A stretch of 64,000 nucleotides of DNA, taken from positions 6,196 to 70,195 of the forward strand of contig JAPPGP010000044.1 in NCBI GenBank assembly GCA_028821395.1, written 5' to 3'. This DNA comes from Defluviicoccus sp. GTDB lineage: Bacteria > Pseudomonadota > Alphaproteobacteria > MPNO01. The translations under genes were made by a program, and so were the position numbers. Below the pieces are notes generated by a model. It did not search any database. It saw only the letters and a list, made by a program, of their open reading frames with translations, and was not told where the DNA came from. Positions 1-64,000 of the stretch are shown here, piece after piece. Each line of letters opens with the position of its first letter. Within the stretch, counting starts at the first letter, position 1.

Positions 1-1
1 C

Positions 2-88
2 CCCTATATCGGCTGCGCCTTCGTGCTGCTGGCATTGCTGATCGCGGTGCCGGACGTGGTGCTGTTCCTGCCCGGGCTGATGGGCTGA
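2..88 (+). CDS. 3' end of a gene truncated by the window edge; hydrophobic membrane-protein tail, possibly a transporter permease
   Basis: Open frame from the window edge reads ...PYIGCAFVLLALLIAVPDVVLFLPGLMG*, with TGA at 86-88. The hydrophobic C-terminus is reminiscent of TRAP large permeases. It is too short to assign. Confidence 0.3.
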   Translation, partial: PYIGCAFVLLALLIAVPDVVLFLPGLMG

Positions 89-99
89 GGAGAGGGAAA

Positions 100-789
100 A
101 TGACCCAAAATAGCTTCCGCGCGGCGCTGCAGGGCGTCGTCGATGCGCGCCACCAGGCGGATCACCCGCTGATCGACAGATGGGCGGCCGGCGAGGCCAA
201 GCGCGAGACCGTCGCCGGCGCCATCCGGGAGCACTGGTACTGGATCGGCAATCTGATCCCGGCGGCGCTGTTCAACATCTGCGCCACCGCGCCGGAGGAC
301 GTGGTCGAGATGGAGATGGAGAACTACCGCGAGGAGACCGATCCGGCCAACCCGCATGTCGAGCTGCTGCTCCGGTTCTGCGAGGCCTGCGGCATGACCC
401 GCGAGCAGCTCGCCGCCGGGCGCGGCCTGCCGACCACCGAGTGCTGGCTCAACTGGGAGCTCAACACGTCCGCCACGCAGCACTGGATCGCCGGCGTCGC
501 CGGGGTGCATATCGCGAGCGAGGCGCAGGAGCCCCGGCTGTTCTCCAAGGTGCTGCCGGCGCTGCGCGAGACCTACCGCTTCACCGAGCACGAGCTCGAA
601 TACTGGTGGGAGCACGCCGAGGCCGACATCGAGCATGGCGGGCGCGCCTTCGAGATCCTGGTCAAGCACTGCGACACGCGCGAGAAGCAGGACATGGCGC
701 TGCACTACGCGAGCGAGGGCGCGCGGCTCAAATACATGTTCTGGGACGGCATCAACCTGCATTACGAGGTCGGCTACCGCCTGCAATAG
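100..789 (+). CDS. PqqC/TenA-type heme-oxygenase-like fold protein (iron-containing redox enzyme family)
   Basis: 229-aa ORF with an SD-like GGAGAGGGAAA just upstream of the ATG. The helical Glu/His/Trp-rich sequence (EHWYWIGNLIP, EMEMENYREE, HVELLLRFCEACG, EHAEADIEHG) resembles PqqC/TenA-like proteins. Confidence 0.65.
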   Translation: MTQNSFRAALQGVVDARHQADHPLIDRWAAGEAKRETVAGAIREHWYWIGNLIPAALFNICATAPEDVVEMEMENYREETDPANPHVELLLRFCEACGMTREQLAAGRGLPTTECWLNWELNTSATQHWIAGVAGVHIASEAQEPRLFSKVLPALRETYRFTEHELEYWWEHAEADIEHGGRAFEILVKHCDTREKQDMALHYASEGARLKYMFWDGINLHYEVGYRLQ

Positions 790-795
790 CGGCGC

Positions 796-2133
796 TCAGA
801 GCTTGATCGAGACCAGATATGTCGCGATCGGCGGGAAGGCGATGACCAGGATGAGGACGAACAGCATCGCCAGCGCAAACGGCGCCGAGCCGACGAAGAT
901 GTCCTTGAGCGTGATATCGGGGCGCGCCAGCGTCGAGTGCACCACGTAAACCGCGATCCCGAGCGGCGGGGTGAGCAGTCCGATCTCGGTCGCGATCACG
1001 GTGACGATGCCGAACCACACCAGGTCGATCTCGAAGAACTTGAGCGCCGCCAGGAACAGCGGCACCATGATCAGCATGATCGAGACCGAGTCGATGATGG
1101 TCCCGAGGATGATCACCACCAGCACGTAGAACGCCAGCATGCCGTAGAACCCGGCGCCGAGATTGTCGAAGATCGCGGCCATCTCGGACGGCAGGCCCGA
1201 CATGCCGAGCATCCGGGAGTACATGCTGGCCGAGCAGATCAGGAACAGGAGGGTCGCGGTGATGTTCCCGGAATCGAGCAGCACGTTCCAGAAGCTGCGC
1301 CAGGTGAGCGCGCGGCGGGCCAGCGCGAAGATCAGCGCCAGCAGCGCGCCCGCCGCGCCCGCCTCCACCGGCGTGAACACCCCGCCATAGAGCCCGCCCA
1401 GCACCAGGAGCACGAGCGAGGTGATCGGCAGCGCCTTGCGCCACAGATCGCCGGCGCTGAGCGACGGCTCCTCCGCGTCGGCGCTGTCGGCGGCGGCCTC
1501 GCGGACGGCCTGGACGGTGCGCGGGAACAGCGTCGCCATGATGTAGATCAGCCCGCAGAAGGCGATCGTCAGCAGGATGCCCGGGCCGATCCCGGCGATG
1601 AACAGATCGCCCACCGATTCCTCGGCGATCAGCGCGTAGATGATCAAGAGCACGCTCGGCGGGATCAGCATGCCGAGCACCGAGGACCCGGCGACGGTGC
1701 CGACCGCGAAGCGCCCGTAATAGCCGTGCCGCATCATCTCCGGGACCGCGACCTTGGAGAATACCGAGGCCGAAGCCACCGAGGCGCCGGTGATCGAGGC
1801 GAAGATCGCGTTGGCCACCACGGTCGCCATGCCGAGCCCGCCGCGCACCTTGCGCAGCATGATCTGGCCGATGTCGTAGGCGTCCCGCCCCATCCCGGCG
1901 GCGGCGACCAGGAACCCCATCAGCACGAAGAGCGGGATGACCGCGAAGACGAAGTTGTTCACCGTCTTCTCGGCGGCGATCAGCAGCAGGCTGAAGGCGA
2001 TCGCCGCGTTGCCCTTGATCACCCAGGCGCCGACGAAGGAGATCAGCGCCAGCGTCACCGAGATGTGCATGCCGAAATAGATCAGCAGCAGCATCGCGAA
2101 CACCGACACCAGGGCGATCTCGAAGGCTTCCAT
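796..2133 (-). CDS. dctM: TRAP transporter large permease
   Basis: Polytopic 445-aa protein starting at ATG 2133 (MEAFEIALVSVFAMLLLIYFG...). The ORF-track start at 2307 adds an Arg/Gly-rich extension that overlaps dctQ and is rejected. Confidence 0.9.
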   Translation of the reverse strand: MEAFEIALVSVFAMLLLIYFGMHISVTLALISFVGAWVIKGNAAIAFSLLLIAAEKTVNNFVFAVIPLFVLMGFLVAAAGMGRDAYDIGQIMLRKVRGGLGMATVVANAIFASITGASVASASVFSKVAVPEMMRHGYYGRFAVGTVAGSSVLGMLIPPSVLLIIYALIAEESVGDLFIAGIGPGILLTIAFCGLIYIMATLFPRTVQAVREAAADSADAEEPSLSAGDLWRKALPITSLVLLVLGGLYGGVFTPVEAGAAGALLALIFALARRALTWRSFWNVLLDSGNITATLLFLICSASMYSRMLGMSGLPSEMAAIFDNLGAGFYGMLAFYVLVVIILGTIIDSVSIMLIMVPLFLAALKFFEIDLVWFGIVTVIATEIGLLTPPLGIAVYVVHSTLARPDITLKDIFVGSAPFALAMLFVLILVIAFPPIATYLVSIKL

Positions 2134-2138
2134 GGCGG

Positions 2139-2654
2139 CTACGGCGCCGGGCGGAGCAGCGCCCGCGCGCTGCCCGCGGCGAGCGCCAGGAACTGGAGCC
2201 CGGTCAGCGTGCAGCCGAGGAACACCACCAGCAGCCGCGGCCAGTCCGGGAAGGTGAACACGCCGACCACCCCGACATAGAAGTCGAGTTCGTAGGACTT
2301 GATCCATTTTGGCCAGGCGCCGCGCACGATCGCCCCCATCAGGGCGGCGCCCGCGAGGTAGAAGACCAGGGACAGGAAGTGGCCGATGCGCGGGAAATTG
2401 GCGATCAGCCGGTTCAGCACGGCGTCGGAGCGCGTCATGCTGCCCGAGCGCAGGGTGTAGGCGAGCTGCAGATAGAGCACGGCGACCACCGACATGGTGA
2501 CCAGCTCGGTGGCGCCGTTGATCGGCGCGTTGAACAGGAAGCGCATGACGATGTCGGCCGAGATCGCCAGCATCATGACGAAGATCCAGGCCGAGCCGAG
2601 GCTGTTGCCCGAGATGACGAGCACCCCGAGGACGCGGTCGAGAGTCTTCACCAT
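2139..2654 (-). CDS. dctQ: TRAP transporter small permease
   Basis: 171-aa protein with about 4 TM segments, ending 5 nt upstream of the dctM start. This is the typical DctQ size and position. Confidence 0.85.
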   Translation of the reverse strand: MVKTLDRVLGVLVISGNSLGSAWIFVMMLAISADIVMRFLFNAPINGATELVTMSVVAVLYLQLAYTLRSGSMTRSDAVLNRLIANFPRIGHFLSLVFYLAGAALMGAIVRGAWPKWIKSYELDFYVGVVGVFTFPDWPRLLVVFLGCTLTGLQFLALAAGSARALLRPAP

Positions 2655-2692
2655 GGCCCGGGCCGGGTCACGCCGGCGGCCGACGCAAATCC

Positions 2693-2730
2693 GTCACCCC
2701 GGCCTTGCCCGGGGTCGAGCCCGGGGTGAC
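2693..2730. repeat. Perfect 10-bp inverted repeat (REP-like hairpin) in the dctP-dctQ intercistronic gap
   Basis: GTCACCCCGG (2693-2702) and CCGGGGTGAC (2721-2730) flank an 18-nt spacer that also contains a CCCGGGG core. The element sits inside the 219-nt dctP-dctQ gap. Confidence 0.6.
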
Positions 2731-2873
2731 ATGGGGGTCTCGGGGCGCCCCTCGATACGGCGCCGACGCGCCCGGTCCGGATGAGGGAATCTTTCTGGCC
2801 GGTTTCCAGAACACCCTCACCCCGAGCGGCCGCGAAGCGGCGTATCGAAAGGTGCACCCGATCGATTCGCCTT

Positions 2874-3947
2874 CTACTCGCGGTCCCAGTTGCGGGTGAC
2901 GAGCTGCTTCTTGTCCCGCATGTAGTCCATGTAGCTCGCCAGCATCTTGGTGCCGGGGAGCCCCGCCTTGTCCTGACGCTTGGCCCATGCCTGCGCGATA
3001 TTGGGGATCGCGAAGGCCCAGGTCTTCTTCTCCTCCGCCGACAGCTCATGGGTCTGCTGGCCGTACTTCTTCTCGCAGACGCCGAGGCCCCACTTGCCGC
3101 CGCCGATGATCTTCTGGTTGCCGGCCGCCGACCAGGTGGCGGTGGCCTCCTGGATCGCCGCCTGCACCTCGCGCGGGATCTTGGGCCAGGAGTCCGTATT
3201 CGCAGTCAGGAGCGCGTTGGCGACCGCCCCGAACCCGGCCGCCAGCTTGTACCTGGTGATCTCGCAGAACTTGAAGCCCGCCATCGCCTGCTGCCACAGC
3301 ACGCCGCCCTCGTAGATGCCGGTCTTGAGCGAGTTGTACATCGTCGCCAGGCCCTTGATCACGACCGGCGTCGCGCCCGCCGCCGTCACCCAGGGAATGT
3401 TCGCGCCCACGGCGCCGATCTTCATGCCCTTGAGCTCGGTGAACTTGGTGATCTTCTTCTTGGTCCAGAGCTCGTAGAAATCCGCCGTTCCGGTGATGCC
3501 GAGCAGCGACTGGTTGAAGCGCTCCACCTGTTTCCCCATCGCCGGGTATTTTGCGTACAGATCGTTCATCGCGTCGGTCGCCACCTGGACGTCGAGCGTG
3601 GTGAACGGCGTGACATAGGCGATCTGGTAGAGCGACAGCTCCGACTGGTGGAACGGTCCCGGCACCACGCCGAGATCGCCGAGCCCGGTCTGCACCCCGT
3701 CCAGCTCGCCGCGCACCTTGACGATCTGACCGCCGAAGCCGAGCACCCAGGAGACCTCGTACTTGCCGGTCTTGGCGAGGATCTCGTTGACCTTCGGGGC
3801 GAAGTCCTTGATCGCCGCGCCGACCGGCGCGTAGTTGTGGTTGTTGCCCGAGATGATGGTCAGGCGCACCTTCTCGGCCGCTCCGGCCGTGCCCCCTGCC
3901 AATGCCGCGATCGCCAGCGCGGCGGCGATGAGTCCGGTTCTCTGCAT
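2874..3947 (-). CDS. dctP: TRAP transporter substrate-binding protein (DctP family)
   Basis: Starts at ATG 3947, preceded by AAGGGAGA. It has a signal peptide (MQRTGLIAAALAIAALAGGTAGAAEK), is about 357 aa, and lies upstream of dctQM. Confidence 0.85.
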   Translation of the reverse strand: MQRTGLIAAALAIAALAGGTAGAAEKVRLTIISGNNHNYAPVGAAIKDFAPKVNEILAKTGKYEVSWVLGFGGQIVKVRGELDGVQTGLGDLGVVPGPFHQSELSLYQIAYVTPFTTLDVQVATDAMNDLYAKYPAMGKQVERFNQSLLGITGTADFYELWTKKKITKFTELKGMKIGAVGANIPWVTAAGATPVVIKGLATMYNSLKTGIYEGGVLWQQAMAGFKFCEITRYKLAAGFGAVANALLTANTDSWPKIPREVQAAIQEATATWSAAGNQKIIGGGKWGLGVCEKKYGQQTHELSAEEKKTWAFAIPNIAQAWAKRQDKAGLPGTKMLASYMDYMRDKKQLVTRNWDRE

Positions 3948-4031
3948 GGCTTCTCCCTTCGCATGTGCCTTGTCGTGCCGAATCGCTTTTCGCGATCTCG
4001 GCTTCGATACCACAGCAATTGCCCGGACCGG

Positions 4032-4061
4032 TCAAGCGCGCCGCCGTGACAGCCCGCGCCG
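4032..4061. repeat. Left copy of the imperfect direct repeat flanking the low-GC islet
   Basis: TCAAGCGCGCCGCCGTGACAGCCCGCGCCG matches 5431-5460 at 26 of 30 positions. The perfect 17-nt core is GCCGCCGTGACAGCCCG (4040-4056). Confidence 0.5.
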
Positions 4062-4231
4062 ACATCCCCGTAGTCGGGCGGCGTCAAACGTCCACGAGGC
4101 GCCCCCGTGGAACAACGGCGAGAATTGGACACCGCCGAACAGATGGCAGGCATGTCTCGGGGGACGATCAGGACAGGGCTGCGCTACCGGTAGCTGGCAT
4201 CCCGGTCCGGTTATCCAAGTGGTCAGTCCGC

Positions 4232-4666
4232 TTATGAGCGGCGGTCTGGAGGATTGTTTGGAGGTTCTAGGTAGCGGCGGACGTAGTGGGTACCGAGACC
4301 GACGACGGCACCGCTCAATATGAAGTCCTTGATCCTTTGGAGTTCGTCAGGATCAAGCCATCGCGCTTTAGCACCAACCACCAGGTGCCAACCTAGCGTG
4401 AAAATACATGCGGCAGCCACGAACAATACCAGACCCGCCAGAAACCTCATCCAGCCTGCGAGCAGTGACCGCATCTTCTGTTCTCGGTCGTGCTCGCCCT
4501 TTACGCTCTCCTTATAAAAGTCGCGTTCTTCCTTCTCGGCATCGGTCTTCCCGGTCGGTACGGGAAAGCGGCCCCTGGGCGTTGGCGTTGGGGTGGGAGT
4601 CGGAACGGTTCTTGGCTGTCTGCCCGGTGGTCTAGGCGGCCCGGATCCGGGCGGCTGACTACTCAT
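4232..4666 (-). CDS. Small membrane protein of unknown family (Pro-rich N-terminus, charged segment, one strong TM); candidate toxin partner of the Panacea-domain gene
   Basis: 144 aa: MSSQPPGSGPPRPPGRQPRTVPTPTPTPTP... then LLAGWMRFLAGLVLFVAAACIFTLGWHLVV. Its ATG (4664-4666) lies inside the last codons of the upstream gene, giving an 8-nt overlap. Local GC content is low. Confidence 0.6.
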   Translation of the reverse strand: MSSQPPGSGPPRPPGRQPRTVPTPTPTPTPRGRFPVPTGKTDAEKEERDFYKESVKGEHDREQKMRSLLAGWMRFLAGLVLFVAAACIFTLGWHLVVGAKARWLDPDELQRIKDFILSGAVVGLGTHYVRRYLEPPNNPPDRRS

Positions 4667-5120
4667 CCTCAGCGGCTAAGCCTGCGTAGTGCTCTTCGAT
4701 CAGAGAATTCGGGATGATCGTGTTGCGCCCGTGCTCGTGCCAAATTCTGTGCCACGGCGTTCCGGGCTCGTGCGTGATCTGGGAAAGTTGAATCCCGGAG
4801 AAATCTTCATAGGCTCTATAGACCTGCTGCACCAGATCGCTTTCGATGAAGTCTAGCTCGGCTTTGGGAAAGTCGATCGGGGTCGTGATCGGCTTGCGAC
4901 CATGGACTTTTACCTCGTGGTATACGTCCGGGATGACGGGACCATATTGCCATGCCTCGGCTGGCTGAGCGGAGAGCGGCTGATGGTAGAGACCCAGCAT
5001 CCAGCCGTGACACAGGTAGGTCAGCTTTACCACTTGCAGCGGCGTGAGGGGGCGTTCATCCTGAATGCCCATTTGAATCAGGAGGTTAGCGATACCACGA
5101 GCATCATGTGCATCGGCCAT
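4659..5120 (-). CDS. Panacea / DUF4065 (SocA-like) domain protein, antitoxin-type
   Basis: 153 aa with the DUF4065-like pattern LQVVKLTYLCHGWMLGLYHQPL..AEAWQYGPVIPDVYHEVKVHG....LSQITHEPGTPWHRIW. It lies in the low-GC islet. Confidence 0.8.
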   Translation of the reverse strand: MADAHDARGIANLLIQMGIQDERPLTPLQVVKLTYLCHGWMLGLYHQPLSAQPAEAWQYGPVIPDVYHEVKVHGRKPITTPIDFPKAELDFIESDLVQQVYRAYEDFSGIQLSQITHEPGTPWHRIWHEHGRNTIIPNSLIEEHYAGLAAEDE

Positions 5121-5127
5121 ATCGAGC

Positions 5128-5156
5128 GCGCTAGCAGACTTTTTTTCTCATGTCAA
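5128..5156 (-). promoter_or_regulatory. Possible promoter of the islet operon; would give a near-leaderless mRNA
   Basis: The minus strand reads TTGACA (5156-5151), 17 nt, then TAGCGC (5133-5128), followed 7 nt later by the ATG at 5120. No SD precedes that ATG. The -10 element is weak. Confidence 0.25.
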
Positions 5157-5430
5157 GTATTTCCTCGACAATTCAGCGCCATGTTCGTCAGAAAATCACG
5201 GCGTCCTCGAATCATCAGGATGGGCCTTGGTCGGTTGATGGGTGGCTGGTGGCCGTCCACGGGCATAGCTTGCTTCCCTGCCTGAACCCCGTGAACGCGC
5301 ACTGCGGCTCACAGTCACGATATAGGGTAGACGCAAGCCCGGCAACAGAGGCCGTCACGCTTCTGTGAAGCGCCGAAGTCTTCGTCATGCCGGCTCACCC
5401 CGCCGATGGGGCACCATTCTACATGGGCTC

Positions 5431-5460
5431 CCAAGCAAGCCGCCGTGACAGCCCGAGCCG
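5431..5460. repeat. Right copy of the imperfect direct repeat flanking the low-GC islet
   Basis: CCAAGCAAGCCGCCGTGACAGCCCGAGCCG matches 4032-4061 at 26 of 30 positions. Confidence 0.5.
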
Positions 5461-5505
5461 GCGCCCGCATAATCCGCGGACGACCGATCAGCGAGAGGCG
5501 CTGCC

Positions 5506-6711
5506 ATGGACGCGCCCAGACACGACCTCGCCGCGCTCGACACCGACACTTGGCTCGCCCGGGTGGCGGAGGCCGGCCCGGTCGTCGAGGCGCTGGCGCC
5601 CGAGGCCGACCGCGCCCGGCGCCTGAGCGACGCGGCCATGGCGGCGCTGCACGACCAGGGGCTGTTCCGTCTGCTCCTGCCCATCGCCTATGGCGGCGCG
5701 GAGATGACGCTTCCCGTCTTCCTGCCGGTGGTCGAGGCGATAGCCCGCCACGACGGCAGCGCCGCCTGGTGCGTCGCCCAGGGCAATGGCTGCGCCTCGC
5801 TCGCCGGTTTCCTCGAACCCGCTCTGGCGCAGGAGATCTGGGGGCGGGACCCCTCCGCGGTGCTCGCCTGGGGGCCCGGCAAGGCCGAGGCGCGCGCCGT
5901 CGACGGCGGCTATGCCGTGACCGCGCGCACGAACTTCGCGAGCGGCAGCCACCATGCGACCTGGATCGCCGCCCATTGCACCGGGCTGGAGGCCGACGGC
6001 ACGCCGAGGCGCGATTCGAGGGGCGAGCCGGAGATCCGCACCGTCCTGGTCCCCGCCGGCACCGTGACGCTGTCCGACGGCTGGGACGCGGTGGGGCTGC
6101 GCGGTACCGGCAGCGACGGATTCGCCTGCGACGGCCTGTTCGTGCCCGAGGAGCGGACCATCGTCCGCGCCACGATGATCGACGACCGGCCGGCGATCTC
6201 CTCGCTGCACGGCATGCCGCTGATGTCGGTCTACGCGATCGGCTTCGCCGCCGTCGCCCTCGGCATCGCGCGCGGCCTGTTCGATGCCTTCGTCGCGCTG
6301 GCGCAGGAGAAGCGCCCACGCGGCGCCCGTTTCACGCTCAAGGAGAACCCGGCGGTGCACGAGGAGGTCGCCCGCGCCGATGCCAGGATCCGCGGCGCGC
6401 GCGCCTTCCTGGTCGAGGCAGCGGAGGCCGGCGCCGCCGATCTCGCCGAGGCGGGCCGCATGTCGGTGGACACGCTGATGACGATTCGGCTTGCCGGCAC
6501 GCATGCGATCGGCGAGGCTAAGGCGGCCACGGGCCCGCTCTTCGACACCGCCGGCACCAGCGCGGTCATGGCATCCAGCCCGTTCGAGCGCCGCTTCCGC
6601 GACATCCACGCCGTCGCGCTGCAGATGCAGGCGCGCAAGACCCACCTCCAGACCTGGGGCTCCTGGGCGCTCGGCGGCACGGTGACCTCGGACGGGGTGA
6701 ATGTGGGCTGA
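5506..6711 (+). CDS. Acyl-CoA-dehydrogenase-fold flavin-dependent monooxygenase (HsaA/HpaB-C2/DszC-like)
   Basis: 401 aa with SD GAGAGG. The ACAD-like layout includes LFRLLLPIAYGG, GYAVTARTNFASGS, GLRGTGSD and a C-terminal helical domain. Confidence 0.8.
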   Translation: MDAPRHDLAALDTDTWLARVAEAGPVVEALAPEADRARRLSDAAMAALHDQGLFRLLLPIAYGGAEMTLPVFLPVVEAIARHDGSAAWCVAQGNGCASLAGFLEPALAQEIWGRDPSAVLAWGPGKAEARAVDGGYAVTARTNFASGSHHATWIAAHCTGLEADGTPRRDSRGEPEIRTVLVPAGTVTLSDGWDAVGLRGTGSDGFACDGLFVPEERTIVRATMIDDRPAISSLHGMPLMSVYAIGFAAVALGIARGLFDAFVALAQEKRPRGARFTLKENPAVHEEVARADARIRGARAFLVEAAEAGAADLAEAGRMSVDTLMTIRLAGTHAIGEAKAATGPLFDTAGTSAVMASSPFERRFRDIHAVALQMQARKTHLQTWGSWALGGTVTSDGVNVG

Positions 6712-6739
6712 GTCGGAACGGAGCGAGCGGAGACCGGAC

Positions 6740-7933
6740 ATGGACATCGAAGCGCTTGTCGGCCGGCTGGACCGGCGTTTCCTGATCGACACGCTGGTCG
6801 AGCTGGCGCGGGTGCCGGCCGATGTGCCGATGGGGCACGAGGTGTTCATCGAGCCCGACGACCCGAAGCTGGTCCACTACGTCCAGCAGGTGCTCAGGCC
6901 CGGGCTCGCCCGGGCCGGCGCCTACGACCTGATCGACGTGCCGGGCAACCAGATCGTCGCGCGCCACGGCGCCGGGACCAACGGCAGGACGCTGCTGGTC
7001 CAGGTCTACACCCCGGTGCAGCACCACAACCTGATGGACGATCCCTGGTCCGGGAAGATCGCCTCGGGCGCCGCCTGGGGGCGCGACGAGCCCTGCGTGT
7101 TCGGCATGGGGGTGGGGCAGAACAAGTCGCACCAGGCGATCGCGCTCGCCATCCTCAAGCTGCTCGCCGACACCGGGACGGAGCTTCCCGGCACGCTCTA
7201 CGTGGCGATCAACAACGAGGGGCGGTCGAGCCACAAATGCTCCGAAGCGATCTTCGCTGCGCTGGATGCGAAGCCGGATTTCGCGCTGCTGATGACCGCG
7301 ACCGGCGAGCGGATCTCGATGGGCAATCGCGGCCGGGTCGACGTCAACGTCACGGTGCGGGGCCAAGCCGTCCATTCGAGCGTGCCGGATACCGGGCTGA
7401 GCGCCATCGACGGGGCGTGGGAGGTCATGAGCCGCCTCAAGCGGATGCGTTTCGAGGGCACCCACGAGCTGCTCGGCGGCCGCCACGCGTTGCCCTACCA
7501 GATCGCGTATTCGCCGCTCGCGCCGCACACGATCCCCGACACCGCGCGGATGCGGATCGACCGGCGCCTGCTGCCGGGCGACGATCCGGCGGCGGCCACC
7601 GAGGAGGTGCGGCGGGCGATCGGCGACCTCTCCCCCTGGGCCGTGACGGTCGAGCAGGGCCACCACATGTGGCCGGCCCTGGTCGATCCCGACAACCCGG
7701 TGGTCCGCCTGCTCGCCGAGGCGCATGAATCGGTCCACGGCGAGCCGCCCGGGACCTATTACGGGCAGGGGACGTTCGACGCCGGCGGACCCTGCGCGGC
7801 CGGGGTCCCGGCGGTGATGTACGGCGTCGAGGGCGGCGCCGGCGTGCTGGACACCGACCTCGTCGCGCTCTCCTGCCTGGAGCGGGTGGCGCGCGTGGTC
7901 GCGCGGACGATCCTTACCTGGCTCGGAGGCTGA
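6740..7933 (+). CDS. M20-family metallopeptidase / deacylase (ArgE/DapE-like)
   Basis: Starts at ATG 6740 (MDIEALVGRL...). It shows an M20-like catalytic plus dimerisation domain pattern (GRVDVNVTVRGQAVHSS, GTFDAGG). It starts 28 nt after the previous stop. Confidence 0.75.
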   Translation: MDIEALVGRLDRRFLIDTLVELARVPADVPMGHEVFIEPDDPKLVHYVQQVLRPGLARAGAYDLIDVPGNQIVARHGAGTNGRTLLVQVYTPVQHHNLMDDPWSGKIASGAAWGRDEPCVFGMGVGQNKSHQAIALAILKLLADTGTELPGTLYVAINNEGRSSHKCSEAIFAALDAKPDFALLMTATGERISMGNRGRVDVNVTVRGQAVHSSVPDTGLSAIDGAWEVMSRLKRMRFEGTHELLGGRHALPYQIAYSPLAPHTIPDTARMRIDRRLLPGDDPAAATEEVRRAIGDLSPWAVTVEQGHHMWPALVDPDNPVVRLLAEAHESVHGEPPGTYYGQGTFDAGGPCAAGVPAVMYGVEGGAGVLDTDLVALSCLERVARVVARTILTWLGG

Positions 7934-7934
7934 G

Positions 7935-8942
7935 ATGAGCGAGACCATTCCCATGCGGGCCAAATTCGGCCTGTCGCTCTCGACCCGGGCCGTGCTGTTT
8001 GACTGGGGAAGCCTCGACGATCTGCTGGACATGGCGGAGACCGCCGAGGACTCGGGGCTGTTCCACGGCGTCTGGGTGGGCGACAACCTGTTGTCGAAGC
8101 CCCGGGTCGAGGCGCTGGTCACGCTGTCGGCGATGGCCGTCCGCACCAGCCGCGTGAAGCTCGGCACCGTCTGCCTGGCGAGCTTCCCGCTCCGCGATCC
8201 CCTGCTGTTCGCGCTGCAATGGGCGAGCCTCGACGTGCTGTCCAAGGGCCGCACGATCCTTGTCGTCTGCAATGGCGGTTCGCGTTTCGACGGGCCCCAG
8301 TTCGCCCACGAACTCGAGGTCATGGGGGTGAAGTCGGCCGAGCGGCCGGCCCGCGTGGTCGAGGGGATCCAGATCCTCCGCAAGCTGTGGGGCGAGGGCA
8401 AGGCGAGCCATGACGGCCGGTTTCGCAGCTTTGCCGACGTCGATTTGCAACCCAAGCCGGTGCAGCGTCCGGTGCCGATCCATATCGCCGTCAACCCCAA
8501 AGCGGACGACGTGACGGACCAGGCGATGGAACGGATCTTGCGGCGCGTCGCCAGCCATGCCGACGGCTGGCAGACCGACGGTACGCCGGTGGAGACCTTC
8601 GGGGAGCGCTTCGACAGGATCCGCGCCTACGCCGGGGAGATCGGCCGCGATCCCGCCTCCTTCGACGGATCGCTCCACATGATGGTCAATATCGACGAGG
8701 ACCGGGACCGCGCCTTCGCCGAGGCGACGACCTTCCTCGGCGCCTATTACGGCGCCGGCTACATCTCGCGCGACCAGGCCGAAACCTGGCTCGCCTGGGG
8801 CTCGCCGCAGGCGGTGATCGACAAGCTCGCCGCCTATATCGAGGCCGGCTGCACGATGCCGATCATGCGCTTCGTCTCCGCCCGCCCGCGCGAGCAGCTC
8901 CAGCGCTGCATCGAGGAGGTACTGCCCGCGTTCCGGGAGTGA
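7935..8942 (+). CDS. Luciferase-like (LLM class) flavin/F420-dependent oxidoreductase
   Basis: 335 aa, with its ATG 1 nt after the M20 stop and an upstream GGAGG. It has TIM-barrel LLM motifs (FGLSLS, GVWVGDNLL, LDVLSKGR). Confidence 0.85.
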   Translation: MSETIPMRAKFGLSLSTRAVLFDWGSLDDLLDMAETAEDSGLFHGVWVGDNLLSKPRVEALVTLSAMAVRTSRVKLGTVCLASFPLRDPLLFALQWASLDVLSKGRTILVVCNGGSRFDGPQFAHELEVMGVKSAERPARVVEGIQILRKLWGEGKASHDGRFRSFADVDLQPKPVQRPVPIHIAVNPKADDVTDQAMERILRRVASHADGWQTDGTPVETFGERFDRIRAYAGEIGRDPASFDGSLHMMVNIDEDRDRAFAEATTFLGAYYGAGYISRDQAETWLAWGSPQAVIDKLAAYIEAGCTMPIMRFVSARPREQLQRCIEEVLPAFRE

Positions 8943-8981
8943 GGCGGCGCGCTCCCGCCGTCACCGCTGGGGCAGGCCGCG

Positions 8982-11012
8982 CTACCTGAGCGCCGCGGCG
9001 ATATTGCCGCCGTCGACGGTGAGCACCGCCCCGGTGGTCTTTTCGGCCAGCGCGAGGTCGACGAAGGCCTTCGCCGCATCGTCCGCCGTCACCTCGCGGC
9101 CGAGCAGGTTGCCGGCCATGTATTCATCGGTGGAGACGCCGCGCGCCCGGGCGCGTTCCTCGATCCTCGCCCGGGTCATCAGCCCGCTCCGGATGCGGTC
9201 AGCGTTGACCGCGTTGGCGCGGATGCCCTCGGCGCCGTGGTCGAGCGCGTATTGCCGCATCAGGAACAGCGTCGCCGCCTTGGCGAGGCCGTAGGGCCCG
9301 AAATCGGGGCCCGGATTGACCGCCTGCTTGGAGGTGTTGAACAGCAGCACGCCGCCCAGCCGCTGCGCCCGGAAGATGCGAACCGCCGCCTGGGCGGCGC
9401 GCTGGTGGCCGTAGAAGTTGAGCTCGAAGCTCTCGCGGATCACCGCCTCGTCGACCTCGCCGATCCGGCCCTGCCACGCGGCCCCGGCATTCGAGACCAG
9501 GATGTCGAGACCGCCGAAGGATTCGGCCACGGCATCGAACGCCGCGGTCACGGAGGCGGGGTCGGTCACGTCGCAGGCGAAGGCGCGCGCGCCGAGCGCC
9601 GCCGCGGTCTCTTCCGCCGCCCGGCCGTCGCGGTCGAGGATCGCCACCTCCGCCCCCTCGCCTGCGAACGCGGCCGCCGTCGCCCGGCCGATCCCCGACG
9701 CGCCGCCGGTCACCGCGACGATATGGCGGGCGAGCGGCTTCTCCACCGCCTTGCCGAGCTTCGCCTGCTCCAGCGACCAGTACTCGATATCGAAGATTTC
9801 GGCCTCGGAGATGCTCTCGTACCGGCCGATGGACTCGGCTTGGGCGATGACGCGCGCCGTGGTCTCGGCGAGGTCGGCGGCGATGGCGGCGGCGCGCGAC
9901 GAGGCGCCGAGGCCGAACAGCCCGAGCCCGGGGACCAGGATCACCCGGGGGTAGGGGTCGAGGGCCCGCTTGGGTTCCGCCTGGCGGGCGTTGTTGCGCG
10001 CAAAATAGGCCTGGTAATCGCGGACGAAGCCGTCCATCGCCGCCCTGGCGTCCCGCGCGAAGTCCTCCAGCGCGCCTTTCCGGGGCGGCGCCAGGACCAG
10101 CGGCCTCGGCTTGGTGCGGATCGCGTGGTCGGGCGTGACCGGGCCCGAGGCCGCGTCTCCGAGCCCCTCGCGATCCACGAAGGCGCGCACGTCGGAGCCG
10201 CTGCGGAAGTCGAGGACGAGCCGGCCGGCGCCGCTCGCGAGACCGCGCAGGATGGGCGCGGCCGCGGCGGCCGGCACGTCCGGCCCGGTGGCCGCGACGC
10301 GCGATGCCGGCACGCTCGCGCGGCGCCGCGCGACATGCGCTTCCGCCCTGTCGGCCGCGGCGATCATCCGCTCATAGGCCTCCTCGGCGGTCCCGCCGAA
10401 GGTGAAGATTCCGTGCTTGAGCAGGATCAGCCCCTCGACCGACGGGTCCACGGCGTGGGCCGCGGCGCAGGCCTTGGCGAGCGCGAAGCCCGGCATGACG
10501 TAGGGCACCAGCCCCATCGTCCCGCCATAGACCTCGCGGCAGATCGCCTCGCCGTCCGGCTGGTCGGTGAGCGCGAGCACCGCGTCGGCATGCGTGTGGT
10601 CGACGAATTTGTGCGGCAGGAAGGCGTGCAGCAGGGTCTCCGTCGACGGGTTGGGCGCGCGGGGGTCCAGCAGGTTGACGCGCTGGAAATCCACCATCTC
10701 CTCGTCGCCGAGCCGGTCCAGCGCGTGGAGACGGCGCAGCGGCTCGAGCCTGACCGCGGGCAGGCCCGCAGGCTCGATATCGGCCATGTCCCAGCCCGAG
10801 CCCTTGACGCACAGCACGTCGGCCGGCTCGCCGAGCAGATCGGTCATCGCCGTCTTGACCGAGGTGTTGCCGCCGCCATGCAGCACGAGGGCGGGATCGC
10901 CGCCCAAGAGTCGGGTAGTGTAGACCCGGAGCGCCACGTCTTCGGGGACGCCCTCGGCCGCGTAGCGCGAGACCGTGCGGGCGGCATCGCGCGCCGAGTA
11001 GAGGCTCCGCAT
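8982..11012 (-). CDS. Bifunctional class II aldolase/adducin-domain plus short-chain dehydrogenase fusion protein
   Basis: 676 aa. The N-terminal aldolase-like part contains LHGGGNTSVK and FVDHTHADAVL. The C-terminal SDR part contains VTGGASGIGRATA and the catalytic YGLAK. Confidence 0.85.
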   Translation of the reverse strand: MRSLYSARDAARTVSRYAAEGVPEDVALRVYTTRLLGGDPALVLHGGGNTSVKTAMTDLLGEPADVLCVKGSGWDMADIEPAGLPAVRLEPLRRLHALDRLGDEEMVDFQRVNLLDPRAPNPSTETLLHAFLPHKFVDHTHADAVLALTDQPDGEAICREVYGGTMGLVPYVMPGFALAKACAAAHAVDPSVEGLILLKHGIFTFGGTAEEAYERMIAAADRAEAHVARRRASVPASRVAATGPDVPAAAAAPILRGLASGAGRLVLDFRSGSDVRAFVDREGLGDAASGPVTPDHAIRTKPRPLVLAPPRKGALEDFARDARAAMDGFVRDYQAYFARNNARQAEPKRALDPYPRVILVPGLGLFGLGASSRAAAIAADLAETTARVIAQAESIGRYESISEAEIFDIEYWSLEQAKLGKAVEKPLARHIVAVTGGASGIGRATAAAFAGEGAEVAILDRDGRAAEETAAALGARAFACDVTDPASVTAAFDAVAESFGGLDILVSNAGAAWQGRIGEVDEAVIRESFELNFYGHQRAAQAAVRIFRAQRLGGVLLFNTSKQAVNPGPDFGPYGLAKAATLFLMRQYALDHGAEGIRANAVNADRIRSGLMTRARIEERARARGVSTDEYMAGNLLGREVTADDAAKAFVDLALAEKTTGAVLTVDGGNIAAALR

Positions 11013-11018
11013 CTCCGC

Positions 11019-12119
11019 CTACCCCGCCTGTGCCCGCCGCCGCTCCGGGTAGAGCGCGAGCAGGCCTTGTGCGGAGGCCTCCGCGACGCCGCGCTCGGTG
11101 ATCAGCGCGGTCACCAGGCGGGCCGGGGTCACGTCGAAGCCCGGGTTGAAGACCGGGCTTGCCGCCGGCGTCAGGCGGATTGTGCGGATCTCGCCCGCCT
11201 CGGTCTCGCCGGTCGCGGTCGCGACCTCCGCCCCGGCGCGCTCCTCGATCGGCAGGCCGGCGCCGCTCTCGGCCGTCCAATCGATGGTCGGGCCGGGCAG
11301 GGCGACGTAGAACGGGATTTCGTTGTCGGAGGCGGCGAGCGCCTTCAGATAGGTGCCGATCTTGTTGCACACGTCGCCGTTGGCACACGTCCGGTCGGTG
11401 CCGGTGATGCAGAGATCGACCCTGCCGTCCTGCATCAGATGGCCGCCCGCATTGTCGACGATCACGGTGTGCGGCACGCCGTGGGCGGCGAGCTCCCAGG
11501 CGGTCAGACCGGCGCCTTGGTTGCGCGGCCGGGTCTCGTCCACCCAGACATGGAGCTCGACGCCCGCGTCGTGGGCGCGATAGATCGGGGCGAGCGCGGT
11601 GCCGCCGTCGACCGTGGCGAGCCAACCCGCGTTGCAGTGGGTGAGCACGTTGACCGGTCCCGCGCGGCGCCGGGCGGCGTCGCGCAGCAGCTCCGCCCCG
11701 TTCTCGCCGATCGCCCGGTTGATCGCCACGTCCTCGTCGCAGATCTCGGCCGCCCGCGCGTAGGCCGCATCGGCCCGCCCTGCCTCGTCGACGGCGAGGA
11801 TGCGGGACTTCATGTCGTCGAGTGCCCAGCGCAGATTGACCGCCGTCGGGCGGGTCGCGAGAAGCGCGGCACAGGCGGCCTCGACCGAGCCCGTGGACGG
11901 GTCGCGGTTGACGGCGAGGCAGAGCCCGTAGGCCGCAGTGGCGCCGATCAGCGGCGCGCCGCGCACCTTCATGTCGCTTATCGCCGCCGCCGCGTCCTCC
12001 AGCGTCGCGAGCCGCGCGATCTCGAAGCGGTGCGGCAGGAGGGTCTGGTCGACGATCTCGACGGTCTCGCCGTCGGCCGCGAGCTGGATCGACCGCCGGG
12101 GGACCCCGTCGACCTTCAT
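11019..12119 (-). CDS. mtnA: S-methyl-5-thioribose-1-phosphate isomerase
   Basis: 366 aa with LPHRFEIARLATLEDAAAAISDMKVRGAPLIGATAAYG, an eIF2B-related MtnA pattern. Its start overlaps the mtnP stop (ATGA). Confidence 0.9.
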   Translation of the reverse strand: MKVDGVPRRSIQLAADGETVEIVDQTLLPHRFEIARLATLEDAAAAISDMKVRGAPLIGATAAYGLCLAVNRDPSTGSVEAACAALLATRPTAVNLRWALDDMKSRILAVDEAGRADAAYARAAEICDEDVAINRAIGENGAELLRDAARRRAGPVNVLTHCNAGWLATVDGGTALAPIYRAHDAGVELHVWVDETRPRNQGAGLTAWELAAHGVPHTVIVDNAGGHLMQDGRVDLCITGTDRTCANGDVCNKIGTYLKALAASDNEIPFYVALPGPTIDWTAESGAGLPIEERAGAEVATATGETEAGEIRTIRLTPAASPVFNPGFDVTPARLVTALITERGVAEASAQGLLALYPERRRAQAG

Positions 12120-13003
12120 CGTCCGAGCACGCGTCCCGCCACCGCGTCGAGCCGGGCGGCGAGCTCGGGGTCGCGCGCGCCCGGCGGGGTGATCAGCGCG
12201 GTGTCGAGGACCGTATGGCAGCCCGCCGGGCAGGCCGCGTTCCTTCCGGCCAGCAGCGGGACCGCCGCTTCGACGAGCCGCCGGGCGCGCGCCGCGTTCG
12301 CCTGCAGCACCTCGATCACCGCCTCCACCGTCACGTCGTCATGGCCCGGATGCCAGCAATCGTAGTCGGTGACCATCGCCACCGTCGCGTAGCACATCTC
12401 GGCCTCGCGGGCGAGCTTGGCCTCCGGCATGTTGGTCATGCCGATGACATCGGCGCCCCAGGAGCGGTAAAGCTCGGACTCCGCCCGGCTGGAGAATTGC
12501 GGGCCGTCGATCGCCACATAGGTGCCGCCGCGCACGGTCTCGATGCCGAGGCCGGACGCGGCCTCTTCCAGCGCATCGCCGAGCCGGGGGCAGACCGGGT
12601 CGGCCATCGACACATGGGCGACCAGCCCGGTCCCGAAGAAGGTCTTGATGCGCCGGAAGGTGCGGTCGATGAACTGGTCGACCAGCACCAAGGTGCCCGG
12701 CGCCAGCGCCTCGTCCAGGCTGCCGACGGCGCTCAGCGACAGGATCTCGGTCGCGCCGACGCGCTTGAGCGCGTCGATATTGGCGCGGAAGTTGATCTCG
12801 CCCGGCGGCGTCGCGTGGCCGCGCCCATGGCGCGGCAGGAAGGCGAGCGCCTGCCCGCCGAGCGTGCCCAGCAGAATCTCGTCCGACGGCGCGCCGAAGG
12901 GCGTGTCCACCGCCTCCCGGCGCCGGCCGGTCAGCCCGTCGATATCGTAGAGCCCGCTGCCGCCGACGATGCCGACAACCGGTGGCGTTCCGGGCTCCGC
13001 CAT
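12116..13003 (-). CDS. mtnP: S-methyl-5'-thioadenosine phosphorylase
   Basis: 295 aa with IVGGSGLYD, FLPRHGRGH and VIGMTNMPEAKLAREAE, which are PNP/MTAP family motifs. Confidence 0.9.
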   Translation of the reverse strand: MAEPGTPPVVGIVGGSGLYDIDGLTGRRREAVDTPFGAPSDEILLGTLGGQALAFLPRHGRGHATPPGEINFRANIDALKRVGATEILSLSAVGSLDEALAPGTLVLVDQFIDRTFRRIKTFFGTGLVAHVSMADPVCPRLGDALEEAASGLGIETVRGGTYVAIDGPQFSSRAESELYRSWGADVIGMTNMPEAKLAREAEMCYATVAMVTDYDCWHPGHDDVTVEAVIEVLQANAARARRLVEAAVPLLAGRNAACPAGCHTVLDTALITPPGARDPELAARLDAVAGRVLGR

Positions 13004-13045
13004 GGCGTCTCTCTCCGCTGGGGCGGAGGCCTCCTCACTGCGGGC

Positions 13046-13810
13046 TCAATGCGGGACGTCGGACCAGATCGCGCGCTTGACCGCGTACAGCATGCCGGTG
13101 AGCAGGATCAGGAAGAGCACGATCTTGACGCCCATGCGCTTGCGCTCCTCGAGCTCGGGCTCGGCGGCCCAGACGAGGAAATTGGTCACGTCCTTCGCCA
13201 TCTGGCTCACCGTCGCCTCGGTGCCGTCGGCGTATTCCACCTGGTCCTCGCTCAGCGGCGCCGGCATGGCGATCTGATGGCCCGGGAAGTAGGCGTTGTA
13301 TTCCATGCCCTCGGACATCTCCATCTCCGCCGGCGCCTCCCGGTAGCCCACCATCAGCCCGTAGAGGTAGTCGGGGCCGCCGATGCGCGACTTGGCGACC
13401 AGCGACAGGTCGGGCGGGAGCGCGCCGTTATTGGCGGCGCGCGCGGCGTTGTCGTTGGCGAACGGCGACACGAACCGGTCGCTCGGCCGGGCGGGGCGGT
13501 CGAACATCTCGCCCTCGGCGTCGGGGCCGTCGGCGACCTCGACCTCGGCGGCGATCGCCTTCACCTGATCCTCGGAGAAGCCGATCTCGGTCAGATTGCG
13601 GTAGTGGACGAGGCGCAGCGAATGGCAGGCCGCGCAGACCTCGGTGTAGACCTGGAAGCCGCGCCTGAGCGCCGCCCGGTCGAAGGCGCCGAACAGCCCG
13701 TCGAAGGTCCACTTCATGCTCGGCGGGGCGACGGCGTCGGCGGCGGTGGCGGCCGGGCTCGCGCCGATCACGACGAGCGCGGCGAGGATGGCGCGTGCGG
13801 TCCGCCTCAT
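13046..13810 (-). CDS. petC: Cytochrome c1 of the bc1 complex
   Basis: 254 aa from ATG 13810 with a signal peptide, the CAACHS heme motif and a C-terminal TM anchor. The start overlaps the petB stop (ATGA). The ORF-track frame 13046..15889 is an artefactual extension. Confidence 0.9.
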
Positions 13811-15087
13811 TGCGCCTTCTCCATCGGCTGCGGCGCCGCCGCCGGCGGCCCGGCGCTTCCTCCCAGCACCGGCTCGGCGATGCTGGTCGGCAGCGGGCGC
13901 GGCGTCTCGATCACCGAGAGCAGCGGCATCAGGATCAGGAAATGGGCGAAGTAGTAGAGCGTCGCGACCTGGCCGATGATCACGAACATGCCCTCGGGCG
14001 GGTTGCCGCCGACCCAGCCCAGCACCAGGCAGTCGATCACCAGCACCCAGAAGAGCTGCTTGTAGATCGGCCGGTAGCGCGCGCTGCGCACCGGCGAGCG
14101 ATCGAGCCAGGGGACGATGAACAGGACCAGGACGGAGCCGAACATCGCGACGACGCCGAGCAGCTTGGCCGACAGGAACCAGATGTCGAAGGTAATCGCG
14201 CGGAGGATCGCGTAGAACGGCAGGAAGTACCATTCGGGCACGATATGCGGCGGCGTCAGCAGCGGGTTGGCCGGAATGTAGTTCTCCGGCTCGCCGAAGA
14301 AGTTGGGCGCGAAGAACACGAATCCCGCGAAGATCGTCAGGAACGCGCTCAGCCCGAACATGTCCTTGACGGTGTAGTAGGGGTGGAAGGGGATCTTGTC
14401 CTGCGGCCCCTTGGCGTCGATGCCGAGCGGGTTGTTCGAGCCGTGCTGGTGCAGCGCGATCAGGTGCAGGGCGACCACGCCGACGATCACGAAGGGCATC
14501 AAATAGTGCAGGCTGTAGAACCGGTTGAGCGTCGGGTTGTCGACCGTGAAGCCGCCCCACAGCCAGGTCACGATGGTGTCGCCGACGATGGGTATCGCCG
14601 AGAAGAAATTGGTGATCACGGTCGCGCCCCAGAAGCTCATCTGGCCCCAGGGGAGCACGTAGCCCATGAACGCGGTGGCCATCATGCAGAGCAGGATGAC
14701 CACGCCGAGGATCCACAGGATCTCGCGCGGCGACTTGTAGGAGCCATAGTACAGCCCGCGGAAGATGTGGATGTAGACGATGGCGAAGAAGGCCGAACCG
14801 CCGTTGGTGTGGATATAGCGGATCAGCCAGCCATAGTTCACGTCGCGCATGATGCGCTCGACGCTGTCGAAGGCGTGGTCGACATGCGGCGTGTAGTGCA
14901 TCGCCAGCACGATGCCGGTCACGATCATGATGACCAGCACGATCCCGGCGAGCGAGCCGAAATTCCACCAGTAGCTGAGATTGCGCGGCGTCGGGTAGTC
15001 GATCAGCTCCTTCTCGGCGAAGGAGAACATCGGCAGGCGGTAGTCGATCCACTGGACCAGGCGGTTCTTCATCCAGGGCTGCGGCAT
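13807..15087 (-). CDS. petB: Cytochrome b
   Basis: 426 aa with [23 protein letters not shown] and [13 protein letters not shown], all classic cytochrome b motifs. Confidence 0.95.
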
Positions 15088-15099
15088 GGACCTTCCCCC

Positions 15100-15651
15100 C
15101 TAGCCGATGCGCACGAGGCTGTCGGACAGGAACTCGTAGGACGGCACCGCCAGGTTCTCCGGCGCGGGCCCCTTGCGGATGCGTCCCGACGTGTCGTAGT
15201 GCGAGCCGTGGCAGGGGCAGAACCAGCCGCCGAAATCGCCCTTCCTGTCGCCCGTCGCCTGCCCCTTGGGGATGCAGCCGAGATGGGTGCAGACGCCGAC
15301 CACGATCAGCCATTCCGGCCTCTTGACCCGCTGCCCGTCCGACTGGGGATCGGGCAGGTCGTCGAGCGCGACCGCCGCCGCCTGCTCGATCTCGGCCTCG
15401 GTCCGGCGGCGGACGAAGACCGGCTTGCCGCGCCACACCACGGTGATCGATTGCCCGGCCTCGATCGGCGACAGGTCGACCTCGGTGGTGGCCAGCGCCA
15501 GCGTGTCCTTGGCCGGGCTCATCTGGTGGATCAGCGGCCAGAGCGCGACCGCGCTGCCCGCGGCGCCGAACGCGCCGGTCGCCAGATAGAGAAAATCGCG
15601 GCGCGTCTCGCCGTGGCCGTCGCCGGCCCTGGTGTCCTCGGAATCCGCCAT
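15100..15651 (-). CDS. petA: Ubiquinol-cytochrome c reductase Rieske iron-sulfur subunit
   Basis: 183 aa with a Tat-like TRRDFLY motif and the Rieske boxes CTHLGC and CPCHGS. Confidence 0.95.
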
Positions 15652-15852
15652 GGAGCAACCTCTCGGCAGGGCAGGAAAACACGTTTCGGTCCGCAGCGGC
15701 GAAAACTAGCCGCCACCGGCGCGCACCGCAACGCTGCCCGGGAATGCGGCCGCGCGGCCGCCTCCGGAACCGCCGCCCGCCGCCCTGATCGCGCAACGGG
15801 CAGGGCAACGGGTATAATCGAATCCGTCTCCGAATCAAGGACCCAGGTGGCG

Positions 15853-16707
15853 ATGACGGTCGCGGACAGGCAGCAGCGCGCGGCGGCATGGTTCCGTACC
15901 CTGCGCGACCGTTTCTGCGCCGCCTTCGAAGCGCTGGAGGACGAGCATGCGCACGGGCCCGGCGCGCTCGGGCGGTTCGAACGCAGCACCTGGCGGCGGC
16001 CGACCGGGGACGGCTCGGACGGCGGCGGCGGCGAGATGTCGATCATGAAGGGCCGCGTGTTCGAGAAGATCGGCGTCAACTTCTCCGCCGTCCACGGCCG
16101 CTTCTCGGCGCAGTTCCAGCACCGCATCCCGGGCGCGGAGGCCGATCCGCGCTTCTGGGCGAGCGGAATCTCGGTGGTCGCCCATCCGTGCTCGCCTTTG
16201 GTGCCGGCGATGCACATGAACACGCGCTTCATCGTCACCGCCAAGGCCTGGTTCGGCGGCGGCGGCGACCTGACCCCGATCTACCCGGACGAGGATGCTG
16301 CGGCCGCTTTCCACGCCGCGCTCAAGGCCGCCTGCGACCCCTACGATCCCGGCCGCTACGCGGCTTACCGGCAGGCCTGCGACGACTATTTCTTCCTGCC
16401 CCACCGGGACGAGCCGCGCGGCGCCGGCGGCATCTTCTACGACAATCTGGAGAGCGGCGACTGGGAGGCCGATTTCGCCTTCACCCGGGATGTCGGCTGC
16501 GCGGTTCTGGAAGCTTATCCCGGGATCGTCCGCGAGCGCATGGCGGCGCCCTGGACCGAGGCGCAACGCGCCCATCAACTCATCCGGCGCGGGCGCTATG
16601 TCGAGTTCAACCTGCTCTACGACCGGGGCACCGAGTTCGGGCTGAAGACCGGCGGCAACGTGGAGGCGATCCTGATGTCGCTGCCGCCCGTCGTCGCCTG
16701 GCCGTAA
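15853..16707 (+). CDS. hemF: Oxygen-dependent coproporphyrinogen III oxidase
   Basis: About 284 aa from ATG 15853 (an in-frame GTG at 15847 is also possible). Motifs: [45 protein letters not shown] and [16 protein letters not shown]. Confidence 0.9.
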
Positions 16708-16717
16708 CGCCGTTCGG

Positions 16718-17533
16718 TCAGCGGGTCCAGAGTCTCGGAAAGATCTCGGCGTCGATCGGCCCGCCCTCGACGAGATGCGGCGCGTCGTAGAAGGTCGGCG
16801 AGTAGCGCCCGGGGTTCCAGGTGATGTCGTCGCCGCAGAAGCGGAGCGAGACCGCGCGGCGCGGCGTCGGCAGCGGGTTGCCGTTGGCGGCGTGCAGGGT
16901 CGCGCCGTGGAACACCGCCACGTCGCCCGGCTCGAGGTCGAAGCAGACCGTCGGGTAGCGCTCGGGATCGCCGTCGATGTCGGGCACCGTGTCGTCGAAC
17001 TGCTCGGTCTCGGGCACGAAATCCCCCCTTCCGATCCTGACCGGGCGGAACAGCTTGCCCCAGGCGTGCGAGCCGACCGCGAAGCGGAGCGAGCCCGTTT
17101 CCTCCGTCACGGGATCGAGCGGCACCCAGAAGCTGCAGATCTGCGAGCCCTTGATGCGGAAATAGGGCAAGTCGTGATGCCACCAGGTCGGCGTGTCGGT
17201 GCCCGGCTCCTTGATCAGCAAATGCTCGTCATAGAGGTTGATCCGGCTCGCCCCCATCAGCTCGGCGGCGAGTCTCGCCATCGGCGATTCGTGCATGAAG
17301 CGGCGGAACTGCTCGAAGCGCAGGAACATGCCGTGATCGGTGTGGAACCGGCTCTCGCCCTCGCCGTAATCCTTGGCGACCTCGCTCGGCTCGGCGATCG
17401 CCGCATCCATCCCCTCGGCGAGCAGCGCAAGCCACTCCGGCGCGACGACGCCGCGCAGGCAAAGCGCCCCGTCGCGCCGCCACGCCGCCCGCTCTTCGTC
17501 GCTGATATGTCTCTCTTCCAGGACCGTGGCCAT
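16718..17533 (-). CDS. Phytanoyl-CoA dioxygenase (PhyH) family Fe(II)/2-oxoglutarate oxygenase
   Basis: 271 aa from ATG 17533 (MATVLEERH...). It has WHHDLPY (HxD) and a distal H in VFHGATLHAA. Confidence 0.75.
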   Translation of the reverse strand: MATVLEERHISDEERAAWRRDGALCLRGVVAPEWLALLAEGMDAAIAEPSEVAKDYGEGESRFHTDHGMFLRFEQFRRFMHESPMARLAAELMGASRINLYDEHLLIKEPGTDTPTWWHHDLPYFRIKGSQICSFWVPLDPVTEETGSLRFAVGSHAWGKLFRPVRIGRGDFVPETEQFDDTVPDIDGDPERYPTVCFDLEPGDVAVFHGATLHAANGNPLPTPRRAVSLRFCGDDITWNPGRYSPTFYDAPHLVEGGPIDAEIFPRLWTR

Positions 17534-17658
17534 CGCTCCGCCCCATCCCAAGCCTTTGCGGATTGTCCCCGCGGCGAGGCGGCAAGGCAAGACCGTTCGG
17601 CCTCGCGTGGCGTCCCGCTTGCGACGTTCGTCGCCCTTCGATTCCGCGTCCCCTCACC

Positions 17659-18072
17659 CGTCATGCCCGGACTCGTTCCGGGCCCCCACGGGCGGTGCCT
17701 TCAGAGCCGGGGGTGGCCTGACCCGTCCCCACGCCTCCCCCACACGTCATGCCCGGACTTGATCCGGGCACCCATGGGCGGTGCATGGAGAGCCGGGCCG
17801 GCCCCCCCCAGCGCCATCCTTCCAGCCGGGTCGCCGTGCGCGCGGAGATGCCGCATGGGTGGCCGGATCAAGTCCGGCCATGACAGGTGGTGGGGGCGGC
17901 GGAGGAGCAGGGAGAACCGGGTGTGGCCCGCGTCGAAGGCTAAACCGGACAACGGTGGAACAAGTCCGGGCATCCATACTGGGTATCGCCCCGGCCGCTT
18001 GAATTGGGGGCGGCGGGCGTGGATGGCCGCAACCAGCCCCGGACCGTGATCCGGGGGCCGGCCATGACGAAA
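17659..18072. repeat. Cluster of five REP-like hairpin repeats in mixed orientation
   Basis: Forward copies are at 17659-17712 and 17745-17800, with core CGTCATGCCCGGACT(C/T)G(T/A)TCCGGGC. Inverted or partial copies are at 17853-17887, 17955-17977 and 18041-18072. Related sequence occurs at 47655-47775 and 2693-2730. Confidence 0.65.
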
Positions 18073-18110
18073 GGGGCAGCGGCAACGGTGAAGGCGAGAC
18101 CGGCCCCGCC

Positions 18111-20429
18111 TTACCCCGCCTCCGCCACGGCGGGCGGGGCGTGCACCGCGACCGGCGGGGCGGGGCCGTCCCAGCGCTCGATCTCGACCAGCGCGGAATG
18201 CGCTGCGGTGGCCTGGGAGAGGCGGGAGGTGCCGTGGTCGTGGGTCAGCAGGTTGGGGTTGCCGTGGCGGTCGAGCGTGCCGACCGTCCCGGGCTCGGCC
18301 GGGTCGTACCACGCCCCGGTCGGCAGCACGACCACGCCCGGGCGCACCGCCTCGCTGAGCCTGGCGCCGGCGAGGCACTGGCCGCGGTCGTTGTGGATGC
18401 GCACCACGTCGCCGTCGGCGATGCCGCGCGGGCCGGCGTCGTCCGGGTGGATGGTCGCCGCCTCGCGCCCCGCCACCTTGCCCGACGCGCTGACCGGGGA
18501 CGGATCGAGCTGGCTGTGCAGCCGGGTCGCCGGCTGGTTGGAGACCAGATGCAGCGGAAACCGGGCGGCGAGCGGCGCCCCCAGCCATTCGCGCGGCTCG
18601 AGCCATACCGGATGGCCGGGGCAGTCGTCGTAGCCGAAGCCGGCGACGGTCTCGGAGAAGATCTCGATCCGCCCGGACGGGGTCCGTAGCGGGTGCGCCT
18701 CGGGATCGGCGCGGAAATCGGCGAACAGGACGAAGTCGCCCTCGGGCTCGGTCACGCGCACCCTGCCGTCCCGCCAGAACTCATCGAAGGGCGGCAGCTC
18801 CTCCCCCTCGCGCGCCATCCGGGCGGCGAAGCCGTCATAGCTCTCGCGGATCCAGTCGAGCTCCCCCTTGCCCTCGGTGAACTCTTCGGCGAAGCCGAGC
18901 CGTTCGGCGAGCGCGGTGACGATGTCGTAGTCGCTCCGCGCCTCGCCCAGCGGCTCCACCGCGCGGCGCGTTGCGTAGATCGTGGAATCGCGCGTCCCGG
19001 CGCCGATGTCGTTGCGTTCCAGCGCGCTCGCCGCCGGCAGCACGATGTCGGCATGGCGCGCGGCGGGGGTCCAGAACGGGTCCTGCACGACGATGGTCTC
19101 CGGCTTGCGCCAGGCGCGCAGCAGCCGGTTCAGGTCCTGGTGGTGGTGGAACGGGTTGCCGCCGGCCCACCAGACCATGCGGATGTCGGGATAGGTCCGC
19201 CGCTTGCCGTCGAAGTCGTACTCGCCGCCGGGGTCGAGCAGCATGTCGGCGATGCGCGCGACCGGGATGAAGCTCCCGGTCGGGTCCTTCCCCACAGGCA
19301 GCCCGCGCGGCCCGGCCGCGATCTTCGGGTTGCCGATCGAGCCCATCGCGCCGTAGCCGATGCCGAATCCGCCCCCCGGAAGCCCAATCTGGCCCAGCAT
19401 GCAGGCCAAGGCAATCCCCATCCAGATCGGCTGCTCGCCCCAATCGGCGCGTTGTAGCGAGTAGCTCAGCGTGATCATGGTGCGGGCCGCCGCCATGCCG
19501 CGGGCGAGCGCCCGGATCTCGTCGGCCGCGATGTCCGAGCGCGCGGCGGCCCAGTCCGCGTCCTTGGCGACACCGTCGCTCGCACCCTCGAGATAGGCGC
19601 GGAACCGTTCGAATCCGACGCAATAACGGTCGAGAAAGCCGCGGTCGTGCAGGTCTTCGGCGACCAGCGTGTGGGCGAGCCCGAGCATCAGCGCGGTGTC
19701 GGCGTTGGGGCGGACCGGCATCCAGCGCGCGCCGAGCGCCGCCACCGTGTCGTCCCTGAGCGGGGTGATCGACACCGCCTCGATCCCGGCTTCGCCGAGC
19801 CGCTCGATCCAGCCGCGCGCGACATGCGGGCCGGGCCCGCCGAACGAGACCTGCAAGTTCTTAGGCGCCATGCCGCCGAAGCTCACGATCAGCTCCGTGT
19901 GGGCGGCGATGTTGCGCCACTCCGTTGCCTGCATGCCGACCGGCGCGGCGGTCCCGAGGATATGCGGCACCACGACCAGCGCGGCCCCGCAGCTGTAGTT
20001 GCCGACATGGTCGGTCGCGCCGCCATGGAGGTTGAGCAGCCGGCGGAGCAGCGTGCGCGGGTGCTGGATCTTGCCCGAGCTCGCCCAGCCGTAGCTGCCG
20101 GCATAGATCGCCTCGTTGCCGTGCGCGCGCTTCACCCGTTCGAGCTCGCTTGCAACCAGGTCGAGCGCGCGCTCCCAGGAGACCGGAACGAAGGGCTCGG
20201 CGCCGCGCCCCGCCGTGTCGGAATCGGGCCCGGCGTTGTGGTAGCCCGCGCGCACCATCGGCCGGGCGACCCGCGTCGAATGGTCGACCGTCTCGGGCAG
20301 CGCGGCGTAGAGCGGCGCCGGGTCGGGGTCTTCCGCCCACGGCCGCGCGCCGACCACGCGCCCGTCCGAGACCAGCACGTCGTAGATCCCCCAATGCGCC
20401 CCGGTCGGGACCGCCTCCGTTCCGTCCAT
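18111..20429 (-). CDS. Cytoplasmic molybdopterin S/N-oxide reductase (BisC/biotin-sulfoxide reductase-like, DMSO reductase family)
   Basis: 772 aa from ATG 20429 (MDGTEAVPTGAHWGIYDV...). It has no Tat signal or N-terminal Cys cluster. AIYAGSYGWASSG and VGNYSCGAA match the BisC-type layout as I recall it. Confidence 0.8.
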   Translation of the reverse strand: MDGTEAVPTGAHWGIYDVLVSDGRVVGARPWAEDPDPAPLYAALPETVDHSTRVARPMVRAGYHNAGPDSDTAGRGAEPFVPVSWERALDLVASELERVKRAHGNEAIYAGSYGWASSGKIQHPRTLLRRLLNLHGGATDHVGNYSCGAALVVVPHILGTAAPVGMQATEWRNIAAHTELIVSFGGMAPKNLQVSFGGPGPHVARGWIERLGEAGIEAVSITPLRDDTVAALGARWMPVRPNADTALMLGLAHTLVAEDLHDRGFLDRYCVGFERFRAYLEGASDGVAKDADWAAARSDIAADEIRALARGMAAARTMITLSYSLQRADWGEQPIWMGIALACMLGQIGLPGGGFGIGYGAMGSIGNPKIAAGPRGLPVGKDPTGSFIPVARIADMLLDPGGEYDFDGKRRTYPDIRMVWWAGGNPFHHHQDLNRLLRAWRKPETIVVQDPFWTPAARHADIVLPAASALERNDIGAGTRDSTIYATRRAVEPLGEARSDYDIVTALAERLGFAEEFTEGKGELDWIRESYDGFAARMAREGEELPPFDEFWRDGRVRVTEPEGDFVLFADFRADPEAHPLRTPSGRIEIFSETVAGFGYDDCPGHPVWLEPREWLGAPLAARFPLHLVSNQPATRLHSQLDPSPVSASGKVAGREAATIHPDDAGPRGIADGDVVRIHNDRGQCLAGARLSEAVRPGVVVLPTGAWYDPAEPGTVGTLDRHGNPNLLTHDHGTSRLSQATAAHSALVEIERWDGPAPPVAVHAPPAVAEAG

Positions 20430-20545
20430 GATGCGCTCCTCCCCGCCCCAATTGCCGCAACCGCGTGCGGCGGTCAAGGCGTCGCGGGGGACGCCCCTTT
20501 CCTGCTAGGTTCCGCCCGGTCCACCTCGGAGAGGAGTCCGGCCCG

Positions 20546-21742
20546 GTGAAACGGAGCGAGGAGCGCATTCTCACCACCCATGTGGGGAGCCTGATCCGGC
20601 CGAAGGCGATCCGGGACATCCTCACGGCAAGACAGAACGGCGTCGCGGTGGACGAGGCGTATCACCGGAGCGTGCTCGCCGAGTCGGTGGCGGAGATCGC
20701 GCGGCGCCAGGCGGAGACCGGGATCGACGTGATCAGCGACGGCGAGTTCGGCAAGTCGATAAGCTGGTCGCAATACGTGCTCGAACGGCTGGACGGGTTC
20801 GAGCGGCGCCCGGTGGCGCCCGGCGCGGCCGACCCGTTCGCGCGCGGCCTCGACCGGGAGCGCTTTCCCGAGTTCTACGCCGAGCTCGACGCGCATGACC
20901 GGGCGCAGGGACGCTTCGACGGCGGCGCCGGCGCGCGATACGAGTCGGTCTGCGTCGCGCCGATCGCCTATACCGGCCAGGATGCGCTCGCGCGCGACAT
21001 CGCGAATTTCAGGGCGGCGCTCGCGGAGGTGGACGTGGCGGAGGGGTTCCTGCCCGTCGCCGCGCCGGCGAGCGTCATCCCCGACCGCAGGAACGAGTAC
21101 TACGAGAGCGACGAGGCGCTGGTGTTCGCCATCGCCGATGCCATGCGGGTCGAGTACCGCACCATCGCCGAGTCCGGCCTGCTGGTCCAGATCGACGACG
21201 CGCGCGCCGCGGTCACCTACGACCGCATGGTTCCGCCGGCGACCATGCGGGACTTCCGCGAGTGGCTCGGTCTCCACATGGAGGCGCTCAACCACGCGCT
21301 CGACGGGATCCCGCCGGAACGGGTGCGCTACCACGTCTGCTGGGGGAGCTGGCCCGGCCCGCATACCAGCGACGTACCGATCCGCGACATCGTCGACCTG
21401 ATCCTGAGCGTCAACGCCGGCGCTTACGTGCTGGAGATGGCGAACCCGCGCCACGAGCACGAATGGGCGGTGTGGAAGGACGTCGCGCTGCCGGACGGCA
21501 AGCTGCTGATCCCGGGCGTGATCAGCCACGCCACCAATGTCGTCGAGCATCCCGAGCTGGTCGCCGAGCGCATCGTGCGTCTCGCCGGGCTGGTCGGGCG
21601 GGAGAACGTCATCGCCTCGACCGATTGCGGATTCGCGCAGGGCCCGTTCCACCGCCGCGTCCACCCGAGCGTGCAATGGGCCAAGCTCGGCGCGCTCGCC
21701 GAGGGCGCGAGGCTCGCCAGCGAACGGCTGTGGAACGGCTGA
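20546..21742 (+). CDS. Cobalamin-independent methionine synthase (MetE C-terminal domain)-like family protein
   Basis: About 398 aa from GTG 20546, preceded by GGAGAGGAG. Motifs: ILTTHVGSLIRP, DVISDGEF, RYHVCWG and IASTDCGF, an MetE-type Zn/homocysteine-binding barrel pattern. Confidence 0.75.
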   Translation: MKRSEERILTTHVGSLIRPKAIRDILTARQNGVAVDEAYHRSVLAESVAEIARRQAETGIDVISDGEFGKSISWSQYVLERLDGFERRPVAPGAADPFARGLDRERFPEFYAELDAHDRAQGRFDGGAGARYESVCVAPIAYTGQDALARDIANFRAALAEVDVAEGFLPVAAPASVIPDRRNEYYESDEALVFAIADAMRVEYRTIAESGLLVQIDDARAAVTYDRMVPPATMRDFREWLGLHMEALNHALDGIPPERVRYHVCWGSWPGPHTSDVPIRDIVDLILSVNAGAYVLEMANPRHEHEWAVWKDVALPDGKLLIPGVISHATNVVEHPELVAERIVRLAGLVGRENVIASTDCGFAQGPFHRRVHPSVQWAKLGALAEGARLASERLWNG

Positions 21743-21758
21743 GCGGGATTACCCCTCC

Positions 21759-21786
21759 TTGCAAATGACCAACCCTGTTGTACAAT
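21759..21786 (+). promoter_or_regulatory. Sigma-70-like promoter with an overlapping palindrome upstream of vapBC
   Basis: TTGCAA (21759-21764), 16 nt, then TACAAT (21781-21786). The palindrome TTGTACAA (21778-21785) overlaps the -10. GC content drops locally. Confidence 0.5.
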
Positions 21787-21818
21787 AGGCCTTTCGCCGC
21801 AGACAGGGGAGTTCCATC

Positions 21819-22100
21819 GTGCCGCCCGCCACGTACAAGGTCGCGGAGGCCCGCGCTCGCTTCTCGGAGATTCTGGACCGCGCCCGGTCCGGGGAGGAGA
21901 TCCTGATCGAGAAGGGCGATAAGCCCCATGCCCGGCTGCTGCCGCCGGTCGAGCGGGAAGAACGCGAGTCCGCGCCGCTGGCGCATCTGCGCTTGCCCGA
22001 CGATCTGTTCGACGCCGAGGATCCCGAACAGGCGGCGATCGACGCGGGCGCGGGCACCGACTCGCTCGGTATCTGGCGCGGACGCGCGCCCGGTCGGTGA
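21819..22100 (+). CDS. Type II antitoxin, Phd/YefM-like (VapB partner)
   Basis: 93 aa with a GTG start preceded by AGGGGAG. The N-terminus YKVAEARARFSEILDRARSGEEILIEKGDKPHARLLP is typical of Phd/YefM. Its stop overlaps the toxin start (GTGA). Confidence 0.75.
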   Translation: MPPATYKVAEARARFSEILDRARSGEEILIEKGDKPHARLLPPVEREERESAPLAHLRLPDDLFDAEDPEQAAIDAGAGTDSLGIWRGRAPGR

Positions 22101-22474
22101 GGCTGCTGCTCGACAGCCACGCGGTCTATTGGTGGTTGGCAGGCAGCCCCAGGCTCTCGCCCGTCGCGCGGGACCTGATTCTGGACGCCGCGAACCCGGT
22201 TCTGGTCAGCGCGGCCTCGGTCTACGAGATCGAACTCAAGGCGGGACGCAGGCGGGTGAGCTTGCCGCCGCAAGAGCTGCGCGCCGCGCTCCGGCGCAAC
22301 GCCGTGGGAGAGCTCGCCATCGACCACGACCACGCGGAATACGCCGCCCAGCTCGACTGGGCGCATCGCGATCCCTGGGACCGGCTGCTGGCCGCCCAGG
22401 CGCTGCTGGAGAGCTGCGCCCTGGTTTCGATCGACAAGGTGTTCGACCAACTCCCCGTCGACCGGCGCTGGTGA
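22097..22474 (+). CDS. vapC: PIN-domain ribonuclease toxin
   Basis: 125 aa: LLLDSHAVYWW..., SAASVYEIELK..., HRDPWDRLLAAQA. The acidic PIN residues are present. Confidence 0.85.
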   Translation: MRLLLDSHAVYWWLAGSPRLSPVARDLILDAANPVLVSAASVYEIELKAGRRRVSLPPQELRAALRRNAVGELAIDHDHAEYAAQLDWAHRDPWDRLLAAQALLESCALVSIDKVFDQLPVDRRW

Positions 22475-22488
22475 CCCGGGTTCGCGCC

Positions 22489-24816
22489 CTAGCCGCCCGC
22501 CCGGCGCATCGCCCGCCAGACCTTCTCCGCGGTCGCCGGCATTTCGACCGGCGGGGCGCCGATGCGGTGCAGTGCGTCGTTGACGGCGTTCATGATCGAC
22601 GGCATCGCGCCGACGGTCCCGGCCTCGCCCACGCCCTTGACGCCGAGCGGGTTGCGTTCCGTGGGCACCTCGTTGGCGGCGAGCTCGAAATGGCAGAAAT
22701 CGTCGGCCCTCGGCATCGCGTAGTCCATGAACGAGCCCGACAGCAGCTGGCCGTCCCGGTCGTAGTTCACGTCCTCCATCAGGATCTGACCGGCGCCCTG
22801 GACGATGCCGCCATGCACCTGGGCGTCGAACAGGATCGGGTTGAGCACGGTGCCGGCATCGTCGACGCAGTTGTAGCGCACCAGCCGGACCCGCCCGGTC
22901 TCGCGGTCGATCTCGATTTCGGCGAGATGGAACCCGTTGGGATAGACCGGCCCGTCGTCGCTGCCGAAATCGCCCCGCTCGTAGAGCCCGGGCTCGATGT
23001 CCGGCGGCAGTCTGGGTTTCTGGAACGCGGCCCGCGCGATTTCGGCGAGCGTGACCGTGCGGTCGGTGCCGGCGATGCCGAACCGTCCCCCGGAGAACTC
23101 GATGTCGGCCTCCGCCGCCTCCAGCATATGGGCGGCGATCCGCCTGCCCTTGTCCACGATCTTGTCTGCCGCCTGGACCACCGCGGAGCCGGCGAGCGCG
23201 GCGCAGCGGGCGTTGAAGGTGCCGACCCCGGCGGTGACCGCGTCGGTATCGCCGTAGCGGTAGCGGATGTCGTCCATGTCGATGCCGAGCCGGTCGGCCA
23301 GAATTTGGCGGAACGTCGTGCCGTGGCCCTGGCCGTGATCCATCGCGCCGGTGAGCAGGGTGATGCCGCCGCCCGAATCGAAGCGGATCTCGGCATGCTC
23401 GTAGTTGGTCATGGCGACGCCCGAGATGGTCTGCGACATGCCGATGCCGAGCAGCCTGCCCTTCTCCAGCGCTTCCGCCCGGCGGGTCTCGAAGTCCGCG
23501 TAGCCGCCGGTCTCGAGCGCGCGCGCCTGGTTGGCGGGAAACTCGCCGCAATCGTAGACCGCGCCGAGGCACGTCCGGTGCGGCAGCTCGCCGGGGTCGA
23601 GCGTGTTGATCTCGCGCAGCCTGGCCGGGTCGACGCCGAGCTCGCGCGCGGCGACATCGACCATCGCCTCGATGACGTGGCAGGGCTCGGGCTTGGCGCC
23701 GCCGCGATACTGGGCGTTGGTCATGGTGTTGGTGAAGGCGCCGGTCACCCTGGCGTGGATCGCCGGCGTCCGGTACACCCCGGCGAGCCCGCCGAGCCCG
23801 GTCACCGTCGATCCGAAATTGCGGTCCGACGTGTAATAGGCGCCGATCGGCACCTTGGTGTGGGTGCGCAGCGCGAGGAACCGGTACTCCGAATCGAGCG
23901 CGAGCTCGGCATCGACGAAGCCGCCGCGCGCCTGCTCGTCGGTCAGCAGGCATTCGGAGCGCTCGGCCACCCATTTCACCGGCCGGCCGACGACCTCCGA
24001 CGCCCAGAGCGCGAGCGCGTATTCCGGCAGGCAGCCGCCGCGGGTCCCGAAGCCGCCCCCCATGTTGTCGCACACCACGCGGAACCTTCCCTGCGGCAGC
24101 CCGAAGATCTGTTCCGCCAGGATCGCGCGGATGCCGTGCGCCGACTGGATAGTGGCGCGGATGGTGTAGCGGTCCTCGTACGCGTCGTACCGGGCGAGGC
24201 AGCCGCGCGGCTCCATCGGGTTGCCGGTCACCCGGTTGACGCAGACCCGGTGGCGCACGACGTGAGCCGCCCTGGCGAGCCCGTCCGCCGCCGCCGCCGC
24301 ATCGCCGACCTCGTGGGTGAAGGCCTCGTTGCCGGGGTTGTCGTCCCACACCGAAGGCGCGCCGGGGGCGAGCGCATCGTCCGCCGTCGCCAGCGCCGGC
24401 AGCGGGGCGTAGTCGACGTCGATCAGCTCGGCGGCGTCCTTGGCCGCATCGACCGTCTCGGCGACGATGAAGGCGACCGCCTGACCGGCCATGCGGGCGC
24501 GGCCCTGGGCCAGGAGCGGCTGCGGCGTCTTGAAGCCCGGCGAGCCGTCGGCGCGCCGGGTGGGCAGCACCGCCCGCACCGTGCCGAGCCCGCGCTCGGC
24601 GAGATCGTCGCCGGTCAGGATCGCGAGCACGCCCGGCGCCGCGAGCGCCGCGCCGGTGTCGATGGAACGGATTTCGGCATGCGCGTGCGGCGAGCGCAGC
24701 ACGAAGGCGCGGGCCTGGCCGGGCGCCGCGACGTCGTCGAGATAGCGCCCCCGCCCCCGCAAAAGCCTGAAATCCTCGCCCCGCCTGACGGCATCGCCGA
24801 TACGCACCATGGTCAT
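22489..24816 (-). CDS. Xanthine dehydrogenase/aldehyde oxidase/CoxL-family molybdopterin-binding large subunit (paralog 1)
   Basis: 775 aa from ATG 24816, preceded by GGAGGAGAGAG. The N-terminus reads GEDFRLLRGRGRYLDDV. The active-site-loop region reads QYRGGAKPE, and the C-terminus contains PLGVKGVGEAG. Confidence 0.9.
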   Translation of the reverse strand: MTMVRIGDAVRRGEDFRLLRGRGRYLDDVAAPGQARAFVLRSPHAHAEIRSIDTGAALAAPGVLAILTGDDLAERGLGTVRAVLPTRRADGSPGFKTPQPLLAQGRARMAGQAVAFIVAETVDAAKDAAELIDVDYAPLPALATADDALAPGAPSVWDDNPGNEAFTHEVGDAAAAADGLARAAHVVRHRVCVNRVTGNPMEPRGCLARYDAYEDRYTIRATIQSAHGIRAILAEQIFGLPQGRFRVVCDNMGGGFGTRGGCLPEYALALWASEVVGRPVKWVAERSECLLTDEQARGGFVDAELALDSEYRFLALRTHTKVPIGAYYTSDRNFGSTVTGLGGLAGVYRTPAIHARVTGAFTNTMTNAQYRGGAKPEPCHVIEAMVDVAARELGVDPARLREINTLDPGELPHRTCLGAVYDCGEFPANQARALETGGYADFETRRAEALEKGRLLGIGMSQTISGVAMTNYEHAEIRFDSGGGITLLTGAMDHGQGHGTTFRQILADRLGIDMDDIRYRYGDTDAVTAGVGTFNARCAALAGSAVVQAADKIVDKGRRIAAHMLEAAEADIEFSGGRFGIAGTDRTVTLAEIARAAFQKPRLPPDIEPGLYERGDFGSDDGPVYPNGFHLAEIEIDRETGRVRLVRYNCVDDAGTVLNPILFDAQVHGGIVQGAGQILMEDVNYDRDGQLLSGSFMDYAMPRADDFCHFELAANEVPTERNPLGVKGVGEAGTVGAMPSIMNAVNDALHRIGAPPVEMPATAEKVWRAMRRAGG

Positions 24817-24893
24817 GGCAGCTCTCTCCTCCGGTTCCGGGTCGTCTCGACACGGGCCGGAGCATAGAGCATCGGGGCGTAGAGCGGCGTTGC

Positions 24894-26498
24894 CTACGCC
24901 CGGTTGGTCGGCAGCGGGCTGCGGTCGACCAGGTCCATCTGGCGCCGGGCGAGGCGTTCCATGCACTCGGCCCGGCCCGCGCTCGCCGCCGGGTCGTCCC
25001 ACAGATTGACCAGCTCGGAGGGGTCGTTCTCCAGGTCGTAGAGCTCGCCCCAGCCCACGCCGTCATAGAGCGTCATGCGCCAGCGCCTGGTGACCAGCGT
25101 GCGCACGCGGGGCGGGGAGTCGAAGCCGAGGATGGTGCGCTGCTGGTCGTCCTCGATCACCACGTCGGCGTCGGGATCGTCGGGCGCGCCGTCGACCAGC
25201 TTCATGAGCGACCGGCCCTGGATGCCGTTATAGGGCGCGATGCGGGCGCGATCGAGCACGGTGCGGGCGATGTCGAGCGTGCCGGCGAGCGTCGCCGTCG
25301 CGCCGGTGGGCGCGGCGCGGCCGGCGGTGTCCTTCCACAGGAACGGCACCCGGATCAGGCTCTGGTAGTGGACCGGCCCCTTGAGCATGATCCGGTGATC
25401 GCCGAGATAGTCGCCGTGGTCGGCGGTGAAGATCACCACCGTGTCGTCGGCGAGGCCGAGGCGGTCGAGCGCCGCCAGGATCTCGCCCACCGCGTCGTCG
25501 ATCATGGCGATCATCCCGCAGGTGAGCGCGCAGGCCTCCCGCGCCTCGCGCTCGGAGACCGCGAACAGCGACTGGCTGTCGGTCACCGCCTCGCCCGCCT
25601 CGCGCTTCTCGCGCGCCCAGCGGACATGGGGCGGCGGCTCGCGGTTGGCGGCGAACGAGGCGTCGAGCGTCATGTCGTCGGGGTCGTACATCCCCCAGTA
25701 CTTGCCCGGCGGGGTGAAGGGATGGTGCGGGTCGGGGAAGGAGGCCATGGCGAAGAACGGCGCATCGCCCCCCTCGCGCGCGTGGGATTCGAGGAAATCG
25801 ACCGTGCTCTCGGCGACATAGGTCGTCGGGTAGAGCTCCTCCGGCACCGCGGTGCGCCAGGCCTGCGGCATGGAGTAGTCGTGCGGCAGCGCGTTCTCCG
25901 GCCCGCGCAGGCTCGCCGGATCGGCGTGGCGCCCCTTCAGCCACTGCCAGTAATGCCCGCCCACCTTGTCGCCGTGCTCGGTACAGAGGTCGACGCGCTC
26001 GAAGCCGTAGAACGGGTAGTGCAGGTCCCAGTCCGGGTCGTCGCGCCAGCCCTGCGGGGACTCGGCATCGACCGGCCCGTCCTCGCCGCTGCGGCGCATC
26101 GCCTCCACGAACCCCTCGGGCGGAGCCAGATGGCCCTCCGGCGGGTCCGCGCGTTCGAGGATGGCCGGCATGCCGGTCATGTTCTGGAGGTGGCTCTTGC
26201 CCAGCAGCGCCGTCCGGTAGCCATGCGTCCGCATCAAATCGACGAAGGTGTTGGCGCGCAGCGTGAGGGCGGTGCCGTTCGAGCGCACCCCGTGCAGCGA
26301 CGGCATGCGCCCGGTCATCAGGGTCGCGCGGTTCGGCATGCAGACCGGGGTCGCGACGTAGAACCGGTCGAATCGCCGCCCTCCCTCGGCGATCGAGTCG
26401 ATGTTGGGCGTCCTCAGCACCGGATGCCCGGCGCAGGCGAGATAGTCCGCCCGCTGCTGGTCGGTGATGACGAGAAGGAAGTTCGGGCGCTTGGCCAT
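24894..26498 (-). CDS. Sulfatase (Cys-type, formylglycine-dependent)
   Basis: 534 aa: NFLLVITDQQRAD, with the C-x-P-x-R motif in TPVCMPNRATLMTG. Confidence 0.9.
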   Translation of the reverse strand: MAKRPNFLLVITDQQRADYLACAGHPVLRTPNIDSIAEGGRRFDRFYVATPVCMPNRATLMTGRMPSLHGVRSNGTALTLRANTFVDLMRTHGYRTALLGKSHLQNMTGMPAILERADPPEGHLAPPEGFVEAMRRSGEDGPVDAESPQGWRDDPDWDLHYPFYGFERVDLCTEHGDKVGGHYWQWLKGRHADPASLRGPENALPHDYSMPQAWRTAVPEELYPTTYVAESTVDFLESHAREGGDAPFFAMASFPDPHHPFTPPGKYWGMYDPDDMTLDASFAANREPPPHVRWAREKREAGEAVTDSQSLFAVSEREAREACALTCGMIAMIDDAVGEILAALDRLGLADDTVVIFTADHGDYLGDHRIMLKGPVHYQSLIRVPFLWKDTAGRAAPTGATATLAGTLDIARTVLDRARIAPYNGIQGRSLMKLVDGAPDDPDADVVIEDDQQRTILGFDSPPRVRTLVTRRWRMTLYDGVGWGELYDLENDPSELVNLWDDPAASAGRAECMERLARRQMDLVDRSPLPTNRA

Positions 26499-26529
26499 GT
26501 GCGTGTCCTGACTGTGGAGCGATGGAAAA

Positions 26530-26967
26530 CTAGGTCCGACCGTCGAACCTCTCGGTGGCGTCGACGTCGAGCTTGCGCGGCTCGACGTCGACGCGCTCGT
26601 TGCGGACGCCGCGGTCGAAGGCGACGACCTGGAGGAGTTCCAGCGGGTCCGTGCCGACGGACTCGAACCAGTACCGCGCGTTGCGCGGCATGACGATGCC
26701 CTCGTGGACGCCGAACTCGCCGATCACGCCGTCCGGGCCGTGCCAGCGCACCCGACCGCTGAGCACCATCCAGAACCCGTCCATCCCCGTGTGCGAATGG
26801 AGGTTGTTGTCGCCGCCCTCGCGCACCACCTGCACGGCGCCGCGGATGATGTCGGTCTGGCAGAGCGAGACGATCGCCTTGGCGCCCGACTGCGCCGCTG
26901 GCTTCTCGTAGCGGAAGGTCTGGGGCGGGCGGGGTTTGCCCCGCCCGGCGATCCGGCTTCGCTCCAT
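26530..26967 (-). CDS. Cupin-domain protein
   Basis: 145 aa from ATG 26967, preceded by GAGGAGAGAC. Cupin motifs: NLHSHTGMDGFWMVLSGRV and HEGIVMPRNARYWFE. Confidence 0.7.
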   Translation of the reverse strand: MERSRIAGRGKPRPPQTFRYEKPAAQSGAKAIVSLCQTDIIRGAVQVVREGGDNNLHSHTGMDGFWMVLSGRVRWHGPDGVIGEFGVHEGIVMPRNARYWFESVGTDPLELLQVVAFDRGVRNERVDVEPRKLDVDATERFDGRT

Positions 26968-26978
26968 GGGGTCTCTCC

Positions 26979-28547
26979 TCACGCGTGTGCCCGCTGCGTC
27001 TCGCGCCATTGGGCGAGAAGCGCCTGGCGGTCCATCTTGCCGCGCTCCGACTTGGGGAGCGCGTCCAGGAAGATCGCCCGCTTCGGGCGCTTGGCGAGCG
27101 GGAGCGCGCTCCCGCAATGGCTAAGGACCGCCGCCTCGTCGAGCGTCGCGCCGGGCTTCGGCACAACATAGACCACGACTTCCTCGCCGTAGATCGGATC
27201 GGGGACGCCGACGGTCGCCGCCTCTGCGACCCCCTGCATCTGCAGCACCAAATTGTCGATCTCGGTCGGCGCGATGTTGATGCCGCCCCGGATGATCAGG
27301 TCCCTGGCCCGCCCGGTGATGTAGAGATAGCCCTCGGCGTCGAGATAGCCGAGATCGCCGGTCCGCGCGCGGCCCCGCGAATTGACCCGGTAGCTCCCGT
27401 CCTCGGCGAGGTAGCGGAACTCGTTGTCCGGGTGGCGGCCCATCTCGATGGCGCCGATCTCGCCGGCCGGCAGCGGGTTCCCCGCCTCGTCGACGATGGC
27501 GAGGTTCTGGTAGGCGTGCGGCCGGCCCACCGAGCCCATCCGCCTGGTGCGCTCGTTGGAGCCTGCGATCCAGCCGGTCTCGCTGGTGCCGCAGCCCTGG
27601 GCGATGCGGATTCCGTACATCTCCTCGAACGCCTTCCAGTCGGCCACCATCAGCGCGGCCGAGCTCGAGGTGATATAGCGGAGATGCGGCAGGTCGGCGC
27701 CGGAGATCGCGATCGGCCGATTGACCAGCATGTTGATCGCGGTCGGGTTGCAGGCGGCGATGGTGATGTCGAAGTCGCGGATCCAGGCGAAATAGCGGCT
27801 CTGCGAGAACTTGCGCGCCATGTAGAGCGTGGCGCCGCGCGCGAGAGGACCGAGGAAGCTCAGCACCTGCGCCGACATCCAGTTATAGGAGCGAAAGTCG
27901 AGCACCCGGTCCCCCTCCCCGATTCCGAAGGCGTCCGCGGTGGGCTCCACGTTCTCCAGCAGCTCGGCGAAGCTGCAGACCACGCCTTTGGGCTTGGAGG
28001 CGGTGCCGGAGGTGTAGAAGATCGAGGCGACGTCGCCATAGGCGTTGAGCGGGGTCCGTGGTGCGCCTTGCGTCCGCGCGAGCTCGGCGAAGAAGCCGTC
28101 CCCGTTATCCCACCGCCCGAGCGCCCGCCACTCGCCGGGCGCGGACGCGGCCAGCGCGTCGAGGCCGAGCGCGTCCTCGTGGAGGGTCAGCGCGGGGTCG
28201 AGGGCGCGCAGGATCTCGCCCAGATGGGCCCGGTTCATATCGACCTGCACCGTGCAGACCGTGGCGCCGTGGCACATCGTGCCGAGATAGACGATCAGGT
28301 GTTCGAGCGAGTTGCCCGACAGCAGCGCCACCCGGTCGTTGGCGCCGATCCCGCGCGCCCGAAGCGCGGTGCCGACCCGCCCGGCGAGGTCATGCATCCC
28401 GGCAAACGAGATCGCGCGGCCCTGGTCGATGCTGTGCACGAAGGTCTTGTCCGGAAGCCGCGACGCAGCCTCCTCGAGCCAGGCGAGAAGCGCATGTTCC
28501 CTCGGCCGCGCCGAAGCCGGCGCGGGGCGTGGAGCCGGTTGCGACAT
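26979..28547 (-). CDS. AMP-dependent synthetase/ligase (acyl- or aryl-CoA ligase)
   Basis: 522 aa from ATG 28547 (MSQPAPRP...). It has the AMP-binding motif IFYTSGTASKPKGVV, TGDLGYLDAEGYLYITGR and a C-terminal K. The ORF-track start at 29144 is an Arg-rich extension. Confidence 0.85.
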   Translation of the reverse strand: MSQPAPRPAPASARPREHALLAWLEEAASRLPDKTFVHSIDQGRAISFAGMHDLAGRVGTALRARGIGANDRVALLSGNSLEHLIVYLGTMCHGATVCTVQVDMNRAHLGEILRALDPALTLHEDALGLDALAASAPGEWRALGRWDNGDGFFAELARTQGAPRTPLNAYGDVASIFYTSGTASKPKGVVCSFAELLENVEPTADAFGIGEGDRVLDFRSYNWMSAQVLSFLGPLARGATLYMARKFSQSRYFAWIRDFDITIAACNPTAINMLVNRPIAISGADLPHLRYITSSSAALMVADWKAFEEMYGIRIAQGCGTSETGWIAGSNERTRRMGSVGRPHAYQNLAIVDEAGNPLPAGEIGAIEMGRHPDNEFRYLAEDGSYRVNSRGRARTGDLGYLDAEGYLYITGRARDLIIRGGINIAPTEIDNLVLQMQGVAEAATVGVPDPIYGEEVVVYVVPKPGATLDEAAVLSHCGSALPLAKRPKRAIFLDALPKSERGKMDRQALLAQWRETQRAHA

Positions 28548-28639
28548 GGTCCCGGGGTGAACCTCTTGACGCGATTCCGCAGTGCCGGCGGCCAGCCTAG
28601 GGTCGCAATTCCTCCCGGTAAAGGGCGTATCCGGCGGCG

Positions 28640-29209
28640 CTACGCGTCGGCCGGGCGGACGCGTTCGAGCTTGTCGATCCAGTGGGCGGGCAAGCCGTGA
28701 GCGCGGGCGCCCTCGCGCAACAATGTGATGTAGCGGAGCGACGGCCGCCCGTCGGTTTCGCCGCCCGCGGCAACATAGGCGACCGCCTCGATCGGGCGTC
28801 CCTCGGAATCCTCGGCATCCAGCCATAGCGGGCGATAAAAGCCTCCGGGCACGCCTTCGGTGCTGTTCAGCCGGACGAGATCCCGCCTGCTGATCCGGTA
28901 GACCACCCCCCAGACCTCGTCGCCGGCGCTGGGCTCGATATTGGCGGGCGCGGCCCGGCCCCTCGGTCGGCCTTCCAGGTTGAAGCGCAGTCGATAGCCC
29001 TCGATCCGGCCCACCCGCCATTCGACGGGGCGCATGCCGCGGCGTTCGCGGAACACGCCGTCGTGCATGTTGGCGCCGAAGGCGAAATACCAGATCTTCT
29101 CGTCCGGCGCGCCGGCGAGCGACAGCCCGTGGAGACGGTACCACAGCTTCGACAGCCGCCAGGATCGGGCGATAGCGCGCCGCAAGCGGCGCCTCATCCT
29201 CCAGAACAT
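28640..29209 (-). CDS. Gamma-glutamylcyclotransferase/AIG2-like family protein; start uncertain
   Basis: YFAFGANM...GYRLRFN...WGVVYRI matches the GGCT-like fold signature. It has an Arg-rich N-terminal extension. The start could be ATG 29209 or a downstream Met. Confidence 0.6.
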   Translation of the reverse strand: MFWRMRRRLRRAIARSWRLSKLWYRLHGLSLAGAPDEKIWYFAFGANMHDGVFRERRGMRPVEWRVGRIEGYRLRFNLEGRPRGRAAPANIEPSAGDEVWGVVYRISRRDLVRLNSTEGVPGGFYRPLWLDAEDSEGRPIEAVAYVAAGGETDGRPSLRYITLLREGARAHGLPAHWIDKLERVRPADA

Positions 29210-29395
29210 CTCACGCCCTCGCCGCACCCTTCGCCATAAGCGGTTGAAATCCTGTTGCTTTCGGTTTCGAATTCTGCTGCCGGGGAAGCCGGTCCGCAAC
29301 CGTCCCGGATCGCTTTCGCCGGGCGAGGGTGGCACCTCGATACCGAAGACCCTAAGCTCGCCGGCGCGGTGCCGCCGCGCAGAGATTGTCGCCCA

Positions 29396-29431
29396 ATCAA
29401 TTGTTGACAATTAAACAATTGATGGTTAAAT
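29396..29431 (+). promoter_or_regulatory. AT-rich promoter/operator upstream of boxC
   Basis: Perfect 10-bp inverted repeat ATCAATTGTT (29396-29405) and AACAATTGAT (29414-29423) with an 8-nt spacer. TTGACA (29404-29409) sits in the left arm, then 16 nt, then TTAAAT (29426-29431). Confidence 0.45.
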
Positions 29432-29479
29432 AATCTTCGTGGAGGCGCAAACCGGCGACGTTTCTATCCGGAGGGGGCA

Positions 29480-31174
29480 ATGGCTGAGACCGCTGGCGAT
29501 GTCCGGACCGCCGAAGAGACCGGGCGGATCGACATCCAGACCCGGCCCGACGCCTATCGGCACTGGAGGCTGAGCATCGACGGCAGTGTCGCCAGGCTGG
29601 CGATGGATGTCGACGAGAGCGCGACGCTCGCGCCGGGCTATGCGCTCAAGCTCAACTCCTACGACCTCGGCGTCGACATCGAGCTCTACGACGCGATCCA
29701 GCGCCTGCGCTTCGAGCACCCCGAGGTGGGCTGCGTCGTCGTCACCTCGGACAAGCCCAGGGTGTTCTGCGCCGGCGCCAACATCAACATGCTCGGCCAG
29801 TCCTCGCACGCCCACAAGGTCAATTTCTGCAAGTTCACCAACGAGACCCGCAACGGGATCGAGGACGCGACCGAGAATTCGCGCCAGACCTTCATCTGCG
29901 CGATCAACGGCACCGCGGCGGGCGGCGGCTACGAGCTGGCGCTTGCCTGCGACTACATCATGCTGATCGACGACGGCTCCTCGACGGTCTCGCTGCCCGA
30001 GCTCCCGTTACTCGCAGTCCTCCCCGGCACCGGCGGGCTCACCCGGCTGGTCGACAAGCGGAAGGTGCGCCACGACCACGCCGATTTCTTCTGCACCACC
30101 TCGGAAGGCATGCGCGGCAGGCGGGCCGTCGACTGGAACCTGATCGACGAGCTCGTCCCCGGCGCCCGTTTCGACGAGATCGTGGCCGAACGCGCCGCGG
30201 AATTCGCCGACCGGTCCGACCGCCCCAGGGACGCGGAGGGTATCGCGCTCGCCCCGCTGGAGCGGACCATCGAGGCGGCGCGCATCTCCTACGACCACGT
30301 GACCGTGGAGCTCGACCGGGCGGGGTCCACCGCCACCATCGTCATCCGCGCGCCCGCGGCCGCGCCGCCCGCGACCGCAGCGGGAATCCACGCCGCCGGC
30401 ACCGCGTTCTGGCCGCTCGCGCTGGCCCGCGAGCTCGACGACGCGATCATGGAGCTCAGGCTCAACGAGCAGGAGATCGGCACCTGGGTGTTCAGGACCG
30501 CGGGCGACCCGGCGATGGTCGCCGCCGCCGACCGGGCTCTGCTGGACAACGCCGGGGACTGGCTGGTGCGCGAGACCACGCTCTATCTCAAGCGCGTGCT
30601 CAAGCGGGTCGACGTGAGCTCGCGCAGCCTAATCGCGCTGATCGAGCCCGGGACCTGTTTCGCCGGCACGCTCATGGAGCTCGCACTCGCGAGCGATCGT
30701 TCCTACATGCTGGACGGCGTCTTCGAGGGCGGCAACGAGCCGCCCGCGACGGTGCTGCTGACCGGCATGAATTTCGGCCCCTACCGGATGTCGAGCGGGC
30801 TCACGCGGATCGAGAGCCGCTTCCTCGCCGCGCCGGACAGGGTGAGCGAGGCGAAGGAACGCCTCGGCGAGCCGCTCGAGGCCGGGGACGCCGAGGCGCT
30901 CGGGCTGGTGACCTTCATCCCCGACGACATCGACTGGGAGGACGAGATCCGCATCGCCATCGAGGAGCGCGCGAGCTTCTCGCCCGATGCGCTGACCGGC
31001 ATGGAGGCGAGCCTCCGCTTCGCCGGTCCCGAGACCCTGGAGACCAAGATCTTCGGGCGGCTGAGCGCGTGGCAGAACTGGATCTTCCAGCGGCCCAACG
31101 CCGCCGGCGAGCACGGCGCGCTCAAGCTCTACGGCACCGGCCGCAAGAGCCAGTACGACAGACGAAGGGTTTGA
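29480..31174 (+). CDS. boxC: Benzoyl-CoA-dihydrodiol lyase (2,3-epoxybenzoyl-CoA dihydrolase)
   Basis: 564-aa crotonase-superfamily protein with BoxC-type sequence (LKLNSYDLGVDIELYDAIQRLRFEHPEV, FCAGANINMLG, NFCKFTNETRNGIED), located immediately upstream of boxB. Confidence 0.85.
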   Translation: MAETAGDVRTAEETGRIDIQTRPDAYRHWRLSIDGSVARLAMDVDESATLAPGYALKLNSYDLGVDIELYDAIQRLRFEHPEVGCVVVTSDKPRVFCAGANINMLGQSSHAHKVNFCKFTNETRNGIEDATENSRQTFICAINGTAAGGGYELALACDYIMLIDDGSSTVSLPELPLLAVLPGTGGLTRLVDKRKVRHDHADFFCTTSEGMRGRRAVDWNLIDELVPGARFDEIVAERAAEFADRSDRPRDAEGIALAPLERTIEAARISYDHVTVELDRAGSTATIVIRAPAAAPPATAAGIHAAGTAFWPLALARELDDAIMELRLNEQEIGTWVFRTAGDPAMVAAADRALLDNAGDWLVRETTLYLKRVLKRVDVSSRSLIALIEPGTCFAGTLMELALASDRSYMLDGVFEGGNEPPATVLLTGMNFGPYRMSSGLTRIESRFLAAPDRVSEAKERLGEPLEAGDAEALGLVTFIPDDIDWEDEIRIAIEERASFSPDALTGMEASLRFAGPETLETKIFGRLSAWQNWIFQRPNAAGEHGALKLYGTGRKSQYDRRRV

Positions 31175-31176
31175 CC

Positions 31177-32604
31177 GTGGCGATCAACTACAACGAGCGG
31201 ATCCCCAACAATGTCGACCTCGCCGACAACCGGCGGCTGCAGCGCGCGCTGGAAGCCTGGCAGCCCGAGTTCCTGAGCTGGTGGCACGAGCTCGGCCCCG
31301 AGGGGACCAGGAACTTCGACATCTACCTGCGCACCGCGATCAGCGTCGAGCCCGAAGGCTGGGCGCATTACGACTTCGTCAAGATGCCGGACTACCGCTG
31401 GGGAATCTTCGTCAACCCGGAGACGCCGGACAAGAAGATCTCCTTCGGCGAACACCAGGGCGAGGACGTCTGGCAGGAGGTGCCGGGCGAGTACCGTTCG
31501 ACGCTGCGCCGCCTGATCGTCACGCAAGGCGACACCGAGCCCGCCTCGGTCGAGCAGCAACGCATGCTCGGGCTCACCTGCCCGTCGCTCTACGACCTGC
31601 GCAACATCTTCCAGGTCAATGTCGAGGAGGGGCGGCATCTCTGGGCGATGGTCTACCTCCTGCACGCCTATTTCGGCCGCGACGGACGCGAGGAGGCGGA
31701 AGCCATGCTGGAGCGCCATTCCGGCGATCCCGACAAGCCCCGCATCCTCGGCGCCTTCAACGAGAAGACGCCGGACTGGCTGTCCTTCTTCATGTTCACC
31801 TATTTCACCGACCGCGACGGCAAGTACCAGCTCGCCTCGCTCGCCGAATCCGGCTTCGACCCGCTGGCCCGGACCTGTCAGTTCATGCTGACCGAGGAGG
31901 GCCACCACATGTTCATCGGCGAGACCGGGGTCGGACGGGTGATCCAGCGCACCTGCGAGGTGATGAACGAGCTCAAGACCGACGACCCCGAGCGGGTGCG
32001 CGCGGCCGGCGCGATCGACATGCCGACCCTGCAGAAGTTCATGAACTTCCACTTCAGCGTGTCGCTCGATTTGTTCGGCCAGGAGCTCTCGACCAACGCG
32101 GCGAGCTACTTCAACCAGAGCCTCAAGGGCCGCTTCCAGGAAACCGCGATCGAGGACGACCACCGCCTGCTCGACGGCACCTGGCCGGTCCACGTCGTGA
32201 AGGGGGACGAGATCCTGCTCGAGGACCAGCCGGCGCTGAATGCGGTCAACGAGCGGCTGCGCGAGGAGTACATCAAGGACTGCCAGCGCGGCATGACAAG
32301 GTGGAACCGCCACATCAAGCGGTCCGGCATCGACTTCCAGTTCAAGCTGCCGCACCGCGCCTTCGACCGGCGCATCGGCAACTTCGCCGATGTCCGGGTC
32401 TCGCCCAGGGGCAGGATCCTGTCCGAGGCGGAGTGGACGCGTCGCCACGGCGACTGGCTCCCCAACGAGGAGGACCGCGGCTTCGTCCAGTCGCTGATGA
32501 AGCGAGTCGTCGAGCCCGGCAAGATCGCGAGCTGGGTGGCGCCGCCGGCCCGGGGCATCAACCACGAGGACCCGTCGACCTTCGACTACGTCCGCTTCAG
32601 CTAG
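31177..32604 (+). CDS. boxB: Benzoyl-CoA 2,3-epoxidase, di-iron oxygenase subunit B
   Basis: 475 aa from GTG 31177 (VAINYNERIPNNVDLADNRRLQRALE...). Di-iron ExxH motifs: NVEEGRHLWAM and LTEEGHHMFIGE. Confidence 0.9.
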   Translation: MAINYNERIPNNVDLADNRRLQRALEAWQPEFLSWWHELGPEGTRNFDIYLRTAISVEPEGWAHYDFVKMPDYRWGIFVNPETPDKKISFGEHQGEDVWQEVPGEYRSTLRRLIVTQGDTEPASVEQQRMLGLTCPSLYDLRNIFQVNVEEGRHLWAMVYLLHAYFGRDGREEAEAMLERHSGDPDKPRILGAFNEKTPDWLSFFMFTYFTDRDGKYQLASLAESGFDPLARTCQFMLTEEGHHMFIGETGVGRVIQRTCEVMNELKTDDPERVRAAGAIDMPTLQKFMNFHFSVSLDLFGQELSTNAASYFNQSLKGRFQETAIEDDHRLLDGTWPVHVVKGDEILLEDQPALNAVNERLREEYIKDCQRGMTRWNRHIKRSGIDFQFKLPHRAFDRRIGNFADVRVSPRGRILSEAEWTRRHGDWLPNEEDRGFVQSLMKRVVEPGKIASWVAPPARGINHEDPSTFDYVRFS

Positions 32605-32614
32605 GGAGACGGCG

Positions 32615-33898
32615 ATGAGCGAAGCGCTCAACGAGATCGACGCGACGGAGGCCGCGGCGCGGCTTGCCGACGGGAGCGCCACGTCGCGCGCTCTGGTAAC
32701 CGCCTGCCTCGGCCGCATCGCCGAGCGCGACGGCGAGATCGGCGCCTGGGCGCATCTGGAGCCCGCCCATGCTCTCGGCCAGGCCTGCATGTCCGACGCC
32801 GCGGGCTCCGGGCCGCTCAGGGGCATACCGGTGGGGATCAAGGACATCTTCGATACCGCCGACCTGCCGACCGAATACGGCTCGCCGATCCACCGGGGTC
32901 ACCGCCCGGCGCGCGACTCCGCCTGCGTCGCCGCGCTCAGGCGGGCCGGCGCGGTGATCCTCGGCAAGGCGACCACGACGGAGTTCGCGAGCCCGGTACC
33001 GGTCGGGGTCAAGAATCCGCGCGATTTCGCGCGCAGCCCCGGGGTCTCCTCCTCCGGCTCGGCCGCGGCGGTCGCCGATTTCATGGTCCCCGTCACGCTC
33101 GGCAGCCAGACCGGCGGTTCGATGATCATGCCGGCCGCCTCCTGCGGCGTGGTCGGCTACAAGGCGAGCCTCGACGGGATCGACCGCGGCGGGCTCCGCC
33201 ATGTGCGTGCGAGCCTCGATACCATCGGCATCTTCGCCCGCTCGCCGCGCGACATCGCGCTGGTCCGCGCGGCGATGACCGAGGCGCCGCCGGTCTCTTT
33301 CGACGAGGCGCCCGGCGCGCTCCGCGTCGCCGTCTGCCGCGCGCCCAACTGGGAAGACGCGGAGCCCGCGACCGTCGAAGCGGTCGACGCGGCGGAGGCG
33401 GCGCTCGACCGGGCGGGGGCGCGGGTGACCGGCATCGACCTGCCGCCGGTCTTCGATGCCGTCGAAGACGCTTTCCGGATCGTCACTGCGGTCGAGGGCG
33501 GGCGCTCGCTCGCCTGGGAGATCGCCGGTCACCGCGACCGGCTCAACCACTGGATCCGGGACCAGGTCGCGATCGGCGAAGGCGCGTCCGATGCCGATTA
33601 CGCCGCGGCCCAGGAAACCGCCGCGCGATGCCGCGCGGCGATGGCGGGAATTTTCGATCGCTTCGACTTCGTGCTGACGGCGAGCGCGCCGGGCGAGCCG
33701 TCCGACGATCTGACGGGGATCCAGAAGTCCTCGTTCAACCGGGTGTGGACATTGATGCACGGCCCCTGCATCACCATCCCCGCATTCGCCGGCCCTAACG
33801 GCCTCCCGGTCGGCGTCCAGCTGGTCGGCCCGATCGGCGCCGACGACCGGCTGATCCGGCTCGCCGACTGGGTCTGGCGGGCAATCGAGGCGCGGTAG
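32615..33898 (+). CDS. Amidase-signature (AS) family amidase
   Basis: 427 aa with GIPVGIKD and GVSSSGSAAAVA...GSQTGGSMIMPAASCGVVG (Ser-cisSer-Lys signature). It starts 10 nt after the boxB stop. Confidence 0.85.
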   Translation: MSEALNEIDATEAAARLADGSATSRALVTACLGRIAERDGEIGAWAHLEPAHALGQACMSDAAGSGPLRGIPVGIKDIFDTADLPTEYGSPIHRGHRPARDSACVAALRRAGAVILGKATTTEFASPVPVGVKNPRDFARSPGVSSSGSAAAVADFMVPVTLGSQTGGSMIMPAASCGVVGYKASLDGIDRGGLRHVRASLDTIGIFARSPRDIALVRAAMTEAPPVSFDEAPGALRVAVCRAPNWEDAEPATVEAVDAAEAALDRAGARVTGIDLPPVFDAVEDAFRIVTAVEGGRSLAWEIAGHRDRLNHWIRDQVAIGEGASDADYAAAQETAARCRAAMAGIFDRFDFVLTASAPGEPSDDLTGIQKSSFNRVWTLMHGPCITIPAFAGPNGLPVGVQLVGPIGADDRLIRLADWVWRAIEAR

Positions 33899-33917
33899 AG
33901 ACCCGGTCGCGGACGCC

Positions 33918-34280
33918 TCAGGCGGCGCTGCTCTTGCGCATCAGATACGCCGCCGTCAGATGCTCGGCGCAGAACTGGCGCCCCGGCTGGACCGTCTTGC
34001 CGCAAATATGGAGTCCGAAGCGGCCGGGCTCGGGGATCTGCCAGCGGCACATCCAGCCCTTGACCTCGGGCATCGGCGTGATCGGGTAGTCGATCCGCGG
34101 CGGCGGCGGTTCGGGCATCGGCTCGGGCGTCGGCGTTCCGCGCTGGAGGTTGAGGCGGTGCGCCTTGCCGATGACGGCGTTCCGCGTTACCCCGCCGAGC
34201 TTGTCGGCGATCTGGCGCGCCGACAACCCGTCCGACCAAAGCCGAACCAGGCTGTCAACCCTCTCCGGTGTCCAGGTCAT
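33918..34280 (-). CDS. gcrA: GcrA-family cell-cycle regulator (compact, 120 aa)
   Basis: MTWTPERVDSLVRLWSDGLSARQIADKLGGVTRNAVIGKAHRL is the GcrA N-terminal DNA-binding domain. It is followed by a Pro-rich linker and the C-terminal CRW...FCAEH..AY motif. Confidence 0.8.
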   Translation of the reverse strand: MTWTPERVDSLVRLWSDGLSARQIADKLGGVTRNAVIGKAHRLNLQRGTPTPEPMPEPPPPRIDYPITPMPEVKGWMCRWQIPEPGRFGLHICGKTVQPGRQFCAEHLTAAYLMRKSSAA

Positions 34281-34485
34281 CGATCCCCCCTTAGTGGCAC
34301 GCTACATATCGTGTCTTGTGGAAATATGACAACTATATGTCGTTTTTGAGAGGACGCAAGAGGGTTTTCCCGATTTTCACAAAATCCTGCGGCGCCCGAT
34401 TGGATAACGGTCGCCGCGCTTCGCCTCCGCCCTCGACTCGAATAGCAAACTGGGTAGCTTGTCCCGATCCGAGAGGAGGACCCCA

Positions 34486-35367
34486 ATGCACGACCGTTCC
34501 GTACCCAAGACCCGGGCTCTCGCCGACCGGCTGCGCTCCGGCGAGTTCATCGCCGCGCCCGGCGTCTACGACATGATCTCGGCACGCGTCGCGGATTCGA
34601 TGGGCTTTCCGGCGATCTACATGACCGGGTCCGGCGTCGTCGCCTCGCATCTCGGCCTGCCCGATGCCGGGATCGCCACCTATACCGAGATGGTCGCCCG
34701 CGCCGGCCAGATCGCGGCCGGCACGAAGACCCCGCTGATCGCCGACGCCGATACCGGCTACGGCGGCACCGTCAACGTCCGCCACACGGTCCAGGGCTAC
34801 GAGCGCGCCGGCGTCGCCGCGATCCAGATCGAGGACCAGGCCTTCCCCAAGAAATGCGGCCACACCGAGGGCATGCGCCTGATCCCGCTGGAAGAGATGG
34901 TGCGCAAGATCAGGGTCGCGCTGGATTCCCGGCTCAGCGAAGACTTCCTGGTCATCGCGCGCACCGACGCCCGCAAGGCCGCGAGCCGGGACGAGGCGCT
35001 GCGCCGGCTGGAAGCCTTCCAGCAGGCCGGCGCCGACATCCTGTTCTACGAGGCACCCTCATCGGTCGAGGAGATGGAGGAGGCCGCGCGGCTGCTCGAT
35101 GCCCCGCTGATGGCCAATATGGTGGAGGGCGGTCTGACCCCGGTACTCACCCCGGACGCGCTGGCGGCGATCGGGTTCCGTGTCGCCATCTTCCCGGCCG
35201 CCGGCTTCCTCGCGGCCACCGAGGCGCTGAGCCGGGTCTACCGCGCGCTGCGCGATCACGGCTCCTCCGGCGCCGCCGATACCGCGCTTCACCCGTTCGC
35301 CGACTTCAACGAGTTGATGGGCTTCCGGGAGGTGATCGCCTTCGAGGGCCGTTTCGAAGCGCAGTAG
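34486..35367 (+). CDS. Isocitrate lyase/PEP mutase superfamily enzyme (2-methylisocitrate lyase / oxaloacetate decarboxylase-like)
   Basis: Starts at ATG 34486 after GAGAGGAGGA. Motifs: YMTGSG, ADADTGYGG, IEDQAFPKKCGH and ARTDA. Confidence 0.85.
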   Translation: MHDRSVPKTRALADRLRSGEFIAAPGVYDMISARVADSMGFPAIYMTGSGVVASHLGLPDAGIATYTEMVARAGQIAAGTKTPLIADADTGYGGTVNVRHTVQGYERAGVAAIQIEDQAFPKKCGHTEGMRLIPLEEMVRKIRVALDSRLSEDFLVIARTDARKAASRDEALRRLEAFQQAGADILFYEAPSSVEEMEEAARLLDAPLMANMVEGGLTPVLTPDALAAIGFRVAIFPAAGFLAATEALSRVYRALRDHGSSGAADTALHPFADFNELMGFREVIAFEGRFEAQ

Positions 35368-35383
35368 AGCGGGTTCCCCGGGC

Positions 35384-38300
35384 TCAACGGGCGAGAAGGC
35401 CACTTATCTCCCGGTTTGCGACGGTCAGCATCGCGAGGTCGGGGCTGCCCGCGGTGCGGAGATCGGCGAGCAGGGATTCTGCGCGAGCGACGCGTTCTCC
35501 ATTGGCGGTCCACCAGCGCTCCGCCGCCGCCGCGTCCCGGGCGCGGCCGGAATCGTTCAGCACGCAGTCCGTCAGCGCGCTCTGCTGGAGGTAGAGGTCG
35601 TCGATCACCGCGGCGGCGGCGGCGCCCTGCCATTCGGTCTCGGCGGGCAGAGAAGCGGCGGAACGGCGCAGCCAGTCGAATTCGAGCCTGCGGCCGACGG
35701 TGAAATAGACCCGCGCCACGTGTTCGACGCCACGCCTTCGCTCGGTCGCGATGCGGACGATGTCGCAGCCTGAATAGAGCGGCTCCAGGCTGGCGATCTC
35801 GCGCGCGAGGGTATCCGGCACGCCGGCCTCGACGGCCTCGCCCGCCCGGCGCTCGATCTCCGCCCGCGTCTCGTCGGAAATCAAGCCGTCGAGCTTGCCG
35901 GCAAGGGTGCCGATCCCGCCGGCGAAGCGCTCGATCGTGCGGTTGATATCGAGCGGCCGCGGCCCGTTTCGCAGCAGCCAGATCGTGGCGCGCTCGATCA
36001 GCCGGAGAATGTCGAGGTTGAGCCGGGTCTGGATCGCCGCGCTGGCCGCGTTGTCCAGAGCCTCGATCTCGCGCCACAGGCGGGACAGGTCGAAGATGCG
36101 CCGGCCGATGAGATAGGCCTTCGCGACCTCGGCCGGCGCGGCGCCTGTCCTCTCCACCACCTCGTGCACGAACGTCGGACCGGCGCGGTTGATCATGCTG
36201 TTGGTGACGTAGGTCGCGCTGATCTCCCGGCGCAGCGGGTGGCCGGGAACCAGGTCTCCGAACTCGGCACGGATCGGTTGCGGAAAGTAGAAGCCGACAT
36301 CCTGGACCAGCGACGGATCGTCGGGGATGTCGCTCGCGAGAATGTCGTCGTAGATCGCCAGCTTGGCGTAGGAGAGCAGCACCGCGAGCTCGGGCCTCGC
36401 GAGCCCGAGCCCGGCGGACTTGCGCTCTTCCAGGCTCTCCTCGTCGGGAAGAAACTCGAACGCCCGGTCGAGATGGCCCGAGCGTTCGAGCGCGCGGATC
36501 AGGCGGGCCGCCTTGTCGACCAGAAGGCAGCCCTCGGTCGCGAAATGGGTGAGCGCCATGCTCTGGCGGTAGTTGACCCCCAGCACCTGGACCGCGACCT
36601 CGTCGGTCATGTCGGCGAGCAGCCTGTCGCGCCCGGCGCGCGTGAGCCTGCCGGCCGCGACCGCCTCGCCGAGCAGTATCTTGATGTTGACCTCGCGGTC
36701 GGAGGTCGAGACGCCGCCGGAGTTGTCGATGAAGTCGGCGTTGATGCGCCCGCCGCGCTCTGCATAGGCGATGCGCCCGCGCTGGGTGAGGCCGAGATTG
36801 GCGCCCTCGCCGACGACGCGGCAGCGAAGCTCGTCCGCGTCGACGCGCACCGGGTCGTTCACCCGGTCCCCGACCTCGGAGTGGGTTTCGTCGGCCGCCT
36901 TGACATAGGTCCCGATGCCGCCGAACCACACGAGGTCGACCGGCGCCTTCAGCAGCGCCCGGACGAGCTCGTTCGGCGTGAGATCGTCGCGCGGCGGCAG
37001 GTCGAGCGCGCGGCGCATCTCCGGCGTCACCGGGATCGCCTTCGCATGGCGGTCGAACACGCCGCCGCCGGGCGAGATCGACTTCGGGTCGTAGTCGGTC
37101 CAGGCGCTCTGCGGCATCCGGAAGAGCCGTTTGCGCTCCGCCAGGCTCGCCTGCGGATCGGGGTCCGGATCGACGAAGATGTGGAGGTGGTTGAAGGCGC
37201 CGACGAGGCCGATGTGTTCGGAGAGCTGCATGCCGTTGCCGAACACGTCGCCGCTCATGTCGCCGATGCCGACGCAGGTGAAGCCGCCGGTCTGGATGTC
37301 GGCGCCCATCTCGCGGAAGTGGCGCTTCACCGACTCCCAGGCGCCGCGGGCGGTAATGCCCATGCCCTTGTGGTCGTAGCCGACCGACCCGCCGGAGGCG
37401 AAGGCGTCGTCGAGCCAGAAGCCGTAGCCGCGGGCGACGTCGTTGGCGATGTCGGAGAAGGTGGCGGTCCCCTTGTCGGCGGCGACCACGAGATAGGGGT
37501 CGTCGCCGTCGAGGCGGACCGTGCGGTCGGGATGAACCGGTCCGTCCGGGCCGAGATTGTCGGTCAGGTCGAGCAGCCCCGATATCATCGTCCGGTAGCA
37601 GGCTACGCCCTCCTCGAGATGGGCCTCGCGCCCGGATTCCGGCGGTGGCGGGCGCTTGACCACGAACCCGCCCTTGGAGCCGGTCGGGACGATGACCGCG
37701 TTCTTGGTCATCTGGGCCTTCATCAGCCCGAGGGTCTCGGTGCGGAAGTCCTCGCGCCGGTCGGACCAGCGGATGCCGCCGCGCGCGATCCTGCCGCCCC
37801 GCAGGTGGATCGCCTCCACGCGCGGGGCGTAGACGAATATCTCGAACATCGGCGCCGGCGCGGGCAAGTCCTCCACCGCGCCGGAGTCGATCTTGAAGGA
37901 GATGTAGCCCTTGGGCGCCCCGTCGGGATCGACCTGGTAGTAGTTGGTCCTCAGCGTCGCCTGCACGAGGTTCAGGTAGCGCCTGAGAATGCGGTCCTGG
38001 TCGAGGTCGGCGACCGCATCGAGCGCGCCGGCGAGGCGCTTCTGGATACGCGCCGCCCGGCGGCCCCTTCCGTCGGGCGGGAGATCCGGATCGAAGATCG
38101 ACCCGAAGAGCGCGACGATCGCCTCGGCGATGTGGGCATTGGCGAGCAGCGTGGCCTCCATATAGGCCTGGCTGAACGGGATCGCGGCTTGGCGCAGGTA
38201 CTTGCAGAGCGCGCGCAGCATGGCGATCTCGCGCCGGTGGAGCCCTGTCGCCAGCGCCAGCGCGTTGAAGCCGTCGCTCTCGATCTCGCCGCGCCAGACG

Positions 38301-40219
38301 CCGATGAACTGGGCTTCGAAATTCTCCTTCGCGCGGTCCAGGTCGACCGGTCGCCGGTCCCCGGTCTGCATGGCGAAATCGTGCAGCCAGACATCCCGGC
38401 CCGCCCCGCCGCGGGCGATCCTGTGCGCGGTCTCGCCGATCACGCGAAGCCCCATGTTCTCCAGCATCGGCAGCACGTCGGACAGGGGAAGCGGCGCGTC
38501 CGGGTGGTAGACCCTGAAATGGACCCAGAAGTCTTCGAGCCCGTCCGGCCGGTAGAGGTCGGTCGCGATCGTCCCGGTGTGGAGCACGGATTCGATCTTC
38601 GCGATATCGGCGAGCGCCCGCTCGCCGCCGTGGCCTTCGCGATAGCTCGCCGGGAAGGCGTCCCTGTAGCGCTCGTAGATTTCCAGCCCTTCCGCCTCGC
38701 CATGGGTCTCGGCCAGGGCCTGGCCGAAGGAGTCGCGCCAGTCCCGGGCCGCCTCGGCGAGCCGGCTCTCGATGGCCTGCAGATCGACATCGGGCGGCCC
38801 GCCCGGCGGGGTCGGGACGATGAACTGCAACCGCGCATGGGCCTCGTCGGAGACCTGGAGGTAGAACACCGAGGCCCGGGCGCCGAACCCGTCTTCGACG
38901 ATCTCCCGCATGATGCCGCGCAGCTGCGAGGTGTAGCGCTCGCGCGGCACGTAGATCAGGCAGGAGACGAAGCGGTTGAACGCGTCGCGCCTGGCGAACA
39001 AAGCGACCTTCTGGCTGCCGCGGATCTGAAGCACGCCGAGAGCGGTTTGCAGCAGATCCTCGTCGGAATACTGGAACAGGTCGCTGCGCGGCAGCGATTC
39101 GAGGATTTCCAGCAGCGACATCCCGTTATGGCTGTCCGGCGGGAAGCCCGAGCGCTCGATCACCGTCGCGGCCTTGCGCGCGAGCAGAGGGATGTCGGCC
39201 AGCCTTTGGCGATGAACCGGCGGGGTGAACACGCCGACGAAGATCCGCACGCCGGCGATCCGGCCCCGGCGCCCGAGCGTCTTGACCATCACGGTGTCGA
39301 GATGGACCGAACGGTGCACCGGCGAGCGGCCGTTCGCCTTGGAGACCGCGAGCGGGCGTGGGTCTTCGCAATAGCCCGCGTTCTCCGGCAGCACCGCCCC
39401 GTCCCGCCAGCCGGCCAGCACGCTGCGCTCCGGATTGCGCAGGATGCCGAGACCGGGCGCGTCGGCCTGCCTCAGCCGGGTCGCCCCGCCCCGCCGGTCG
39501 AAGCCGTATTCGCGGTAGCCGATGAAGGTGAAGGTGCGTTCGTCGAGCCAGCCGAGAAAGGCCTTCGCCTCGTCGGCGTCCGGACCTTCCCCGAGCCCGT
39601 CCGCCGCTTCGGCAAGCCGCCGCCGCATGGCGTCGAAATCCTCCACCGCGGCGCGGACGTCGCCGAGCACCGCCTGCAAGTCGCGGCGCAGCCGTTCCAG
39701 GGCGCCGGGCCGGCGCAGCTCGGTGACTTCGAAGTGCATCACCGATTCGGCGCTTGCGCCGTCGGCTGCGGCTCCGTTGGGCAACAGCCTGCTCATCCGC
39801 CCGGCACGGTCCCGTTCGACCGCCACGACGGGATGGGCGACCAGATGGATCGACAGATTGTGCCGGTTGATCTCGGCGGTCACCGAGTCGACGAGGAACG
39901 GCATGTCGTCGCTGACGATATCGACCACGGTGTGGGGCGAGACCCAGCCGTCGGCCCGCATGTCGGGGTTGAAGACCCGGATCCTGGGCTTGCCGCGCCT
40001 TCGCGTCCGGAGAAGGCTCCAGGTGGACATCGCGCCGCCGAGGGCCCGGAGATCGTCCATCGCCGCCAGATCGGCTTGCGGAACGTCGCGATAGAATTGG
40101 GCGACGAAACGCGCGGCTTCGGCGCCGCCGCCCTTGCGCCGCCGCGCCCGCGCGGCGAGCCTTCGTACGATACCGGATTTGGCGTCGGCTTCCTTGCTCA
40201 CGCGCCGGCCCTCCAGCAA
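35384..40219 (-). CDS. gdhB: Large NAD-specific glutamate dehydrogenase (about 180-kDa class)
   Basis: 1611 aa. The catalytic core contains RGGIRWSDRREDFRTE...MKAQMTKNAVIVP.GSKGGFV. Length and architecture are typical of NAD-GDH. Confidence 0.95.
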   Translation of the reverse strand: MLEGRRVSKEADAKSGIVRRLAARARRRKGGGAEAARFVAQFYRDVPQADLAAMDDLRALGGAMSTWSLLRTRRRGKPRIRVFNPDMRADGWVSPHTVVDIVSDDMPFLVDSVTAEINRHNLSIHLVAHPVVAVERDRAGRMSRLLPNGAAADGASAESVMHFEVTELRRPGALERLRRDLQAVLGDVRAAVEDFDAMRRRLAEAADGLGEGPDADEAKAFLGWLDERTFTFIGYREYGFDRRGGATRLRQADAPGLGILRNPERSVLAGWRDGAVLPENAGYCEDPRPLAVSKANGRSPVHRSVHLDTVMVKTLGRRGRIAGVRIFVGVFTPPVHRQRLADIPLLARKAATVIERSGFPPDSHNGMSLLEILESLPRSDLFQYSDEDLLQTALGVLQIRGSQKVALFARRDAFNRFVSCLIYVPRERYTSQLRGIMREIVEDGFGARASVFYLQVSDEAHARLQFIVPTPPGGPPDVDLQAIESRLAEAARDWRDSFGQALAETHGEAEGLEIYERYRDAFPASYREGHGGERALADIAKIESVLHTGTIATDLYRPDGLEDFWVHFRVYHPDAPLPLSDVLPMLENMGLRVIGETAHRIARGGAGRDVWLHDFAMQTGDRRPVDLDRAKENFEAQFIGVWRGEIESDGFNALALATGLHRREIAMLRALCKYLRQAAIPFSQAYMEATLLANAHIAEAIVALFGSIFDPDLPPDGRGRRAARIQKRLAGALDAVADLDQDRILRRYLNLVQATLRTNYYQVDPDGAPKGYISFKIDSGAVEDLPAPAPMFEIFVYAPRVEAIHLRGGRIARGGIRWSDRREDFRTETLGLMKAQMTKNAVIVPTGSKGGFVVKRPPPPESGREAHLEEGVACYRTMISGLLDLTDNLGPDGPVHPDRTVRLDGDDPYLVVAADKGTATFSDIANDVARGYGFWLDDAFASGGSVGYDHKGMGITARGAWESVKRHFREMGADIQTGGFTCVGIGDMSGDVFGNGMQLSEHIGLVGAFNHLHIFVDPDPDPQASLAERKRLFRMPQSAWTDYDPKSISPGGGVFDRHAKAIPVTPEMRRALDLPPRDDLTPNELVRALLKAPVDLVWFGGIGTYVKAADETHSEVGDRVNDPVRVDADELRCRVVGEGANLGLTQRGRIAYAERGGRINADFIDNSGGVSTSDREVNIKILLGEAVAAGRLTRAGRDRLLADMTDEVAVQVLGVNYRQSMALTHFATEGCLLVDKAARLIRALERSGHLDRAFEFLPDEESLEERKSAGLGLARPELAVLLSYAKLAIYDDILASDIPDDPSLVQDVGFYFPQPIRAEFGDLVPGHPLRREISATYVTNSMINRAGPTFVHEVVERTGAAPAEVAKAYLIGRRIFDLSRLWREIEALDNAASAAIQTRLNLDILRLIERATIWLLRNGPRPLDINRTIERFAGGIGTLAGKLDGLISDETRAEIERRAGEAVEAGVPDTLAREIASLEPLYSGCDIVRIATERRRGVEHVARVYFTVGRRLEFDWLRRSAASLPAETEWQGAAAAAVIDDLYLQQSALTDCVLNDSGRARDAAAAERWWTANGERVARAESLLADLRTAGSPDLAMLTVANREISGLLAR

Positions 40220-40415
40220 GCCGTGCGGGTACGCGCGGATTCGAAACTAACCAATTGAAATAATTGCGGTAAGTTTTCGCTTCCCGTGCAATCGATGGCG
40301 AGAGTCAAGCCGAATCCGGAGCTCGGCGCAACGGGCCGGACGGCGAGGACGCGGATTCATCGGTATCGACAACTCACCACGCCTCTCCGTCTCCGGAGCA
40401 TGTTGCGCCGGGGTC

Positions 40416-41894
40416 GTGCCGCGATGGGTCCCCGAGACTGGCACCGTCGGCACCGACATGGTGAGCGCGAGGCATCCGTTCAACCGCAGCGGTGCTCGCG
40501 GCGGGGGCGCGCATCCTGTATTGCTTGCGCGAACCCTCCGTCGCCAGCATGGGAACGCCGCCGCCTTGTCCATCGTGCCGCGGCTCCGCCCCGTCTCCGC
40601 CATCGCGCCCCTGTTCGTCTTCGTGTGGGCATTGGTGCTGGTCCGCATTGTCTGGCGGGACGCGCCGGTCGACGACGCGGCCGCGCTGGCGATGGCGGCG
40701 CTGTTCGCGATCGGCTTCGTGCGGCTCCGGCGGCGGACCCTGGCGCTCTCGGCGGCGCTGGCGCTGGTCGCGCTGGCTCTTGCCGCGGTGCTGGGCGACT
40801 GGGGGGCGCTGTGGGCCGGGATCGGCGACGCGACGACCTTCGCCGCCTTCTTCGTCACCCTGGTGGTTCTGCGCTCGACGGCGGAGCGGCGCCCGGAGAC
40901 CGCGCGCACGCGCGATCTGATGGCGCTGCTGGAGCCGCGTCAACGGCTCGCGGCGACGCTGTTCGGCGCCAATGTGATGGGCGCGGTGCTGGTGGTCGGC
41001 GCGCACGCGATCCTCGCCCCGATCCACGACCGCAACGCATCCGAGCCCGACCGCGTCCGGGTCGCCATCATCGCCCTCAGGGGCATGGGGCTTGCCGGGC
41101 TTTGGTCCCCCTTCTGGGTCGCGATGGCGGTCGCGTTCCAGCACTTGCCCGGCGTGCCGCTGTGGTCGGTGATGGCGCTCGGGCTGGCGCTCGCAGCGGG
41201 CGGGCTGGTGCTGGGCCAGGCGATGGCCGGCGCGCCCCGGCGCGGCACCCCGGAGGCGCTCACCGCCCTGTTGCCGGTGGTGCCGCCGGTGGCGATCGCC
41301 GCCGCCACCGTCGTGGCGCTTGCCAGCTTCGCGCCGCTCAGGCCGCTCGAGGCGCTGCTGATCGGCATCCCCCTGCTCGCCGCCGCCGCGCAAGCGCGGC
41401 TCGGACGGCGCGCCCTGTGGGGGGTCGTCCGCGACTCCTATGCCCGTACGCCCGGCGTGCTCGGCGAGATGGTGATCGTCACCTGCGCGTTCGCGCTCGG
41501 CCGGGTGCTGGTGAGTGCGCTCGGCGCCGTCGACACCGCGCAGTGGATCGACCGGGCGACGCTGCCGGAACCCGCGATCATCGCCGTTCTCATCGTCCTC
41601 CCGGCGGCGCTCGCGCTGCTGGGCATTCACCAGATCGTCTCCGTGACCGTGCTGCTGGTGCTATTCACCCAGGTGCCGACGGGGATTGCCGACCTGGTTC
41701 TGTTCCAGTGCGTGCTGATCTCGTGGGCGATCGCCTCGATGATCGGGCTGTCGGCGATTTCGACCATCGCTGCGGCATCGTTCTTCGGCGTGCGGCTGGA
41801 GCGCGTCGCCTTCGGCGCGAACCTGGCCTTCGGCGGCGCGATCGCGGCGCTGGGAACGGTCATCCTGTCCCTGCTCAACGCGGCGCTTGTCTGA
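40416..41894 (+). CDS. Polytopic integral membrane protein of unknown family; start uncertain
   Basis: Up to 492 aa with about 10 or more hydrophobic segments, rich in Ala/Leu/Val. It is co-directional with the downstream Rieske gene at an 89-nt gap. I recognise no motif. Confidence 0.5.
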   Translation: MPRWVPETGTVGTDMVSARHPFNRSGARGGGAHPVLLARTLRRQHGNAAALSIVPRLRPVSAIAPLFVFVWALVLVRIVWRDAPVDDAAALAMAALFAIGFVRLRRRTLALSAALALVALALAAVLGDWGALWAGIGDATTFAAFFVTLVVLRSTAERRPETARTRDLMALLEPRQRLAATLFGANVMGAVLVVGAHAILAPIHDRNASEPDRVRVAIIALRGMGLAGLWSPFWVAMAVAFQHLPGVPLWSVMALGLALAAGGLVLGQAMAGAPRRGTPEALTALLPVVPPVAIAAATVVALASFAPLRPLEALLIGIPLLAAAAQARLGRRALWGVVRDSYARTPGVLGEMVIVTCAFALGRVLVSALGAVDTAQWIDRATLPEPAIIAVLIVLPAALALLGIHQIVSVTVLLVLFTQVPTGIADLVLFQCVLISWAIASMIGLSAISTIAAASFFGVRLERVAFGANLAFGGAIAALGTVILSLLNAALV

Positions 41895-41983
41895 ACCCGG
41901 CCGGAGCGCGGCAAAATCGTTGGTGTACATACAAATTTCGGCCTAAGCTGCGGACGGTGCGCAGCGGCCGGGGAGGACCCGTC

Positions 41984-43012
41984 ATGACCTTCGTCAGGAA
42001 CGCGTGGTACGTCGCCTCCTGGGCGAGCGAGCTGACGCGGACGCTCGAGCGCCGGACGATTCTCGGCGAGGCCGTGGTCCTCTACCGCACCGGCGACGGA
42101 ATGCCGGTGGCGCTGCGCGACCGCTGCCCGCACCGGCTGCTGCCGCTCTCGCAGGGACGCCTGGTCGAGGACCGGATCCAGTGCGGCTATCACGGGCTGG
42201 TCTTCGATCCTTCGGGGCGCTGCGTGCATGTGCCGGGGCAGGAGAAGATCCCGCCCAACGCCCGGGTCAAGAGCTACCCGGTCGCCGAACGTCTCGGGCT
42301 GATCTGGATCTGGATGGGCGACCCGGACGCGGCGGACGAGGCGGAGATCTACGATCTTCCCGAGTACCACCGCCCGGATTGGGGCGTGGCCTATGGCGAT
42401 GCGCTTCACGTCGCGGCCGACTACCTGCTCCTGTGCGACAATTTGAGCGATCCCTCGCATGTCGAATACGTCCACCCGACCACGCTCGGCAGCCCGAGCT
42501 CGGAGGGCGTCGGCGTCGAGTTCGAGGAAGAGGAATGGGGGGTGACCACCCACCGCTGGTCGCTGGCGTCCGAACCGATCGGCTTCGCCAAGGCGTTCGG
42601 CAATTTCGACGGGAAGGTCGACCGCTGGCAGTACTACCACATGCACACGCCATCGATCGCGATCATCGATTTCGGGACCGCGCCCGCCGGTGCCGGGTTC
42701 GAGGCCAAGGCAGGAAATTCGGACAACTGCATCCGGGTGTTCTCGTGCCACTTCATGACGCCCGAGACCGAGGCGAGCTGCCACGACCACTGGCTGCATG
42801 TGCGGAATTTCGGCGCCGGCGACCCGGCGGTCGGAGAGGGCATTTCCGAGCAGTTCCGCATCGCCTTCGCCGAGGACAAGGCGGTGCTGGAGGCGATCCA
42901 GTGCGAAGAGGATCGGTTCGAGGGCGGAACCCGGGTCGGGCTCGACCTCGATGCGCCGGCGGCGCTGTTCCGCCGCAAGATCGACCGGCGGGTCAGGGCA
43001 GAGGCAGGATGA
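41984..43012 (+). CDS. Rieske non-heme iron oxygenase, VanA/phthalate-family alpha subunit (paralog 1)
   Basis: 342 aa from ATG 41984 after GGGAGGA (MTFVRNAWYVASW...). Rieske motif: CPHRLLPLSQG...CGYHGL. Fe site: DNLSDPSHVEYVH. Confidence 0.9.
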   Translation: MTFVRNAWYVASWASELTRTLERRTILGEAVVLYRTGDGMPVALRDRCPHRLLPLSQGRLVEDRIQCGYHGLVFDPSGRCVHVPGQEKIPPNARVKSYPVAERLGLIWIWMGDPDAADEAEIYDLPEYHRPDWGVAYGDALHVAADYLLLCDNLSDPSHVEYVHPTTLGSPSSEGVGVEFEEEEWGVTTHRWSLASEPIGFAKAFGNFDGKVDRWQYYHMHTPSIAIIDFGTAPAGAGFEAKAGNSDNCIRVFSCHFMTPETEASCHDHWLHVRNFGAGDPAVGEGISEQFRIAFAEDKAVLEAIQCEEDRFEGGTRVGLDLDAPAALFRRKIDRRVRAEAG

Positions 43013-43022
43013 GGAGGCCGCG

Positions 43023-43607
43023 ATGGGCGCCGATATCAGAAAGACCAGCGTGGTGGTCGAGGAGATCCGCTCCGAGATCGGCCGTCCGGTCGAGCCGCCG
43101 ACCCGCAAGGCGGCGGCCATCGCGGTGATCGCGAACCCCTTTGCCGGCCGCTACGAGGAGGACCTCGCGCCGTTGATGGATATCGGCGCGGAGCTGGGCG
43201 CCATGCTGGGCGAGATGTGCGTGGCCGCGCTCGGCATCCGCCCCGACCAGGCCGAGAGCTACGGCAAGGCGGCGATCGTCGGCGAGCAGGGCGAGTGGGA
43301 GCACGCGGCGGCGATCCTCCACCCCAAGCTCGGCGCGCCGCTGCGCAAGGCGGTCGAGAAGGGCGCCGCGCTGGTCCCCTCGGCCAAGAAGATGGGCGGG
43401 CCCGGCACGCCGATCGACATCCCACTCGGCCACAAGGACGCGGCCTATGTGCGCAGCCATTTCGACGGGATCGAGGTCAGGCTCGCCGACTCGCCGCGCG
43501 CAAGCGAGATCCTGGTGGCGGTCGCGGTCACCGACTCGGGCCGCCCCTTCCCCCGCGTGGGCGGGCTCACCACCGCCGAGGCCAAGGGCGAGGACGGGCT
43601 GCGCTAG
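43023..43607 (+). CDS. 'Amino acid synthesis' / DUF1185-family protein
   Basis: 194 aa from ATG 43023 after GAGGAGG, 10 nt after the Rieske stop. The sequence (IRKTSVVVEEIRSEIGRPV..., KAAIVGEQGEWEHAAAILHPKLG, IDIPLGHKDAAYVRSHFD) resembles that family as I recall it. Confidence 0.7.
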   Translation: MGADIRKTSVVVEEIRSEIGRPVEPPTRKAAAIAVIANPFAGRYEEDLAPLMDIGAELGAMLGEMCVAALGIRPDQAESYGKAAIVGEQGEWEHAAAILHPKLGAPLRKAVEKGAALVPSAKKMGGPGTPIDIPLGHKDAAYVRSHFDGIEVRLADSPRASEILVAVAVTDSGRPFPRVGGLTTAEAKGEDGLR

Positions 43608-44767
43608 AGGACTTCCGGCAGGCGGTCGGCGGGCGGGGTGTTGCGGCTGCGGCCCGAGGCGACCTTGCCGTCGATGACCACCATGCCGACCCCGGGGATG
43701 TCGCCCTTGCCGACGGAGTCGAGCAAATCCTTGCCGGCGCTGTGCTGGGCGCGGTCGAGCAGCACGAAATCGGCCGCCCGGCCTTCCTCGATCAGCCCGC
43801 AATCGAGCTCCCGCATGCGCGCGGTGTTGCCGGTGGCGAAGCAGAACGCGATCTCCGCCGGCACGTCGCCGAGCGCCGACAGCATGGCGACCATCCTGAG
43901 GATCCCGAGCGGCTGAACGCCCGAGCCCGCCGGCCCGTCGGTGCCGAGGATGACCCGGTGGAGCTGGTCGAGCTCGCGCGCGGTGCGCAGCGCGAACAGG
44001 GCCGAGGCCTCGTTGCCGTTGTGGACGATCTCGATCCCGGCCTGGCACTGCTCGCACAAACACGCGATCTGGTCCCGCGGCAGCGAGGTGTGCCCGCCAT
44101 TGATGTGGCCGATGATGTCGGGCCCGGTCTCCAGCACGATGTCGGCGTCGATCAGCCCGGAGCCCGGGATCGACGGGCCGCCGGTATGGATCGTCGACTG
44201 GATGCCGTATTTGCGCGCCCAGCCGACCATCTTCTTCGCCTCTTCGCCGGTCTTCACCCCGCCGAGCCCGATCTCGCCCAAAAGCTTGACGCCGGCCTCG
44301 GCGAGGAAGCGGAAATCGTCCTCCTCCATCCCGGTCTCCAGGATGGGCGCGCCGGCGCGCACCTTGACCCCGCCCGGCGGGAAGGACGAGAAGGCGCGCT
44401 GGGCGGTGATGCCGAGCGCGACCACCCCCTTGGGATCGCGCGGCCGGCCGGGCAGATGGACCTCGCCGGCCGAGATCATCGTCGTCACCCCGCCATGCAT
44501 CGTCGAGTCGATCCAGTTGAGCTGGCTCTGGCGCGGCGTCCAGTCGCCGAATACCGGGTGGACATGGCTGTCGATCAGCCCGGGGGCGAGCGCCACCCCC
44601 CTGGCGTCGATCACGGTATCGGCGCCGCCGATATTGCAGTCGGCTTCCCTGCCGAAGCCGGCGATCCTTCCGTCCTCGGCGACCAGGGTGTCGGCATCGA
44701 GCACCGGGCTCTCCAGCGCCCCCGACAGCAGCAAGCCGATATTCCTGATGACCAGCTTTTCAGCCAT
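43604..44767 (-). CDS. Metal-dependent amidohydrolase, enamidase-like
   Basis: 387 aa from ATG 44767 (MAEKLVIRNIGLLLSG...). Motifs: GLIDSHVH, HGGVTTMISAG, HTGGPSIPGS, HINGG, and the tail GDIPGVGMVVIDGKV...SRNTPPA. Confidence 0.8.
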   Translation of the reverse strand: MAEKLVIRNIGLLLSGALESPVLDADTLVAEDGRIAGFGREADCNIGGADTVIDARGVALAPGLIDSHVHPVFGDWTPRQSQLNWIDSTMHGGVTTMISAGEVHLPGRPRDPKGVVALGITAQRAFSSFPPGGVKVRAGAPILETGMEEDDFRFLAEAGVKLLGEIGLGGVKTGEEAKKMVGWARKYGIQSTIHTGGPSIPGSGLIDADIVLETGPDIIGHINGGHTSLPRDQIACLCEQCQAGIEIVHNGNEASALFALRTARELDQLHRVILGTDGPAGSGVQPLGILRMVAMLSALGDVPAEIAFCFATGNTARMRELDCGLIEEGRAADFVLLDRAQHSAGKDLLDSVGKGDIPGVGMVVIDGKVASGRSRNTPPADRLPEVL

Positions 44768-44853
44768 GACGCGCCCCCGGAAAGGTGTGATCAGGGGGCG
44801 AACATCCCGCAAGCGGCGGGCCCGTTCAAGACCCGCCCCGGAATGCCCGGGAG

Positions 44854-45906
44854 CTACTCGCCGGCGGCAGCCAACGGCTCGGCACCGCGCTCGGCGGCGA
44901 TGCGGCTCTCGATGATGCGCCGCGCCTGGATGCCGCCGCCGTCGTGGTTGATGTCGACCCGCGGCCGGTCCGGGGCGGTGTTTATGTTGTCCTGCTGCAG
45001 CTGGATGATCTCCAGATCCTCCAGGAAAGCCGTGTGCACGTTCTCATAGAGCAGGTCGGTCACCCACGGCTCGTCGATGCGGAAATCGTGCGCCTGGGCC
45101 CAGAAATAGTGGGTCGTCTGCTCGGTCTCCGGGGTGATCGCGTTCAGGTTCCGCATGGAGAAGCCCTGGCTGCGGTCGCCCTCGGGCGCGCCGGTGCCGG
45201 CGACGGCGCCGCCGATGTCGAGGCGGACGAAGGCCGGCGGGGTGAATTCGATGATCTGCCAGCGGTCGATGTGCTGGTCGGGCGCGAACCCGCCCGCCTT
45301 CTGGAAGAACGGCGGCGGCGGGCTGTCGAGCACCCAGCGCGTGACGCGGACCAGCTCGCCCTCGCGCTCCGCCTTCATCGGCGTCTCGGCGACCGCATCG
45401 GTGCCGAGCGTGGTCGGGTGGATGTAGCTGAGATGAGACAGGTCGAGCAGGTTCTCGACCAGCAGCACGTAGTTGCCCTCGAGGTCGAGCTTCTCGCCCC
45501 GCGCGCGCCAGGCGGGATCGTCGGTCCAGTGGAAGTCCTCGATCAGGTCGGGGTCGGCGGCCGCGGGATCGCCCATCCATATCCAGACCCAATGATAGCG
45601 CTCCACCGTCGGAAACGCCCTCACCCTGGCGCCCGGCGGGATCGCCGCCTGGCCCGGGACCCGGATGCACCGGCCCGAGGGGTCGTAGAGCAGGCCGTGA
45701 TAGGGGCATTCGACATTGTCGCCCTTGAGCTTGCCCTTCGACAGCGGCGCGTGGCGGTGGCAGCAGCGGTCCTCCAGCGCCACCGGCGCGCCGTCCTCCC
45801 TGCGGTAGAGCACGACCGGGATGTCGAGCAGCGTCCTGCGCAACATGTTCTGGCGGCCGACCTCGCGGTCCCAGGCGGCGACATACCACGCGTTCTCGAT
45901 GAACAT
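44854..45906 (-). CDS. Rieske non-heme iron oxygenase, VanA-family alpha subunit (paralog 2)
   Basis: 350 aa: MFIENAWYVAAW..., CCHRHAPLSKG...CPYHGL, ENLLDLSHLSYIH. Confidence 0.9.
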   Translation of the reverse strand: MFIENAWYVAAWDREVGRQNMLRRTLLDIPVVLYRREDGAPVALEDRCCHRHAPLSKGKLKGDNVECPYHGLLYDPSGRCIRVPGQAAIPPGARVRAFPTVERYHWVWIWMGDPAAADPDLIEDFHWTDDPAWRARGEKLDLEGNYVLLVENLLDLSHLSYIHPTTLGTDAVAETPMKAEREGELVRVTRWVLDSPPPPFFQKAGGFAPDQHIDRWQIIEFTPPAFVRLDIGGAVAGTGAPEGDRSQGFSMRNLNAITPETEQTTHYFWAQAHDFRIDEPWVTDLLYENVHTAFLEDLEIIQLQQDNINTAPDRPRVDINHDGGGIQARRIIESRIAAERGAEPLAAAGE

Positions 45907-45994
45907 CCCGCTCTCCCAGCTTGCTCTCGTTCGGGCCCGGAAAAGCGAAGGGCGGCACCGGGGTGCCGCCGCATCGCCGTCGGTGCGCCGGGGG

Positions 45995-47068
45995 CTATTC
46001 GGCGGCGATCGCCGCTCCCGCTTGCGCCCGCTCGGCCGCGATCTTGCGGTCGATCATGGCGCGCGCGGCGATGCCGCCCGCGTCCTGGTTGGTCTCGATC
46101 GTCGGACGGTCGTCCCAGTTCTCCTCCTGCAGGTCGAAGACCTCCCAGTCCTGGTGGAAGGCCTGCCAGATCTGCTTGTACTGCATCTCGACGAAATCGG
46201 GCTCGATCGGCTTGCCGGGGACCTGGTAGGCGTTGGACCAGAAGTAGTGCGTCGAGGTCGCGGTCTCCGGCGTGACGAAGTTGAGATTGTGGAAGCCGAA
46301 CCCGTTGGCGGGCACGTCGCGCTCCAGCTCGGTATGGCCGAACTCCTTGCCGCCGGCCGCCCCGGGCGCCGCGCCGGTGAACAGCCGCACCGCGCCCGGC
46401 ATGCGGAACTCGATGATCTGCCAGCGGTCGACGATGGTCTCTTCCGGCCAGTCGCACATCTTCTGATAGGTCGGCGGCGGGTTCTGGCCGACGGTCCAGC
46501 GCGCCACGGTCACCGAGTCCTCGTCCTTCAGGGTCTTGAGGACGGCGTGCTCGGCCACCGCCGCGTTGCCGATCGTCGAGCGGTGCACGAAGGCCAGATG
46601 GGAGAGGTCGAGCAGGTTGTCGATGACCAGCCTGTAGTTGCCGTTGACGTGGAAATAGGTGCCCTTGTCGCCCCAGTCCTCGGCGCTCTTCCACGGGTAG
46701 GGGACGATCAGGCTCTCGTCGGCCAGTGCCGGATCGCCCATCCAGATCCAGATCCAGTTGTATTTCTGGACCACCGGGTAGGCCCGCACCTGCGCGCCCG
46801 GCGGGATCGTGGTCTGTCCCGGCACGTGGATGCACTTTCCGGTGACGTCGAACTGGAGCCCGTGATAGTGGCAGGACAGGACATTGCCCTCGACGCTGCC
46901 CTTCCTGAGCGGCATGCGGCGATGGCAGCAGCGGTCCTCGAACGCCACCGGGTCGCCATCTTCGGTGCGCCAGAAGGCGATCTTCTCGTTGCAGATCGTG
47001 CGGCCAAAGGGCTGGCGCGTGATCTCGTGCGGCTCGGCGGCCACATACCAGCTGTTTTGCAGGAACAT
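45995..47068 (-). CDS. Rieske non-heme iron oxygenase, VanA-family alpha subunit (paralog 3)
   Basis: 357 aa: MFLQNSWYVAAE..., CCHRRMPLRKG...CHYHGL, DNLLDLSHLAFVH. Confidence 0.9.
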   Translation of the reverse strand: MFLQNSWYVAAEPHEITRQPFGRTICNEKIAFWRTEDGDPVAFEDRCCHRRMPLRKGSVEGNVLSCHYHGLQFDVTGKCIHVPGQTTIPPGAQVRAYPVVQKYNWIWIWMGDPALADESLIVPYPWKSAEDWGDKGTYFHVNGNYRLVIDNLLDLSHLAFVHRSTIGNAAVAEHAVLKTLKDEDSVTVARWTVGQNPPPTYQKMCDWPEETIVDRWQIIEFRMPGAVRLFTGAAPGAAGGKEFGHTELERDVPANGFGFHNLNFVTPETATSTHYFWSNAYQVPGKPIEPDFVEMQYKQIWQAFHQDWEVFDLQEENWDDRPTIETNQDAGGIAARAMIDRKIAAERAQAGAAIAAE

Positions 47069-47215
47069 TTCGGAGCTCCGTCGTTCGTGCGTATTTCCGT
47101 CCGGTGAAGCGGGGATTATTCGCCATCGCCGGGTCTCAAGTCAATCTCGGCGCGCGATGCCGGGCGGGCTATAGTCGGGGCGGACAGCGAAACCGAACCC
47201 CCGAGGGAGGCCGCC

Positions 47216-47608
47216 ATGCAGAACCGCGCGATGTATCCGGAAACCATCCACCCGCCGATCGGCGCCTATGCGCACGCCATCGAGGTCCCGGACTCGGCCA
47301 AGGTGATGTTCATCGCCGGCCAGGTGGGGATCGACGTCGACGGCAACGTCCCGGCCGACTTCGCCGCCCAGGCGGAGCTCGCCTGGCAGAACCTGATGGC
47401 GATCCTGGAGTTCAACGGGATGCGCATGAAGGACGTCGTCAAGATCACCCATTTCCTGACCGACGCGGCGGATCTCCCAGCCTATAACGAGGTCAGGGCC
47501 AAGTATCTCGGCGAGGAGCGGCCGGCCTCGACCCTGTTGATCGTCGCCGGCCTCGCCCGCCCGGACCTGCTGGTCGAAGTCGAGATGGTGGCGGCGATCC
47601 AGCGCTAG
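47216..47608 (+). CDS. ridA: RidA/YjgF/UK114-family reactive-intermediate (enamine/imine) deaminase
   Basis: 130 aa after GAGGGAGG. Motifs: PPIGAYAHAI, FIAGQVG, DVVKITHFL and LLVEVEMVA. Confidence 0.9.
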   Translation: MQNRAMYPETIHPPIGAYAHAIEVPDSAKVMFIAGQVGIDVDGNVPADFAAQAELAWQNLMAILEFNGMRMKDVVKITHFLTDAADLPAYNEVRAKYLGEERPASTLLIVAGLARPDLLVEVEMVAAIQR

Positions 47609-47670
47609 GGTCCGCTCCCTGAAGCTCCTATCCGCCTCCGCCGCGGCCCCGCCGCGTCATCGCCGGACTT

Positions 47671-47697
47671 GCCCCGGACCACAGTCCGGGGCTTGTT
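47671..47697 (+). terminator. Hairpin with a short T-rich tail downstream of ridA; also part of the REP-like repeat family
   Basis: GCCCCGGAC (47671-47679), loop CACA, GTCCGGGGC (47684-47692), then TTGTT. The U-tract is weak. Confidence 0.35.
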
Positions 47698-47794
47698 CCG
47701 GCCATCCACGCTGCGCATCGGATTCGTCACGACCGCCCGAGGGAGATCCCCGGAACGTGTCCCGGCATGACGGCCTGGGGGAATAGCCGAGGCG

Positions 47795-47826
47795 GTCGGT
47801 CCGACCCGCTGTCGGTCCGACCCGCT
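47795..47826. repeat. Perfect 2 x 16-bp tandem direct repeat upstream of the metZ leader
   Basis: GTCGGTCCGACCCGCT occurs at 47795-47810 and again at 47811-47826. Each unit contains the palindrome GGTCCGACC. The second unit runs into CTTGAC (47825-47830). Confidence 0.7.
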
Positions 47827-47865
47827 TGACGGGGCAACCCCGATCGATGACACTCGGGCCCGTGG

Positions 47866-47918
47866 TGATTTGGCCCGACCGGCTTGCGGCCACGTAAAAC
47901 AACCAGCTAAAAGGTCGG
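47866..47918 (+). promoter_or_regulatory. SAM-II-like riboswitch aptamer (H-type pseudoknot) in the metZ leader
   Basis: TGATTTGGCCCGACCGGCTTGCGGCCACGTAAAACAACCAGCTAAAAGGTCGG. P1 is TGGCC (47871-75) with GGCCA (47888-92). Loop CGACC (47876-80) can pair with the 3' GGTCG (47913-17). The GAUUU, GCUUGC and GCUAAAA blocks match my recollection of the SAM-II consensus. It lies upstream of a methionine-biosynthesis gene. Confidence 0.6.
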
Positions 47919-47927
47919 AGGCGCGAT

Positions 47928-47960
47928 ACCCCCGACTTTCCGGTCGGGGGTTTTGTTTTG
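47928..47960 (+). terminator. Rho-independent terminator between the riboswitch-like element and the metZ start
   Basis: Stem CCCCCGAC (47929-36) with GTCGGGGG (47943-50), loop TTTCCG, followed by TTTTGTTTTG (47951-60). Confidence 0.7.
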
Positions 47961-47979
47961 CGCGCTGGGGAGCAGGAAG

Positions 47980-49176
47980 ATGGACGCTCACGTCCGACGG
48001 GAAGAGAATTGGCGACCGCAGACCAGGCTGGTCCGCGGCGGGTTGCGGCGCTCGGCGTTCTGCGAGACGTCGGAGGCGATATACGCGACATCGGGCTTCG
48101 TCTACGACGCCGCCGAGGAGGCCGAGGACGCGTTCGCCAACCGGGTCGACCGCTACATCTACTCGCGCTACGACAACCCGACGGTCGGCATGTTCGAGGA
48201 CCGCCTGCGCCTGATCGAGGGCGCCGAGGCGTGCCGGGCTACGGCGTCCGGCATGGCGGCGGTGTTCGCCTCGCTGGCCTGCATGGTCGAGGCGGGCGAC
48301 CACGTCGTCGGCGCACGCGCGCTGTTCGGCTCGTGCCTCTACATCCTGACCGACATCCTGCCCCGGCTGGGGGTGGAGACGACCATCGTCGAGAGCCCCG
48401 ACACCGACGCCTGGGCGGCCGCGCTGAACCGGCCGACCCGCGCGGTTTTCCTGGAATCGCCGTCGAATCCCGGGCTCGACATCTTCGACATAAGGGCGAT
48501 CTCGGAGCTCGCCCACGATGCCGGGGCGATGGTGATCATCGACAACGTGTTCGCGACGCCGCTGCTCCAGCGCCCGCTCGAGCTCGGCGCCGACATCGTG
48601 GCCTATTCGGCGACCAAGCATATCGACGGGCAGGGCCGCTGCCTCGGCGGCGCGGTGCTCGGCAGCGAGGAGTACTGCATGGGCACGCTGAAGACCTTCA
48701 TGCGCCACACCGGCCCCTCGATGAGCCCGTTCAACGCCTGGGTGCTGCTCAAGGGGCTGGAGACCCTGCAGCTTCGCCTGGACCGGCACTGCCGGTCCGC
48801 GCTCGACATCGCGACCGCGCTGGCCGCCCGCGGCGATCTGGTGCGGGTGCTCTATCCCGGTCTGGAGAGCCACCCCCAGCACGCCTTGGCCAAGGCGCAG
48901 ATGTCCGGTTTCGGCAGCGTCGTCACCATCGACATCGACGGCGGCAAGGAGCGCGCCTTCCGCTTCATGAACGGGCTCGGGCTGCTCGACATCTCCAACA
49001 ACCTGGGCGACGCCAAGAGCCTGGTCACGCATCCGGCGACGACCACCCACCAGCGCCTGTCGCCGGCGGAGCGCGAGAGCCTCGGCATCACCGACGGTCT
49101 GGTGCGGCTCTCCATCGGGCTCGAGGACCAAGCGGATCTGCTCGACGATATCGCCGGCGCGCTCGATCGCGCATAA
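47980..49176 (+). CDS. metZ: O-succinylhomoserine sulfhydrylase (PLP-dependent Cys/Met metabolism family)
   Basis: 398 aa from ATG 47980 after GGGGAGCAGGA. Motifs: YSRYDNPT and the PLP lysine in YSATKHIDGQG. The apaG neighbour is typical for metZ. Confidence 0.85.
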   Translation: MDAHVRREENWRPQTRLVRGGLRRSAFCETSEAIYATSGFVYDAAEEAEDAFANRVDRYIYSRYDNPTVGMFEDRLRLIEGAEACRATASGMAAVFASLACMVEAGDHVVGARALFGSCLYILTDILPRLGVETTIVESPDTDAWAAALNRPTRAVFLESPSNPGLDIFDIRAISELAHDAGAMVIIDNVFATPLLQRPLELGADIVAYSATKHIDGQGRCLGGAVLGSEEYCMGTLKTFMRHTGPSMSPFNAWVLLKGLETLQLRLDRHCRSALDIATALAARGDLVRVLYPGLESHPQHALAKAQMSGFGSVVTIDIDGGKERAFRFMNGLGLLDISNNLGDAKSLVTHPATTTHQRLSPAERESLGITDGLVRLSIGLEDQADLLDDIAGALDRA

Positions 49177-49269
49177 TGGACCGGACGGCGCGAGATTGAA
49201 GGCCCGGCCCGTGCGACCTACATTCCGGGGGCCGCCGGCCGGCGGTTCGAGGGGAGCCAGGGAGTCTCC

Positions 49270-49662
49270 ATGTACACAGCCACTACCCGGGCGATCCGCG
49301 TTTCCGTCGAGCCGATCTATCTCGACCAGCAATCCTCGCCGGCCGATGCGCATTACGTCTGGGCGTATCACGTCAAAATCAGCAACGAGGGCGAGGCGAC
49401 GGTGCAGCTGCTGACCCGCCACTGGCGCATCACCGACGGGCTCGGCAGGGTCCAGGAGGTGCGCGGCGCGGGCGTGGTCGGCGAGCAGCCGGTGCTGGCA
49501 CCCGGCGAGACCTACGAATACACCTCCGGCACGCCGCTGCCGACGCCGTCGGGGATCATGCTCGGCAGCTACGGCATGAAGGGCGAGAACGGCGAACGCT
49601 TCGATATCGAGATCCCCGCCTTCTCGCTCGACTGCCCCGACGAGCCGAAGCAACTCAACTAG
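49270..49662 (+). CDS. apaG: ApaG (DUF525) protein
   Basis: 130 aa: [16 protein letters not shown]....[13 protein letters not shown]...[13 protein letters not shown]...[18 protein letters not shown]. Confidence 0.9.
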
Positions 49663-49703
49663 CTGGGCGCCGCGCCCGCGACAGCAACGGGAAACGCATA
49701 GCA

Positions 49704-50342
49704 GTGTCGACACACCGAAGCCCGCTTACCGCGGTCGAACCGCTCCTCGACCGTCCCGCCTTCGAGGAGGCCGCAGAGGCCGTCCGCACGCTGATCCGCT
49801 GGGCCGGCGACGATCCGGCCCGCGAGGGGTTGAGCGAGACGCCGGCCCGCGTGGTGCGCGCCTTCGACGAGTGGTTCTCCGGCTACCGCGAGGACCCGTC
49901 GCAGATGCTCGCCAAGACCTTCGAGGAGACCGACGGGTATGACGAGATGGTGGTGCTGCGCAACATCCGCTTCACCTCCCATTGCGAGCATCACATGGCG
50001 CCGATCGTCGGCCGCGCCCATATCGGCTACCTGCCGACCCGGCGGGTGGTGGGCATCTCCAAGCTCGCCCGGCTGGTCGAGGTCTATGCCAAGCGGCTGC
50101 AGATCCAGGAGAAGATGACCGCCCAGATCGCCAACGCCATCAACGACGTGCTGGAGCCGCAAGGCGCGGCGGTGGTGATCGAGGCGACCCATCAATGCAT
50201 GACGACGCGCGGCGTGGACAAGCCCGGCTCGACGCTGATCACCAGCCAGATGACCGGCGCGTTCCGCGACGACGCCTCGACCCGGCGCGAGTTCCTGTCG
50301 GCCATCGGCAACCCCCAGATGGGACAGGTCTGGTCGGCCTAG
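49704..50342 (+). CDS. folE: GTP cyclohydrolase I
   Basis: 212 aa with a GTG start. Motifs: [31 protein letters not shown] and HQCMTTRG. Confidence 0.95.
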
Positions 50343-50400
50343 GGCACGGTCAGCCGGGGGCAGGGCGGCCCCGGACCGGGTCGCAGGCAAGGACGATGAC

Positions 50401-51849
50401 GTGGTCGACTTCCGTCCCATCTTCTTCGTCATCGGGATACTGCTGACCACGCTGGCCGTGGCGATGCTGGTGCCGATGGCGGCGGACCTGGTCGACGGTC
50501 ACCGCGACTGGCAGGTGTTCGCGGGCGCCGGCGGGCTCACCCTCTTCGTCGGCGTCGCCATGGTGCTGACCGCCCGCGCCCCGCGCTTCTCCCTCAATAT
50601 CCGCCAGGCATTCCTGCTGACCGCGGGAAGCTGGGTGGCGCTGACGATGTTCGCCGCGCTCCCCTTCGCCTTTTCCGAGATGCGGCTCAGCTATACCGAC
50701 GCCTTCTTCGAGGCGATGTCCGGGATCACCACCACCGGATCGACGGTGATCACCGGGCTCGACGAGGCGCCGTCGGGGATCCTCCTGTGGCGCGCCCTGC
50801 TCCAGTGGCTGGGCGGGATCGGCATCATCGTCATGGCGGTCGCCATCATGCCGATGCTGCAGATCGGCGGCATGCAGCTCTTCCACACCGAGTCCTCGGA
50901 CCGCTCGGACAAGGTGATGCCGCGGATGACCCAGATCGCGAGCGGGATCGGGCTCACCTATCTGGGTCTCACCGTCGTCTGCGTGCTGCTGCTCATCGCC
51001 GTCGGCGTCGGCGGCTTCGACGCCGTGGTGCATGCGATGACGACGATCGCGACCGGCGGGTTCTCGACCTCCGATTCCTCGGTCGGCGGTCTCGGCAATG
51101 CCGCCGCCGAGGCCATCATCATCCTGTTCATGATCGTGGGCTCGCTGCCCTTCGTGCTCTATCTGCGGGCGATCGGGGGTCAGCCCTGGGCGCTGTTCAA
51201 CGACATCCAGGTCCGCACGTTTCTCTGCATCGTGCTCGTCATCGTCGCGGCCATGGCGGCCTGGCGCGCCCATTCGGGCGGCGTAACCGTCGTCGACGCC
51301 ATCCGCACGGCGAGCTTCAACGTCGTCTCGATCATCACCGGCACCGGCTACAGCACGACGGGCTATGACGGCTGGGGCGCGTTTGCGGCAGCGACCTTCT
51401 TCTTCATCATGTTCATCGGCGGCTGCGCCGGATCCACCACATGCGGAATCAAGATTTTCCGCTTCCAGGTGCTCTACGTCACCGCGCAGGCGCAGCTGCG
51501 CCGGCTGATCCGGCCGCACGGCGTGTTCGTGCCGCACTTCAACCGGCGGCCCATCGATCAGGACGTGGCGAGCTCGGTGATGAGCTTCTTCTTCCTGTTC
51601 GTCGTGTCCTTCGGCGCACTCGCGCTCGCCTTGGGCGCGCTCGGCCTCGACTTCATCACCGCGGTCTCGGGCGCGGCGACGGCGATCTGCAATGTCGGCC
51701 CGGCGCTGGGCGAAACCATCGGGCCGTCGGGCAATTTCGGACCGCTGCCCGACGCCGCGAAATGGGTGCTGGCCGCCGGCATGTTGCTCGGCCGCCTGGA
51801 GCTATTTACCATCCTGGTCCTGTTCACGCCGTCCTTCTGGAGGAGCTAG
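50401..51849 (+). CDS. trkH: Trk-type potassium uptake protein TrkH
   Basis: 482-aa polytopic protein with a GTG start. It has TrkH selectivity-filter-like repeats (ITTTGST, TIATGGFS, ITGTGYS, GGCAGSTTCG). Confidence 0.9.
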   Translation: MVDFRPIFFVIGILLTTLAVAMLVPMAADLVDGHRDWQVFAGAGGLTLFVGVAMVLTARAPRFSLNIRQAFLLTAGSWVALTMFAALPFAFSEMRLSYTDAFFEAMSGITTTGSTVITGLDEAPSGILLWRALLQWLGGIGIIVMAVAIMPMLQIGGMQLFHTESSDRSDKVMPRMTQIASGIGLTYLGLTVVCVLLLIAVGVGGFDAVVHAMTTIATGGFSTSDSSVGGLGNAAAEAIIILFMIVGSLPFVLYLRAIGGQPWALFNDIQVRTFLCIVLVIVAAMAAWRAHSGGVTVVDAIRTASFNVVSIITGTGYSTTGYDGWGAFAAATFFFIMFIGGCAGSTTCGIKIFRFQVLYVTAQAQLRRLIRPHGVFVPHFNRRPIDQDVASSVMSFFFLFVVSFGALALALGALGLDFITAVSGAATAICNVGPALGETIGPSGNFGPLPDAAKWVLAAGMLLGRLELFTILVLFTPSFWRS

Positions 51850-51852
51850 AGC

Positions 51853-53031
51853 GTGCCCGCCCCAGGCCGCGCCGCGCAGCACGCGATGAGCGACGTCGAG
51901 GCGATCGGCTGGCTGGTCGGTTTCGACACCACGTCGGCCAAGCCCAACAAGCCGCTGATCGACGCCGTCGCCGGCTATCTCGCCGGCCACGGCGCCTCGG
52001 TTCGCCAGGTGCCGGACGAGACCGGCGACAAGGCCAATCTGTTCGCCACCTTCGGCCCGCCGGAGCCTGGCGGCATCGTGCTGTCCGGCCACTCCGACGT
52101 GGTCCCGGTGGACGGCCAGCCCTGGACCGGCGATCCGTTCGCGATGGTCGAGCGCGAGGGCCGGCTGTACGGCCGCGGCACCGCCGACATGAAGGGGTTC
52201 ATCGGCTGCGCGCTCGCGCTGGCGCCCCGGCTGGGCGCCGCCCGGCTGGCCCGGCCGGTCCATATCGCGCTGTCGCACGACGAGGAGGTGGGCTGCATCG
52301 GGGTCCGCTCCCTGATCGCGCTGATCGGCAGGGAGCTGCCGAGACCCGCCTTTGCCATCGTCGGCGAGCCCACCGACATGCGCGTGGTCAACGCCCACAA
52401 GGGCATCTCCCAGCAGCACACCGTCGTGCTGGGCCGAGACGGGCATTCGAGCCGCCCCGCCGAAGGGGTGAATGCGATCCTGTTCGCGGCCGAATATATC
52501 CGCGAGATCGAAGCGGTGATCGGCGCGCTGCCCAGCGACGGGCCCGCCGCATCGTTCGAGCCGCCCGGCACGACCTTCAACATCGGCCGGATCGGCGGCG
52601 GCGCGGCGGTCAACATCATCGCCCGGCAGTGCGATTTTCGCTGGGAGATGCGCCCGACCCCCGATGTCGACCCCGCCCGGGTGCTCGCCCGGCTCGGCGC
52701 CTTCGCCGAGGACGCGCTGATGCCGCGCATGCGGGCGGTCGATCCCGAGGCCCATATCCGCACCACCGTCGAGGCCGCCGCGCCCACGCTGGGGGCGTCC
52801 CCGGGCTCCGAAGCCGAGGCGTTCGCGCTCCGCCTCAGCGGCCAGAACCGGCCGTCGACCGCACCCTATGTCTGCGAGGCCGGGTTGTTCGCCCAGGCCG
52901 GCGTGCCGTCGATCGTCTGCGGCCCGGGGAGCGTGAGCGAGGCCCACCAGCCGGACGAGTTCGTGCGCCTCGACCAGATCGCGGCGTGCAGCGCCTTCCT
53001 CGGACGGGTCGTCGATTCCGTCAGCCTATAG
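51853..53031 (+). CDS. argE: Acetylornithine deacetylase (M20 family)
   Basis: 392 aa from GTG 51853; ATG 51886 is an alternative start. Motifs: LSGHSDVVPV, GRGTADMKGF, HDEEVG and GEPT. Confidence 0.75.
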   Translation: MPAPGRAAQHAMSDVEAIGWLVGFDTTSAKPNKPLIDAVAGYLAGHGASVRQVPDETGDKANLFATFGPPEPGGIVLSGHSDVVPVDGQPWTGDPFAMVEREGRLYGRGTADMKGFIGCALALAPRLGAARLARPVHIALSHDEEVGCIGVRSLIALIGRELPRPAFAIVGEPTDMRVVNAHKGISQQHTVVLGRDGHSSRPAEGVNAILFAAEYIREIEAVIGALPSDGPAASFEPPGTTFNIGRIGGGAAVNIIARQCDFRWEMRPTPDVDPARVLARLGAFAEDALMPRMRAVDPEAHIRTTVEAAAPTLGASPGSEAEAFALRLSGQNRPSTAPYVCEAGLFAQAGVPSIVCGPGSVSEAHQPDEFVRLDQIAACSAFLGRVVDSVSL

Positions 53032-53039
53032 CCCGACGG

Positions 53040-54008
53040 TCAATTGGTCAGGTAGATCCGGTCGATGTCGCTGCCGTCGAACGCGTAGCGGGCGCCGCAG
53101 AACTCGCAGGTGACGACGACCTCGCCGTCGAGCTCCAGATCCTCGATTTCGGCGCGCGGAAAGGAGCGCAGCGTGGCCTCCACCCGGTCGCGCGAGCAGC
53201 GGCAGCCATGCGCCAGCGCGTGGGGCTCGAACACCCGCACGCCGTCCTCGTGGAACAGGCGGTAGAGCAGGTCGTGCGGATGCAGCCGGTCGTCGACGAG
53301 CTCCGCCGCGGTGCAGGAAGCCATCAGCACCACCGCGCGGCGCCAGCTCTCCTCCAGCTCTTCGTCCGGGGCCTCGCCGGAGAGCCGCGCCGGCCCGGCA
53401 TCCGGCAGGCGCTGCATCATCATGCCGCCGGCGCGCCAGGCGCCGCTCGGCCCCGTCGGCGCGACCGCCAGCTTGAACGCCGCCTGGTTCTGGTCGGATT
53501 CCCGGAAGTGGCGGCGGGCGCAGTCGGCGAGCGAGCCGCCGCGGAGCTCGACAATGCCCTGGTAGCGCTCGACCTCGGGGCCGCGGTCGATGGTGAAGGC
53601 GAGATAGCCGTCGCCCAGCAGGCACGGCACCGGTGAGTTCCGCCAGTCCCCGGCGGAGGCCCGGGCGAGGGTTGCCCGATCGAAGGCGGCACAGGCGCGG
53701 ATCTCGCCCGCCGACGTGGCGTCGGCGACCAGCATGCTGACCGGGCCGTCGCCCTTCACCTGGACGGTCAGCACCCCGTCGTATTTGAGCGCCGAGGAAA
53801 CCAGCGCGGCAAGCACCGCGAGCTCGCCCAGCAGCGTCGCCACCGGCGCCGGATAGTCGCGTCGCGAGACGATCCTGTCGACCGTCCCGCCGAGCCGCAC
53901 CAGCTTGCCGCGGGCCGCCTGGCTCTCGATCTGGAACGGCAGCACGATGTCGTTGCCGACCAGCGGTAACGGTCCGGCTTCCTCCGAAGGCGTTCCGTCG
54001 CCGGTCAT
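53040..54008 (-). CDS. hslO: Hsp33 redox-regulated chaperone
   Basis: 322 aa from ATG 54008, which overlaps the argF stop (ATGA). The C-terminal zinc centre is CRCSRDRV...CEFCGARY. Confidence 0.9.
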
Positions 54009-54916
54009 TCGAGACACCACAGAAGGATCGCCTTCTGCGCGTGCATGCGGTTCTCCGCCTCGTCCCAGACCACCGATTGCGGCCCGTCGATGACGCCCGC
54101 CGTCACCTCCTCGCCGCGATGGGCGGGCAGGCAGTGCATGAAGATCGCATCCGGCTTGGCCAGCGACATCAGGCGCTCGTCGACCCGGAACGGCGCGAGG
54201 ACGTTGTGCCGGCGGTCCGCGGCGTCGTCGCCCATCGACACCCAGGTGTCGGTCACCACGCAATCCGCGCCGCGCACCGCCTCGCAGGGATCTTCGGTGA
54301 GCGCGACCCGCCCGCCATTGCGTTCCGCCCGTTCGACGATCGCGGCGGGCGGCGCCAGCACCGGCGGGCAGGCGAGGCGGAGCTCGAAGTTGAACGCCGC
54401 CGCCGCCTCGATCCAGGAGCAGGCCACGTTGTTGCCGTCGCCCGACCAGGCGACGACCCGATCCTCGATCGGCCCGCGATGCTCCTCGAAGGTCATCACG
54501 TCGGCCATCAGCTGGCAGGGATGCGAGCGGCCGGTGAGCCCGTTGATCACCGGCACCGTCGCGTGCTCGGCGAGGGCGGCGAGCGTGTCGGCCTCGAAGG
54601 TGCGGATCATGATCGCATCGACATAGCGCGACAGCACCCGCGCGGTGTCCGCGATGGTCTCGCCCCGGCCGATCTGCATGTCGTTCGGGTTCAGTACCAT
54701 GACATTGCCGCCGAGGCTCGTCATCGCCACCTCGAAGGACACCCGGGTCCGCGTGGACGGCTTTTCGAAGATCAGCGCCAGCATGCGCCCGGCGAGCGGG
54801 GCCGGATCGTCCAGCGCGCCCGGGTCGGCCTTGAGCGTCAGCGAGCGGTCGATCAACCGCCGCAACACGGCGGGCTCGTTCTCCGCAAGGTCGAGAAAAT
54901 GCCGCGGCCGGCTCAT
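54005..54916 (-). CDS. argF: Ornithine carbamoyltransferase
   Basis: 303 aa from ATG 54916, which overlaps the argD stop. Motifs: [17 protein letters not shown] and [10 protein letters not shown]. Confidence 0.95.
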
Positions 54917-56085
54917 TTCGCGATCTCGGCGCAGCAGGCCTCGACGGTCTCCAGCGCCTCGGCGATATGATCCTCTCCGGCGATCAGCGGCGGCAGCAGC
55001 CGCACCATGTTGTCGGCGGCGAGCACGTTGAGCAGCCCCCTGTCGAACATCTTGCCGCCGAGCTCGGCGTTGGGGCCGACGCATTTCATGCCCCACATGA
55101 AGCCCACGCCGCGCACCTCCTCGATGACCCCCTGGTAGCGCCGCGCGAGCCCACGGAGCGCATCGCCGAGGGCGGCGCCGCGTTGCCTGACGCCCTCGAG
55201 GAATCCGTCCTCCAGCACGATGTCGAGCACCGCGTTGGCCGCCGCGCTGGCCAGCGGGTTGCCGCCGAAGGTGCTGCCATGGGTGCCCGGCACCATGCCG
55301 ATGGCGGCCTCCTCGTCGACCAGGCAGGCGCCGATCGGGAACCCGCCGCCGAGCCCCTTGGCCAGCGCCATGATGTCGGGCGGGGCGTCCGCGGCCTCGT
55401 GGGCGAACAGGTGGCCGGTGCGGCCGATGCCGCACTGCACCTCGTCGTAGATCAGCGCCAGGCCATGCTCGTCGGCGAGCCCGCGCAGCCCGCGCAGAAA
55501 CCCGGGATCGGCCGGCCGGATGCCGCCCTCGCCCTGGACCGGCTCGACGACGATTCCGGCCGTCTCCGGGCCGATCGCCGCCTTCACCGCGTCGAGATCG
55601 CCATACGCCACGCGGTCGAAGGAGTCGAGCATCGGGCCGAATCCGCGGCGATGCGCATCGTTCGCCCCCGCCGCGATCAGCGCGAGCGTCCGGCCGTGGA
55701 AGCTGTCCTCGAAGACGACGAAGCGGTAGCGCTCCGCCCGCCCGGACTCGAACTGGTACTTGCGCGCGGTCTTGAGCGAGGCCTCCATCGCCTCCGCGCC
55801 CGAGTTGCAGAAGAACACCGTGTCGGCGAAGCTCGCCGCGGTCAGCCGCTCGGCGAGCCGGGTCTGCCCCGGGATCTGGTAGAGGTTGGAGGTGTGCCAC
55901 AGGCGCTGCGCCTGGCCGGTCAGCGCCTCCACCAGATGGGGATGGCAATGCCCCGCCACGGTGACCGCGATGCCGGCGCCGAAATCGAGGAATCGTCGGC
56001 CGTCCGAGGCGTAGAGATAGGGTCCCTCGCCGCGTTCGAACGCGATGTCCACGCGCGCATAGCTCGGCATGACGGCCGGAATCAT
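54913..56085 (-). CDS. argD: Acetylornithine aminotransferase (class III PLP aminotransferase)
   Basis: About 390 aa from ATG 56085 ([21 protein letters not shown]...). Motifs: [19 protein letters not shown] and the PLP lysine in LAKGLGGG. Confidence 0.9.
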
Positions 56086-56185
56086 GGCTGTTCCCCGATA
56101 GAGAGCGGGCGTCCCTGCCCGCGGAACGCGCATATATGTTGGCCGCCCGCGCTTTAGTCAACGCCGGCGCGCGGCGGGGCGGGCG

Positions 56186-57340
56186 CTAATTCCCGGTCGC
56201 GTCGGACTCCGGCGGGACGAAGATCTCCGGCGCGTCGCCGCCGGTCTCGATGTAGAGCGACCGGGACGGGAAGGCGAAGCCGGTGCCGGCCTCCTCGACG
56301 ATCGCCTTGATGCGGTAGGCGAGCCGTTCCTTGATCGCCAGCCACTCGCCCCACGACGTGGTCACCGTGAAGCAATAGACCATGATGTCGATCGAGGAGT
56401 CCGAGAACCGGTCGATGCGCACGAAGGTCGGCACCTCGGGCGGGTGGGCGAAGGCGTCGTCTTCCAGCAGGAACGCCTCGATGCCGTCGCGGATCCGGCG
56501 GAGCTGGTCGACGGTCGTGCGGTATTCGACGCCGATCATCCAGTAGATGCGGCGATGGGTCATTCGCGTGTAGTTGACCAGCGCGGTATCGGCGAGCTTG
56601 GAGTTGGGGACGTAGATCGGCGCCTTGTCGAACTGCCTTACCCGGGTGGAGCGGAACCCGATGGCCTCGACCGTCCCCTCGACGCCGCCCTCGATCTTGA
56701 TCCATTCGCCATGCGCCAGCCGGCGCTCGCCGATGATCAGCAGACCGGCGATCAGATTGCGGAACAGGTCCTGCGCGCCGAGCGCCACGGCGACCCCGAT
56801 CAGCCCCAGACCGGCGAGAATCGGCGCGACCTCGATCCCCCAGATCTCCAGGACGGTGATCGCGCCCAGCGCCACGAAGGCGATCTTGAGGCCGCGGACC
56901 GTCCAGTCGACCACCTCGACGCCGATCTTCGCCTCCAGCCGTCCGGAGAGCCCACGCAGCGGCTCGGCGAGGCGGTAGAGCGCCCAGAACAGGACGAACG
57001 CGGCCAGCGAGCGCAGCACGTCGTTGGCGATGCTCTCCGCCAGCCCGGCGAAAGGCAGTATCTCCTTCGCGAGGAACAGACCGAGGGCGAAGGGAACGAA
57101 GCGGAGCGGCGGCTCCAGGGCCCGGACCGCCGCATCGTCGATCTTGTTCTCGGTCCTCTCCGCCCAACGCGCCAGGCGCCCGACGACGAGGCGCGAGAAG
57201 GGGCCGCGCAGCAACAGGCAGGCAACGAAGACCAGCAACGCGGACAGGACGGCGCCGAGCTCCAGGCCGAAGACGCCCGCCCCCCATATCTCGGCGGCGC
57301 GGCTGGCGAAGGCCTCGAGCCTGTCTCGCGTCTCGTCCAT
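56186..57340 (-). CDS. Mechanosensitive ion channel, MscS family
   Basis: 384 aa with N-terminal TM helices, followed by LGLIGVAVALGAQDLFRNLIAGLLI and a beta-domain (GTVEAIGFRSTRVR). Confidence 0.85.
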   Translation of the reverse strand: MDETRDRLEAFASRAAEIWGAGVFGLELGAVLSALLVFVACLLLRGPFSRLVVGRLARWAERTENKIDDAAVRALEPPLRFVPFALGLFLAKEILPFAGLAESIANDVLRSLAAFVLFWALYRLAEPLRGLSGRLEAKIGVEVVDWTVRGLKIAFVALGAITVLEIWGIEVAPILAGLGLIGVAVALGAQDLFRNLIAGLLIIGERRLAHGEWIKIEGGVEGTVEAIGFRSTRVRQFDKAPIYVPNSKLADTALVNYTRMTHRRIYWMIGVEYRTTVDQLRRIRDGIEAFLLEDDAFAHPPEVPTFVRIDRFSDSSIDIMVYCFTVTTSWGEWLAIKERLAYRIKAIVEEAGTGFAFPSRSLYIETGGDAPEIFVPPESDATGN

Positions 57341-57537
57341 CCCGACTCCTCTTACCGGCTTGCGGCGGCCGGGTCAGGGCCAGACAGCGGCGTTGTTGCC
57401 GCCTCGCCCTTCCCCTATCATCCGGCGTCCGCAGATGACAGCGCCGATTCCGGCGGTCATGACTTTCATCGCCGCCCCGGGAGGGATTCGGCCCGCCCTC
57501 TGCGTCGTGCGGCCGGGCAAGGAGTGGGAAGGCTTTC

Positions 57538-59862
57538 ATGACCAAGTTCGGTATCGGCCAGGGCGTGCCGCGCTGGGAAGACCCGCGCCTGCTGCGCGGC
57601 GGCGGGCGCTACTCCGACGACCTCAACCGTCCGGGCCAGGCCTATGGCCATGTGCTGCGCTCGCCCCACGCCCATGCCGAGATCCGCTCGATCGACGCCG
57701 CCGCCGCGCGGGCGGCCCCGGGGGTGCTCGCGGTCTATACCCATGAGGATGTCGAGGCGGCGGGGCTCGGCAGCATTCCCTGCGCGGTGCCGCGCAACAA
57801 GCCCGACGGCTCGCCCATGTTCACCCCGCCCAACCTGCCGCTGCGCAAGGGCCGGGTGCGGCTGGTGGGCGACTATGTCGCCTTCGTCGTCGCCGAGACC
57901 CACGATGCGGCGCGCGACGCCGCGGAGCTGATCGAGGTCGGGTACGAGCCGCTGCCGTCGGTCACCGCCACCGCGGACGCTCTGGCCGAAGGCGCGCCCG
58001 CGGTGTGGCCGGAGGCGCCCGACAATGTCTGCTTCGTCTTCGAGCAGGGCGACAAGGAGGCGGTCGAGACCGCCTTCGCCGCGGCCGACCATGTGACCAG
58101 GCTCGACTTCACCGTTTCCCGCGTCGCCGTCGCCCCGATGGAGCCGCGCGCCTGCATCGGCGAGTTCGATCCCTTCACCGGCCGCTACACCCTCTATACC
58201 GGCACCCAGGGCCCGCACGGGGTGCGCATGGCGACCGCCTCGCCGATCCTCAAGGTGCCGGAGGGCGAGCTCCGCGTCGTCAGCTACGACATGGGCGGCG
58301 CCTTCGGGATGCGGTCGGGCCCCTATTGCGAATACACGATGTGCCTTCACGCCTCGAAGGCGCTCGGCCGGCCGGTCAAGTGGACCGGCGACCGGACCGA
58401 GGGATTCATGGTCGACGACCAGGCGCGCGACAACATCTCCACCGCCGAGCTGGCGCTCACCCGCGACGGCGAGTTCCTCGCCCTCAGGGTGCGGACGACC
58501 GCCAATCTCGGGGCCTATCTGACCCTGCTCGGGCCGCATTCCTCGACCAACAATCTGGGCTCGCTCGCCGGCCCCTACCGCACGCAAGCGATCTACACCC
58601 ATGTGACCGCGGTGTTTACCAACACGATGTCGACCGGGCCCTATCGCGGCGCCGGCAGGCCGGAGGCGGCCTACGCCATCGAGCGGGTGATCGACACCGC
58701 GGCCGACGAGCTCGGCATCGACCCGGCGGAGCTCCGGCGGCGCAACTACATCGCCGCCGATGCGTTCCCCTACCAGACCGGCCTCGTCTTCACCTACGAT
58801 TCGGGCGAGTTCGAGACCAACATGGACCAGGCGCTCGCGCTGGTCGATTACGCCGGGCGCGAGGACCGCCGGGCCGAAGCCGGCGCGCGCGGCAGGCTGC
58901 GCGGGATCGGGATCTCCAACGTGATCGAGCAATCCGCCGGCGGGTTCCCGGAATGGGCGCAGATCCGCTTCGACCCCTCGGGCTCGGCGACGCTCACCAT
59001 GGGCACGCACAACCACGGCCAGGGGCACGAGACGGTGTTCCGCCAGATCCTGTCGGACAGGCTCGGCCTCGATTTCGAACGGATCCGCATCGCCCAGGGC
59101 GATTCCGACGAGGCGATGGCCGGCACCGGGACCTTTGGCTCGCGCTCGTCGGGCGTCGGCGGCGCCTCGATCGCGATGGCGGCCGACAAGGTGATCGAGC
59201 GCTGCCGCAAGATCGCCGCCCACAGGCTGGAGGCGGCGGAAGAGGATATCGAGTTCGCCGACGGCAGCTTCACCGTGGCCGGCACCGACCGGACCATCGG
59301 CCTGGTCGACGCGGCGAAGCTCGCCCAGTCCTTCATGACCGTGCCGCCGGGCTTCGAGCCCGGCATCAACGAATGGGCCGCCTGGACGCCGCCGGCGCCG
59401 ACCTACCCCAATGGCTGCCATGTCTGCGAGGTCGAGATCGATCCCGAGACCGGCGAGGTCGAGATCCTGCGCTACGCCGCGGTCGACGATGTCGGCACCG
59501 TGCTCAACCCGCTGCTGATGGAGGGCCAGCTGCATGGCGGCATCGTCCAGGGTCTGGGCCAGATCCTGATGGAGAACGTTGTCTGGGACCGCGACTCGGG
59601 CCAGCTGGTCGCCGGCTCCTTCATGGACTACGCCATGCCGCGGGCGGACGATCTGCCGAGCTTCGAGATGGCGATCAACGAGGTGCCGACCCCGACCAAC
59701 CCGCTCGGCATCAAGGGCGCCGGCGAGGCCGGCTGCGTCGGCGCGATGCCCGCGCTGATGAACGCGATCGCCGATGCGCTGAGCCCGCTCGGCGTCAGCG
59801 CCATCGACATGCCGGCGAGCCCGGAGGCGGTGTGGCGCGCCATCAACGGGGCCGCGAGCTGA
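57538..59862 (+). CDS. Xanthine dehydrogenase/CoxL-family molybdopterin-binding large subunit (paralog 2)
   Basis: 774 aa after AAGGAG. The N-terminus reads VPRWEDPRLLRGGGRYSDD. The active-site loop is GPYRGAGRPEA (form-II CoxL-like AYRGAGR type). It also has PLGIKGAGEAG. Confidence 0.9.
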   Translation: MTKFGIGQGVPRWEDPRLLRGGGRYSDDLNRPGQAYGHVLRSPHAHAEIRSIDAAAARAAPGVLAVYTHEDVEAAGLGSIPCAVPRNKPDGSPMFTPPNLPLRKGRVRLVGDYVAFVVAETHDAARDAAELIEVGYEPLPSVTATADALAEGAPAVWPEAPDNVCFVFEQGDKEAVETAFAAADHVTRLDFTVSRVAVAPMEPRACIGEFDPFTGRYTLYTGTQGPHGVRMATASPILKVPEGELRVVSYDMGGAFGMRSGPYCEYTMCLHASKALGRPVKWTGDRTEGFMVDDQARDNISTAELALTRDGEFLALRVRTTANLGAYLTLLGPHSSTNNLGSLAGPYRTQAIYTHVTAVFTNTMSTGPYRGAGRPEAAYAIERVIDTAADELGIDPAELRRRNYIAADAFPYQTGLVFTYDSGEFETNMDQALALVDYAGREDRRAEAGARGRLRGIGISNVIEQSAGGFPEWAQIRFDPSGSATLTMGTHNHGQGHETVFRQILSDRLGLDFERIRIAQGDSDEAMAGTGTFGSRSSGVGGASIAMAADKVIERCRKIAAHRLEAAEEDIEFADGSFTVAGTDRTIGLVDAAKLAQSFMTVPPGFEPGINEWAAWTPPAPTYPNGCHVCEVEIDPETGEVEILRYAAVDDVGTVLNPLLMEGQLHGGIVQGLGQILMENVVWDRDSGQLVAGSFMDYAMPRADDLPSFEMAINEVPTPTNPLGIKGAGEAGCVGAMPALMNAIADALSPLGVSAIDMPASPEAVWRAINGAAS

Positions 59863-59884
59863 GACCCGGCCCAGGGAGGCAGGT

Positions 59885-60505
59885 TTGGAGTTCGAGAATT
59901 CCTTCAACGTCGCGGTGCCGGTCGACGAGGCCTGGGCCATCCTGACCGATATCGAGCGGATCGCCCCCTGCATGCCGGGGGCCGAGCTCACCGAAATCGT
60001 CGACGAGAACAGCTTTAGAGGCAAGGTATCGGTCCGGCTCGGGCCGGTGGCGCTGACCTTCCAGGGCGACGCGAAGTTCGAGGAGCGCGACGATTCCGGC
60101 CACTCGGCCCGCGTCAAGGCGCAGGGGCGCGACGCCAAGGGCCGCGGCGGCGCCAACGCCAATGTCGATTTCCGGCTGGTTCCGGCCGATGACGGCACGA
60201 CGGAGGTGCAGATCCGCACCGATCTGCAGCTCTCCGGCTCGGTCGCCCAGTACGGCCGCGGCGTCGGCATGATCAAGGACGTGGCGGGGCAGCTCATCGG
60301 CCGCTTCGCCGCGGCGCTGCACGAGCAGATCGCGGCCGAGCGCGGCGCGGACGAGGCGGCGGCGGAGACGCCCGAGGAGACCGCCGAGCCCGCGCCATCG
60401 CCGGCCGCCAAGCCGATCTCCGGCTTCTCGCTCGGCGCCAGCGTGATGTGGAACGCCGTCCTGCGCTGGCTGAAGGGTCTGTTCGGCGCCCGCTCAGGCG
60501 CCTGA
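59885..60505 (+). CDS. coxG: CoxG-like SRPBCC-fold protein with an acidic linker and hydrophobic C-terminal tail
   Basis: 206 aa with a TTG start after GGGAGGCAGG. The pattern FENSFNVAVPVDEAWAILTDIERIAPCMPGAEL... is CoxG-family. The C-terminus reads ...PISGFSLGASVMWNAVLRWLKGLFG. Confidence 0.75.
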   Translation: MEFENSFNVAVPVDEAWAILTDIERIAPCMPGAELTEIVDENSFRGKVSVRLGPVALTFQGDAKFEERDDSGHSARVKAQGRDAKGRGGANANVDFRLVPADDGTTEVQIRTDLQLSGSVAQYGRGVGMIKDVAGQLIGRFAAALHEQIAAERGADEAAAETPEETAEPAPSPAAKPISGFSLGASVMWNAVLRWLKGLFGARSGA

Positions 60506-62827
60506 CCGCCTCCCCGCCGCCGCGATCAGCGCGAGCACCCGGTCCGGGGTGAGCGGCAGGCGGAGATCGCCGCATTCGAGGCCGAGCGCGTCGATGACCG
60601 CGCCGGCGATCGCCGCCGGGGCGCCGATGGTGCCGCTCTCGCCCACCCCCTTGTAGCCGCCTTCGGTGATCGGCGAGGGGGTTTCCTGGTGGACGATCTC
60701 GATCTCCGGCGCCTCGAACGCGCCGGGGATCGTGTAGTCGGCGAAGCTGGCCGATTGGAGCTGCCCCGCCGCGTCGTAGCGGACTTCCTCCAGCAGCGCC
60801 GCCCCGATGCCCTGGAGCACGCCGCCCCAGGTCTGGCCCTCGACCACGTCGATATCGGCGATGGTGCCGCAATCCTCGGCGACAGTGTATCCGAGGATTT
60901 CGACCGCGCCGGTCTCGGTGTCGACGGCGACCACGGCGATGTGCATCGCCGCCGAGGTCGCCGCCCCCGGGGTGTCGAAGGTCGCGGCGCTCTGCAATCC
61001 GTGCGACAGGCCGTCCGGCAGGTTGGGGCTCGGCGAATGGGCGAAATCGGCGATTTCCTCGAAGGTGGCGAACCGGTTCGAATTGCGCCCGTCGGCGAAC
61101 CGCCCGTCCGCGAAGACGATGTCGGCGAGGTCGAGCTCGAGCTTGACCGCGGCGAATTGCTTCATCCGGTCGACCGCCTGGCTCGCCGCGCGTTGCAGCG
61201 CGCCGCCGCCCGAGACCAGCCCGCGGCTCGCGAACGCGCCCGAGCCGTGCGGCATGGTCTCGGTGTCGGCGCAGGCGACATGGACCCGCGCGGCGTCGAT
61301 GCCGAACGTCTCGGCCACGATGCGGCGCATCGCCACAAAGGGCTGCTGGCCCATCGAAGGGGTGGTCACATAGGCCTCGACCGCGCCCGACCGGGCGATG
61401 CGCAGCAGCGCCGAGTCGTAGCCCGGGACGTCGGTCATGCCGCGTCCGCGGAACACGGTGCACCCCATGCCGGTGGGCTCGATGAAGCAGGAAATGCCGA
61501 CCCCGACCCGGCGCCCCTGCTTGTCCTCCGCCCCGTCGATATTCGCCGCGGCCAACAGCTTCGCGAGCAGCCCCTCGTAGTCGCCGCTGTCGATGATCCC
61601 GCCGGAGACCGTCCTGAACGGGAATGCCCCGTTCGGCACCAGGTTGCGCCGCCTGACCGCGATGCGATCCGCGCCGATTCGCCGCGCGAGCGCATCCACC
61701 AGGCTCTCCGTCACCAGCGGGCAGAGGCCGAAGCCGACGCCGCGATAGGGTCCGGTCGGGCATTTGTTGGTGGCGACCGCGCGCGAGGTGTAGTCGATGA
61801 ACGGGATGGCGTAGGGCCCGGGCAGCCCGACCAGCGCGGTGTGCGGCTCGAGCGACGGGCCGAGCGGGTAGGGCGTGTAGGCGCCGGCATCGCACCGCAC
61901 CTCCGCCTTCAGGCCCAGAATCCGGCCGTCCTCATCGGCCGCGAGCGAGGCCTCGATCACCGCGTCCCTTGCGTGGTAGCCGCGTTCCAGATGCTGCCGC
62001 CGGTCCTGGGTCCACTTGACCGCGCCGCCGATGCTGCGCGCCGCGAAGGCGGTGATCGCCTCCTCCGGGTAGAGCGGCATCTTGACCCCGAACCCGCCGC
62101 CGATATCGGTCGGGCGGACCCGGATCTTGGACTCTGGAAGACGCAGGAACTTGGCGATTCCGTCGCGCAGGATATGCGGCACCTGGGTCGGAGAGCGGAT
62201 CTCGGTCACGTCGTCGCGCCGGTCGTGGACCGCGAGACAGCCGCAGCACTCGATGGGCGACGGCGCGACCCGGGGATGGCGGAAGCGGCCCGATACGACG
62301 ACCGGCGCCTCGGCGAAGGGATCGGCGTCGGCATCGCTGACGAAACGGCTCTCGAACAGGGTGTTGCCGCCGAGTGCCTCATGCACCGGCGGCGCGCCGT
62401 CGTCGAGCGCCGTCTCGATGTCGGCGACCGGATCCTCGGGGCGCCAGTCGATGTCGATCAGCGCGGCGGCGTCTTCCGCGGCGTAGGCGTCGCGCGCCAC
62501 CACCGCGGCCACGATCTCGCCCGCGAAGCGCACCTCGGTCCCGGCGATCAGCGGCCAGGCGGTAGGGCGGTAGCGATACCAGTCGGACTCGTCCATGCGG
62601 GCGGTAACCGGCGCGGTGACCCCGGCCAGGTCGCCGCCCAGCAAGACCCGGACCACGCCGTCCGCCGCCCGCGCCGCCGCCGCGTCGATGCCGGAGATCC
62701 GCGCCCGGGCGAACGGGCTCCTGAGGAAATAGACATGGAAACAGCCGGGCGGGTCGAAATCGTCCACGAACCGGCCGCGCCCCAGCACCAGCGCCCGCAA
62801 ATCGTCGGCTTCGTCGCGCGCGGCCAC
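60494..62827 (-). CDS. Xanthine dehydrogenase/CoxL-family molybdopterin-binding large subunit (paralog 3)
   Basis: 777 aa with a GTG start (VAARDEADDLRALVLGRGRFVDDF...). The loop reads GPYRGVGFG. It also has GGYKGVGESG. It converges on coxG with a 12-nt overlap. Confidence 0.85.
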   Translation of the reverse strand: MAARDEADDLRALVLGRGRFVDDFDPPGCFHVYFLRSPFARARISGIDAAAARAADGVVRVLLGGDLAGVTAPVTARMDESDWYRYRPTAWPLIAGTEVRFAGEIVAAVVARDAYAAEDAAALIDIDWRPEDPVADIETALDDGAPPVHEALGGNTLFESRFVSDADADPFAEAPVVVSGRFRHPRVAPSPIECCGCLAVHDRRDDVTEIRSPTQVPHILRDGIAKFLRLPESKIRVRPTDIGGGFGVKMPLYPEEAITAFAARSIGGAVKWTQDRRQHLERGYHARDAVIEASLAADEDGRILGLKAEVRCDAGAYTPYPLGPSLEPHTALVGLPGPYAIPFIDYTSRAVATNKCPTGPYRGVGFGLCPLVTESLVDALARRIGADRIAVRRRNLVPNGAFPFRTVSGGIIDSGDYEGLLAKLLAAANIDGAEDKQGRRVGVGISCFIEPTGMGCTVFRGRGMTDVPGYDSALLRIARSGAVEAYVTTPSMGQQPFVAMRRIVAETFGIDAARVHVACADTETMPHGSGAFASRGLVSGGGALQRAASQAVDRMKQFAAVKLELDLADIVFADGRFADGRNSNRFATFEEIADFAHSPSPNLPDGLSHGLQSAATFDTPGAATSAAMHIAVVAVDTETGAVEILGYTVAEDCGTIADIDVVEGQTWGGVLQGIGAALLEEVRYDAAGQLQSASFADYTIPGAFEAPEIEIVHQETPSPITEGGYKGVGESGTIGAPAAIAGAVIDALGLECGDLRLPLTPDRVLALIAAAGRRSGA

Positions 62828-62898
62828 CGCTCGCCCCCTACCAATATTCCGCCCGATCGCGATGATAGTTCGCCAGCCACGCCAAGGGGAGTGAAGCG

Positions 62899-63651
62899 AT
62901 GTCCAATCGACACCAGGGCCGGGTCGCGGCGGTGACCGGCGGCGCCAACGGGATCGGCCGGGCCTTCGCCCGGCGTCTCGCCGCGGACGGCGCGGCGGTC
63001 GCGGTGGTCGATCTCGAGCCGGCGACGGAGACGCTTGCGGTGCTGTCGGGCGCCGGGGCGGAGGCCGCCTCGTTCGCCTGCGACGTGACCTCCGAGGACG
63101 ATGTCGCCCGCCTGGCCACCGAGATCGGCGAGCGCTTCGGGCGCTGCGACATCCTGGTCAACAATGTCGGCGTCTATCCCAACGAGCCCTTCGAGGCGGT
63201 CACCTTCGCCAAGTGGCGGCGGGTGATGGCGATCAACCTCGATTCCATGTTCCTGACGGCGAAGGCCTTCTCGCCCGGCATGGCGGAGCGCGGCTGGGGC
63301 CGGATCGTCAACATGGCGTCCAACACCTTCGGCACGCCGGTCACCGGCTACAGCCACTACATCGCGAGCAAGGGGGGCGTGATCGGCTTCACCCGGGCGC
63401 TCGCCAGCGACCTCGCGGACAGGGGGATCACGGTGAACGCGATCGCGCCCAGCCTGGTGCGCACTCACGGCACGCAGGTGACCAACCCGCGGTCGGACGA
63501 ACGCTTCGCCGCGGTCGCCGCCATGCAGGCGATCAAGCGCGAGCAGCGGCCCGACGACCTCGCCGGCACGCTGTCGTTCCTGGCGAGCGACGATGCGGCC
63601 TTCATTACCGGCCAGACGCTCTATGTCGACGGCGGCTGGGTGAGGCCTTGA
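62899..63651 (+). CDS. Short-chain dehydrogenase/reductase
   Basis: 250 aa with VTGGANGIGRA, NNVG and YIASK (YxxxK). Confidence 0.9.
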   Translation: MSNRHQGRVAAVTGGANGIGRAFARRLAADGAAVAVVDLEPATETLAVLSGAGAEAASFACDVTSEDDVARLATEIGERFGRCDILVNNVGVYPNEPFEAVTFAKWRRVMAINLDSMFLTAKAFSPGMAERGWGRIVNMASNTFGTPVTGYSHYIASKGGVIGFTRALASDLADRGITVNAIAPSLVRTHGTQVTNPRSDERFAAVAAMQAIKREQRPDDLAGTLSFLASDDAAFITGQTLYVDGGWVRP

Positions 63652-64000
63652 GCTCCGGCTTCGTCGGCGAGCCGGTCCCGCGGATCGAAGACCCGGCGCT
63701 GCTGCGCGGGCGGGGCCGGTTCGTCGACGATCTGCGCTTCCCCGGCCTGCTCCACGCCGTCTTCGTCAGGAGCGGCGAGGCGCATGCCCGGATCGGCGGC
63801 ATCGACCGCGAGGCCGCGCTGGCGTCGCCGGGGGTGCGCGCGGTGCTCGTTCTCGACGACCTGCGCGCGCATGCGACCCGGGTGACGATGCCGCTGGCCC
63901 AGCCCTCCGGCGCGATCCGCCACGCGCTGGACCCGCCGATTTTGGCCGACGGGGAGGTCCGCTATGTCGGCGAGCCGGTGGCGGCGGTGATCGCGGACTG
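63648..64000 (+). CDS. Xanthine dehydrogenase/CoxL-family large subunit (paralog 4), 5' part only, truncated by the window end
   Basis: Frame open from TTG 63648, which overlaps the SDR stop (TTGA), to the window end: LSSGFVGEPVPRIEDPALLRGRGRFVDDLRFPGLLHAVFVRSGEAHARIGGID... This is the same N-terminal signature as paralogs 1-3. It is absent from the ORF track because no stop lies in the window. Confidence 0.7.
   Translation, partial: MSSGFVGEPVPRIEDPALLRGRGRFVDDLRFPGLLHAVFVRSGEAHARIGGIDREAALASPGVRAVLVLDDLRAHATRVTMPLAQPSGAIRHALDPPILADGEVRYVGEPVAAVIAD

Follow-up and report, generated by a model that had tools for sequence, protein, structure and literature searches.

A divergent T12-type PanA-PanT pair, probably a toxin-antitoxin module, on an inserted low-GC islet in a Defluviicoccus-like alphaproteobacterium

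Two overlapping genes in the 64,000-nucleotide stretch of DNA analysed here (the window) encode a Panacea-domain protein and a small membrane protein, and we consider it likely that they form a two-gene PanA-PanT toxin-antitoxin module in which the toxin is a T12-type membrane protein. A preliminary description of the window had proposed a new type of PanA-PanT pair with a partner that could not be classified. Since the partner proved to be a homologue of a protein listed under the published PanT cluster T12, a new type is rejected; judged by sequence comparison, the pair is instead a new, divergent and rare subfamily within a known PanAT type. The features of the module are as follows.

4659-5120, minus strand: panA, predicted Panacea-domain antitoxin of 153 aa, matching PF13274 over residues 31-124.
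4232-4666, minus strand: panT, 144-aa small membrane protein, assigned as a divergent T12-type PanT family member by its homology to YP_003344835.1 and its TM helix.
4659-4666, minus strand: 8-nt start/stop overlap of panA and panT, ATGAGTAG, with predicted translational coupling.
5128-5156, minus strand: promoter-like site read from the sequence, with TTGACA at 5156-5151, a 17-nt spacer and TAGCGC at 5133-5128.

Both open reading frames were present on the minus strand where they had previously been placed. The DUF4065/Panacea pattern claimed for the upstream gene was confirmed by a profile search, in which its product scored 59.6 bits against Pfam PF13274 (SocA_Panacea; gathering cutoff 25.7), the match extending over positions 2-113 of the 113-position profile. 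PanA contains the motifs KLTYLCHGW, EAWQYGPVIPDVY and ITHEPGTPW, and lacks an N-terminal HTH or PAD1 extension. It matched phrog_1281 in PHROGs (E 7e-36), is 34% identical to the PanA of Aggregatibacter phage S1249, and found nothing among PDB sequences.

The downstream product, PanT, has the layout of a small membrane protein. Residues 1-39 include 14 prolines, among them the run TPTPTPTP; residues 40-67 are charged (8 K/R, 9 D/E); a strongly hydrophobic TM helix occupies residues 68-97 (Kyte-Doolittle maximum 2.36 over 19 residues); and the remaining 47 residues comprise a C-terminal part with a conserved helix. An AF2 model (pLDDT 79.5) showed a helical hairpin with helices spanning 42-97 and 106-133, while an earlier run on 8 sequences had been poor (pLDDT 62). 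Hydropathy and the model thus agree with the arrangement read earlier from the sequence, and a charged segment followed by a TM helix within 144 aa also matches the published description of T12. The N-terminal part as a whole, disordered and Pro-rich at first and then charged, has a net charge of +4 and probably faces the cytoplasm. Searches of PanT against Pfam, NCBIfam, PADLOC and PHROGs gave noise and no matching model, a Foldseek search of the model against BFVD and PDB returned nothing, a two-helix hairpin carrying little information, and the PanT family profile gave noise against PDB sequences (best E-value 0.14).

Profile searches assigned PanT to a family that counts at least 674 cluster representatives (50% identity, E ≤ 1e-3), nearly all of 100-135 aa and sharing a common layout. 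Within this family falls YP_003344835.1 of Aggregatibacter phage S1249, which is listed as a member of PanT cluster T12 in Dataset S1 of Kurata et al. 2022 (PMC8832971). The homology to T12 is drawn from this one T12 sequence, which scored 64.9 bits by hmmsearch with the broad family profile and 37.0 bits with a profile of the window's close subfamily alone, was matched over its full length by BLASTP (E 4e-7), and was aligned to the family by hhalign with a probability of 96.7% (E 4.4e-10). The aligned positions include motifs outside the TM helix: EH.RD, H.L.P..W.[FW]L..QL..I..F and Y..R. A Shewanella plasmid PanA partner (L032), considered as a relative for its similar size and layout, showed no detectable homology (7-10 bits; hhalign 2.9% against the PanT family) and became the negative control; since a partner of the same layout fails to score, the T12 match is not an artefact of composition. 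Like PanT, YP_003344835.1 gave noise only against Pfam, NCBIfam, PADLOC and PHROGs.

The window pair shares several features with known T12 PanATs, namely a Panacea gene in first position, a toxin gene that overlaps it or follows closely, and a toxin of about 110-145 aa in which a charged N-terminal region and a single TM helix are followed by a conserved C-terminal helix. The window subfamily is distinguished by a Pro/Thr-rich N-terminal extension of about 30 residues, which the phage S1249 toxin lacks, and by a near-invariant SGAVVGLGT core. Because its identity to YP_003344835.1 is only 22-26%, the window PanT could form a sister cluster to T12 under FlaGs clustering. The close subfamily comprises 7 homologues in 5.8 billion proteins, all on a handful of metagenome contigs, and none were found in scans of GTDB species representatives, IMG/VR and JGI metagenomes or in a tblastn search of plasmids. 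Part of the PanT family shares a short motif near the N-terminus, [RK]x[VI]PxP, that could be a docking site for PanA.

Cluster T3 also contains a validated membrane toxin, from the E. coli STEC O31 PanA-PanT pair (WP_000287252.1 / WP_000019185.1), and includes a Shewanella member, with L032 at most a candidate for T3; its authors regard T3 and T12 as possibly homologous (PMC8832971). Its likeness to the window pair is by description only, lying in the gene order and in a charged N-terminus followed by a TM region. E. coli genomes were probed using the Shewanella and E. coli plasmid PanA loci, and two kinds of locus recovered were rejected as T3: a PanA paired with a soluble partner of 139 aa (found on a 4.1-kb plasmid as well as in P22-like prophages) and a PanA lacking an annotated partner gene directly downstream. 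In the literature, the T3 and T12 accessions are cited by PMC8832971 alone.

The two genes are physically and evolutionarily linked. At the junction, GAGGATGAGTAG, the panT ATG (4666-4664) lies within the last codons of panA, ahead of the panA TAG (4661-4659), as the preliminary description had read it, and the identical 8-nt overlap occurs in loci L001 and L002. Pairing was examined in close homologue loci (L001-L007, L009 and L010) and in distant ones (L023, L024, L025/L026, with 21-26% identity to the window PanT, and L027, with 43%). In each of the 14 related loci whose upstream sequence was long enough, a Panacea gene stood directly 5' of the panT homologue, on the same strand and separated by -17 to +67 nt (-8 nt in the window), and these loci differ in their flanking genes. 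The order, panA before panT, is the antitoxin-first arrangement typical of PanAT loci; some cassettes carry a third small ORF 5' of the pair. The co-occurrence with DUF4065 genes that had been put forward as a check on the pairing is therefore found at every examinable locus and, together with the PF13274 score and the overlap, substantiates the claim of a Panacea antitoxin-type gene coupled to a small membrane protein. Over 45 locus pairs, the identities of PanA and its partner co-vary (Spearman 0.82), showing that PanA and PanT diverge in step with each other. Purifying selection acts on both genes, with dN/dS of 0.06-0.09 for panA and 0.21-0.24 for panT (0.14 for its TM and C-terminal part), computed against cassettes at dS 0.6-2.

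The upstream sequence also bears on expression. No Shine-Dalgarno sequence precedes the panA ATG (...GCTAGCGCGCTCGAT-ATG), as had been observed before. The promoter-like site ends 7 nt before this ATG, a distance that implies a leaderless mRNA. The same geometry is kept in L001 (TTGACA-N17-TAACGC-N7-ATG) and L004 (TTGACA-N17-TAGCCG-N8-ATG), giving the consensus TTGACA-N17-TA(G/A)C(G/C)(C/G)-N7/8-ATG over three diverged cassettes, and this conservation lends support to the earlier suggestion that panA may be translated from a leaderless transcript. A simple sigma-70 scan left the site at 5128-5156 unlisted because of its weak -10 hexamer.

The module lies on a short inserted segment, with the following features.

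4057-5438, minus strand: low-GC islet of 1,382 nt that holds the entire module; its flanks are contiguous in 10 related genomes.
5439-5455, minus strand: left copy of an exact 17-nt direct repeat, CGGGCTGTCACGGCGGC, on the host side, adjoining an acyl-CoA dehydrogenase-like gene.
4040-4056, minus strand: right copy of the exact 17-nt direct repeat, adjoining the upstream region of a DctP gene.
5211-5266, minus strand: decayed remnant of a small ORF, in which PPATHQPTKA matches the L001 ORF by tblastn.

The islet has a GC content of 0.59-0.61, against 0.65-0.75 around it, and includes the lowest-GC kilobase of the window. The insertion site was empty in 10 of 10 related Defluviicoccus-like genomes, in which the flanks are contiguous and a single repeat copy is present; window sequence from 5432 upward and from 4057 downward maps to adjacent or overlapping spots of one intergenic region of about 165 nt. 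The low-GC islet of the preliminary description, read there as fitting mobile DNA, is thus a true insertion absent from these relatives. Allowing up to 2 mismatches, the 17-nt repeat has only two matches in the 64 kb, with 0.18 expected. The window contains no tRNA genes, so the integration target was not a tRNA. The window, L001, L005 and L007 are homologous from a point no more than about 10 nt away from the left junction of the window, and their flanking genes differ; the contigs are too short to include the right ends. An imperfect duplication of about 70 nt detected by BLAST at the islet's right end was marginal, being reached by 25 of 500 shuffles, and the 17-nt repeat alone is claimed. 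The only Rfam hits, a nadA-riboswitch match at 4058-4119 that stayed below threshold (23.9 versus 37.5 bits) and an isrL fragment, were taken as chance, and the second-lowest-GC kilobase (14-15 kb), considered as another islet, proved to be the cytochrome b gene of a bc1 operon.

The islet contains only panA, panT and the decayed small ORF, with no integrase, transposase, recombinase or phage genes. It is possible, though unlikely, that the panA-panT unit is a minimal recombinase-less mobile cassette that inserts through a 17-nt core shared with its target. The site left empty in 10 relatives and a left end that recurs in at least three unrelated contexts speak for this reading. If so, the unit would owe its mobility to an integrase supplied in trans, and the toxin-antitoxin pair would be both its sole cargo and its addiction device; the window unit would then be comparable to an integron cassette or a CIME (cis-mobilisable element) stripped down to a toxin-antitoxin pair.

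The small upstream ORF is intact in related cassettes, where it encodes 47-56 aa (MTKRAKRVFDPP...AAVLRG) with no match in Pfam. The window remnant keeps the start-codon context GGGAAGCAAGC(T/C)ATG and differs from L001 by a frameshift and a deletion of about 112 nt. Its decay may point to degeneration of the module, and on a further reading the module would be an inactive relic, the decaying rest of a larger mobile element kept through recent arrival. The missing recombinase, the extreme rarity of the subfamily and the truncation of the homologous toxin gene in L011 by an IS element are in keeping with such a relic. However, both window ORFs are intact, PanT retains all 24 invariant positions of the eight-sequence subfamily alignment (which includes PanT itself), the overlap and promoter geometry are conserved, and dN/dS is well under 1 for both genes, so that we regard a relic as highly improbable.

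We propose that the module works as a toxin-antitoxin pair along the following lines. Transcription from the promoter about 7 nt 5' of the panA ATG would yield a leaderless bicistronic mRNA, on which translation of PanT would depend on ribosomes that finish PanA at the ATGAGTAG overlap; tying PanT translation to finished PanA would mean that the toxin is never produced without its antitoxin. PanT would enter the inner membrane via helix 68-97, and its conserved, small-residue-rich C-terminal helix (IKDFILSGAVVGLGTHYVRRY) may fold back on the TM helix and is probably the part through which PanT oligomerises. The validated T12 toxin, from the Bartonella apis PanA-PanT pair (WP_077993240.1 / WP_077993242.1), is a pore-forming protein that depolarises the membrane and admits SYTOX Green (PMC8832971). 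By analogy, free PanT would dissipate the membrane potential and may form pores, and growth would stop. The action predicted for PanT is that of type I membrane toxins such as HokB and TisB, small inner-membrane proteins that collapse the membrane potential, and HokB served as a comparator for membrane PanTs (PMC8832971); these proteins differ in being shorter than 60 aa and in their control by antisense RNA rather than a protein antitoxin, and have no sequence relationship to PanT.

Neutralisation is proposed to be of type II, with PanA binding PanT directly in the cytoplasm. For this class of toxin, this is an extrapolation, because the five pairs for which direct PanA-PanT binding was demonstrated by pull-down include no membrane toxin (PMC8832971). 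The same genes could instead operate as a type VI system, in which PanA is a proteolytic adaptor that hands PanT to ClpXP or another protease and forms no stable complex with it. The founding Panacea protein is SocA of Caulobacter crescentus, a ClpXP adaptor whose domain is shared by PanA; the best NCBIfam match of PanA is the SocA_antitoxin equivalog (E 2.3e-26); stable complexes have so far been shown for no membrane PanT; and the disordered Pro-rich N-terminus of PanT could serve as a degradation handle. Nevertheless, the equivalog score of 92.5 bits is far below the cutoff of 190, ClpXP and Lon were dispensable for neutralisation in the assays of Kurata et al. (PMC8832971), and the SocA partner SocB belongs to cluster T10, which is unrelated to the T12 type of the window partner. 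Adaptor-mediated degradation is accordingly rated as distinctly unlikely, and direct binding is retained in the proposed model.

The most likely role of the module is either to stabilise the small mobile islet or to mediate abortive infection. Neither PanA nor PanT matched PADLOC-DB 2.0 defence-system models at E ≤ 1, so a catalogued defence role is unsupported, and a contribution to phage defence or abortive infection is speculation. A different connection to phages would be that the pair is a phage moron, in which PanT is a membrane anchor, sensor or holin-like effector acting in superinfection exclusion or lysis timing and PanA is its regulator. The T12 pair of phage S1249 (D11S_2261 / D11S_2262, YP_003344834.1 / YP_003344835.1; PMC8832971) is located in the accessory region on the lysogeny side, with an Abi-alpha-like gene about 2 kb upstream of it; the PHROG families that PanA matches are functionally uncharacterised, L025/L026 resemble phage or plasmid DNA, and PanT has a holin-like size and layout, with one TM helix and charged ends. 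Toxicity is also not universal, since 8 of 25 predicted PanTs screened by Kurata et al. had no toxic effect in E. coli, and another 5 were toxic but went unrescued (PMC8832971). In contrast, the PanT-family profile found no match in 2.9 million viral contigs, the PHROG library or BFVD structures, the 1.4-kb islet that carries the window copy is free of phage genes, and the sole T12 member assayed is a classical toxin neutralised by its own PanA. We therefore consider a moron function very unlikely, and favour a toxin-antitoxin module.

The T12-type PanT family is large, with its 674 or more representatives, yet has no Pfam, NCBIfam, PADLOC or PHROG model, and even genomes of Haemophilus, Pasteurella and Actinobacillus annotate its members as "hypothetical protein"; the alignments from this analysis could seed a model for it. 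The co-divergence of PanA with T12-type toxins over a wide range contrasts with the partner swapping stressed for Panacea. The empty site in 10 relatives, the 17-nt duplication and the two-gene insert provide a natural before-and-after case of how a PanAT reaches a chromosome. The current picture of PanATs is unchanged by these findings, which extend a known family to a rare Pro-rich subfamily in Defluviicoccus-like alphaproteobacteria.

The islet region (GC 0.598 vs about 0.70) is the lowest-GC kilobase of the window, and its gene content is limited to a Panacea-type antitoxin gene (panA), a small membrane-protein gene (panT) and a decayed small-ORF remnant. The layout of the islet and the compared sites is as follows.

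5439-5455: 17-nt direct repeat, exact copy of CGGGCTGTCACGGCGGC
5211-5266, (-): remnant of the small upstream ORF, with a frameshift and a deletion of about 112 nt
4659-5120, (-): panA, 153 aa
4232-4666, (-): panT, 144 aa
4040-4056: 17-nt direct repeat, exact copy of CGGGCTGTCACGGCGGC
About 5885-5915 in the related host genomes L012-L019, L021 and L022: empty sites, one repeat copy each
803-973 in L001, 45-188 in L004 and 145-288 in L007 (compared contigs): intact small ORF preceding panA

The two genes overlap by 8 nt at the junction GAGGATGAGTAG, with the panT ATG at 4666-4664 and the panA TAG at 4661-4659. The DUF4065/Panacea motifs quoted for the upstream protein in the preliminary description are present, and PanA passed Pfam PF13274 (SocA_Panacea) with 59.6 bits (gathering score 25.7), the whole profile being covered. 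It also matched phrog_1281 (E 7e-36), and scored 92.5 bits against the NCBIfam SocA_antitoxin equivalog, well under the 190-bit cutoff. The ORF coordinates, start/stop overlap, downstream layout, low-GC islet and missing Shine-Dalgarno sequence in that description were accurate in every checkable detail. PanT has 14 prolines in residues 1-39, TPTPTPTP included, followed by a charged segment (40-67), a strongly hydrophobic helix (68-97) and a 47-residue C-terminal part; it gave no significant match in Pfam, NCBIfam, PADLOC or PHROGs.

Searching 5.8 billion proteins by word index turned up only 7 homologues of PanT, all metagenomic. Pairing was scored on all close-homologue contigs with enough upstream sequence; in these (L001-L007, L009 and L010) the panT homologue is directly preceded, on its own strand, by a Panacea gene or the recognisable C-terminus of one, with the 8-nt overlap also in L001 and L002. 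A full HMMER profile search over 1.84 billion cluster representatives extended the family: 674 passed E<=1e-3 and 102 passed E<=1e-10, and almost all of them are 100-135 aa long and laid out like the window protein. Four more distant members were inspected, with 21-26% (L023, L024, L025/L026) or 43% (L027) identity to the window PanT; each of them again follows immediately after a Panacea gene, and their neighbourhoods are unrelated. The co-occurrence with DUF4065 genes that had been proposed as a check was found in every locus with enough upstream sequence.

Antitoxin and partner pairwise identities co-vary across ten loci (Spearman 0.82); by this measure, PanA and PanT are a stably co-inherited pair rather than genes that are adjacent by chance or that recently changed partners. 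Against cassettes with dS of 0.6-2, dN/dS was 0.06-0.09 for panA and 0.21-0.24 overall for panT, with 0.14 for its TM and C-terminal part and 0.44 for its Pro-rich N-terminus. Both are real, constrained protein-coding genes.

Panacea-associated toxins have been grouped into 88 clusters, and three membrane toxins validated (Kurata et al. 2022, PMC8832971). A T12 pair in Dataset S1 of that study is YP_003344834.1/YP_003344835.1 from Aggregatibacter phage S1249 (PMC8832971). The phage T12 toxin (114 aa) scored 64.9 bits against our 38-sequence family profile and 37.0 bits against one restricted to the eight members of the window's subfamily; taking 53 bits as equivalent to an E of about 3e-9 among 1.84 billion sequences, we estimate E-values of roughly 1e-12 and 2e-4 for these scores. 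BLASTP aligned the window PanT with the phage toxin end to end (22% identity, E 4e-7), and hhalign gave a probability of 96.7% (E 4.4e-10). Among the aligned columns are motifs that are not hydrophobic: EH.RD, H.L.P..W.[FW]L..QL..I..F and Y..R. A control partner of a Shewanella plasmid PanA, of equal size and layout, does not score, so the match is not a composition artefact. On sequence grounds, the window PanT belongs, as a divergent member, to the T12-type PanT family already described.

The preliminary description had considered the small protein unplaceable in any toxin family, a view overturned by its homology to YP_003344835.1. Neither that first reading nor the profile libraries could place PanT because the phage T12 protein has no Pfam match and its relatives in Haemophilus, Pasteurella, Actinobacillus and Avibacterium all carry the label "hypothetical protein". 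We rejected a new toxin class, the kind being already known as PanAT with a T12-type toxin, of which the window module is a new, rare and divergent subfamily. In phage S1249 (L035), the T12 pair occupies a lysogeny-side accessory region (32592-37036); an Abi-alpha-like abortive-infection gene lies about 2 kb upstream of the pair, and the repressor genes adjoin the pair.

AlphaFold2 modelling of PanT with the 38-sequence alignment (mean pLDDT 79.5) predicted two helices joined by a short loop: a long one (42-97), in which the charged segment continues into the TM helix, and another at 106-133. The latter contains the subfamily's best-conserved stretch, IKDxILSGAVVGLGT.Y.RRY; it has many small residues and only moderate hydrophobicity. 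Foldseek with this model found no relatives in PDB or BFVD. A candidate docking motif, [RK]x(0-1)[VI]PxP, lies near the start of many family members, including the window PanT (residues 18-24, PRTVPTP), P0028, P0029, P0033, P0035, P0040, P0045, P0060, P0080 and others; its strict pattern occurs in 35 of 182 proteins examined, and local model confidence rises there. In contig L011, a toxin-gene homologue (110-430, protein P0007) lacks the conserved C-terminal end after GLGT and is directly followed by a DDE_Tnp_1 transposase gene (494-1267); it appears to be truncated by an IS insertion, and the true N-terminus of P0007 reaches upstream of the called start.

The islet measures 1,382 nt between the two 17-mer copies, and no further copy was found in the 64 kb with two mismatches allowed. 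The adjacent DctP protein is 88-97% identical to those of 10 of 11 related MAGs (79% to L020), which marks the host as a Defluviicoccus-like alphaproteobacterium. The DctP and acyl-CoA-dehydrogenase-like genes are direct divergent neighbours in 10 of the 11 genomes, where the empty-site spacer is about 165 nt and contains CGGGCTGTCACGGCGGC or a close variant once. Homology of the window cassette to L001, L005 and L007 starts no more than about 10 nt from the window's left junction while the flanking genes differ, which suggests a discrete unit that landed in several places. The islet has no recombinase, integrase or transposase gene. A more novel reading, in which the 1.4-kb unit would be a mobile cassette in its own right without a recombinase, we consider improbable. 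The small ORF upstream of panA encodes 47-56 aa (MTKRAKRVFDPP...AAVLRG) without a Pfam match, and may be an accessory third gene of the cassettes.

A longer imperfect duplication at the islet's right end came out as only marginal in a shuffle control and was set aside. At the same end, a sub-threshold Rfam nadA riboswitch match (4058-4119, (+); 23.9 bits vs 37.5 gathering, E 0.013) is probably due to chance. The window's second-lowest-GC kilobase is an ordinary feature rather than another islet: it is the cytochrome b gene of a Rieske/cytochrome b/c1 operon (13807-15651).

No Shine-Dalgarno sequence precedes the antitoxin ATG. The upstream arrangement TTGACA, 17 nt, TAGCGC, 7 nt, ATG is kept in L001 (TTGACA-N17-TAACGC-N7-ATG) and in L004 (TTGACA-N17-TAGCCG-N8-ATG), whose PanA is only 58% identical to the window's; from this conserved promoter-like geometry we infer a leaderless panA transcript, in line with the earlier proposal. 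A GAGG adjoins the panT ATG with zero spacing, which makes it more likely that panT is translated by re-initiation after termination at the ATGAGTAG overlap.

The module most likely works as a PanA-PanT pair in which a T12-type membrane protein is the toxin. Expression would be leaderless and coupled; PanT would adopt an N-in topology, oligomerise through its small-residue helix and, by analogy with the Bartonella apis PanT, depolarise the membrane. PanA may neutralise PanT by direct binding. This is the weakest step, since published pull-downs covered five PanA-PanT pairs with no membrane toxin among them; neutralisation was reported to be protease-independent (PMC8832971).

Other Panacea loci were also noted. 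In a separate E. coli pair (L034 1201-2068, chromosomal P22-like prophage; L028 1435-2302, 4.1-kb plasmid), the partner is a soluble 139-aa protein with no relation to the window's toxin; in the prophage the pair is flanked by a P22 gp16-type ejection-protein gene on one side and by the Arc and tailspike genes on the other. It matched 48 of 5,426 complete genomes at >=95% identity, and 34 others matched at 60-80%; in the one of these examined (L033), PanA is 72% identical and about 800 nt directly downstream hold no annotated gene. The 229-aa PanA of L027 (3322-4011) has an N-terminal extension of about 75 residues before the conserved AHDARSIA start, which precomputed Pfam does not mark as an HTH; either a new N-terminal domain or a miscalled start may account for it. 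At L004 2479-3417 and at L024 1914-2855 and 4240-5342, no more than 1-2 kb from PanAT cassettes of this family, there are transposase genes of IS1595-family and rve type and, in L024, also a gene for a DNA methylase, which fits mobile or defence-island neighbourhoods.

The close-homologue contigs (L001-L011) come from assemblies labelled NGUY21, ENGE20 and PANK22, and host MAG L016 is RHO2_bin_2. We take these labels to resemble those of marine sponge microbiome studies, so the window PanT subfamily may be specific to sponge symbionts.

Beyond the module itself, the analysis provides a clean empty-site/occupied-site pair for a two-gene PanAT insertion, shows the T12-type family to be large and to lack a profile model, and gives evidence for long-term PanA-toxin co-divergence within it.
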